Shown piece by piece: positions 1 through 32,000 of a stretch of DNA of 32,000 nucleotides. The position numbers were made by a program, and so were the translations under genes. The notes below the pieces were generated by a model. It ran no database searches, was not told the DNA's origin, and saw only the letters and a program-made list of their open reading frames with translations. Numbering within the stretch: the first letter of the stretch is position 1; the number at the start of each line of letters is the position of its first letter. Source of the stretch: Geopsychrobacteraceae bacterium (GTDB lineage Bacteria > Desulfobacterota > Desulfuromonadia > Desulfuromonadales > Geopsychrobacteraceae); NCBI GenBank assembly GCA_963677215.1, contig OY781919.1, forward strand, positions 2,411,877 to 2,443,876. The letters are read 5' to 3'.

Positions 1-1642
1 GGTCTTCAAGGGAGAGGAGTTCGAGCCTGTTGACGCTGTAGCCGGTCATTTTTAGAAAAGTGGGGTTGCCGTAGCGGCAGCGATTATCAAGTACCAGCAG
101 GGTCCCTTCCGTTGTCGCCTCAACGAGCGAGCGATAGCGTTGTTCCGCCAGGCGCAGATCTTCCTGCATATCGAGACGTCGGTTCTCCTGCAAGACACTC
201 TGGCGCACGTTGACGAGCAGAACGATGAGAATCAGGGCAACAATGCCGCTCAGGGTATAGGTCAGTTTTTTTTCAATCTGCCAGATCTCGCGATGAACAT
301 CATCGATGTACATGCCGGTGCCGATAACCCAGTCCCACGGCTCGAATCTGACGACATAGGATTCCTTTGCCGCCAGACGTTCCGGATCATCCTGCCATTG
401 CCAGACATAGGCGGCAAAGCCGCCTCCGTGCTTTCTCACCGTTTCGACAAATTCGACGAAAATGGGGGTGCCGCGGGGATCCTTGAAGCTGGAGAGGTCC
501 TTGCCGTTGAGTTCAGGGCGATAGGGATGCATGATCATGCGTGGCGACAGGTCCTGAATCCAGAAATAGTCCTTACCGTCCTTGCCGAAACGCAGGGCGT
601 TGATGGTCTTGCTCACCCGTTGTTGCGCCTCAGTGCGTGAAACCTTGCCGAGCAGTTCGTCCTGGTGGGCCTCGGCAAGCAGACTCAGGGTTATATTGGT
701 GTATTCCTGAATCATGTTCCGTTTGCGATCGATCAGGATGTTCTCAAGTGACGGGAGGACCATGCCCCAAATGGCGATAACAAAGAGCAGGATCGCCAGG
801 AGTGAGGGCAGGACAATGCGGGGGCGCAGAAAGATCCATGGGGTACGCCGTTTTCTTCGCCTTGTTTCCTGGTGCTGAGATTCAATCTCCACGTCCGCCG
901 GAATTGGGTCATTGCTGAGCGAGCGCACCGTTTGCCGCCAGATTTCACTGGGAATATCGCAGTATAAACTGTCATCGATGTCTGCGACCATCTTATGAAT
1001 GTCGGTCCCGGCACAGACCAGTAACTCATGGTCCTCCAACTGTTTACGTAAGGCTTCTTGTTGTGTCGCTGCTCCGCAGCTGCTGTAGCCCTCAAAGCCG
1101 TCCAGGCCCATCGCCAATAATTCTTCGATGGTTGAGGAAAGGAGATCGAGATCGCTATCGATTACCAGTGGATGAGCGAGGAAGGCCCGACCGCCGCTGC
1201 GATGGATCAGTCCGATGGCCTCTTTGGTTTCGAGATATCCATTCTCAACCACACCGGGCGCCGGTTTTCCGTTTGGGGCAGAGGCCCGCTGCGACGGCAT
1301 TTGCCGTAGCGGTCCCTGCACCCTGGAGCGACGATTGTGCCTGAGATGTTCGAGGGTTGAGAGCAGTTCAGGGTCTGCAGTGTCGATACCGTAGCCGAGC
1401 AGATGGAGCTCTTTGCCATTGTGGAAGCTGGTGATCTCAACGCCGGCGAGAAAGCCGATATGATACCGCTTCAAGGCTTCGTGGAAGCGTGCGACCCCGG
1501 CGACAGAATCATGATCCGTGAGCGCAGCGAATTGCACTTTGGCTTCCGCCAGTTTTTGGGCCAGCAGTTCAGGTGCATACTCGCCGTCGCTGAAGGTTGA
1601 ATGACAGTGAAGGTTGACGCGTATGGTTTCTGTTGGGAACAT
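1..1642 (-). CDS. Membrane sensor protein: N-terminal PHP phosphoesterase domain, TM, periplasmic single-Cache domain, TM, PAS. The C-terminus and output domain run off the window.
   Basis: Absent from the supplied ORF track because it stays open to the window edge. Reverse-strand translation starts at the ATG on complement 1640-1642, with in-frame TAA TAG just upstream. It gives MFPTETIRVNLHCHSTFSDGEY..LTDHDSVAG..GGRAFLAHP..GTDIH (PHP-type metal-binding motifs). Next comes hydrophobic span IVLPSLLAILLFVIAIWGMVLP, then YFWIQDLSPRMIMHPYRPELNGKDL..WDWVIGTGMYIDDV (Cache-type). A second hydrophobic span LSGIVALILIVLLVNV follows, then YRSLVEATTEGTLLVLDNRCRYGNPTFLKMTGYS (start of a PAS domain). Confidence 0.8.
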   Translation of the reverse strand, partial: MFPTETIRVNLHCHSTFSDGEYAPELLAQKLAEAKVQFAALTDHDSVAGVARFHEALKRYHIGFLAGVEITSFHNGKELHLLGYGIDTADPELLSTLEHLRHNRRSRVQGPLRQMPSQRASAPNGKPAPGVVENGYLETKEAIGLIHRSGGRAFLAHPLVIDSDLDLLSSTIEELLAMGLDGFEGYSSCGAATQQEALRKQLEDHELLVCAGTDIHKMVADIDDSLYCDIPSEIWRQTVRSLSNDPIPADVEIESQHQETRRRKRRTPWIFLRPRIVLPSLLAILLFVIAIWGMVLPSLENILIDRKRNMIQEYTNITLSLLAEAHQDELLGKVSRTEAQQRVSKTINALRFGKDGKDYFWIQDLSPRMIMHPYRPELNGKDLSSFKDPRGTPIFVEFVETVRKHGGGFAAYVWQWQDDPERLAAKESYVVRFEPWDWVIGTGMYIDDVHREIWQIEKKLTYTLSGIVALILIVLLVNVRQSVLQENRRLDMQEDLRLAEQRYRSLVEATTEGTLLVLDNRCRYGNPTFLKMTGYSVNRLELLSLED

Positions 1643-1796
1643 CGAGTACCCCGTAAACTATTAAATTTCTTCTCTTGCTGGAGTGCTAAAACTCTATGCG
1701 GTCATCCACCCACAAGGATACCTGGCACTGTAGTCGCAGGATCATAAGGAGCCTGTAATATTGTAACAAAAATACCGTACAGAGGTTCTTCACGAC

Positions 1797-1831
1797 ACAT
1801 CGCCGGTCTGCATACGCAGGACCGGCGATGT
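1797..1831 (-). terminator. GC-rich hairpin about 55 nt downstream of the symporter stop; candidate non-canonical terminator with no U-tract
   Basis: Perfect 12-bp inverted repeat acatcgccggtc (1797-1808) / gaccggcgatgt (1820-1831) with an 11-nt loop. Neither strand has a T-run after it. Confidence 0.4.
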
Positions 1832-1885
1832 CCTCTTCCCTAGCGTGAGTCAAGTGACTGTGGTCGAACGGGTATTACAGCGGCA

Positions 1886-3604
1886 TCAGTCGTTATCGGG
1901 TTGATGCGCAATGGCCATGAATTTATCCGGATCATCGCCGGTGTCACTGGTTAGTGCGGTAACGACAAGCAGGACGATGGCGGAAGCGATGACACCGAAG
2001 AGCCCTGGTCCGCCGCCGACAGGCAAGCCGACAATGGTGTAACCGGGACCTTTGGCGAAGAGCAGAATAATGAAGATCACAGAGACGACGAGTCCGGTGA
2101 GGATACTGGCCATGATCGCCTGTTTCGTGGCGCGTCTCCACCAGAGTGTTGCGCACATGGCCGGGAAGACGGCGCTTGCGGCGATACCGAAGGCCAGCAT
2201 GACGAGCCAGGCTATATTTTCACCCTTCAGAAAGACGGCCAGGCAGACGGCAATTGCGGACATGGCCAGGGTGGTGAGCTTGGCGATGCCGAGTTCCTGT
2301 TTCTCGGTGGCATTCCTGTTGATGTAGACCTTGTAGAGATCGTGACTGACCGAAGAGGCCACGGTGATCATGAGTCCGGCTGAGGTGGAGAGGATCGCCG
2401 CGACGGCGCCAGCGGCACCGACAGCCATCAGCCAGGTGCCACCGACACGGAAGCTCATTTCAAGAACGGCCATATTTTTGGCCAGGCCGACACCGAGTGT
2501 GCCCTGTGATATCCAGGTGACCAGTTTTGGATAGATACCGGGGAAGAGCAGGAAGCCGAGGATGATGGCTGCCAGGTAGAAGAGCCCGAGAGCGACGATA
2601 CAGAGGGCGACGCTCTTTTTGGCAGCTTTGGCACTTGGAACGGTGAAGAACATGATGAGGATATGCGGCAGACCGGCGGTTCCGAAGACCAGGGCGACAA
2701 CCGTGGAAATCATGGCCAGGGTGCTGGACGTCTTGACGCCGATGGTCATGGCACTCTTGGCATCAGGCATCATTTGGCGGGCAACCTCGATGGCCTGGTC
2801 CGGAGGCAGGTTCCTGATGGCTTCGACTACGGCCATGTCCTTGCCGGCCAGCAGCGGCGGCACGATCTCTTTGGCCATTTCAAAAATCTGCAGGAAGTTG
2901 CCGTGCCCCACTTTAAAAAAGGCCAGGGTGATCAGAACGACCATCGTACCCCAGAGAAACAGGGCCTGGACAACCTGATTGTACAGGGTGGCCTTCATGC
3001 CACCGAAAATGATGTAGATACACATCAGAATGCCGAGGCCGATGGTCACCCAAACGAAGTTCCAGTGCAGCAGAAGTTCGAAGAGCAGGCCGGCACCGAG
3101 CATCTGCGGAACCAGGTAGAAGGTTGAGATGATGACTGTACAAAGCATGACGCACAGCTTGATGCGATCATCGTTGAAACGACTGTTCAGGGCTCCGGCA
3201 ACGGTAAAGGAACCGATGTTGCGCAAGGGGCCTGCAATAAGCAGCAGAACGGCCATATAACCGCCGAAGAAGCCAATGGAGAGCCAGATGGAGTCGAGGC
3301 CGTAAACGCCGATATCGCCTGCGCAACCGAGGAAGCTGGCAGCGGAAAGATAGCTGCCGGTCATGGCGATACCGACCTGAACCCAGGGTACGCCCTTGCC
3401 GGCAACATAGAAGTCACTGGTGGATTTCATGGTGCGGCTTGTCCACCAGGTAATGACGATACTGACAAGGACGAAGAACAGAATAAAGCCAACGACGATG
3501 GGGATGTTCAAAGTCGCCTCTTCTTGTCCAGGGGCTGCAAAGGCTTGCAGCGGAGAGCTCAGGGCAACGATTAGAAAGGCAAATTGTCTAAGAGCTTTTG
3601 GCAT
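1886..3604 (-). CDS. Sodium:solute symporter family permease, cation/acetate symporter (ActP)-like, 572 aa
   Basis: Multi-TM protein with the SSF signature region VPWVQVGIAMTGSYLSAASFLGCAGD..LLLIAGPLRNIGSFTVAGAL, which resembles ActP. I prefer the start at MPKALRQ (3604) over the track start at 3739. GGAGG lies 8 nt upstream, and the ATG overlaps the upstream gene's TAA as TAATG. Confidence 0.9.
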   Translation of the reverse strand: MPKALRQFAFLIVALSSPLQAFAAPGQEEATLNIPIVVGFILFFVLVSIVITWWTSRTMKSTSDFYVAGKGVPWVQVGIAMTGSYLSAASFLGCAGDIGVYGLDSIWLSIGFFGGYMAVLLLIAGPLRNIGSFTVAGALNSRFNDDRIKLCVMLCTVIISTFYLVPQMLGAGLLFELLLHWNFVWVTIGLGILMCIYIIFGGMKATLYNQVVQALFLWGTMVVLITLAFFKVGHGNFLQIFEMAKEIVPPLLAGKDMAVVEAIRNLPPDQAIEVARQMMPDAKSAMTIGVKTSSTLAMISTVVALVFGTAGLPHILIMFFTVPSAKAAKKSVALCIVALGLFYLAAIILGFLLFPGIYPKLVTWISQGTLGVGLAKNMAVLEMSFRVGGTWLMAVGAAGAVAAILSTSAGLMITVASSVSHDLYKVYINRNATEKQELGIAKLTTLAMSAIAVCLAVFLKGENIAWLVMLAFGIAASAVFPAMCATLWWRRATKQAIMASILTGLVVSVIFIILLFAKGPGYTIVGLPVGGGPGLFGVIASAIVLLVVTALTSDTGDDPDKFMAIAHQPDND

Positions 3605-3837
3605 TATTTTGACCTCCAGAACCAAATGATCATGATGATCCATGAGACGGGAAAAACGAGCAAGGAAAGCAGTACTCCAAGTGGCAGCCCGAGTACGGGT
3701 AGGTAGGCAATATCCTTGAACGTCGGCGTCTGGATACATGCCGAAACCAGGTAGAAAATAAAAAAGATGAAAAACAAACTGAAATTGAATAACGCCTTTT
3801 TCTTTAATGCATTATTGGATGCTGAACCAGGTGTCAT
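3604..3837 (-). CDS. Small 2-TM membrane protein, putative symporter small subunit (DUF4212/DUF485-like), 77 aa
   Basis: Position immediately upstream of the SSF permease with a 1-nt TAATG overlap. Two hydrophobic spans (LFNFSLFFIFFIFYLV; LGLPLGVLLSLLVFPVSWIIMIIWF). Start at MTPGS has GGAGG 5 nt upstream. Family assignment rests on context and shape only. Confidence 0.6.
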   Translation of the reverse strand: MTPGSASNNALKKKALFNFSLFFIFFIFYLVSACIQTPTFKDIAYLPVLGLPLGVLLSLLVFPVSWIIMIIWFWRSK

Positions 3838-4124
3838 AATTCCTCCGTTAGTAATAATTGTTTTCCAACTTAATGAATTATCTAGTTCCAACAGGAAGAG
3901 GCCTTAATACTTTACCGGAAAATTTAAAGTTTACAGGGGAAATGTTGATCTAGGTTTAAGAATTGTAAAGATAATCCGGAGGTTTGAGGCTTATTAACTA
4001 CTCAATGGTAAAAAAGTAGATTAGTGGTAATGGGGATTTGATGCAGATTTTGGATGTGCCACACCGAGATACGTTCTGTAATAACGCCCTCGTGACCTTG
4101 TTGTACGGAAATGTGTTTATGCAG

Positions 4125-4155
4125 AAATGGCCTCTCATGTGGTGAGAGGCCATTT
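4125..4155 (-). terminator. Strong hairpin about 85 nt downstream of the 410-aa gene; candidate terminator/insulator
   Basis: Perfect 13-bp inverted repeat aaatggcctctca (4125-4137) / tgagaggccattt (4143-4155) with a 5-nt loop. The T-rich tail is better on the + strand (tttgttgt), but only the - strand has a gene ending nearby. Confidence 0.5.
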
Positions 4156-4239
4156 GTTGTAGTGTATTTACCCTCGTTAAGTACGGTGGTAACGTCTTTA
4201 TATTGTTTTCTTGTGCGGTATGGGTATCTGTGTGCTCAT

Positions 4240-5472
4240 CTACGTCTTAAAGTTAATATCAAAGGGGTATCCTGGATTAGAAATAATATTTTTCAGGGTT
4301 TTGAGGCTGGTTTCAAAGCTATTGTCATTGTTGAAAATTGTATATTCGGTCGGGCACTGTCTGGAAAAATGTTCAAACATCATCTGATCATATAACCGAT
4401 GCCCGGCGGCCGTAATTTCCTGCTTTCGGCCTTGGATTGTTTCATAGCTGGCAATGCAATGGATTGTCGGTGTTCTTTGGCCCAGAAAGTTTGAAACCGG
4501 ATAGAATTTTGACCAGCGTGGCTTGTCTGTCTGGCGGTGCAGACATAAAAAATCAGCCAGGCTGCGGTCATAAATCATAATCTTTTTACGGTTTGAAAGT
4601 TTTTTCAGTGTGAGCCCCAGGCAGGCACGCAGATAGATCAGTCCGGAAAACCTTTCATCAAACAGATCCCGGTTGGGGAAGATCGGATGTAACAGAAGTA
4701 ACGATATTTTGTAGAGCATGGATAGGCGGTAGAGGCGTTTTCCGCGAAAAGATTTGGCAGGTGGGGAGGTTCTCTTGGCCAATGCCATTACCAGGGAGGT
4801 TTTCCCGACCCCGTCACAGCCCATGATACACAGCATGTTTCGACCACCCTGCAATCGCTTTCGGCAGTTATTTCTCAAGGGAGTTTGCTTCGGAGGCAGG
4901 GCTGCTAAAATCAATGTCAATGTTTTCTGCAGATCCTGCTTGTTCACCTGCCCATTTTCAACCGTCCGTTGCAGAGCTTCCAGGACCAGAGTTTCGCTGC
5001 ACCTGCCCAGATAATCTTCCAGTCTCTGGTGGATGTAATTCAAGGACAGGTCTTTATTCTTTAGCGCTAGATGGTGCAGGTAAATACTGGCTTCAATATC
5101 AACCTTAATGCGGCAGATAGAGAGATCATCGTTGTTTTCGGCAGCTGCTTGCAATGCCTCATAGGTCAGGGGAACTTTTGTCCCGAACAGTTGAGGAAGA
5201 ACATACCACAGATCGAGCCTCAGGCTCTTCAGCCCGTCCCGTGAATATAAAGTCAGCATTTTTTTGCCAAATTTTCGGGCTCCGATGTGGGCGTGACAAT
5301 AACCTTTTTTGACCCAGGTGTAGGCCTCAGCAGTTAGCGCATTTATCGATTCTTCACTGGCCAGGAAATCAATATCGCCACGGTTGATGTCAGCAGCGGA
5401 AATAAGGTCTCCGCGTAGTTGAATCAACCGCCAGGGGCCTGACAGAATGTTGCTGATACATTTTTCTATCAT
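4240..5472 (-). CDS. Orphan hypothetical protein: N-terminal nucleotidyltransferase-fold-like region fused to a C-terminal P-loop (thymidylate-kinase-like) NTPase/kinase domain, 410 aa
   Basis: Long ORF in an AT-rich segment. The N-terminus LRGDLISAADINRGDIDFLASEE..LRLDLWYV fits the G[SD]..D-h-D-h plus a later acidic strand pattern of NTase folds. The C-terminal half has Walker A MGCDGVGKTSLVMALAKR and a later IMIYDRSLADF (DR-type motif of dNMP/dN kinase-like folds). Confidence 0.75.
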   Translation of the reverse strand: MIEKCISNILSGPWRLIQLRGDLISAADINRGDIDFLASEESINALTAEAYTWVKKGYCHAHIGARKFGKKMLTLYSRDGLKSLRLDLWYVLPQLFGTKVPLTYEALQAAAENNDDLSICRIKVDIEASIYLHHLALKNKDLSLNYIHQRLEDYLGRCSETLVLEALQRTVENGQVNKQDLQKTLTLILAALPPKQTPLRNNCRKRLQGGRNMLCIMGCDGVGKTSLVMALAKRTSPPAKSFRGKRLYRLSMLYKISLLLLHPIFPNRDLFDERFSGLIYLRACLGLTLKKLSNRKKIMIYDRSLADFLCLHRQTDKPRWSKFYPVSNFLGQRTPTIHCIASYETIQGRKQEITAAGHRLYDQMMFEHFSRQCPTEYTIFNNDNSFETSLKTLKNIISNPGYPFDINFKT

Positions 5473-5550
5473 ACGGATAACCTGTCCATTTTATCAATGT
5501 TGCACAAATGTATAATGACCAACAGAAGCATTCCGTTGGTGCAGGACGAG

Positions 5551-5589
5551 ATAAAACAATAGCACCCTGTCGCTAAACAGAGTGCTATT
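5551..5589 (-). terminator. Rho-independent terminator of ettA
   Basis: 13-bp stem with one mismatch: aatagcaccctgt (5558-5570) / acagagtgctatt (5577-5589), 6-nt loop. On the - strand it is followed by GTTTTATCT. It lies about 85 nt after the ettA stop. Confidence 0.7.
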
Positions 5590-5673
5590 ACCAATCCTCA
5601 ATTCGTCATATTGCACAGTCCATGATTTTTGAAAGTTCGAATATCGCGCAATCAACTTGGGTGTCGTGACCGA

Positions 5674-7350
5674 TCACTGACGGGTCAACGACCGGTACCT
5701 GATCCGGTGCGGCTGATCGGCGTCACGGCCCAGGCGGCGTTTGCGGTCTTCTTCGTATTCGGAGTAGTTGCCTTCGAACCAGACAACCTGGGAATCCCCT
5801 TCAAAGGCCAGCATGTGGGTAGCGATGCGGTCGAGGAACCAGCGGTCGTGGCTGATGACCACGGCGCAGCCGCCGTAGTTTTCCAGACCTTCTTCAAGAG
5901 CGCGCAGGGTGTTGACGTCGAGATCGTTGGTCGGTTCGTCAAGCAGCAGGACGTTGGCTTCTTCGCGCAGCATCTTGGCCAGGTGGACGCGGTTACGCTC
6001 GCCACCGGAGAGGACGCCGACCTTCTTCTGTTGATCGGAGCCGGAGAAGTTGAAGCGGGCCACATAGGCGCGCGAGTTGAGCGATTTGCCACCCATGACG
6101 ATGGTGTCCTGACCACCGCAGACCTCTTCCCAGATGGTCTTGTTGCTGTCGAGTTCACGCCCCTGATCGACGTAGCCTAGCTTGACCGTTTCGCCAACCT
6201 TGAAGCTGCCGGCATCCGGCTGTTCCTGGCCGGTGATCATCTTGAACAGGGTCGACTTACCGGCGCCGTTGGGGCCGATGACGCCGACGATCCCGCCAGG
6301 AGGCAGGTTGAAGGTCAGGTCGTCGATCAGCAGCCGCTCACCGAAGCCTTTGCTGATCTCCTTGGCCTCAACAACGATGTTACCCAGACGTGGTCCCGGC
6401 GGAATGAACAGCTCGAGGGTCTGCTCCTTGGCCAGGCCTTCGTTGCCGAGCAGCTTCTCATAGGAGTTTATGCGGGCCTGGGATTTGGCGTGACGCCCTT
6501 TAGGCGACATGCGAATCCACTCGAGCTCACGCTGCAGGGTCTGCTGACGTTTGCTCTCGGCTTTTTCTTCCTTGCGCAGACGTTCCTGCTTCTGTTCCAG
6601 CCAGCTGGAGTAGTTGCCCTTCCATGGAATTCCGTGGCCGCGGTCAAGTTCAAGAATCCAGCCGGCGACGTTGTCAAGGAAGTAACGGTCGTGGGTGACC
6701 GCGATGACGGTGCCTTGGTAGCGCTGCAGGTGCTGCTCCAGCCAGGCGACGGTTTCGGCGTCCAGGTGGTTGGTGGGCTCATCCAAAAGCAGGATATCCG
6801 GTTTGTTCAGAAGCAAACGGCAGAGGGCGACGCGGCGTTTTTCACCACCGGAGAGGTTCTTGACCGGGGTCTCAGGCGGCGGGCAGCGCAGTGCTTCTTC
6901 TGCCAGTTCCAGGCGGGAGTCGAGCTCCCAGGCGTCGGCGGCGTCCAGTTTGTCCTGCACTACGGCCTGGCGGGCGAGCAGCTTGTCCATGTCGCAGTCT
7001 GGGTCGGCAAAAGCGTTGTTGATCTCCTCGAATTCGGCGAGCAGATCGACGACCTCCTGAACCCCTTCCTTTACAACTTCACGGACGGTCTTGCTGTCGT
7101 CGAGCTGTGGTTCCTGCTCCAGGTAGCCGACGCTGTAACCCTCGGAGAGTACGGCTTCTCCCTGAAATTCCTTGTCGACACCGGCCATGATTTTCAGCAG
7201 GGTCGACTTACCGGAACCGTTGAGACCTAAGACGCCGATCTTGGCACCGTAGAAGTAGGAGAGGGAGATGTCCTTGATGATCGGCTGTTTGTTGTAGCTC
7301 TTGCTGACCTTCATCATGGAGTAGATGACTTTTTTTGTGTCTTCGCTCAT
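5674..7350 (-). CDS. ettA: ABC-F ATPase, energy-dependent translational throttle protein EttA, 558 aa
   Basis: Two ABC cassettes ([38 protein letters not shown]; [38 protein letters not shown]) and no TM domain. Size and the N-terminus [23 protein letters not shown] are typical of EttA. Confidence 0.93.
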
Positions 7351-7371
7351 GCCTGACCTTTAATGGTATTG

Positions 7372-7399
7372 ATTATATGGTTGATTCAGGTACTGAAAA
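7372..7399 (-). promoter_or_regulatory. Candidate sigma-70 promoter for ettA
   Basis: Perfect TATAAT on the - strand (complement of 7372-7377). TTTTCA lies 16 nt upstream (complement of 7394-7399). The element sits about 20 nt upstream of the ettA ATG. Pattern match only. Confidence 0.35.
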
Positions 7400-7437
7400 G
7401 AGTCTGTATAGCATCGCCGGAGGGCTTGCTGCAAGTC

Positions 7438-8586
7438 TCACTTTGGCTGACTGAGCTGTTCCCGGGCGTTCTCTTCCATCTGTTCTATGGCAATGAGAAA
7501 CGATTCGGTCAGTTGCGGGTGAAGCAGTTGCCCGCTGCTCTCGGTCATGATCTGCTTGATCTGGGCAAAGGTCAGCGGCTCCCTGTAGGTCCGTCTGGTA
7601 CGCAGCGCGTCATAAACGTCGGAGATGGTCGTCATGTAACTGCAGGTATTGAGTTGCCAATGGTCCGGAGTCTGGGGATAGCCTTTGCCGTTGTAGCCGA
7701 TATGGTGTTCGTAGGCGTTGACCACGGCCAGCTTCGGCGCGCCCGGGCAGCGCAACAGATATTCGGCGCCAAGTTGCGGGTGACGTTGCATCTGGGCCCA
7801 CTCTTGAGGATCCAGCTTGGTTTGCTTGTTGAGAATGTCCGGTGAAATGAACATCTTACCGACATCGTGGAGCATCGCTGCGATGCCGATCTGATTGAGG
7901 ATCTGGCCTTCAAAGCCGAGCAGCCGGGCCTGCGCCAGATTGAGCAGGCAGATGTTGGTTGAGTGGATGTAGGCATATTCATCCATGGAGCGCAGCGGTG
8001 CCAGGGCCAGCAGGGCCGAGCTGTGGGTGCTGAAGGCTGAGACAAAATCGTTGACCAGCTCAGAGATCCCGCCGATGTCGACATGTTTGCTGCGGCCGGC
8101 GGAAGCCTGAACCTCGTAAAACCGGTCTTCACCGTGCAGGCGGATTTCTGCCGCTGTTTCGGCCTGGGGAGAGGGGGGCTTCTGTCTGCTGCGCACGGCA
8201 ACACGGCCAAAACGGATGTGTTCCGTTTTTCTCGGTTCTACTTTGCGGCTGTGCTTGCTCAGGGTTGTCGCCAGTCTGATCATCTCTTCACTAGAGACCC
8301 CGGAGCTGATTTCCAGAAAGCTGATCTGCTGGGCTGTCAGGGTTTCAATCAGCCGGTCTGTCATCATGTTGCGCGGCACCGGCTGGTCATTGAAGATCAG
8401 CTCGTTGTTGACTATCTTGAAAGTGACCATACTGTGATCATTCATCAGCAGGCGCATTTCTTCGCGAGCCTGCTGGCAGAGGTGATGGACCTGAGGGTGC
8501 TCGCTGTCGTAGAGGGAGATATTGGCCGCCGCAGTTGTGATCTGGCGGATAAAGGCGGCCAGGTATTTCTGTTCCTTGAACGTCAT
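7438..8586 (-). CDS. HD-GYP-type metal-dependent phosphohydrolase with an uncharacterised N-terminal domain (cassette A, small subunit), 382 aa
   Basis: Motifs DEYAYIHSTN, HDVGKMF, HPQLGAEYL, HHIGYNGKGYPQ and SDVYDALRTRRTYRE appear in HD-GYP order. The ATG overlaps the upstream gene's TGA as ATGA at 8583-8586. Confidence 0.88.
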   Translation of the reverse strand: MTFKEQKYLAAFIRQITTAAANISLYDSEHPQVHHLCQQAREEMRLLMNDHSMVTFKIVNNELIFNDQPVPRNMMTDRLIETLTAQQISFLEISSGVSSEEMIRLATTLSKHSRKVEPRKTEHIRFGRVAVRSRQKPPSPQAETAAEIRLHGEDRFYEVQASAGRSKHVDIGGISELVNDFVSAFSTHSSALLALAPLRSMDEYAYIHSTNICLLNLAQARLLGFEGQILNQIGIAAMLHDVGKMFISPDILNKQTKLDPQEWAQMQRHPQLGAEYLLRCPGAPKLAVVNAYEHHIGYNGKGYPQTPDHWQLNTCSYMTTISDVYDALRTRRTYREPLTFAQIKQIMTESSGQLLHPQLTESFLIAIEQMEENAREQLSQPK

Positions 8587-10715
8587 TTTTGCCCCCGATC
8601 TGTCAGGCGCTGCAGCTGCTTTTCGACCAGTTCCCTTTCGGTCTTGTCGCGACCGCTCTGCAGGGAATGCAGAAGCGGTAGCACGCTGCGTCTGGGATAG
8701 CCACCCAGGGAACGGATGATTTCCAACTGAAAATCTTTTTCCCGGCGGCGGCGGAGCAGTTTCTTCTGCAGCAGTCTGGCGAGGACCGGGATGGTCTGTG
8801 GTTTGCCGATCATGCTTAGGGTCTCAAGGGTTTTTCTGCGGATCTGCAGATCCGGATCGCGATTGTGGTCGATCTGCAGCAGGAGATGCAGTTGGGCCAG
8901 AACCTTGCCGTCATGACTCTGGTCGGCGATTTCAACGGCTGCGGAGATCGATTCCCGGTTTCCACCCGAGAGGTCTTTGAGTAATTGCCGGTTGGCCATC
9001 ATCGGGTCGAAGCGGAAGATGATGCGCAGTGCTTCCTGGCGGACCTTGGGGTGCTCATGTGTTGCGAGGGGGCGGATTTCCCTGATCGGAATGGTTTCCT
9101 TGTCGAGCTTCGAGAGGATCAGCAGTACGTTGCGGACCAGATACCAGCGCTGATCCTTCAAGGTCTGGGTCAGTAGCTGAGCTGCTTTTTTGCCGAGCTC
9201 CTCCAGCAGGCGGACCCAGATCCTGCGTTTGGAGAGTTGCTTTTCTTTCCCGAGGCGGTTGATCAGCAGTTCGGCATAAGGCTCGCCAACCTCGAAGATG
9301 TAGGCACTGATCTCTCCCCCCTTTTCCGCGCCCCAGATTTCGACATGGTCAAGTACGTCGGACATGAAGAGCTCACTGGTCTGCAGGGCCAGGACGGTTT
9401 CATCCAGAAAGCGGGCATTGGCTTTGCCGCTGTAGAGGTATTCGGCCCAGTTGACAAAAATTTCGCGCAGCGTCGTGAAGTCCCCTGTATCCAGGTAGAA
9501 TCTGGCCATTTCGGTCAGGTTATGTTGCAGGCTTTTTTCCGCTTCGGAATCGACACCGTTACTGAGCATGTTGAAGATGATATTGACGCACTGATTTTCA
9601 ATCGCCAGGGTTTTCAGGCTGTTTCTCAGCTTTAGTGCGACATGTTCCGGAAGGGAACTTGTCATCTGCTGGTTGAGGATGTTTTTCAGGGTGGTCTGGT
9701 ACACATCGGGCACAAACTGGCTGTGGCTGTCTTCGAGCAGGAGAATGTCGATCTGCGCATTCAGAACATCGGTGTCGATTTTTTCAATGTCCAGTGCAGC
9801 CGGAGTCGTCAATATATCGTCGTTGTCGGCAAATTCCTCGAGCAGGTCAATAAGTCTGGCCGAGACTGTCTCCTTGTTTTGGGATTGACGATGAATGGCT
9901 GTTTTAAGCAGATGCTGCGGAAACGAATTGAGGAACTGCGAGGTCAGGTCGGGGTGTCCGGACAGGGCATTGAGGATGCTGTCGGTGAATCTTTCCTGGA
10001 TCTGCGGGTGCAGTTGCTCAACGACTTCAGCGACCTGAAGGGGAACCTCTGCTTCTTCCCTCGGTTCAGACGCAAACCTGGAAATCAGATTGCTGATCAG
10101 CGGATCCAGGTTGTCCGTGTGGCATTTTCCCTGGTTGATGGCTCTGGCGATCTCGGCACTTTCGATGGTATCGGAAAGACTATGTTTCTCATTGAGAAGT
10201 TCTGTGATGAAATCGTTCCAGGGGGAATCGCTGGAATCGCCGTCATCGGCCTGAAAGGCTCCAAAGTCGACCAGAACGATCTGAATCTGGTGGATCCCCT
10301 GTTGCTGAAGCTGTTTTGGCAGTTCCTGATTGACTCCTGTTTCGTTGCCTTCTGTGCTGAGGAGCTGATAGAAGCCGAGTACCTCTTTGGCGGAGAGGTT
10401 CCGGAAAAAGCGGATCGAGGCGATTCGGTATGAAGACAGGAATTGGGCGAAGTCGCGGATGGCTCGATTGCCGGCCTCCTGCCACTGCCCTTCAAAAAGA
10501 ATATTGTCGGGTGCGATCCCGAGGTGGATGTCCTGCCCGGACTGACAGGTTTGGGCCAAGGCGCGCAGAACCGCATCACAACTCTGGGTTAGTTGTGGGT
10601 GCCCTGGCGGATACAATTTCAGCTGACGCTGAAAAATATTGAGGTCCTGGATGAATCCGGAAAGCTGGTGGCGATTGTTTGCCGTGGCAGTTTTGGATTC
10701 TCCTGACATTAACAC
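8583..10715 (-). CDS. Large uncharacterised protein with C-terminal HEAT-like repeats (cassette A, large subunit), 710 aa
   Basis: Uninterrupted 710-codon ORF. The GTG start has GGAGG 7 nt upstream. The C-terminus has HEAT/PBS-like repeats (HPKVRQEALRIIFRFDP; DPDLQIRRKTLETLSMIGKPQTIPVLARLL). It is paralogous to the 715-aa ORF upstream. Confidence 0.85.
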   Translation of the reverse strand: MLMSGESKTATANNRHQLSGFIQDLNIFQRQLKLYPPGHPQLTQSCDAVLRALAQTCQSGQDIHLGIAPDNILFEGQWQEAGNRAIRDFAQFLSSYRIASIRFFRNLSAKEVLGFYQLLSTEGNETGVNQELPKQLQQQGIHQIQIVLVDFGAFQADDGDSSDSPWNDFITELLNEKHSLSDTIESAEIARAINQGKCHTDNLDPLISNLISRFASEPREEAEVPLQVAEVVEQLHPQIQERFTDSILNALSGHPDLTSQFLNSFPQHLLKTAIHRQSQNKETVSARLIDLLEEFADNDDILTTPAALDIEKIDTDVLNAQIDILLLEDSHSQFVPDVYQTTLKNILNQQMTSSLPEHVALKLRNSLKTLAIENQCVNIIFNMLSNGVDSEAEKSLQHNLTEMARFYLDTGDFTTLREIFVNWAEYLYSGKANARFLDETVLALQTSELFMSDVLDHVEIWGAEKGGEISAYIFEVGEPYAELLINRLGKEKQLSKRRIWVRLLEELGKKAAQLLTQTLKDQRWYLVRNVLLILSKLDKETIPIREIRPLATHEHPKVRQEALRIIFRFDPMMANRQLLKDLSGGNRESISAAVEIADQSHDGKVLAQLHLLLQIDHNRDPDLQIRRKTLETLSMIGKPQTIPVLARLLQKKLLRRRREKDFQLEIIRSLGGYPRRSVLPLLHSLQSGRDKTERELVEKQLQRLTDRGQK

Positions 10716-10814
10716 CCTGGTTCCTCCCCCCGTATACTGTTTTATTCAATAAATCCTAATTTTATGAGAATAGACCCTTTTGCAGTTTTTTAGAAGAGGT
10801 TCATTGATGTGTTG

Positions 10815-11951
10815 TTAAGTTTTTGCCATGTCCCGATCGAGCTCGCTGATCGTTCCCAGAAAATTGTAGGTCAACTGCGGATGCAGTTTGTTGCCCGCAA
10901 GGTTGAGCATGATCGAAATGATCTGGTTCAGGTCCAGGGACTCTTCGTAGGCACGATGGGTGCGCATGGCGTCATAGGTATCTGATATGGCCGTCAGGTA
11001 GGAACTCAAGTGCTGCAGCCATGGCCTTGAGGTCTGCGGGTAGCCGGCATTATCAAACCGCATATGATGTTCATAGGCGGTAATCACGGCAAGTCTGGGT
11101 ATCCCCGGGCAGCCAGTCAGATATTCGGCGCCGAGACGCGGGTGTTGCTGCATGATCTCCCATTCGGCCCCAGTCAGGGCTTCGTTTTTGGTCAGGATCT
11201 CCGGCGGAATGAACATTTTTCCAACATCGTGCAGCATTGCCGCGATACCGATGTCGTTGAGCAGTTGTCCTTCTATGCCGAGCATTCTGGCCTGGGCGAG
11301 GTTGAGCATGCAGATGTTGGTTGAGTGGGTGTAAGTATACTCGTCCATGCTGCGCAACGGCGCAATCGCCATCAGGACATCGTTCTGTGAATCGAAGGCA
11401 TTGATGAAACCGGAAACGATCTCGGAGACACCAGCGATATTCAGGGGTTTGTTCTTTCTGATCGTCTGGTAGAGGTCCATGATGCTGTCGGCTTCAGACT
11501 CGGCAATCCAGGTCAGTGGGGATACTGCCGGGCCTGATTCTTCGCCCTTGAGACGGACCTCAATCTTGCCATAGCGGATGTGCTCGGTATTGGTTGGTTG
11601 GTGCGTAGAGTTCTGGATTTTGCTGAGCAGTAGGGCAAGGCCAAGCAGTTCGTCGGCATAGATGCCATCCAGGATCTGCAGGTGTGAGACTCCGCTGCGA
11701 TTCAGGGCGCTGACAAGACGTTTGACGGCATTGCTCTGCTCGACGGGCTGATTGTCAAAAATCAGCCGGCTATCGATAACTTTCAGGACGATTTCATTAT
11801 GTTTTTTGAGCAGCTCATGGGCGATCTGCAATGCTTGGTTATTGAGGCGCAGCACCTGCCGATGGTTGGCGTGATAGAGGGATGCATTGGCGGATGCCGT
11901 GGTCAACAGGCGTAAAAAGGTCTGAAGTTGTTCCTGTCTTGAGCCGCTCAT
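10815..11951 (-). CDS. HD-GYP-type metal-dependent phosphohydrolase with an uncharacterised N-terminal domain (cassette B, small subunit), 378 aa
   Basis: Motifs DEYTYTHSTN, HDVGKMF, HPRLGAEYL, HHMRFDNAGYPQ and SDTYDAMRTHRAYEE. ATGA overlap with the upstream gene at 11948-11951. Clear paralog of 7438-8586. Confidence 0.88.
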   Translation of the reverse strand: MSGSRQEQLQTFLRLLTTASANASLYHANHRQVLRLNNQALQIAHELLKKHNEIVLKVIDSRLIFDNQPVEQSNAVKRLVSALNRSGVSHLQILDGIYADELLGLALLLSKIQNSTHQPTNTEHIRYGKIEVRLKGEESGPAVSPLTWIAESEADSIMDLYQTIRKNKPLNIAGVSEIVSGFINAFDSQNDVLMAIAPLRSMDEYTYTHSTNICMLNLAQARMLGIEGQLLNDIGIAAMLHDVGKMFIPPEILTKNEALTGAEWEIMQQHPRLGAEYLTGCPGIPRLAVITAYEHHMRFDNAGYPQTSRPWLQHLSSYLTAISDTYDAMRTHRAYEESLDLNQIISIMLNLAGNKLHPQLTYNFLGTISELDRDMAKT

Positions 11952-14095
11952 AGGTTTGTTCTCCGTTTTTCCTGCACCTCTTTGGCGGCGTTTTTGTAAG
12001 GCCCTTTGGCCATTTCATCAAGCAGTTTGTCGGCTCCTGAGCCGGGAAATGTCAGCAGCGCATTGAGGATCTGCTGCTGCAGGGACTTCAGGTGGCGGGA
12101 CTTGAAAAGTTTCGGTCCGCTCAGCAACAGCCGGCGGAAGATGGTCAGCGATTCCGGCCGTCCACAGCGGGAGAGGGCTGCGATCACGGCTTCGACGTAA
12201 TGCAACTGCTCGGCGGTTTCGATACTCATCTCCAGCTGCCTGTGCAGCTGACTGAAGACGCCCGAATCCTGACTCAAGTGCACCAGCCCAAGAGCCGCGT
12301 TTCGCGCACTGAGATCGGCGTTCTGCAGTTCCGTGATCAGCAACCGGTTGGCTGTCGCCGGATTGCAGCGGAACAGGTTGCGGATGACCTCGGCCCTGAC
12401 TCTCTGATCGGGATGGTCTGCGTACTTCAGGTTGGCCTTGATGCTCGCCGGGGTCTGCTCTTCGCCTAAGACAATCAGCAGATTGCGTAGCAGATACCAG
12501 GGTTCAGGCCTGAGGGCCTGGAGGACCTTCTGCTGAACGTCCCCGTCAATCTTTCTGAGCAGGCCCATCCAGAGCATGCGTTCCTTCTGTTCTGTCGCGT
12601 TGGAAAGACGGTCGATGATCGGGTCGCAGTATGGTTCGCCGACGAACAGAATATAGTTGCTGATCTGCTCCCATTTCTGCTCTTCCCAGAGCTCAAAACT
12701 GTCGAGAATGTCGTTCATGAAACTGGACTGGGTGTGACCGGCAATCAACTGCTCATCGAGAATGCTGGTCTGGGCATGGTTGCTGTACAGGTAGTTGTAC
12801 CAGTTCCTGAAGACCGCCCGCAGGCTGATGAAATCACCGGTATCGGCAAAGAAACGGGAGAGCTCCATGAGGCTCTGCTGGATGTGAGATTCCTGCTCCT
12901 TGTCCAGCGGAGAGAGCAGCAGCTCGAAAATGACTGCCGCGAAATGGTGTTCGATCGACTGCTCCTCCATGTCCTGCTTCAGTTGCAGCTTTTCCGCTTC
13001 TGACATGTGGCCATGGAGGTCGCCGGCAAGCATGGTGTTGAGGGCCTGCTGGTAGCTGTCGGGAAGAAAGAGATCCTCCTGTTCTTCGCTGAACAGGGTC
13101 TCCAGCCGGGCTTTGACGACGCTTGATTCCATGCGTGGTGAGTTGAGGCGGATCTTGTTTTTCTGGTCAGTATCCGAGGCGGCCAGAACCTCGACCAGCC
13201 CTAGCAGACGCTGGGAGATCTGCAGCTGTGAACCCTGATTCGAGGCAAAGCTGTCGTGCAGTAGCCGGGGGGAAATCTTTTTCAGTGCGTTCTCTGCCTG
13301 GTCCTGATGACGGTCGATCACCTTGAGGGTGCTTTCCAGGAATGCCTGCCGGGCCCCGGGCTCAAGCTTGAGCAACAGCTCATTGAAGACCTGATCCGCT
13401 TCCGATTCCGGAGTGGTGATCAGCCGTTTTTCAACATAGTTGGACAGGGATTGCCGGCACTGCTCACGATCATCGCGGGTCCCTTTGAACCTGCTGTTGA
13501 TGATTTCGGCAATGACTGACAGGTTGCTGGAAATTTCCGAGAATCCCAGGTCGAGGATTCCCTGCTGCATGCCATAGATGAAATTTTCCCAGAGCAGTTG
13601 CTCTTCTTTCGCGTCGCCTCTTCCGACCTGAAACGCATTGTAGTCGATGGTGATGATCTGGATATGACGAATCTGGTGCTGTTCGAGCAGTTGGGCAAAA
13701 CCGCCGGAATTTTCAATGCTGATCCGGTCCGAACAGAGCAGCTTGCAGAAACAGAGCAGCTCTGCTTCTGTCAGCCCTTTTGCGAAATTGATGGTTGCAA
13801 TGCCAAGCTCGGCAAAGAAAGCGGCGAAGTCCCTGTTGGCGGGGTCGTTTTTGTCAAGCCAGGTCTGCTCAAAGAGGATTCCGGACGGGGATATGCCCAG
13901 GGTGAGTAGAGGAAAGTTCTCCATAATCAGCGCGAGTAGCGACATGGCTTTTTCGATGCTGGCCGTGATCTGGGGGTGCTCATCCGGATAGAGGGCCAGG
14001 TTGCGCTGTGCTGTTTTCAGTTCCTGCAGAAAAACAGTCAGCAGAGGACGATCCTGTCTCCTGGTGTCAGTGCTTGATATGGCGTTCCGGTTCAA
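11948..14095 (-). CDS. Large uncharacterised protein with C-terminal HEAT-like repeats (cassette B, large subunit), 715 aa
   Basis: Uninterrupted ORF with a TTG start and AGAGG 6 nt upstream. HEAT-like repeats are present (DQRVRAEVIRNLFRCNPATANRLL; ADLSARNAALGLVHL). It shares sequence islands with the 710-aa paralog (DTGDF, VGEPY, WYLLRN). Confidence 0.85.
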   Translation of the reverse strand: MNRNAISSTDTRRQDRPLLTVFLQELKTAQRNLALYPDEHPQITASIEKAMSLLALIMENFPLLTLGISPSGILFEQTWLDKNDPANRDFAAFFAELGIATINFAKGLTEAELLCFCKLLCSDRISIENSGGFAQLLEQHQIRHIQIITIDYNAFQVGRGDAKEEQLLWENFIYGMQQGILDLGFSEISSNLSVIAEIINSRFKGTRDDREQCRQSLSNYVEKRLITTPESEADQVFNELLLKLEPGARQAFLESTLKVIDRHQDQAENALKKISPRLLHDSFASNQGSQLQISQRLLGLVEVLAASDTDQKNKIRLNSPRMESSVVKARLETLFSEEQEDLFLPDSYQQALNTMLAGDLHGHMSEAEKLQLKQDMEEQSIEHHFAAVIFELLLSPLDKEQESHIQQSLMELSRFFADTGDFISLRAVFRNWYNYLYSNHAQTSILDEQLIAGHTQSSFMNDILDSFELWEEQKWEQISNYILFVGEPYCDPIIDRLSNATEQKERMLWMGLLRKIDGDVQQKVLQALRPEPWYLLRNLLIVLGEEQTPASIKANLKYADHPDQRVRAEVIRNLFRCNPATANRLLITELQNADLSARNAALGLVHLSQDSGVFSQLHRQLEMSIETAEQLHYVEAVIAALSRCGRPESLTIFRRLLLSGPKLFKSRHLKSLQQQILNALLTFPGSGADKLLDEMAKGPYKNAAKEVQEKRRTNL

Positions 14096-14135
14096 GAAAT
14101 ACCTCTGTAAAAATAATTATTTCAATCAGATTGAC

Positions 14136-14164
14136 AGTATAACATTTATTTTTTTCAGGGTTAA
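14136..14164 (-). promoter_or_regulatory. Candidate extended -10 sigma-70 promoter for the cassette B/A operon
   Basis: On the - strand: TTAACC (complement of 14159-14164), a 17-nt spacer ending in TGT, then TATACT (complement of 14136-14141). It lies in the AT-rich divergent intergenic region about 40 nt upstream of the 715-aa ORF start. Pattern match only. Confidence 0.3.
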
Positions 14165-14209
14165 ACAAGAAAGGCATTTGTCAGGACTATTGCATTTCTG
14201 CGCCATTGC

Positions 14210-15223
14210 GTGCTAGATTTCCGCCGATATGGACACTCATTATTTAATGAATGGCTTATGAGCCCGCAGACGCATTTTGATGTTGGTGATGCGGACCTGG
14301 CCCAGCAGCTTTTTGGCCGGCAGAATAAGCATCTAAAACAGATAGAAAAGAAACTCGGCATTCGGGTCGGCAGCCAGGGGACGGTTATCCACCTCTCCGG
14401 CGATGAGGCTCAGGTCGGGGTTGCCAGGCGCCTGCTTGAAGAGCTGTGCACCCTGCTTCGCGAGGGGATGCCGCTCTACCCGGCTGATGTCGATTACGCC
14501 ATTCGCATCCTCTCTGCGGATTCTTCCGCGTCTCTGAAAGATATCTTCTTTGATACTGTCTTCGTTTCGGCCCGCAACAAGATGATTGCGCCGAAAAGCA
14601 TCGCCCAGAAGAGTTATGTTGACAATATTCGTGAAAACCATGTTGTCTTCGGTGTCGGCCCGGCCGGAACCGGCAAGACTTATCTGGCCATGGCGATGGG
14701 CGTGGCCTCCCTGCTGCGTAAGGAAGTCAGCCGGATCATGCTTGTCCGACCTGCTGTCGAAGCCGGGGAAAAGCTCGGTTTTTTGCCTGGCGATCTGGCC
14801 GAGAAGGTCAATCCGTACCTGCGTCCACTCTACGATGCCCTTTATGACATGCTCGATTTTGACAAGGCCAGGGAGTTGGTTGAAACCGGTATTGTCGAAG
14901 TAGCCCCTCTGGCCTTCATGCGCGGCCGGACCCTGAATGACGCTTTTGTCATTCTTGACGAAGCGCAAAATACCACCGCAGAACAGATGAAGATGTTTCT
15001 CACCCGCCTCGGTTTTGGTAGCCGGGCCGTCATTACCGGGGATGTGACCCAGGTCGATCTGCCCCGGGGGCAGCAATCGGGGCTGCTGCATGCGATGGAA
15101 GTGCTGGTCGGTGTGCGCGGGATTGAGTTTACCTATTTCAGCGATCGGGATGTCGTTCGTCATCCGATTGTGCAAGCGATTGTTCAGGCCTACCAGAGAG
15201 CTGAAAAGCACGAAGACTCCTGA
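14210..15223 (+). CDS. phoH: PhoH-family ATPase (PhoH/YbeZ)
   Basis: Walker A GPAGTGKTYLAMAMG and Walker B FVILDEAQN. Motifs ITGDVTQVDLP and VVRHPIVQAIV are typical of PhoH/YbeZ. The gene sits upstream of ybeY as in many bacteria. Start is ambiguous: GTG at 14210 or ATG at 14258. Confidence 0.9.
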   Translation: MLDFRRYGHSLFNEWLMSPQTHFDVGDADLAQQLFGRQNKHLKQIEKKLGIRVGSQGTVIHLSGDEAQVGVARRLLEELCTLLREGMPLYPADVDYAIRILSADSSASLKDIFFDTVFVSARNKMIAPKSIAQKSYVDNIRENHVVFGVGPAGTGKTYLAMAMGVASLLRKEVSRIMLVRPAVEAGEKLGFLPGDLAEKVNPYLRPLYDALYDMLDFDKARELVETGIVEVAPLAFMRGRTLNDAFVILDEAQNTTAEQMKMFLTRLGFGSRAVITGDVTQVDLPRGQQSGLLHAMEVLVGVRGIEFTYFSDRDVVRHPIVQAIVQAYQRAEKHEDS

Positions 15224-15266
15224 TGCGAGCTCTGGTGGAGGGCGGCCTTCATCTTTTTGAGGACAT

Positions 15267-17678
15267 ATGACGAAAGACGAGAAACAGAAAGCCCTGCAGA
15301 GGCGAAGCGCCTTTTTCAGCGATGGTGTTCAGGGTTTGCGGAACCGCAAGGGGGCCAACCTTGGAGGCTGGCTGCTGCTGATCGTTGCCGTGCTGTTGAC
15401 CTTTATCATCATACCGAAGGGTGGGCTGATTCCGGATTACTATGCTCCCGGCGATGTCGCTTCCCGCAATATCAAATCGCCCCGCGATCTGCTGGTCGAA
15501 GACCTGCCTTTGACAGAAGCCAAGCAGCTTGAGGCTGCCAACGCGGTTGCTCTGGTCTATCAGTTTGATGTGGCTGGTGGGAGTCAGGCTGTTGAACGGC
15601 TGGACCGGGGGCTGCGCGGCCTGTTGAATTATCAGCTCAGCAGCAGGGCCCTAAATGGACAGGATGTTCTTCCCCAGCTGGAGACCGACCTTGGCATCCC
15701 GCTGACCAGTGAAGAGTTTTTGCCTTTGCTGAAGCTGCCCCTGACAATCGAGCTGATCGACCAGATCAGGTTAGCTTTAGAGACTGTTTTTCACCGGCCG
15801 ATCGTTGCCAATCAGCAGATCTATCAGAGCGACCAGGACAAGGGACTGGTGGTTCTCGATTGGGCGAGTGGAGAGCCGCTTGAGTTGAAGATTGGTGATC
15901 GGGTGATTGGTCTCACCCAGGCTCTGAGCGAAGTTCAGACACAATTGGGGCAGCTCATGGGGCTTGCGGAGGGGCAGCGCCAGGTTCTGGCGCGCCTCGT
16001 TCAGCAACTGCTGCGGCCCAGCCTGATCTACGATCAGGATGAAACCGAAGCACGACGCCAGTTGGCCCGCGAGCAGGTCGCGCCTGTTCTGTTTCAGATC
16101 AAGAAGGGGGAGATGATCGTCCGCGAAGGGGAACGTATCTCCGCCGATCAGATCCTCAAGCTCAAGGCTATTCGTAATTCCGGACTCGACAACCGTAACC
16201 TGCAGACGGCCGCGGGGCTGTTGATCTGCATCCTGCTGCTGATCTATGTCGGCTATCATTTTGCCAACGGCAACATCAGTAAGTTTCGTCCAGATCAGCG
16301 TGACCTGCTGTTTCTGTCGAGCGTTTTTCTGGTCTATTTCGTTCTGGTCAAGGTCTCGATCCTGATTGTTTCCGCTATCGGCAACAGTTTTACCTACATC
16401 GATTCAACAGCTTACCTCTATGCGGTCCCTTTCGCGCTGGGTGCCATGCTGGTGCGGATCGTTCTCAATTCCGAGACCGCGTTCATCTTTTCCGTCGGCT
16501 GTGCCGTGCTGGTCGGTATTATCATGGGCAATAGCCTGCTGATGGCTCTGTTTGTCCTGATCGGCAGTCTGGTCGGGGCGCACGGAGTCCGGCACTGTCA
16601 GCAGAGGACCAGGCTTTATCGGGCCGGGCTGTGGATCGGCCTGACCAACGCCGCTTTGCTGCTGGGCATGCATTTTCTGTCGGGACGGGTTTTCGAGCTG
16701 CAACTGCTGTGGAAGCTTGGTCTCGGGTTTTTCGGTGGTATCGCCAGTGCCGTTTTTGTCAACGGCACGGTCCCGCTGGTCGAATCCTTCTTCAAGTACA
16801 CGACCGATATCAAGCTGCTTGAACTGGCCAACATGAACTCACCGGTATTGCGCCAGCTGATGATCGAGGCTCCCGGCACCTATCATCATTCGATCCTGGT
16901 CGGCAATTTGGCCGAGGCCGGGGCCGAAGCGATACGGGCCAATCCGTTGCTGGCTCGGGTCGCAGCCTATTATCATGATATCGGCAAGATCAAGAAACCG
17001 CTCTATTTTATCGAGAACTCTGGCGGTCAGCGAAACAAGCATGACAAACTGGCGCCGTCGATGAGTGCCCTGATCCTCACCTCACACGTCAAGGACGGAG
17101 TGGAACTGGCCCGCGAGCACAAGCTGGGATCGGAGCTGATGGAAATCATCCAGCAGCATCACGGCACCTCGCTGATCAAATTTTTTTATGACCGCGCCAA
17201 GAACCTGTCCGACCCGGAGGTCCATCAGGTTGATGAGCGTGATTACCGCTATCACGGGCCGAAACCTCAGACTCGGGAAGCGGCGCTGATTATGCTGGCC
17301 GATGCGATCGAGGCCGCCAGCCGGACACTGACCGATCCGACCCCGGCACGGATTCAGGGGATGGTGCAGAAGCTGATCAACAATATCTTTATTGATGGCC
17401 AGCTCGATGAGTGTGATCTTACCCTGAAGGACCTGAATCTGATCGCCAGGAGCTTCAATCGTGTGCTGTCGAGTTCATTCCATCATCGCGTCGATTACCC
17501 CGAACCCGTACATATCGTCAAGGACAAGGCCGAGCCTGAGGACAAGGTGGCCGTCAAAGAGAAAGTGAAACAGAAGAATGCGAATTCAGATCGACAACCG
17601 GCAGAACAAACAACGGATTCTGAAGCGTCCCCTGCGCAAGATAGCCCAGAAGATCTTAGACGTCTCGGGATATCCTAA
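15267..17678 (+). CDS. pgpH: 7TM-receptor HD/HDIG membrane phosphohydrolase (PgpH/YqfF family, the cyclic-di-AMP phosphodiesterase family), 803 aa
   Basis: N-terminal TM segment plus extracytoplasmic region, then a multi-TM block. The C-terminal HD domain shows YHHSILVGNLAE..YYHDIGKIKKP..QQHHGT..LADAIEAASR. It occupies the conserved phoH-pgpH-ybeY position. Confidence 0.88.
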   Translation: MTKDEKQKALQRRSAFFSDGVQGLRNRKGANLGGWLLLIVAVLLTFIIIPKGGLIPDYYAPGDVASRNIKSPRDLLVEDLPLTEAKQLEAANAVALVYQFDVAGGSQAVERLDRGLRGLLNYQLSSRALNGQDVLPQLETDLGIPLTSEEFLPLLKLPLTIELIDQIRLALETVFHRPIVANQQIYQSDQDKGLVVLDWASGEPLELKIGDRVIGLTQALSEVQTQLGQLMGLAEGQRQVLARLVQQLLRPSLIYDQDETEARRQLAREQVAPVLFQIKKGEMIVREGERISADQILKLKAIRNSGLDNRNLQTAAGLLICILLLIYVGYHFANGNISKFRPDQRDLLFLSSVFLVYFVLVKVSILIVSAIGNSFTYIDSTAYLYAVPFALGAMLVRIVLNSETAFIFSVGCAVLVGIIMGNSLLMALFVLIGSLVGAHGVRHCQQRTRLYRAGLWIGLTNAALLLGMHFLSGRVFELQLLWKLGLGFFGGIASAVFVNGTVPLVESFFKYTTDIKLLELANMNSPVLRQLMIEAPGTYHHSILVGNLAEAGAEAIRANPLLARVAAYYHDIGKIKKPLYFIENSGGQRNKHDKLAPSMSALILTSHVKDGVELAREHKLGSELMEIIQQHHGTSLIKFFYDRAKNLSDPEVHQVDERDYRYHGPKPQTREAALIMLADAIEAASRTLTDPTPARIQGMVQKLINNIFIDGQLDECDLTLKDLNLIARSFNRVLSSSFHHRVDYPEPVHIVKDKAEPEDKVAVKEKVKQKNANSDRQPAEQTTDSEASPAQDSPEDLRRLGIS

Positions 17679-18036
17679 GGGCGAACTGTCGATCGTTCTG
17701 CTCGACAACGCCGGGATTCAGGAGGTCAACCGCGATTACCTGGGGCGCGACTGGCCGACCAACGTCATTTCCTTTTCGATGCTTGAAGGTGAGGGGGCCG
17801 GTATCCAACCCGATCTGCTCGGCGATGTGATTATCTCGACTGAACGTACGGCCAGCGATGCCGACGAGGCCGGGATCCCTTTTGAGCATGAACTCTGGTT
17901 CCTGCTACTGCACGGCATCCTTCATCTGATCGGTTATGATCATGAGCGGGGTAGTGAAGAGGACGCTGCGCAGATGGAAGCCAGGGAAAAAGAAATCTTT
18001 TCCATACTTGTTAACGAATTTTCTATTTCTGCATAG
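17578..18036 (+). CDS. ybeY: Endoribonuclease YbeY (16S rRNA maturation)
   Basis: Zn-binding motif HGILHLIGYDHE. Typical N-terminus MRIQIDNRQ..ELSIVLLDNAGIQEVNRDYLG. 152 aa. Confidence 0.93.
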   Translation: MRIQIDNRQNKQRILKRPLRKIAQKILDVSGYPKGELSIVLLDNAGIQEVNRDYLGRDWPTNVISFSMLEGEGAGIQPDLLGDVIISTERTASDADEAGIPFEHELWFLLLHGILHLIGYDHERGSEEDAAQMEAREKEIFSILVNEFSISA

Positions 18037-18059
18037 ATTGCAAGGAGCTCGAAGATCTG

Positions 18060-18920
18060 GTGGATAGTGACAATGCGCAAGATTCTGACAGTTGGTTGAA
18101 GCGTCTGACCGATAAACTGGCCCTGCGTCCCAAGGCCAGCACTGAAGAAGATCTGCATGAAATGATCGATGCCTCGGAACAGCAGGGGATCATCGATGAA
18201 GAAGAAGGGGAGATGCTCCAGTCGATTCTGGAGTTGGATGAAACAATCCTCCGGGAGATCATGGTGCCGCGGACCGATATGGTCTGTGTCGACAGTGATG
18301 CTCCTCTCAGCGCTGTACTTAAAGCTATTCTCAAGACCGGTCATTCCCGGATTCCCGTCTATCGTGGCAATATCGATAACATCATCGGCCTGGTCTACGC
18401 CAAGGATCTTTTGCGTTACTGGGGGAGAGAGATTGACAATATCGTCCTCGGCGAAGTTCTGCGTCCTCCCTATCTGGTCCCCGAATCGAAGACCGTCAGC
18501 GACATGCTCAAGGAGTTTCAGGAGACCCGCGTCCATATCGCCATCGTCATCGACGAGTATGGCGGTACCTCCGGGCTGGTGACGATTGAGGACCTGCTCG
18601 AAGAGATTGTCGGCGATATTCAGGATGAGTACGACCGAGAAGACGAGTGGCTGATTGAAGAACCTGACGGAACCCTGCTGGTTGATGCCCGCCTGAATAT
18701 CGAAGAATTTGAAGAATATTACGAAGTTGAGGTTCCTCGCGAAAAATTCGATACCATCGGTGGTTTTATCGTCGAGCATTGCGGCCGGGTTCCGGCTGTT
18801 GGCGAGCGAATCAAGGTCGAGAATTTCGAGATGCTGATCGAGCAGGGGAACCAGCGGGTCATTCGCCAGGTGCGGATCTTTCCGCAGCAGGTCGCTGAGG
18901 CAGAAGGAAGCGACTCTTGA
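18060..18920 (+). CDS. corC: CorC/HlyC-family protein (CBS pair plus CorC_HlyC transporter-associated domain)
   Basis: Motifs [45 protein letters not shown] and the C-terminal ..[10 protein letters not shown].. GTG start. Position after ybeY matches ybeX/corC. Confidence 0.88.
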
Positions 18921-20434
18921 AGTATTTTTCCCAGATTGACCGGACCATCCTGATTTCTGCTCTTTCCGGGGTGCTGCTGGCGCTTGCTTTTCCTCGCCCC
19001 GATTTGTTCTGGCTGGCCTGGATCGGTCTGATTCCTCTGCTGCTGGTCATGGGGAAACGTCCTTTTGCCAGTGGTTTTTCTGCCGGAATCGCCTTTTTTG
19101 CCGTCGTTCTCTACTGGCTGAATATCGTGATGACCAACTACGGTGGTCTGATGCCGGTCTTTTCCGCGATCGCCTACCTGATGCTGGTCATCTATCTGGC
19201 GTTCTATTTCGGGATCGCCACCCTGACCAGCTGGGGGTTGAAAAAGCGTTACCGGATTCCACTACTGCTCAGTTTTCCCTTTTTCTGGGTTGCTCTCGAA
19301 TACCTGCGCGGTCTGATTTTCAGCGGGTTTCCCTGGGCTCTGCTCGGTTATTCCCAGCAGGATTTTTCGCTGGCCATCCAGAGTGCCGATGTGACGGGGG
19401 TGTATGGCGTCAGTTTCATCCTGGTTGCGGTCAATTGCGCCCTGGCCTGGCTGATTGTTGAACCGCGCAAACGGAACGCTTGGATAGGCGCCGTGGTTGT
19501 CGCTGTGCTGCTGGCCGGCCACCTTGGTTATGGGCACTGGTGTGAGCGGACAAAAAGTGATGAGCGCGAGGAAAGCCTGCGCATCGCCCTGATTCAGGGT
19601 AATATTGAGCAGGGGCAGAAGTGGTTGCCGGAAAATCGTCAGCAGACGGTCGATTTCTATCGTGATCTCTCCTTGCAAGCAGCCGAGCAGCCAGTTGACC
19701 TGTTGCTCTGGCCGGAAGCGGCGACCCCGTTTTTTCTGCAGGATGACGGTGCGCTGCAGCGCCAGGTCAAGGCCGTGCCTGGTGAGGCGCAGGCCGCACT
19801 GCTGGTCGGTAGCCCGTCTTATGAAGCAGATGGTGAAGGGCAGGTGAGCTATTACAACAGCGCTTATCTGTTCTCGCCGCAGGGGGAAAAGATCGGTCGC
19901 TCCGACAAGCTGCACCTGGTGCCGTTCGGGGAATATGTGCCGCTTAAATGGTTACTCGGTTTCCTTGATAAGCTGGTCGTCGGCGCCGGCGATTTCTCGT
20001 CCGGAAAATTGCAGCCGCTTGTTTATGCTGACCACAGGCTCGGAGTGCTGATCTGTTATGAAGCGATCTTTTCCGAGCTGGCCAGGACCCAGGTGCGCAA
20101 AGGGAGCGATCTGCTGATCAATCTGACCAATGATGCCTGGTTCGGCCGCTCCTCGGCACCTTATCAGCACCTTGCCATGGTGCGTTTTCGCTCCATCGAG
20201 AACAGGGTGTGGACGGCGCGCACGGCCAATACCGGAATCTCGGCCTTTATCGCCCCTTCGGGAAAAGTCATCAGCGCGACCCCGCTGTTTGAACGCCTGC
20301 AGCAGCGTGGCATCGTCGGGCTTGGGGCAGAGCAGACCTTTTATACCCGTTACGGTGACGTTTTTGCCCTGGCTTGCCTGATGCTCTTCTGCTTTGCCTG
20401 CTTTGCTCTGACGCGCAAGAAAAACAAAGACTGA
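18917..20434 (+). CDS. lnt: Apolipoprotein N-acyltransferase
   Basis: N-terminal multi-TM region. C-terminal nitrilase-like domain with LLLWPEAA, LICYEAIF and TNDAWFG. The TTG start overlaps the corC stop (TTGA). The first in-frame ATG would delete conserved TM segments. Confidence 0.9.
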   Translation: MKYFSQIDRTILISALSGVLLALAFPRPDLFWLAWIGLIPLLLVMGKRPFASGFSAGIAFFAVVLYWLNIVMTNYGGLMPVFSAIAYLMLVIYLAFYFGIATLTSWGLKKRYRIPLLLSFPFFWVALEYLRGLIFSGFPWALLGYSQQDFSLAIQSADVTGVYGVSFILVAVNCALAWLIVEPRKRNAWIGAVVVAVLLAGHLGYGHWCERTKSDEREESLRIALIQGNIEQGQKWLPENRQQTVDFYRDLSLQAAEQPVDLLLWPEAATPFFLQDDGALQRQVKAVPGEAQAALLVGSPSYEADGEGQVSYYNSAYLFSPQGEKIGRSDKLHLVPFGEYVPLKWLLGFLDKLVVGAGDFSSGKLQPLVYADHRLGVLICYEAIFSELARTQVRKGSDLLINLTNDAWFGRSSAPYQHLAMVRFRSIENRVWTARTANTGISAFIAPSGKVISATPLFERLQQRGIVGLGAEQTFYTRYGDVFALACLMLFCFACFALTRKKNKD

Positions 20435-20544
20435 TCGTTGGCCTCTAGCCATAACCTTAACTCGTATCCAACCTGAATACTTACGCGTCGCCCACCGGAG
20501 TTTTCGGTTGGCAGCTAACTATCACCAGTTCCGGAGATTTTCAG

Positions 20545-22299
20545 GTGCGCTATTCCTCTTTGCTGCTGGTTCCGCTTCTGTCTCTCTTGGTGTTTGCCGT
20601 CCCGCTCTGGGCGGCAGATGCCAACAGTTCATCATCCCTGCAAACAGGGATGATGACTATCGGGCTGTTCGGTGGACTGGCCCTGTTTCTTTTTGGTATG
20701 GAACAGATGACCGAAGCGCTCAAGGCCGCAGCCGGTGGTGGCCTGCAGACGATTCTGGCGCGCCTGACGACCAATCGCTTCAGCGGCGCGCTGATGGGGG
20801 CCCTGGTCACAGCGATCATTCAGTCCTCTTCGGTCACGACCGTTCTGGTTGTCGGCTTTGTGAGTGCCGGCCTGATGACTCTGAATCAGTCGATCGGCGT
20901 GATCCTCGGGGCGAACATAGGTACGACAATTACGGCCCAGATCATCGCCTTCAAGGTGACCAAGTATGCGCTGCTGATCGTTGCCGTCGGTTTTTTCATG
21001 ACTTTTACCGGTCGACGCGAGAAGGTTCGCCAATATGGGGCGATGTTTTTCGGGCTCGGACTGGTCTTTCTCGGTATGGGGATCATGAGTGAATCGATGG
21101 CTCCCCTGCGCCAGTATCCGCCGTTTCTCGATCTGATGAGACAGATGGCCAATCCTCTGCTGGGTATTCTGGTTGGCGCGGTTTTTACTGCGGTGGTTCA
21201 GTCCTCTTCGGCGACAACAGGGATCGTCATTGTTCTGGCCAGTCAGGGCTTTGTCCCTTTGACGGCGGGAATTGCCCTCGCTCTGGGAGCCAATATAGGC
21301 ACCTGTGTGACGGCGATGCTGGCGGCTATCGGTAAGCCCAGGGCCGCACTGAGGGCTGCAGCTGTCCATGTCCTGTTCAATGTCGTTGGCGTTCTGCTCT
21401 GGTTTGGATTTATCGGTCAGTTGGCGCGGCTAACGCAGTTTCTGTCACCGCTTCACCCTGAACTGACTGGTCTTGCCCGGCTGGCAGCGGAGACGCCGCG
21501 TCAGATCGCCAATGCCAATACCCTGTTCAACCTGGTCAATACCCTGCTGTTCATCGGTTTTACGCCATGGCTCGGGCAGGTTGTCAGTCGTATTTTTCCG
21601 GATCGGTTAAGGCGGGAAGACCAGCCGCTGATTGCGCCGAAATATCTTGATGAGCATCTGCTCGAGACTCCTTCGGCGGCGCTCAATGTCGTACGTCTGG
21701 AAATCGGTCATCTCGGTCAGCAGGTCCTGCTGATGTTGGCAACCGCGCACCGGGCCCTTGAGGAGCAGAGCGTCGATCTGTTCCGCGATGTTGAAAAGGC
21801 CGACGACGCTGCCGATATTCTGCATAAGGATATTCTGGAATATCTCAACGCGATAGGCAAACGGGAATTGACCGGCCAGCAGATTGAAGAATATTTTCGT
21901 CTGGCCCAGGCGGTCGATACCCTTGAAAGTATCGGTGATCTGCTGGAATCCGATTTTGCCGTGACCGGTGTGGAACTGGCCCAGCAGGGATCGCGGCCAA
22001 GTTCGATCATGTACGCGCACCTAAAAAAATTGCACGGGCTGGTTGTTGAAGCCCTGGAGTCGGCGATTCAGGCGGTTGTCAACAGCGATCAGAAGGCGGG
22101 GCAGGATGTTCTGGGGTTGCGCCTGGCGGTCAACGGCACGGTTGCCGAAGCCTTTCAGCATCAGGTGGAAAGTCTGGCCAAGAGTAATCGGGAGAGGATC
22201 GCGACGCTGCAGCTCGAGTTTGAAATGATCGACAAGCTGAAGCAGATCTACTCACTGAGTAAGCGGATCGCCCGCCTTTTTGTTCCCCCTGAGGTCTGA
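20545..22299 (+). CDS. Na/Pi cotransporter family protein with a C-terminal PhoU-like domain
   Basis: Duplicated motifs TAIIQSSSVTTV and TAVVQSSSATTGIV, plus GANIGTT / GANIGTC, characteristic of NptA/YjbB-type Na/Pi cotransporters. Helical C-terminal half. GTG start with GGAG upstream. Confidence 0.88.
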   Translation: MRYSSLLLVPLLSLLVFAVPLWAADANSSSSLQTGMMTIGLFGGLALFLFGMEQMTEALKAAAGGGLQTILARLTTNRFSGALMGALVTAIIQSSSVTTVLVVGFVSAGLMTLNQSIGVILGANIGTTITAQIIAFKVTKYALLIVAVGFFMTFTGRREKVRQYGAMFFGLGLVFLGMGIMSESMAPLRQYPPFLDLMRQMANPLLGILVGAVFTAVVQSSSATTGIVIVLASQGFVPLTAGIALALGANIGTCVTAMLAAIGKPRAALRAAAVHVLFNVVGVLLWFGFIGQLARLTQFLSPLHPELTGLARLAAETPRQIANANTLFNLVNTLLFIGFTPWLGQVVSRIFPDRLRREDQPLIAPKYLDEHLLETPSAALNVVRLEIGHLGQQVLLMLATAHRALEEQSVDLFRDVEKADDAADILHKDILEYLNAIGKRELTGQQIEEYFRLAQAVDTLESIGDLLESDFAVTGVELAQQGSRPSSIMYAHLKKLHGLVVEALESAIQAVVNSDQKAGQDVLGLRLAVNGTVAEAFQHQVESLAKSNRERIATLQLEFEMIDKLKQIYSLSKRIARLFVPPEV

Positions 22300-22387
22300 T
22301 CTGGGTAGCAGCGCGATTTGGCGGTTGACAACTGGTAAGTTTCGAGCAAGTATCTCTGTTTTTTTGCGAGCCTGAAGGATCGAATCT

Positions 22388-23155
22388 ATGCAGCAGGTCA
22401 CAGCAATTCTGCCGGCCCGTTATGCCTCTACCCGCTTTCCGGGCAAGCCATTGGCACTGATCGCCGGCAAGCCGATGATTCAGCATGTTTATGAACGGGT
22501 GTCGTTGGCCGACTCGGTGGATCGGGTCATTGTCGCCACGGACGATCAGCGCATCGTTGATTGCGTTGCGGCTTTCGGTGGAGAGGTCATGCTGACCCGT
22601 GCCGATCATCCGACCGGGACGGACCGTCTGGCTGAAGTCGCAAGCCGTATCGATGCGGAGCTGATTGTCAACGTTCAGGGGGATGAGCCGCTTATTCAGC
22701 CTGAAATGATCGATCAGGCCGTGGTGCCGTTGGTCGCGAATAGCGAGATCCAGATGGGAACACTGGCGTCTGTAGTCGACAGCGTCGACGATTTCCGCAG
22801 CCCGAACGTGGTCAAGGTGGTCAGGAATCTGGCCGGGTTCGCCCTCTATTTTTCCCGGGCACCAATCCCCTGGCCGCGGGATATTTTCGCGGATCAGCTT
22901 GGATATCAGCTGGCCGGTCTTGGCATCCTGCGCCATATAGGCCTTTATGTCTATCGTCGTCAGTTGCTGCTCGACTATCCGAAGTGGCCCAAGACCCCGC
23001 TGGAAGAGCTGGAGAACCTGGAACAGCTACGTGCTCTGGAGCGCGGTATCGGGCTCTATGTCGCTCAGACCGACTGCTCCTGCCATGGGGTCGATACGCC
23101 AGAGGATCTGCTTAGGGTTGAACGGCTTCTGAGTGAAAAACACGAATTAAAATAG
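22388..23155 (+). CDS. kdsB: 3-deoxy-manno-octulosonate cytidylyltransferase (CMP-KDO synthetase)
   Basis: N-terminus AILPARYASTRFPGKPLALIAGKPMIQHVYER, plus NVQGDEPLIQP. 255 aa. Confidence 0.93.
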   Translation: MQQVTAILPARYASTRFPGKPLALIAGKPMIQHVYERVSLADSVDRVIVATDDQRIVDCVAAFGGEVMLTRADHPTGTDRLAEVASRIDAELIVNVQGDEPLIQPEMIDQAVVPLVANSEIQMGTLASVVDSVDDFRSPNVVKVVRNLAGFALYFSRAPIPWPRDIFADQLGYQLAGLGILRHIGLYVYRRQLLLDYPKWPKTPLEELENLEQLRALERGIGLYVAQTDCSCHGVDTPEDLLRVERLLSEKHELK

Positions 23156-23282
23156 TAGGTTCGATTCTATTTGCAGGGTGGATCGATTTTTGCTAGATCG
23201 GGGTTTCTTTCGGACCTGTTTCTGTGTAGAATCAGCCAACTGAAGGCAAATGGCCATATGGTGGCCTTAAGTGCGAATATAG

Positions 23283-25735
<2,453 letters not shown>

Positions 25736-25743
25736 GGAAAGAG

Positions 25744-26706
25744 ATGATAGAAACAGCCAAACGTGTCCTGCAAGTCGAAGCTGAAGCCGTTCTTGCCCTT
25801 CAGGATCGTCTTGACGGGGATTTTACCAGGGCTGTAGAGATGATCCTGGCCTGCCAGGGGAAGGTTGTCATCACCGGAATGGGCAAGTCTGGGCTGATCT
25901 GTCAGAAGATTGCCGCGACCATGGCTTCAACCGGGACCCCGACCTTTTTTCTTCATCCGGCTGAAGGAATCCACGGTGATCTCGGCATGTTGTCCAGGGG
26001 GGATGTCGTCATTGCCGTCTCCTTCTCCGGCGAAACCGAAGAGGTCTGCCGGATTCTGCCGGTCATTAAACGGATGGGGCTGCCGCTGATCGCCATGTCA
26101 GGTAACCCCAAGAGTACACTGGGAATTGCCGGTGACGTTCACCTCAATGTCGCTATCAAGGAAGAAGCCTGCCCGCTGGGGCTGGCTCCTACTGCAAGTA
26201 CCACTGCGACGCTGGCCATGGGTGATGCCCTGGCCGTTGTCCTGCTCAACGAGCGCGGTTTTAAGGCGGAAGACTTTGCCCTGTTCCACCCCGGCGGTTC
26301 TCTGGGCCGCAAGCTGCTGCTGCGCGTAGATGATATCATGCTGCGTGGTGATGCTGTGCCGCTGGTCAGTGAAGAGACTCTGCTGCGCGATGCGCTGTTT
26401 GAGATCACCAGTAAAAAACTGGGGGTCACCGGTGTCGTCGATCTGGCCGGGCATCTGACCGGGGTGTTCACCGATGGCGACCTGCGTCGTATTATGGAGA
26501 AAGGGCTGGATGGCCTGGAATCCCCGATTCGGGAGGCGATGTCGACAAGTCCGAAGCGGATCCTGCGTCACAACCTGGCGGCCAAGGCGCTGCAGGTGAT
26601 GGAAGCCCACAAGATCTCCTCATTGTTCGTTTTTGAAGAAGAGGATGGCAAGGTTCCCGTTGGTGTTGTCCACCTCCAGGACCTGCTCAAGGCCGGAGTT
26701 GTCTGA
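25744..26706 (+). CDS. kdsD: Arabinose-5-phosphate isomerase (SIS domain plus CBS pair), KdsD/KpsF
   Basis: SIS motif VITGMGKSGLICQKIAATMASTGTP..HPAEGIHGDLG. C-terminal CBS pair. Located in a KDO gene cluster. Confidence 0.92.
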   Translation: MIETAKRVLQVEAEAVLALQDRLDGDFTRAVEMILACQGKVVITGMGKSGLICQKIAATMASTGTPTFFLHPAEGIHGDLGMLSRGDVVIAVSFSGETEEVCRILPVIKRMGLPLIAMSGNPKSTLGIAGDVHLNVAIKEEACPLGLAPTASTTATLAMGDALAVVLLNERGFKAEDFALFHPGGSLGRKLLLRVDDIMLRGDAVPLVSEETLLRDALFEITSKKLGVTGVVDLAGHLTGVFTDGDLRRIMEKGLDGLESPIREAMSTSPKRILRHNLAAKALQVMEAHKISSLFVFEEEDGKVPVGVVHLQDLLKAGVV

Positions 26707-27224
26707 TGTTGCAGAAGATGGAAAAGATCAAATTGCTGCTGATGGATGTCGACGGGGTTCTGACCGACGGGCGGATCATTTATGACAACCAGGGGAACGA
26801 GTTGAAGGCCTTTGACGTCAAGGACGGGCATGGACTGAAAATGCTGCAGCGGGCTGGAATCCAGCTGGGTATCATCACCGGGCGATCATCTCAGGTTGTT
26901 GAGAAGCGTGCCACGGAACTGGAGATTGAGATCCTCTACCAGGGGGCCAAGGTCAAGCTTGAGCCTTATCTGGAAATCCAGGCCACGACGGGACTGAGCG
27001 ATGAGCAGATCGCCTACATCGGTGATGATATCGTCGATCTGCCGCTGCTCAGAAGGGTTGGGTTCAGTGCGACCGTTGCTGACGCTGTCGAGGATGTCAA
27101 GCCGCTTGTCGATTATGTGACCACGCGCCCCGGAGGGCGCGGGGCTGTTCGTGAGGTCTGTGATATGCTGCTGCGGGCCAGTGGCCACTGGGATTCCTTG
27201 ACCGAACGCTACTTCAAGGCCTAA
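26706..27224 (+). CDS. kdsC: KDO-8-phosphate phosphatase (HAD superfamily, YrbI family)
   Basis: HAD motif LLLMDVDGVLTDG..YIGDDIVDLP. 172 aa. Its start overlaps the kdsD stop (TGATG). Confidence 0.9.
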   Translation: MLQKMEKIKLLLMDVDGVLTDGRIIYDNQGNELKAFDVKDGHGLKMLQRAGIQLGIITGRSSQVVEKRATELEIEILYQGAKVKLEPYLEIQATTGLSDEQIAYIGDDIVDLPLLRRVGFSATVADAVEDVKPLVDYVTTRPGGRGAVREVCDMLLRASGHWDSLTERYFKA

Positions 27225-27245
27225 CGAGACTTTGGCTTACGGATT

Positions 27246-27812
27246 TTGTCGATGTTGAGGATACGTCGTGCACTGGCCGTTATCATTCTGCTAACTGTCG
27301 CTGCTGTTGTCACAGGTATCTGGTTTAATCGTCCTGATACCCCGCAACAGCTGCTGAATCAGCTGCCGGCAGATGTCGATCTGAGCTTGCAGGAACTGCA
27401 CTATACGCAGAATGAAAATGGCAAGGCGGCCTGGTCGCTCGATGCGACTCAGGCGGAGTATCAGCGCGAGTCGGGGGTGGCCCACCTGGCGAATGTCTCT
27501 CTTGTGCTCTATCAGCAGCAGGAGTTCGGTGAGGTGACGATGACGGCCCGACAGGGTTACTTCGATCAGCAGGCCAATGAGATTGAGGCGATTGGTGATG
27601 TTGTTCTTGTCAGTGAAAAAGGCGATCGCCTCTACACGGACAGGTTGCGCTACGATACGAAAAACAAACAGATAAGCACAGCGGATGCTTTTCGTTATCT
27701 GTCCTCCGGGAATGAGTTGACTGGCGTCGGAATGCAGATCGATCTTTCCTCCGGTCAGATGACGGTAGAGAACGATGTCCGGGCTCTTTTTGTCCCGGAA
27801 ATGGAGCCCTGA
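27246..27812 (+). CDS. lptC: LPS export system protein LptC
   Basis: N-terminal TM anchor ALAVIILLTVAAVVTGIWF followed by a beta-rich periplasmic domain. Position is directly upstream of lptA-lptB. True start is probably the ATG at 27252. Confidence 0.8.
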   Translation: MSMLRIRRALAVIILLTVAAVVTGIWFNRPDTPQQLLNQLPADVDLSLQELHYTQNENGKAAWSLDATQAEYQRESGVAHLANVSLVLYQQQEFGEVTMTARQGYFDQQANEIEAIGDVVLVSEKGDRLYTDRLRYDTKNKQISTADAFRYLSSGNELTGVGMQIDLSSGQMTVENDVRALFVPEMEP

Positions 27813-28304
27813 ATGAAGAAATGGATATTGGCAGCACTTTTTCTGTTGCTAGCGACAGTTCCCCCATCTCTTTACGCAGCTGATGCACCAGCGGATTATG
27901 ATGCCAGCCAGCCGATCGAGATCTCGGCACAGCAGCTTGAAGCTAACCGGGAGGAACGGCGCTCCATTTTCCGCGGTGATGTCGTTGCTGTTCAGGGCAA
28001 CATGACCCTGAAGGCGGACACTCTGACCGTCTACTTTCTTAAAGAAGAGAACCGTATCGACCGGCTGATTGCCACCGGTCATGTCAGGGTTGATCAGCTG
28101 GATCGTATCGCGACGGCCGACGAGGCCGTTTACAGTCGTGTTGATGAGGTGCTGACCCTGAAAGGTAATGCCCAGGTTGAGCAAGGGCAGAACCGGGTCA
28201 ACGGTAATGAGATTGTCCTCTATCTGAACGAAAACAGGACCCTGGTCACGGGATCCGAACAGGGTAGGGTCAAGGCGGTTTTCAGTCCGGAGGACGATCA
28301 GTGA
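27813..28304 (+). CDS. lptA: LPS transport periplasmic protein LptA (OstA-like N domain)
   Basis: Signal peptide [22 protein letters not shown]. Repetitive beta-jellyroll-like sequence ([21 protein letters not shown]..). Lies between lptC and lptB. Confidence 0.85.
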
Positions 28305-29026
28305 GTCGGCTGCTCAAGGCCAGTGGCCTGAGAAAGGCCTACGGTGGCCGTGAGGTTGTCGCCGGAGTTGACATGGAGGTCCGCTCCGGACAGGTGATCG
28401 GTCTGCTCGGACCCAACGGGGCAGGAAAGACAACCAGTTTTTACATGGTTGTCGGACTGGCCAGACCGGATCAGGGGCAGGTGTTTCTTGACGAACAGGA
28501 GATCACCCGCCTGCCGATGTATCAGCGCGCACGGGCCGGGATCTCTTATCTGCCTCAGGAGGCGTCGGTTTTTCGCAAACTGACTGTTGCCCAGAACCTG
28601 TTGGCGATCATTGAAACTCTGCGCCTGACCAGCGGCGAACAGAAGCAACGTCTCGAGGCCCTGCTGGATGATTTCAATATCGGGCACATCCGGAATTCGA
28701 AGGGCTATGCCCTGTCCGGTGGTGAGCGGCGCCGGGTCGAGATTGCTCGCTCTCTGGTTCTGGAACCCTCGTTTCTGCTGCTGGATGAGCCTTTTGCCGG
28801 AATCGACCCGATTGCCGTCGTCGATATTCAGGAGGTCATCTCGCAATTGAAGGAACGCGGCATTGGAATCCTGATCTCCGATCACAACGTCAGGGAAACT
28901 CTGGGGGTCTGCGACCAGGCATACATCCTCAATCAGGGAAAGATTCTGGAATTCGGAACCCCGCAATATATTGCCGACAGTCCGCTTGCCAGAGAATTTT
29001 ATCTGGGGGAAAAGTTTAGTCTTTAG
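28301..29026 (+). CDS. lptB: LPS export ABC transporter ATP-binding protein LptB
   Basis: [41 protein letters not shown]. 241 aa. GTGA overlap with lptA, with GGAGG 7 nt upstream. Confidence 0.94.
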
Positions 29027-29075
29027 TAGTATGACTGCAGTGGAGATGGTGTCGTCACTTCAGGAATAAGGGAAT

Positions 29076-30533
29076 ATGGCTCTCGATTTACGATTACAGG
29101 TCAAACTCAGTCAGCAATTGGTGATGACGCCTCAGCTACAGCAGGCGATCAAGTTGCTGCAACTGTCTCGTGCGGAACTGCTCGATGTCGTCACCGAGGA
29201 GCTGGCGGAGAACCCTCTGCTGGAAGAGGGGATGGACGTCAAGGATGAGCATGAGCAGGAGGCGGTTGCCGTCGCTGGAGAAGAGATCAGCGATACTGTC
29301 GAGGCTCCCCCCGAACAGGAGATCAAGGGCGAATCCGAGGGGATGGAGGATATCGACTGGGAGACCTATCTCGAAGGCTACAGCATCGGCAATACCGACG
29401 CCCGTGACAATTATGAGGATATCGAAGAGCGCCCCTCCTATGAAAGCCTGCTGACCAAGAAGGAGAGCCTCTACGATCACCTGATGTGGCAGCTGAGCCT
29501 GTCCGACTTTGAAGATCAGCAGCGGATTATTGCCACTGAAATCATCGGTAATCTTGATGAGGCCGGTTACCTGCAGGCTGCCCCCGAAGAGATCTCTGCG
29601 ACTCTTGAAGTTGAGCAGGAGATAGTTGACGATGTCCTCGACATGGTCCAGCAGTTCGACCCGGCCGGCATCGCCTGCCGGAATCTGCAGGAATGCCTGC
29701 TGCTGCAACTGGAGCGTCTCGATCTGGAAGAGTCACTTGCTGCCGAGATCCTGCGCGACTGCATCGTCGAGCTCGAGGGGCGCAAATATCCGCAGATTGC
29801 CAAGAAGCTGCAGGTCTCGGTGGAGGATGTTCTTGCTGCCGCCAAGTTGATCTCCGGTCTCGATCCCCGCCCCGGGCGGATCTACAACACCGAGGACGTT
29901 CATTATATCGTTCCCGATATCTTCGTTCACAAGGTCGGCGACGAGTACGTTGTGACCCAAAACGATGAAGGTCTGCCAAACTTGCGCATCAACTCTTTTT
30001 ACCGCAACGCTCTGACCGATTCGGACTCTGTCGACAAGCAGGCCGGTGAATATATCCAGGAAAAGATGCGCAGTGCCGTCTGGCTGATCAAAAGTATCCA
30101 TCAACGCCAGAGAACGATCTATAAGGTGACCAAGAGCATCGTCAAGTTCCAGCGTGAATTCCTCGATCATGGTATCGAATACCTGAAGCCTCTGGTGTTG
30201 CGCGACGTTGCTGAAGACATCGAGATGCACGAATCGACGGTCAGTCGGGTGACAACCAACAAGTATGTCCAGACCCCTCAGGGGCTTTTCGAATTGAAGT
30301 TTTTCTTCAACAGCGGTATCAACACTGCTGACGGCGATGCTGTCGCCTCGGAGAGCGTCAAGAGCCGCATCAAGGAGATTGTCGCCGGCGAAGATCCCAA
30401 GAAGCCATATTCTGATCAGAAGATTGTTGCCCTGCTCAAGGACAAGGATATCAATATCGCTCGCAGGACCGTGACCAAGTATCGTGAAATGCTTGGGATC
30501 GGCTCTTCCACGGAGCGCAAAAGACTGTTTTAA
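29076..30533 (+). CDS. rpoN: RNA polymerase sigma-54 factor
   Basis: N-terminal region I LSQQLVMTPQLQQAIKLLQLSRAEL, an acidic region II, and the C-terminal RpoN box ARRTVTKYRE. Confidence 0.96.
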   Translation: MALDLRLQVKLSQQLVMTPQLQQAIKLLQLSRAELLDVVTEELAENPLLEEGMDVKDEHEQEAVAVAGEEISDTVEAPPEQEIKGESEGMEDIDWETYLEGYSIGNTDARDNYEDIEERPSYESLLTKKESLYDHLMWQLSLSDFEDQQRIIATEIIGNLDEAGYLQAAPEEISATLEVEQEIVDDVLDMVQQFDPAGIACRNLQECLLLQLERLDLEESLAAEILRDCIVELEGRKYPQIAKKLQVSVEDVLAAAKLISGLDPRPGRIYNTEDVHYIVPDIFVHKVGDEYVVTQNDEGLPNLRINSFYRNALTDSDSVDKQAGEYIQEKMRSAVWLIKSIHQRQRTIYKVTKSIVKFQREFLDHGIEYLKPLVLRDVAEDIEMHESTVSRVTTNKYVQTPQGLFELKFFFNSGINTADGDAVASESVKSRIKEIVAGEDPKKPYSDQKIVALLKDKDINIARRTVTKYREMLGIGSSTERKRLF

Positions 30534-30640
30534 CTGATTAATGACCGCGGCGTGGGGCCTGATGCTTTGTCGGCGATTCTGCGCTATACTGTAGTTACAG
30601 GTTTCATTCCGAAACCCGCTTGATTGAAGGAGGATGCCAT

Positions 30641-31189
30641 ATGCAAATTGCTGTTACCTTCCGGCACATGGAGACTAGTGAAGCTGTCCGCAACTATGTT
30701 GAAGAAAAACTTGCCCGGGTAAAAAAATACATTGATGAGCCGATTGATGCTCAGGTTGTTCTGTCTGTTCAGAAAAAGATAAATCACCGTGCAGAAGTAA
30801 CCATGGTCGCCAAGGGGTTGACCATGAAAAGTGCTGAAGAAACCAGTGATATGTATGCCGCAATCGATCTGATGGTTGATAAGATCGAGCGTCAGCTCAA
30901 GCGTTACAAGGAAAAACTCAAACGCCACAAGGGGAGCAGTGGTCCCGAGCGTCGGGTAGAAAAAACTGTCATTTCCGCACCGAGTGTCGATGCGGATGAC
31001 GCTTCTCCAGAGATTATTCGCAGCAACTCCTTTTTCGTCAAGCCGATGTCGGTTGAAGAAGCTGTCATGCAAATGGATCTTCTCGAGAAGGACTTTCTGG
31101 TCTTCACCGATGACCGTTCTGAAGAGATGAACGTTGTCTATCGGCGTAAAGACGGTAACTACGGTCTAATTGTCCCACAGGGCAGCTGA
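30641..31189 (+). CDS. hpf: Ribosome hibernation promoting factor (long HPF / sigma-54 modulation protein)
   Basis: MQIAVTFRHMETSEAVRNYVEEKL..KRYKEKLK plus a C-terminal dimerisation extension VVYRRKDGNYGLI. GGAGG lies 8 nt upstream of the ATG at 30641. The track's TTG at 30620 is less likely. Confidence 0.9.
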   Translation: MQIAVTFRHMETSEAVRNYVEEKLARVKKYIDEPIDAQVVLSVQKKINHRAEVTMVAKGLTMKSAEETSDMYAAIDLMVDKIERQLKRYKEKLKRHKGSSGPERRVEKTVISAPSVDADDASPEIIRSNSFFVKPMSVEEAVMQMDLLEKDFLVFTDDRSEEMNVVYRRKDGNYGLIVPQGS

Positions 31190-31197
31190 TTGACCAG

Positions 31198-31235
31198 GGC
31201 GCGGGTCCTTTTAAGGGCCCGCGCCTGTTTCTGTT
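31198..31235 (+). terminator. Rho-independent terminator after hpf
   Basis: 11-bp stem with one G-U pair: ggcgcgggtcc (31198-31208) / gggcccgcgcc (31215-31225), loop ttttaa, followed by tgtttctgtt. Confidence 0.65.
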
Positions 31236-31258
31236 GACACAAGAAAACGAACTTGACT

Positions 31259-31714
31259 ATGAAAATTTCCGAACTACTCAATGCTCAGGCGATAGTCGCC
31301 GATCTCAAGGCAAAAGATAAGAACAAGGCGCTGGGTGAACTGACCGACGCGTTGATTGCCTGCGAACCATCCCTGAGCCGGGATAACGTCCTGGCTGTCC
31401 TGCTTGAGCGTGAAAAGCTTGGCAGTACCGGGATCGGTGACGGTGTGGCCATTCCTCACGGTAAACTGTCCGGTATCCCTGAACTGAAACTGGTTTTCGG
31501 CCGCAGCATCGGTGGTGTTGATTTTGAGTCGATGGACGGTCAGATGGCACATCTGTTCTTTCTGCTGATCGCTCCGGAAGAGTCGGTCGGAGTTCATCTC
31601 AAAACCCTGGCCCGGATCTCCAAGCTGCTCAAGGATCCCGCTGTTCGCCAGAAGCTGATGGCTGCTGCAGGTCAGGACGAGATTTTTCAGGTCATTGTTG
31701 ACGAAGAAGAATAA
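31259..31714 (+). CDS. ptsN: PTS IIA-like nitrogen regulatory protein (EIIA-Ntr)
   Basis: LEREKLGSTGIGDGVAIPHGK contains the phosphorylatable His motif. About 150 aa. Occupies the rpoN-hpf-ptsN position. Start taken at the ATG (MKISELL). Confidence 0.9.
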   Translation: MKISELLNAQAIVADLKAKDKNKALGELTDALIACEPSLSRDNVLAVLLEREKLGSTGIGDGVAIPHGKLSGIPELKLVFGRSIGGVDFESMDGQMAHLFFLLIAPEESVGVHLKTLARISKLLKDPAVRQKLMAAAGQDEIFQVIVDEEE

Positions 31715-31778
31715 TACTGTTTTTCATGGCTCCGGAGCCTGATCCGGATGTGACCAATGGCTATATGCCCCGAGAATT

Positions 31779-32000
31779 ATGCCGAAGCTCACAATTCAGG
31801 AAATCTTAGATGAAACAGAGGCTGGTCTTGATCTTGAGCTTCTCGCCGGAGCCGAAGGCCTGGGCAATACTGTTTCTGCGCCACGGATCCAAAAACCGGG
31901 ACTAGCCCTGACCGGTTATACGACAAATCTTCACTCGGACCGTGTTCAGGTGCTTGGTTCGACCGAACTCAGTTATCTTGCAACCCTGCCCGGTGCCAAG
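31779..32000 (+). CDS. hprK: HPr kinase/phosphorylase, N-terminal fragment (continues beyond the window)
   Basis: Not in the ORF track because it is open to the window end. Translation is MPKLTIQEILDETEAGLDLELLAGAEGLGNTVSAPRIQKPGLALTGYTTNLHSDRVQVLGSTELSYL, a typical HprK N-terminal domain pattern. Position after ptsN fits. Confidence 0.75.
   Translation, partial: MPKLTIQEILDETEAGLDLELLAGAEGLGNTVSAPRIQKPGLALTGYTTNLHSDRVQVLGSTELSYLATLPGAK

Follow-up and report, generated by a model that had tools for sequence, protein, structure and literature searches.

Background

Of the two classes of c-di-GMP phosphodiesterases, the HD-GYP enzymes are the one that is less well understood, and the reference census of the family contains many members with undefined N-terminal regions, for which the signals are unknown (10.1101/2021.11.05.467447). 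Among the closest described systems are the DUF3391-HD-GYP proteins Bd1817, PA4108 and VC2497, which resemble the small proteins studied here (S) in being soluble, of similar size, and built of a ~120-residue uncharacterised N-terminal domain, a helical linker and a C-terminal HD-GYP domain; the catalytic half of one of our models also superposes on Bd1817. DUF3391, which has been suggested to promote dimerisation (10.1101/2021.11.05.467447), consists of four strands followed by two helices, whereas the N-terminal module of S begins with two long helices and continues with strands. Moreover, the Bd1817 family is not known to have an obligatory partner gene that shares DUF3391, whereas S is accompanied by a large partner (L).

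The catalytic domain of S finds its best sequence and fold matches in the GAF-HD-GYP protein PmGH (4mcw/4mdz) and in PA4781 (4r8z), with which it shares the conserved HD, H, HH, D and GYP positions and, in the case of PA4781, the absence of the third-metal glutamate. It departs from both in having a tyrosine at the position of PmGH E185, an altered glutamate in the HHE motif, a different N-terminal domain and a HEAT-repeat partner gene. Like the cGAMP-selective HD-GYP 'GAP' enzymes (PmxA, Bd2325 and Gmet_3476, with RxxQ or RxxN), the S proteins vary at the specificity position, but the glutamate found in one of them is without described or experimental precedent, and the Cache-TM-HAMP architecture of PmxA is unlike that of S. 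The RpfG-type HD-GYPs offer a precedent for complexes with dedicated partners, but these are GGDEF or PilZ proteins, which are not encoded by overlapping genes and have no domain in common with the enzyme. Finally, the scaffold (A) subunit of PP2A and other HEAT phosphoesterase scaffolds provide an analogy, and only an analogy, for the association of a HEAT solenoid with a metallo-phosphoesterase that we propose below; PP2A-A ranks high among the structural matches of the large protein, but it is eukaryotic, its sequence relation is limited to the type of repeat, and it shares no N-terminal module.

Against this background we describe a two-gene unit, previously undescribed and present here in two tandem copies, which couples a new N-terminal module of HD-GYP proteins to a large unnamed HEAT family carrying the same module, under a near-absolute rule that L and S are encoded together by overlapping genes.

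Organisation of the locus

The window, a 32,000-nucleotide stretch of a Geopsychrobacteraceae chromosome, carries on its minus strand four genes arranged as two tandem pairs, each coding for a protein of ~710 aa followed by an HD-GYP protein of ~380 aa:

14136..14164, minus strand: promoter-like site upstream of L1 (TTAACC, 17 nt spacer, TG-TATACT), a consensus match only
11948..14095, minus strand: L1, large protein of cassette 1 (715 aa, starting at a TTG that has AGAGG six bases before it), laid out as N-module, variable helical middle and HEAT solenoid
13724..14062, minus strand: N-module of L1, residues ~12-124, turn motif LYPDEHP (hmmsearch sub-profiles, hhalign of large against small families, motif table)
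11954..12625, minus strand: HEAT-repeat solenoid of L1, residues ~491-714 (Pfam, sub-profiles, PDB profile matches to alphaRep/HEAT)
10815..11951, minus strand: S1, predicted HD-GYP phosphodiesterase of cassette 1 (378 aa, ATG overlapping the TGA of L1, motif RAYE)
11550..11951, minus strand: N-module of S1, residues 1-134, turn motif LYHANH (hhalign, sub-profiles, AlphaFold model)
10824..11444, minus strand: HD-GYP catalytic domain of S1, residues ~170-376 (Pfam, sub-profiles, PDB matches)
10716..10814, minus strand: AT-rich inter-cassette spacer of 99 bp, with a GGAGG ribosome-binding site before L2
8583..10715, minus strand: L2, large protein of cassette 2 (710 aa, GTG start at 10715)
10347..10682, minus strand: N-module of L2, residues ~12-123, turn motif LYPPGHP (hhalign, sub-profiles, AlphaFold model)
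8592..9275, minus strand: HEAT-repeat region of L2, residues ~481-708 (HEAT sub-profile match)
7438..8586, minus strand: S2, predicted HD-GYP phosphodiesterase of cassette 2 (382 aa, ATG overlapping the TGA of L2, canonical RTYR)
8188..8586, minus strand: N-module of S2, residues 1-133, turn motif LYDSEHP (hhalign, sub-profiles)
7444..8082, minus strand: HD-GYP catalytic domain of S2, residues ~169-381 (Pfam, sub-profiles, motif table)

These coordinates and the strand agree with the original prediction, as does the overlap of stop and start codons in the tetranucleotide ATGA, which is present at both large-small junctions; the database version of L2 is a 708-aa protein starting from the ATG at 10709. 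The promoter-like site lies in a 114-bp divergent region common to phoH, and such sites are no more numerous in the region than in shuffled sequence. The 99-bp spacer between the cassettes contains no terminator-like site, and neither the leader nor this spacer matches a riboswitch or any other Rfam family.

The setting of the locus bears on the idea that the cassettes form a conflict or defence module, that is, an immune or anti-immune pair degrading a nucleotide signal, rather than a housekeeping signalling unit. Two-gene cassettes in varied contexts and local tandem duplication are indeed common in defence loci. However, the window belongs to the core chromosome (ABC-F, PhoH, PgpH-like, KdsA/B, CTP synthase and RpoN), the base composition of the cassette itself is normal, and its position and orthology are stable across genera. 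A search with PADLOC profiles recovered no family except for a marginal match to the Cas10 HD region (E 0.003-0.008), on which grounds we rejected the defence reading, which we consider very improbable.

The large HEAT-repeat proteins

L1 and L2 had been described as diverged paralogs sharing only islands of similarity. The paralogy is confirmed, but the second part understates their likeness, because the relationship extends from end to end (30% identity over 709 columns, E 4e-104). The HEAT-like repeats noted at their C-terminal ends are recovered by the Pfam model HEAT_2, above the cut-off of 27.7 bits in L2 only (43.5 bits) and just under it in L1 (26 bits). A profile of the large family likewise matches alphaRep proteins in the PDB (E 3e-22), and the AlphaFold model of L2 shows a solenoid that is confidently predicted between about residues 380 and 710, for which the fold matches are alphaRep, PP2A-A, CAND1 and importins. 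In both sequence and fold searches of the PDB the large protein retrieves generic HEAT/ARM solenoids only; it has no NCBIfam match above cut-off, and its sole Pfam match is the generic HEAT_2. Its relatives, where named at all by their sources, are called 'hypothetical' or 'HEAT repeat domain-containing protein', and full-text literature searches combining HEAT repeats with HD-GYP or c-di-GMP phosphodiesterases returned nothing relevant. These results bear out the view that the large protein lies outside any characterised family.

This family is sizeable, with up to ~1,500 members, and almost every one of the best 150 cluster representatives is full length. A word-indexed search with L2, which gave 29 proteins and the impression of a tiny family, proved to be a sensitivity artefact when an exhaustive profile search was run; a scan of the genome collection with a single protein found one close relative (L001).

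An N-terminal module shared by both partners

The strongest clue to the relation between L and S is one that the original prediction overlooked, namely that both partners start with a homologous alpha/beta module of ~110 residues. Alignment of the large- and small-family profiles with hhalign joined L residues 15-123 to S residues 5-112 with a probability of 98.1% (E 1.1e-13); this was the single hit, and no homology was detected between the middle or HEAT region of the large protein and the HD-GYP domain. Furthermore, the N-module sub-profiles of L and S cross-match in every cassette, and in the AlphaFold models the L and S modules show the same order of secondary structure elements, two long helices and then strands, with confident pLDDT. 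One tyrosine, Y26 in S1 and Y35 in L2, is invariant among 47 N-modules of both protein types. A nearby histidine, H30 in S1 and H39 in L2, is found in both members of 13 cognate pairs and is replaced by asparagine in both members of 4. We keep this co-substitution as a hint only; the four N/N pairs seem to belong to a single subclade, and so probably go back to one event.

No Pfam model covers the module, its sequence points to no relative of solved structure, and a 37-residue PDB profile match to a designed protein was treated as noise. An assignment to DUF3391 is ruled out by the different secondary structure order and by the failure of PF11871 to match any of the 47 modules at E <= 1. At the level of profiles, no REC, GAF or PAS domain was found by Pfam or NCBIfam in the N-terminal regions of the four proteins or in the 47 modules. 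Thus the earlier statement that all four proteins lack REC, PAS, GAF and TM regions holds by Pfam, but their N-terminal regions are not featureless. We found no other architecture containing the module, since its remaining matches are fragments of the L and S types, mostly short; one fragment on a long contig turned out to be a frameshift-split cassette.

Conserved pairing of large and small genes

In a scan of genomes seeded with the small protein, all 17 module-bearing HD-GYPs were preceded directly upstream by a large-type gene on the same strand, whereas this was the case for not one of the 40 informative HD-GYPs that lack the module, so that the association is all-or-none (Fisher p about 3e-13). 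Hence this HD-GYP subtype was not found without the large gene, in line with the coupling first suggested by the two pairs in the window. The reciprocal view is equally regular: 9/9 full-length members of the large family, one of them from a Nitrospirota-named cluster, are immediately followed by an HD_5 gene in unrelated contexts from at least two phyla. One observation runs the other way, in that a module-plus-HEAT protein, L009, is without a downstream HD-GYP gene. Junctions between called L and S genes range from -16 to +19 nt, and the ATGA overlap recurs. The cassette is present in Desulfobacterota and Nitrospirota, and probably also in Gemmatimonadota. Members of the small-protein family also occur in the cultured species Malonomonas rubra (DSM 5091) and Desulfuromusa kysingii.

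Adjacency of this kind could in principle be inherited synteny devoid of a functional link, and within Geopsychrobacteraceae the flanking genes of the cassette are indeed conserved as well. However, the pair persists in distant lineages, where the flanks have changed completely; the all-or-none association with the module and the domain shared by the partners also argue against this explanation, which we regard as having hardly any likelihood.

Taken together, the shared module and the conserved pairing suggest that a dedicated partner may control this HD-GYP subtype. By a modest preference over its alternatives combined, we favour the proposal that each cassette encodes a two-subunit signalling unit made up of an HD-GYP phosphodiesterase and a non-catalytic large partner. 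A possible, if doubtful, alternative is that the N-module binds a ligand or otherwise receives a signal, with L and S being co-transcribed parallel sensors that answer the same cue independently, the enzyme by lowering a cyclic dinucleotide and the HEAT protein by a separate scaffolding role. The presence of one module in both proteins could just as well reflect independent sensing of a common ligand. This alternative would fit the conserved Tyr/His turn motif common to both partners and the general view of HD-GYP N-terminal domains as sensors (10.1101/2021.11.05.467447), and adjacency and co-divergence are as compatible with co-regulation as with binding. Against it, the recurrence of stop/start overlaps across phyla suggests that the two products are needed in matched amounts, as the subunits of a complex typically are, and the absence of any other module-bearing architecture among our matches would be unusual for a general sensor domain.

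Duplication and co-divergence of the cassettes

The small proteins are 46% identical overall (E 6e-125), and, as had been noticed from their long identical runs, they are more alike in the catalytic half (62%) than in the N-module (38%). The N-modules of the two cassettes have diverged equally in both partners (38% vs 38%). Trees of L and S display a matching clade structure, with a distance correlation of r = 0.93 (Mantel 0/5000), and this congruence indicates that the cassette was duplicated as a unit, probably once in this lineage. Both the congruence of the trees and the matched divergence agree with the two-subunit proposal, but tight linkage by itself would be expected to produce them.

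Active site and specificity position

The catalytic half of both small proteins is recognised by Pfam (HD_5/HD), with HD_5 scores of 56 and 51.8 bits against a cut-off of 27.2, and the S1 model superposes on PA4781 (TM to target 0.72), DvhD, PmGH and Bd1817 (4r8z, 9rbz, 4mcw and 3tm8, respectively). As mapped by alignment to PmGH, the equivalents of the metal ligands H189, H221, D222, H250, H276, H277 and D305 are invariant in S1, S2 and 26 relatives (28/28). The HHExh(D/N)GxGYP signature reads HHMRFDNAGYP in S1 and HHIGYNGKGYP in S2, with HH, D/N and GYP kept. In place of the consensus glutamate of HHE, 27 of the 28 proteins have Met, Ile or Leu and the remaining one has Arg, and GYP is kept apart from one substitution of its Gly by Asn. 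The KPG motif is degenerate in the proteins of the window (KNE and KQT) except for its lysine, which is conserved, as are the GYP tyrosine and the two fixed residues of RxY, Arg and Tyr. At the position of the third-metal ligand, E185 in PmGH, we observed Tyr in 26/28 and Leu in the other 2, and never an acidic residue, which places these proteins in the binuclear subclass; by a published rule, the linear dinucleotide would then be the more likely main product.

With the active-site residues intact, S1 and S2 are predicted to be catalytically competent cyclic-dinucleotide phosphodiesterases of the binuclear class. It could be argued instead that they have no such activity, and that the HEAT solenoid presents a different substrate, such as a protein-bound or nucleic-acid phosphoester, or that the HD-GYP protein is a silent receptor. 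The replaced HHE glutamate, the degenerate KPG and the occurrence of RxYE in place of RxY[K/R] in cassette 1 are consistent with this, and there are known HD-GYPs that lack catalytic activity and work through protein-protein contacts. We nevertheless consider it unlikely, given the conservation of every binuclear metal ligand, of the GYP tyrosine, of the KPG lysine and of the RxY arginine and tyrosine, and given that the solved structures nearest in sequence and in fold belong to active phosphodiesterases of c-di-GMP or cGAMP.

If S1 and S2 are indeed phosphodiesterases, their substrate, which the original prediction held could not be read from the sequence, is partly readable after all, as the published specificity position differs between the cassettes. 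The RxY[K/R] motif, which contains R314 and K317 in PmGH, is RAYE in S1, with the Glu at residue 336, and RTYR in S2, and the difference is stable, with Glu in 5/5 cassette-1 orthologs and Lys or Arg in 4/4 cassette-2 orthologs; about a third of the wider small-protein family has RxYQ. Enzymes with Rxx(K/R) act on c-di-GMP, and those with RxxQ/N are shifted to cGAMP (10.1101/600031, 10.1101/2021.11.05.467447); hydrolysis of c-di-GMP has nevertheless been reported for an enzyme with RxxS. By the published rule cassette 2 (RxYR) most likely hydrolyses c-di-GMP, and a different dinucleotide, for example 3'3'-cGAMP, may be preferred by cassette 1 (RxYE).

Proposed mechanism and implications

Under the two-subunit proposal, L and S would be co-translated from the overlapping genes and would pair by way of their homologous N-modules to form a pseudo-homodimer, which might replace, or add to, the usual HD-GYP homodimer. 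The HEAT solenoid could then gate the phosphodiesterase, localise it, or connect it to another partner or signal. Following duplication, the copies would have diverged most in the N-modules and in the specificity residue of the enzyme. A more far-reaching version, which we offer as speculative and rather doubtful, is that the N-module is a new domain for heterodimerisation, through which enzymes of this subtype would be obligately joined to a HEAT subunit that is itself non-catalytic and either acts as their on/off switch or holds them at a target; the two cassettes would then be insulated from each other and serve different messengers, c-di-GMP for cassette 2 and an adenine-containing dinucleotide such as 3'3'-cGAMP for cassette 1.

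The cassette provides a concrete candidate, and a widespread one, for a subunit dedicated to regulating a cyclic-dinucleotide phosphodiesterase. The two diverged, neighbouring copies described here, which differ at the published specificity residue, amount to a natural experiment that can be used to study partner insulation and the selectivity between c-di-GMP and cGAMP in relatives of Geobacter, where both messengers are used. Should the more far-reaching version be true, a single four-gene locus would control two second-messenger pools.

Organization and genomic setting of the cassettes

The two cassettes, each combining a large HEAT-repeat protein (L) with a small HD-GYP protein (S), comprise four minus-strand ORFs whose coordinates are exactly those originally given:

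11948-14095, minus strand, L1, large protein of cassette 1, 715-aa ORF
10815-11951, minus strand, S1, small protein of cassette 1, 378-aa ORF
8583-10715, minus strand, L2, large protein of cassette 2, 710-aa ORF
7438-8586, minus strand, S2, small protein of cassette 2, 382-aa ORF

At both L/S junctions the stop codon of the large gene overlaps the start codon of the small gene in the tetranucleotide ATGA. The large proteins had been thought to resemble each other in islands only, but L1 and L2 are paralogs alignable from end to end (30% identity, E 4e-104), their middle regions being 23% identical as compared with 38% for the N-terminal module and 33% for the solenoid. S1 and S2 share 46% identity (E 6e-125) and, as anticipated, are closer in their catalytic halves, the HD-GYP domain being 62% identical as against 38% for the N-terminal 134 residues and 21% for the linker. 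Pfam detected HEAT_2 alone, in the C-terminal part of L1 and L2, and HD_5/HD in S1 and S2; NCBIfam added nothing specific to these matches in any of the four proteins.

The window is ordinary core chromosome. One flank of the cassettes carries a sodium:solute symporter and an ABC-F ATPase, and the other carries divergently oriented phoH and PgpH-like 7TM-HD genes (14210-17678, plus strand), which in three syntenic loci (L002, L003 and L005) are followed by ybeY, corC and lnt; farther along the window lie genes for a Na/Pi cotransporter, KdsB, CTP synthase, KdsA and RpoN. The nearest relative among those found, with 87% identity, comes from a Geopsychrobacteraceae MAG. A promoter-like site lies upstream of L1 by consensus match, and the 99-bp spacer between S1 and L2 (10716-10814), strikingly AT-rich for the genome, contains a GGAGG ribosome-binding site and showed no terminator-like site in a sequence scan. 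Rfam returned 0 family matches across the whole window, spacer included, and hence the leader holds no riboswitch for c-di-GMP or cGAMP. The reading of the cassette as a defence system found no support in PADLOC, and we regard it as very improbable.

The PgpH-like 7TMR-HD family consists of c-di-AMP phosphodiesterases, and two kinds of genes for HD-superfamily hydrolases of nucleotide signals stand back to back here, with no evidence of a functional link. Between the symporter and ABC-F genes, a 410-aa minus-strand ORF (4240-5472) with a Walker-A-like GCDGVGKTS motif and no Pfam match sits in a low-GC stretch (3001-5000; 45-47% GC versus ~55% elsewhere); this region may be a small foreign insertion.

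The large protein and the shared N-terminal module

The AlphaFold model of L2 (mean pLDDT 76) comprises an N-terminal module (N-module, ~8-150), a helical middle that is poorly defined (~160-370) and an alpha-solenoid modelled with confidence (~380-710). Foldseek searches of the PDB with this model recovered generic HEAT/ARM solenoids only (alphaRep, the PP2A A subunit, CAND1 and importins), and matches of the large-family profile to PDB sequences were limited to alphaRep/HEAT, at positions 492-699. The large proteins are HEAT-repeat proteins which, in agreement with the original prediction, lie outside any characterised family; where sources name them, they are a 'hypothetical protein' or a 'HEAT repeat domain-containing protein'. 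The middle region is kept among closer relatives only, and distant large partners of 512-764 aa retain the module and HEAT repeats. An exhaustive profile search recovered 1,554 cluster representatives (50% identity level) at E <= 1e-30, an upper bound that may take in some strong HEAT-only matches; nearly all of the best 150 of these (at least 437 bits) are ~700-760 aa long and they mostly match end to end in one stretch. This count overturned the tiny family suggested by the 29 matches of a word-indexed search.

The N-module, an alpha/beta domain of ~110 residues, begins both the L and S proteins. Pairwise BLASTP of L against S N-termini was marginal (E 0.003 and 0.023), and hhalign of the large and small family profiles aligned L 15-123 with S 5-112 at a probability of 98.1% (E 1.1e-13); sub-profiles of the L and S modules each match the other type in every cassette. 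In both proteins AlphaFold predicts the same order of elements, namely two long helices, three short strands, a helix, a strand and a helix, followed directly by a further strand in S1 and by an extra helix before that strand in L2, with block-mean pLDDT of ~80-90 over most of the module in the L2 and S1 models. A single Tyr in the turn between helices 1 and 2, within the motif L-Y-P-x-x-H-P, is invariant in 47 aligned modules of both partner types. The position four residues after it is His in both partners of 13 cognate pairs, Asn in both partners of 4 (loci L020, L021, L025 and L026, with LYPxEN in the enzyme and YLPNNP in the HEAT protein) and mixed in 2; the four N/N pairs resemble one subclade, and the pattern is taken as no more than a hint of coupling. 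The enzyme module of L043 (4200-5852) has lost the otherwise invariant Tyr too.

None of the 47 modules matches DUF3391, no Pfam family is matched by more than one of them, a PDB sequence search with the module found no credible solved relative, and REC, GAF and PAS gave no profile match in it. Its topology also differs from that of DUF3391, described as four strands followed by two long helices (10.1101/2021.11.05.467447). The architectures in that published census of HD-GYP proteins include REC, GAF, DUF3391, DUF3369 and membrane sensor domains and never mention HEAT; many N-terminal regions are still undefined in it (10.1101/2021.11.05.467447). That HD-GYP proteins should have one more N-terminal domain is unsurprising by itself.

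Conservation of the pairing

The predicted regular pairing of large and small genes was borne out from both sides. In 9/9 distinct full-length large-protein relatives placed on contigs, including members just 21-23% identical to L2 and one in a cluster named Nitrospirota, the gene immediately downstream, in the same orientation, is an HD_5/HD gene. At the junctions the called genes overlap by up to 16 nt or lie up to 19 nt apart, with ATGA overlaps found again in many loci, and apart from the pair itself the nine neighbourhoods are unrelated (amino-acid biosynthesis, lipid A genes, SecA, glutamine synthetase and others). From the small side, a metagenome scan yielded 80 loci, whose six-frame ORFs were searched with domain-specific sub-profiles. 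An N-module was detectable in 16 HD-GYP genes, and in all 16 cases a gene giving a module and/or HEAT signal lies upstream on the same strand, several of these genes being cut by contig ends and that of L030 showing the module only, as against 1 of 41 genes (L043) lacking a detected module and having at least 600 nt of upstream sequence (Fisher p ~3e-13). A broader module profile detected a diverged module in the L043 enzyme (E 7e-10), so the revised tally is 17/17 with the module versus 0/40 without it, from loci that are not phylogenetically independent but encode proteins down to ~25% identity. The alternative that L/S adjacency is mere synteny is contradicted by this all-or-none association, by the unrelated flanks and by the module that hhalign detects in both partners, and we give it practically no weight. 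The sole module-bearing large-type gene seen without a downstream HD-GYP gene is in L009 (65-2614; Zixibacteria-named); its product has the N-module and HEAT repeats, a Tricorn-like protease gene follows it and the contig is cut just upstream.

In L093 (3253-6541) the cassette is split into five short ORFs, and neighbours such as IGPS are split likewise; the breaks resemble frameshift errors of long-read assembly, and many of the short 'module-only' proteins from the module search are probably such fragments or contig-end truncations. Two unrelated loci have a GGDEF diguanylate cyclase gene no more than 3-4 kb away from the cassette (REC-GGDEF in L090, 10435-11364; GAF-GGDEF in L092, 1-1181), which is compatible with a cyclic-dinucleotide role, two cases being too few for an association.

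Active site and history of the enzymes

The nearest solved relatives of the small proteins by sequence are PmGH (4mcw, E 1.5e-21), PA4781, V-cGAP3, DvhD and Bd1817, on which the S1 model superposes. Key positions were tabulated in 28 module-bearing HD-GYPs (PmGH chain index = published numbering + 6). All seven binuclear-site ligands are invariant in 28/28, and the GYP motif persists, a single member having Asn in place of Gly. The HHE Glu is replaced by Met, Ile or Leu in 27/28 and by Arg in one, a family signature. The position of the third-metal Glu (E185) is Tyr in 26/28; with this position non-acidic, the enzymes, which match the HD-GYP domain, are assigned from their residues to the binuclear class, in which hydrolysis proceeds mainly to the linear dinucleotide, with exceptions (10.1101/2021.11.05.467447). 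A non-catalytic role, or one on substrates other than dinucleotides, appears improbable. Some module-bearing HD-GYPs have C-terminal extensions (L017, 389-2809; L008, 7589-8923), with ~400 extra residues in the 807-aa maximal ORF of L017 and ~60 in Desulfuromonas sp. AOP6.

The RxY[K/R] position is described as largely setting c-di-GMP specificity, Gln or Asn shifting activity toward cGAMP (10.1101/600031; 10.1101/2021.11.05.467447), and c-di-GMP hydrolysis has been reported even for an RxxS enzyme (10.1101/2021.11.05.467447). The specificity position is Glu in 5/5 cassette-1 orthologs, Lys or Arg in 4/4 cassette-2 orthologs and Gln in about a third of the wider family. The substrate, earlier held to be unreadable from sequence, is thus partly readable, since this residue differs between S1 and S2: S2 looks like a canonical c-di-GMP enzyme, and for S1, an undescribed acidic variant, we infer that an adenine-containing dinucleotide is plausibly preferred, because Glu, like Gln, is a hydrogen-bond acceptor.

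The large and small proteins, 15 of each, give neighbour-joining trees of the same clade structure, with the single, cassette-1-type pair of L005 within the cassette-1 clade, the cassette-2 clade as its sister, and matching outgroup groupings; L and S pairwise distances correlate with r = 0.93, a value reached by 0/5,000 Mantel permutations. This congruence indicates that the cassette was duplicated once as a unit, an event that the trees place before the divergence of the sampled Geopsychrobacteraceae-like lineages. As the specificity residue of outgroup cassettes is mostly Lys, Arg or Gln, the cassette-1 Glu is probably derived. Between cassettes the N-modules have diverged equally in both partners (38% and 38% identity; catalytic domains 62%), which agrees with co-evolving, mutually insulated interfaces, though linkage alone would give the same.

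Proposed mechanism and significance

We lean towards a model in which the overlapping genes would yield L and S in matched amounts, forming a complex in which their homologous N-modules would pair as a pseudo-homodimer, with the HEAT solenoid as a regulatory or scaffolding subunit that may gate, localise or link the phosphodiesterase; the likeness to the PP2A scaffold subunit is an analogy only. Gene structure, the module common to both partners, strict co-occurrence, co-divergence and an intact active site are established here; the complex, its interface and the direction of control are inferred. In the main alternative, which we consider rather unlikely, the shared module would be a sensor domain through which L and S answer one signal in parallel without binding each other. 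The nearest known case in behaviour is the DUF3391-HD-GYP (Bd1817/PA4108) family, whose N-domain is likewise small and uncharacterised and has been suggested to help dimerisation; a partner gene that shares this N-domain has not been described there.

Full-text literature searches pairing HD-GYP or c-di-GMP phosphodiesterase with HEAT repeats returned nothing relevant, and neither the census (10.1101/2021.11.05.467447) nor a 2026 survey of Leptospira HD-GYP proteins describes the module or the L/S pairing. The conserved two-gene unit is real and apparently undescribed; comparative genomics supports the original interpretation at its own level, and the shared module and the difference in specificity residue take that interpretation further. 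The novelty lies in an HD-GYP phosphodiesterase system that combines a new N-terminal domain with a HEAT protein as dedicated partner: a two-gene unit that is specific, widespread and directly testable, for which the central mechanistic claim is offered as a proposal.

Follow-up and report, generated by a model that had tools for sequence, protein, structure and literature searches.

Most HD-GYP proteins carry N-terminal regions unrecognised by databases, and their control is an acknowledged gap (10.1101/2021.11.05.467447). In the Bd1817 family, the N-terminal domain has been proposed to promote a dimeric, active enzyme (10.1101/2021.11.05.467447). Here we describe a domain, designated X, that precedes HD-GYP at a locus of a Geopsychrobacteraceae bacterium and recurs on the product of the adjacent gene; in the literature on HD-GYP/HEAT proteins, GGDEF/STAND/HEAT proteins and Geobacter HD-GYP proteins, neither X nor the gene pair was found described. 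The analyzed stretch of 32,000 nucleotides (the window) carries two paralogous, translationally coupled two-gene cassettes (Table 1), each consisting of a gene for an X-helical-HEAT protein of ~710 aa (Large) followed by a gene for an X-HD-GYP protein of ~380 aa (small). For LargeA, the public gene call begins at ATG 10709 (Met3) instead of the GTG of the open reading frame. No Rfam match was obtained in the window, and the counts from promoter and terminator scans were at chance level.

Table 1. Genes and domains of the two cassettes, in window positions.
Feature	Positions	Strand	Basis
LargeB gene, 715 aa	11948-14095	minus	ORF; identical to public protein P0002
X domain of LargeB, ~residues 12-160, with LYPDEHPQ	13616-14062	minus	X HMM 170 bits; alignments
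HD-GYP-B gene, 378 aa	10815-11951	minus	ORF; Pfam HD_5 56 bits, HD 37 bits
X domain of HD-GYP-B, residues 1 to ~140, with LYHANHRQ	11532-11951	minus	X HMM 127 bits
HD-GYP-B linker and HD-GYP catalytic domain	10833-11507	minus	HDVGK, HHMRFDNAGYP, all metal ligands; selectivity motif R-A-Y-E, non-canonical
LargeA gene, 710 aa from GTG 10715	8583-10715	minus	ORF; Pfam HEAT_2 43.5 bits
X domain of LargeA, with LYPPGHPQ	10239-10682	minus	X HMM 156 bits
HD-GYP-A gene, 382 aa	7438-8586	minus	ORF; identical to public protein P0001; Pfam HD_5 51.8 bits
X domain of HD-GYP-A, residues 1 to ~137, with LYDSEHPQ	8176-8586	minus	X HMM 134 bits
HD-GYP-A linker and HD-GYP catalytic domain	7465-8157	minus	HDVGK, HHIGYNGKGYP; selectivity motif R-T-Y-R, canonical

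A single homologous domain of ~135 to 150 residues opens each of the four proteins, all encoded on the minus strand. The four N termini aligned nearly gap free over ~125 columns (MAFFT), and BLASTP between Large and small proteins gave 22% identity over 75 to 116 aa, or 31% over 29 aa for LargeA with HD-GYP-A, at E values of 1.5e-8 to 0.02 overall. Against 2,000 shuffles, the Smith-Waterman similarity of X reached z values of 7.1 to 17.1 (Gumbel p of 6e-5 to 2e-10). An HMM built from 81 Large-type N-terminal domains matched 14/14 HD-GYP-type proteins with 33 to 55 bits (E values of 7.5e-10 to 5e-3 when scaled to a library of 1.8e9), its counterpart from the HD-GYP-type proteins matched 77 of the 81 Large proteins, and profiles of a single class recovered the other class with whole-library E values down to 1e-10. 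In addition, the two class profiles aligned with an hhalign probability of 99.0% (E value of 7.2e-18, 131 columns), the identity remaining between Large-class and small-class X being 18 to 22%. Thus, the shared N-terminal domain that an earlier note had read from the letters of this DNA is significant by shuffles, class-only HMMs and hhalign. The four LY motifs quoted there occur as written, its coding segments essentially agree with the HMM-defined coordinates, and the IRHIQI/IHQIQI/EHIRFG/EHIRYG block is present; its second conserved block is present too, except that one string given as GIASIRFF reads RIASIRFF and the two Large strings were swapped in order. No cryptic second X was detected in the rest of the Large protein (hhalign probability of 0.4%).

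The partners joined by this domain differ in what follows it. LargeA and LargeB have the same architecture and are 30% identical, with X followed by a helical middle of ~350 aa without known relatives and by C-terminal HEAT-like repeats of the PBS lyase type. The repeats were recognized in LargeA by Pfam HEAT_2 well above the cutoff of 27.7 bits, and in LargeB at residues 523 to 586 with 26 bits, slightly under it, while the Large family profile matched alphaRep/HEAT chains with an E value of 4e-46. The small protein HD-GYP-A has PDB relatives in PmGH (4MCW; E value of 6e-19) and V-cGAP3 (5Z7C; E value of 4e-15). The enzymes are apparently active, judging by their catalytic residues, because all 92 family members keep the metal ligands (H208, H240, D241, H269, H294, H295 and D323 in HD-GYP-A numbering) and the GYP motif; the acidic loop residues D202/E203 (same numbering) are also present, and the c-di-GMP-binding Lys after HD is 98% conserved. 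The Glu of the HHE triplet occurs in 0/92, its place being taken by Leu, Met, Ile or Ala, a subfamily signature that does not exclude HD-GYP membership. At the Rxx(R/K) selectivity motif, the meaning of which is taken from published work (10.1101/600031), cassette A carries the canonical RxxR and cassette B carries RxxE, which is kept in B-type orthologues; the final position across the 92 members is R in 37, N in 20, E in 11, A in 6, H in 6 and K in 5.

The two genes of each cassette are joined by an ATGA overlap, shared by the LargeB stop and the HD-GYP-B ATG at 11948-11951 and by the LargeA stop and the HD-GYP-A ATG at 8583-8586, with Shine-Dalgarno-like sequences upstream of both. A metagenome scan using Large-protein seeds (an 11-sequence subset of the alignment) found that 78 of 88 Large genes are followed directly, in the same orientation, by an X-HD-GYP gene, whose X starts a median of 40 nt from the Large stop. 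Five further Large genes had their partner cut by a contig end or a frameshift; about 84 of the 86 assessable genes have the immediate downstream X-HD-GYP gene, and only L044 and L073, both GGDEF fusions, are true exceptions. Searched in reverse from X-HD-GYP seeds, an upstream X-HEAT gene was present in 6/6 cases, with overlaps of 4 to 8 nt. Seen from either gene, the pairing is near-obligate across about 90 environmental loci; it persists down to ~20% identity, and no third conserved gene was found at these loci. The genome-collection scan returned one locus, in a Geopsychrobacteraceae MAG (L001), with the same four genes at 88% identity. Moreover, A-type and B-type Large and small proteins co-segregate as pairs in other loci; the cassette duplication is old and took place as one unit.

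Word-index searches with the isolated N termini gave no homologues, and those with a 49-sequence X profile gave only 2 unnamed fragments; an exhaustive HMMER search of the protein library placed at least 2,896 clusters at 50% identity in the X family. The best 150 of the 2,896 matches comprised 100 X-LargeC, 15 X-HD-GYP and 9 tandem X-X(-LargeC) proteins, together with 24 X-only fragments and 2 read-throughs. Among these 150, X was confined to c-di-GMP-linked architectures and occurred in three contexts: X-helical-HEAT, X-HD-GYP and GGDEF-STAND-X(-X)-HEAT. Four tandem proteins of ~1,400 aa (P0076, P0101, P0106 and P0127) were GGDEF-AAA_16-X-X-HEAT by Pfam; three of 826 to 1,009 aa showed X-X-HEAT only and may be N-terminally cut. 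Proteins of the GGDEF-STAND-X-X-HEAT type have no X-HD-GYP neighbour. L044 and L073 are single-X GGDEF-STAND-X-HEAT proteins, with AAA_16 above threshold in the former and below it in the latter; thus, X need not always have a partner's second X, and homodimerisation would equally explain these two proteins. Neither GGDEF nor AAA_16/STAND was found by Pfam in any of the four window proteins. One candidate HEAT-X-HD fusion of Large to HD-GYP, P0121, was rejected as a Rosetta stone, because it comes from a long-read contig on which the gene upstream is broken. The X(-X)-HEAT module seems to serve enzymes of cyclic-dinucleotide turnover generally as an input arm.

We consider the chances about even that X serves as a module for pairing (dimerisation), by which a HEAT-repeat scaffold or sensor is docked to the HD-GYP enzyme. 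Translation from one mRNA would fix the ratio of the two proteins, which would assemble into a heteromeric complex in which the X of the HEAT protein would pack against that of the HD-GYP protein; a ligand of the HEAT arm would then control or localise the hydrolysis of c-di-GMP or a related dinucleotide. The X-HEAT arm, fused through a STAND NTPase to GGDEF in relatives, would here be split from its effector. The earlier note had offered a hetero-oligomerisation interface or a shared ligand-binding input. The domain is real and present on both partners, and hetero-oligomerisation is strengthened by the coupled pairing in ~90 loci, the duplication of the cassette as a unit and the tandem X-X chains, although the contact itself is a matter of inference; the ligand-binding option has lost ground.

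That option, in which each protein would separately bind the same ligand (a nucleotide, a cyclic dinucleotide or product, or a metal) and the two would be co-regulated without X contact, is in our judgment rather unlikely. A homologous domain on co-operonic proteins could indeed also bind the same ligand independently. X lies where ligand-binding inputs such as GAF, DUF3369 and REC lie in HD-GYP proteins (10.1101/2021.11.05.467447), in agreement with the earlier view that it replaces the usual REC/GAF input; DUF3391 occupies this position as well. The note could not name X, and HMM and sequence comparison likewise found nothing matching it in Pfam, in NCBIfam or among PDB sequences, including the Pfam Response_reg model for REC and the Pfam models of GAF and DUF3369, and a NosR-family NCBIfam match spans the HD-GYP part only. 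X is an undescribed alpha/beta domain of ~140 residues. The AlphaFold model of X from HD-GYP-A (pLDDT 94.4, pTM 0.86) begins with two long helices (residues 3 to 25 and 31 to 50) packed as a hairpin, followed by a beta-hairpin, a helix, a strand, a helix and a strand. Foldseek gave no significant match among the 50 PDB matches listed; its leanings were all GAF/PHY sensor folds, including the PelD GAF, at TM scores of about 0.1 to 0.2 and E values above 0.05, which carry no weight. In favour of ligand binding, the Tyr, His and Glu of X are near-invariant: the Tyr of LY-x3-H-P is conserved in 92% of the small and 97% of the Large class, the His in 72% and 81%, respectively, with Asn as the alternative. 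In the model, however, the polar residues that scarcely vary are found at helix ends and caps, with no obvious pocket, the Tyr and the His/Asn/Ser-Pro at the turn between helices 1 and 2 and the Ser/Thr-x-x-Glu at the start of helix 4. Asn and Ser are good N-cap residues. Because of this helix-terminal location and the replacement of His by Asn or Ser, the motif looks structural in the model (helix-hairpin turn and N-cap) rather than part of a ligand pocket. Arg is common in c-di-GMP sites, and a conserved Arg-Arg lies on helix 1 of the Large-type X, but it is missing from the small class. A shared sensor also explains the obligate adjacency and codon overlap no better than pairing does.

Slightly less probable still is that X only homodimerises the HD-GYP enzyme and the HEAT protein separately, any contact between Large and small being made by way of the repeats or the catalytic domain. 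GGDEF cyclases require dimerisation, and single-X GGDEF-STAND-X-HEAT proteins exist. HD-GYP enzymes act as dimers, which their N-terminal domains have been proposed to promote (10.1101/2021.11.05.467447). Mirror trees for 57 pairs gave no distinct signal of co-evolution between the Large and small X domains: their partial correlation was 0.28, and the strongest residual coupling, 0.64, joined the HEAT region with the HD-GYP domain. On the other hand, the two X classes are recognisably homologous yet have class-specific conserved surfaces, which fits a heterotypic interface; the Large class carries N17, R20, R21, D-Y-x-x-F and, in 95%, a Pro after the Tyr, and the small class carries R86 and G127. 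Moreover, the tandem X-X region is predicted to pack in one chain: AlphaFold gave a pTM of 0.71 from a 9-sequence alignment despite a disordered linker of 29 residues, compared with ~0.47 to 0.50, our own back-calculated expectation for two undocked domains of that size, so the two copies are predicted to hold a defined mutual orientation. Both copies score Large-like when compared with Large-type and small-type X. Homotypic and heterotypic pairing can, moreover, coexist. Finally, it is very improbable that the shared X is a mere relic of gene origin, left for instance when a 5' segment was duplicated or an ancestral fusion was split, with no present coupling role, as frequent domain shuffling in signalling proteins and the low identity between the X classes might suggest, since clear purifying selection acts on both classes across a family of at least 2,896 clusters, some 90 loci keep the pairing despite such divergence and the fold is predicted with confidence.

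Heterotypic docking through X could also be placed in a broader scheme, which we regard as possible but doubtful: a widespread split sensor-effector architecture in which the HEAT arm, the same as that fused to GGDEF/STAND, recruits and gates its own HD-GYP enzyme. In this scheme, the duplicated cassettes would be insulated from each other, A acting on c-di-GMP (RxxR) and B, with RxxE/D, on a different one, for instance 3'3'-cGAMP, in a lineage of Desulfuromonadales type that has cGAMP signalling. Whatever the contact, X turns one of the unrecognised HD-GYP regions into a family whose fold is modelled with confidence and for which no solved relative was detected; the X-HD-GYP enzyme has a dedicated partner with the same domain, and the module is also wired to GGDEF cyclases through STAND NTPases. 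This provides a concrete hypothesis for the regulation or localisation of a class of c-di-GMP phosphodiesterases, and the seed alignments, domain boundaries and signature residues are material for a new family entry. In addition, the conserved difference between cassettes A and B at the reported substrate-selectivity position is a natural experiment on signalling specificity.

Compared with known systems, the Large proteins belong over their last ~180 residues to the same repeat class as the PBS-lyase HEAT-like proteins (CpcE/NblB, MTH187, YibA and the consensus alphaRep), of which NblB was weakly matched; those proteins have neither X nor the ~350-aa helical middle, and no known link to a cyclic-dinucleotide enzyme. 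The Bd1817 family (DUF3391-HD-GYP; PDB 3TM8) likewise has a cytoplasmic, function-unassigned domain of ~120 to 140 aa directly N-terminal to HD-GYP. However, DUF3391 consists of four strands and then two long helices, whereas X begins with its two long helices; DUF3391 (PF11871) gave no match at E values up to 1 against the four window proteins and 49 X sequences, and 3TM8 was absent from the 50 Foldseek matches listed and from the PDB profile matches. For DUF3391 proteins, in contrast to those with X, no partner bearing the same domain is described. The GAF-HD-GYP proteins, including PmGH, the closest solved relative of the catalytic domain here, and the DUF3369 (GAF-like)-HD-GYP proteins also carry an N-terminal input domain ahead of HD-GYP, from which the window proteins differ in having X with no significant GAF or DUF3369 match in Pfam or by fold, and in lacking the Glu of the canonical HHE motif. 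The GGDEF-AAA_16-X-X-HEAT STAND proteins share with the window the same X and a HEAT-type C-terminal arm tied to a c-di-GMP enzyme; there the arm is fused to an NTPase and a cyclase, whereas in the window the effector is a separate polypeptide and a phosphodiesterase.

The four proteins of the two cassettes (LargeA with HD-GYP-A and LargeB with HD-GYP-B) share one N-terminal domain, hereafter X, as the earlier note had proposed from the sequence. Their N-termini aligned nearly without gaps in MAFFT, and the similarity held up on rigorous significance testing, with Smith-Waterman scores for all four cross pairs lying 7 to 17 standard deviations above 2000 shuffles. The translations contain the strings quoted in that note, save that one residue was mistyped and the order within the second conserved block was swapped. 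Identity between Large and small proteins is low (22% over 75 to 116 aa, and 31% over 29 aa for LargeA and HD-GYP-A), yet the similarity is significant at the sequence level. Searching 1.84 billion representatives exhaustively by HMMER with a profile of the four X sequences recovered 2,896 proteins at E ≤ 1e-3, of which 439 reached E ≤ 1e-10. Moreover, a Large-only profile (81 sequences) matched 14 of 14 HD-GYP-type proteins at 33 to 55 bits under whole-library statistics, a small-only profile recovered 77 of the 81 Large proteins, and hhalign joined the two X profiles over 131 columns (99.0% probability, E 7e-18), these class profiles being drawn from hits of the mixed profile, which somewhat favors cross-recognition. 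The shuffle test used the window sequences alone and is independent of that selection.

The four genes form a block at 7438-14095, all on the minus strand, and in both cassettes the Large stop and the HD-GYP start overlap in ATGA, with a Shine-Dalgarno-like run preceding the HD-GYP start. LargeA and LargeB share 30% identity from end to end, and HD-GYP-A and HD-GYP-B are 46% identical. Pfam recognized no more than HD_5/HD in the C-terminal halves of the two HD-GYP proteins and HEAT_2 close to the C-termini of the two Large proteins, and in all four the initial ~150 residues matched neither Pfam nor NCBIfam. Three of the four correspond exactly or nearly exactly to public gene products without names, the source annotations being merely "HEAT repeat protein" and "HD-GYP domain-containing protein". 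The LargeB start is TTG at 14095 in both the ORF list and the public call; for LargeA, the longest ORF begins at GTG 10715 and the public call (P0003) two codons later, at ATG 10709. A genome scan found the same four genes at a single related genome locus, in a Geopsychrobacteraceae MAG (L001).

Features of the cassettes and their surroundings in the window
Feature	Position	Strand	Remark
PhoH / 7TM-HD / YbeY cluster	14210-18036	plus	divergent flank of cassettes
Sigma-70-like site	14164-14136	minus	single site, just upstream of LargeB
LargeB	11948-14095	minus	715 aa; first in gene order
HD-GYP-B	10815-11951	minus	378 aa; second in gene order
LargeA	8583-10715	minus	710 aa; third in gene order
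HD-GYP-A	7438-8586	minus	382 aa; fourth in gene order
ABC-F ATPase	5674-7350	minus	downstream of cassettes
ORF	4240-5472	minus	410 aa; no Pfam match at E ≤ 1e-5

Scanning metagenomes with Large proteins as seeds yielded 78 loci, in which six-frame HMM scans identified 88 Large genes. An X-HD-GYP gene lay directly downstream on the same strand in 78 of these 88, at a median distance of 40 nt from Large stop to X start (78 pairs). For a further five the partner was truncated, either where the contig ended or through a frameshift, and for one more it was present; two Large genes ended at a contig edge. The exceptions proper, L044 and L073, were both GGDEF fusions. In the reverse test, seeded with X-HD-GYP proteins, an X-LargeC gene was found upstream in 6/6 cases, overlapping by 4 to 8 nt. 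No third conserved component of the cassette emerged across the loci examined. Flanking genes (PhoH, the 7TM-HD protein, YbeY, the ABC-F protein, and others) were conserved only within lineages, with PhoH in 8 related loci and ABC-F in 7, and the PhoH/ABC-F flanks look like lineage synteny outside the X system. The 7TM-HD neighbor is a 7TMR-HDED, PgpH-like HD hydrolase, that is, another HD-superfamily signaling hydrolase. Rfam at the gathering threshold matched no family in the whole 32 kb, and in the surroundings of the cassettes, sites resembling promoters or terminators were as frequent as expected by chance.

Tandem duplicates of the cassette were present in L001, L003, L004, L008, L009, L010, L046, and L059, so that such duplication has turned up in many metagenomic loci unrelated to one another. 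In related loci, both genes of the first cassette were B-like, and where a gene of the second cassette was complete in L004 and L008, it was A-like. A-type and B-type pairs thus cosegregate in relatives, which makes the duplication an old one, with the two genes diverging as a unit.

Among the best 150 of the 2,896 library matches, 100 had the X-LargeC architecture and 15 were X-HD-GYP proteins, with 24 X-only fragments, 9 tandem X-X(-LargeC) forms, and 2 read-throughs making up the rest. The Large family ends in a PBS-lyase/alphaRep-type HEAT-like array (E 4e-46 against alphaRep chains), and no relative was found for its middle region of ~350 residues. Another group of X-containing proteins, ~1,150 to 1,440 aa long, has the architecture GGDEF-AAA_16 (STAND NTPase)-X or X-X-HEAT without an HD-GYP neighbor (P0076, P0101, P0106, P0127, L044:1579-5280, L073:2208-5699, L088, and L089). 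The tandem forms of ~1,400 aa (GGDEF-AAA_16-X-X-HEAT) stand alone in their loci, and L044 and L073 each encode a GGDEF(-AAA_16)-X-HEAT fusion in which X occurs once; of the two, L044 alone exceeded the AAA_16 threshold. GGDEF fusions together with HD-GYP pairs suggest that one and the same X-HEAT arm is connected in cis to the synthesis of c-di-GMP and in trans to its degradation. P0121 (L090:3001-4575) and P0111 are apparent fusions of a Large C-terminus (HEAT) to X-HD-GYP in one chain. Since P0121 comes from a long-read contig on which the Large gene upstream is fragmented, it is probably an artifact of a frameshift or read-through and no true Rosetta-stone protein.

In all 92 X-HD-GYP proteins the metal ligands and the GYP triplet were invariant, and the c-di-GMP-contacting Lys was conserved in 98%, so that the HD-GYP domain looks catalytically competent. 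The Glu of the canonical HHE, highly conserved elsewhere, was absent from 92/92, replaced by Leu, Met, Ile, or Ala (HHIGYNGKGYP in HD-GYP-A and HHMRFDNAGYP in HD-GYP-B), and its absence is a subfamily signature. The fourth position of the Rxx(R/K) motif has been reported to steer selectivity between c-di-GMP and cGAMP (10.1101/600031). At residues ~332 to 335, HD-GYP-A carries R-T-Y-R (canonical RxxR) and HD-GYP-B R-A-Y-E; cassette B orthologues have RxxE/D, the acidic residue being kept across ten related loci (L001 to L010). Fourth-position residues in the 92 proteins included R (37), N (20), E (11), A (6), H (6), and K (5), RxxN thus making up roughly one fifth. The cassettes may differ in the dinucleotide on which they act.

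The earlier note could not name the domain, and indeed 49 diverse X sequences had no Pfam or NCBIfam relative, nor did they or their profile have a sequence relative in the PDB. AlphaFold2 modeled HD-GYP-A residues 1 to 140 from a 49-row alignment with high confidence (pLDDT 94.4, pTM 0.86), as helices 3-25 and 31-50, strands 53-59 and 62-65, helix 74-85, strand 90-94, helices 99-109 and 111-115, and strand 124-127. Searches with this model gave no significant match in BFVD or, by Foldseek, among 350,542 PDB chains (top match E 0.37, TM 0.21), the weak, nonsignificant Foldseek matches leaning towards GAF/PHY sensor domains. Comparison with domains of unknown function that precede HD-GYP, as the note had suggested, led to DUF3391, in which strands are followed by two long helices (10.1101/2021.11.05.467447); it did not match X, whose element order is the opposite, with the two long helices first.

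In 61 small-class and 123 Large-class nonredundant X sequences, the Tyr of the LY-x3-H motif was conserved in 92 to 97% across both classes and the His in 72 to 81%, with Asn as the alternative; Ser replaces it in the tandem X copies of GGDEF-linked proteins. The Glu opening helix 4 was 62 to 92% conserved. In the model, the Tyr ends helix 1, His/Asn/Ser-Pro directly precedes helix 2, and helix 4 begins with a Ser/Thr that the Glu follows three residues later, residue types and spacings that we take to be N-cap/Pro-N1 and capping-box motifs. The motif would fix the helical hairpin and bears little resemblance to a ligand site. Conserved surface-type residues specific to Large-class X are N17, R20, R21, and a D-Y-x-x-F past the last strand, and those specific to small-class X are R86 and G127.

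For the shared module, the earlier note had offered a hetero-oligomerization interface or a ligand-binding input. The former fared better: X as a heterotypic pairing module of the two proteins is the best-supported model, held with moderate confidence. The two cistrons overlap, always lie side by side, and are duplicated together. If STAND proteins are taken as the parallel, the X-helical-HEAT protein would serve as sensor or scaffold arm, with the HD-GYP protein as its detachable effector. Partnerless relatives often hold two X copies per chain. The tandem X-X of one of them (P0065, residues 232 to 565), modeled by AlphaFold2 from a 9-row alignment, gave pLDDT 83.7 and pTM 0.71, with a disordered linker of 29 residues. 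By our calculation from the TM-score formula, two 145-residue domains, each well folded but undocked, would reach a pTM of ~0.47 to 0.50 in a chain of 334 residues, and 0.71 corresponds to an expected interdomain error of ~4 to 5 Å. This model of a tandem protein supports X:X packing; heterotypic packing in the window proteins would be an extrapolation from it. The single-X GGDEF fusions leave room for homotypic pairing or for none. Homodimerization only and a shared ligand sensor are both held with low confidence.

We found no description of the X domain or of the X-HEAT/X-HD-GYP gene pair in the searchable literature. HD-GYP signaling proteins with N-terminal regulatory domains are a known kind, to which the X-HD-GYP proteins belong; what is new here is the domain family and the strictly conserved partner architecture, both previously undescribed.
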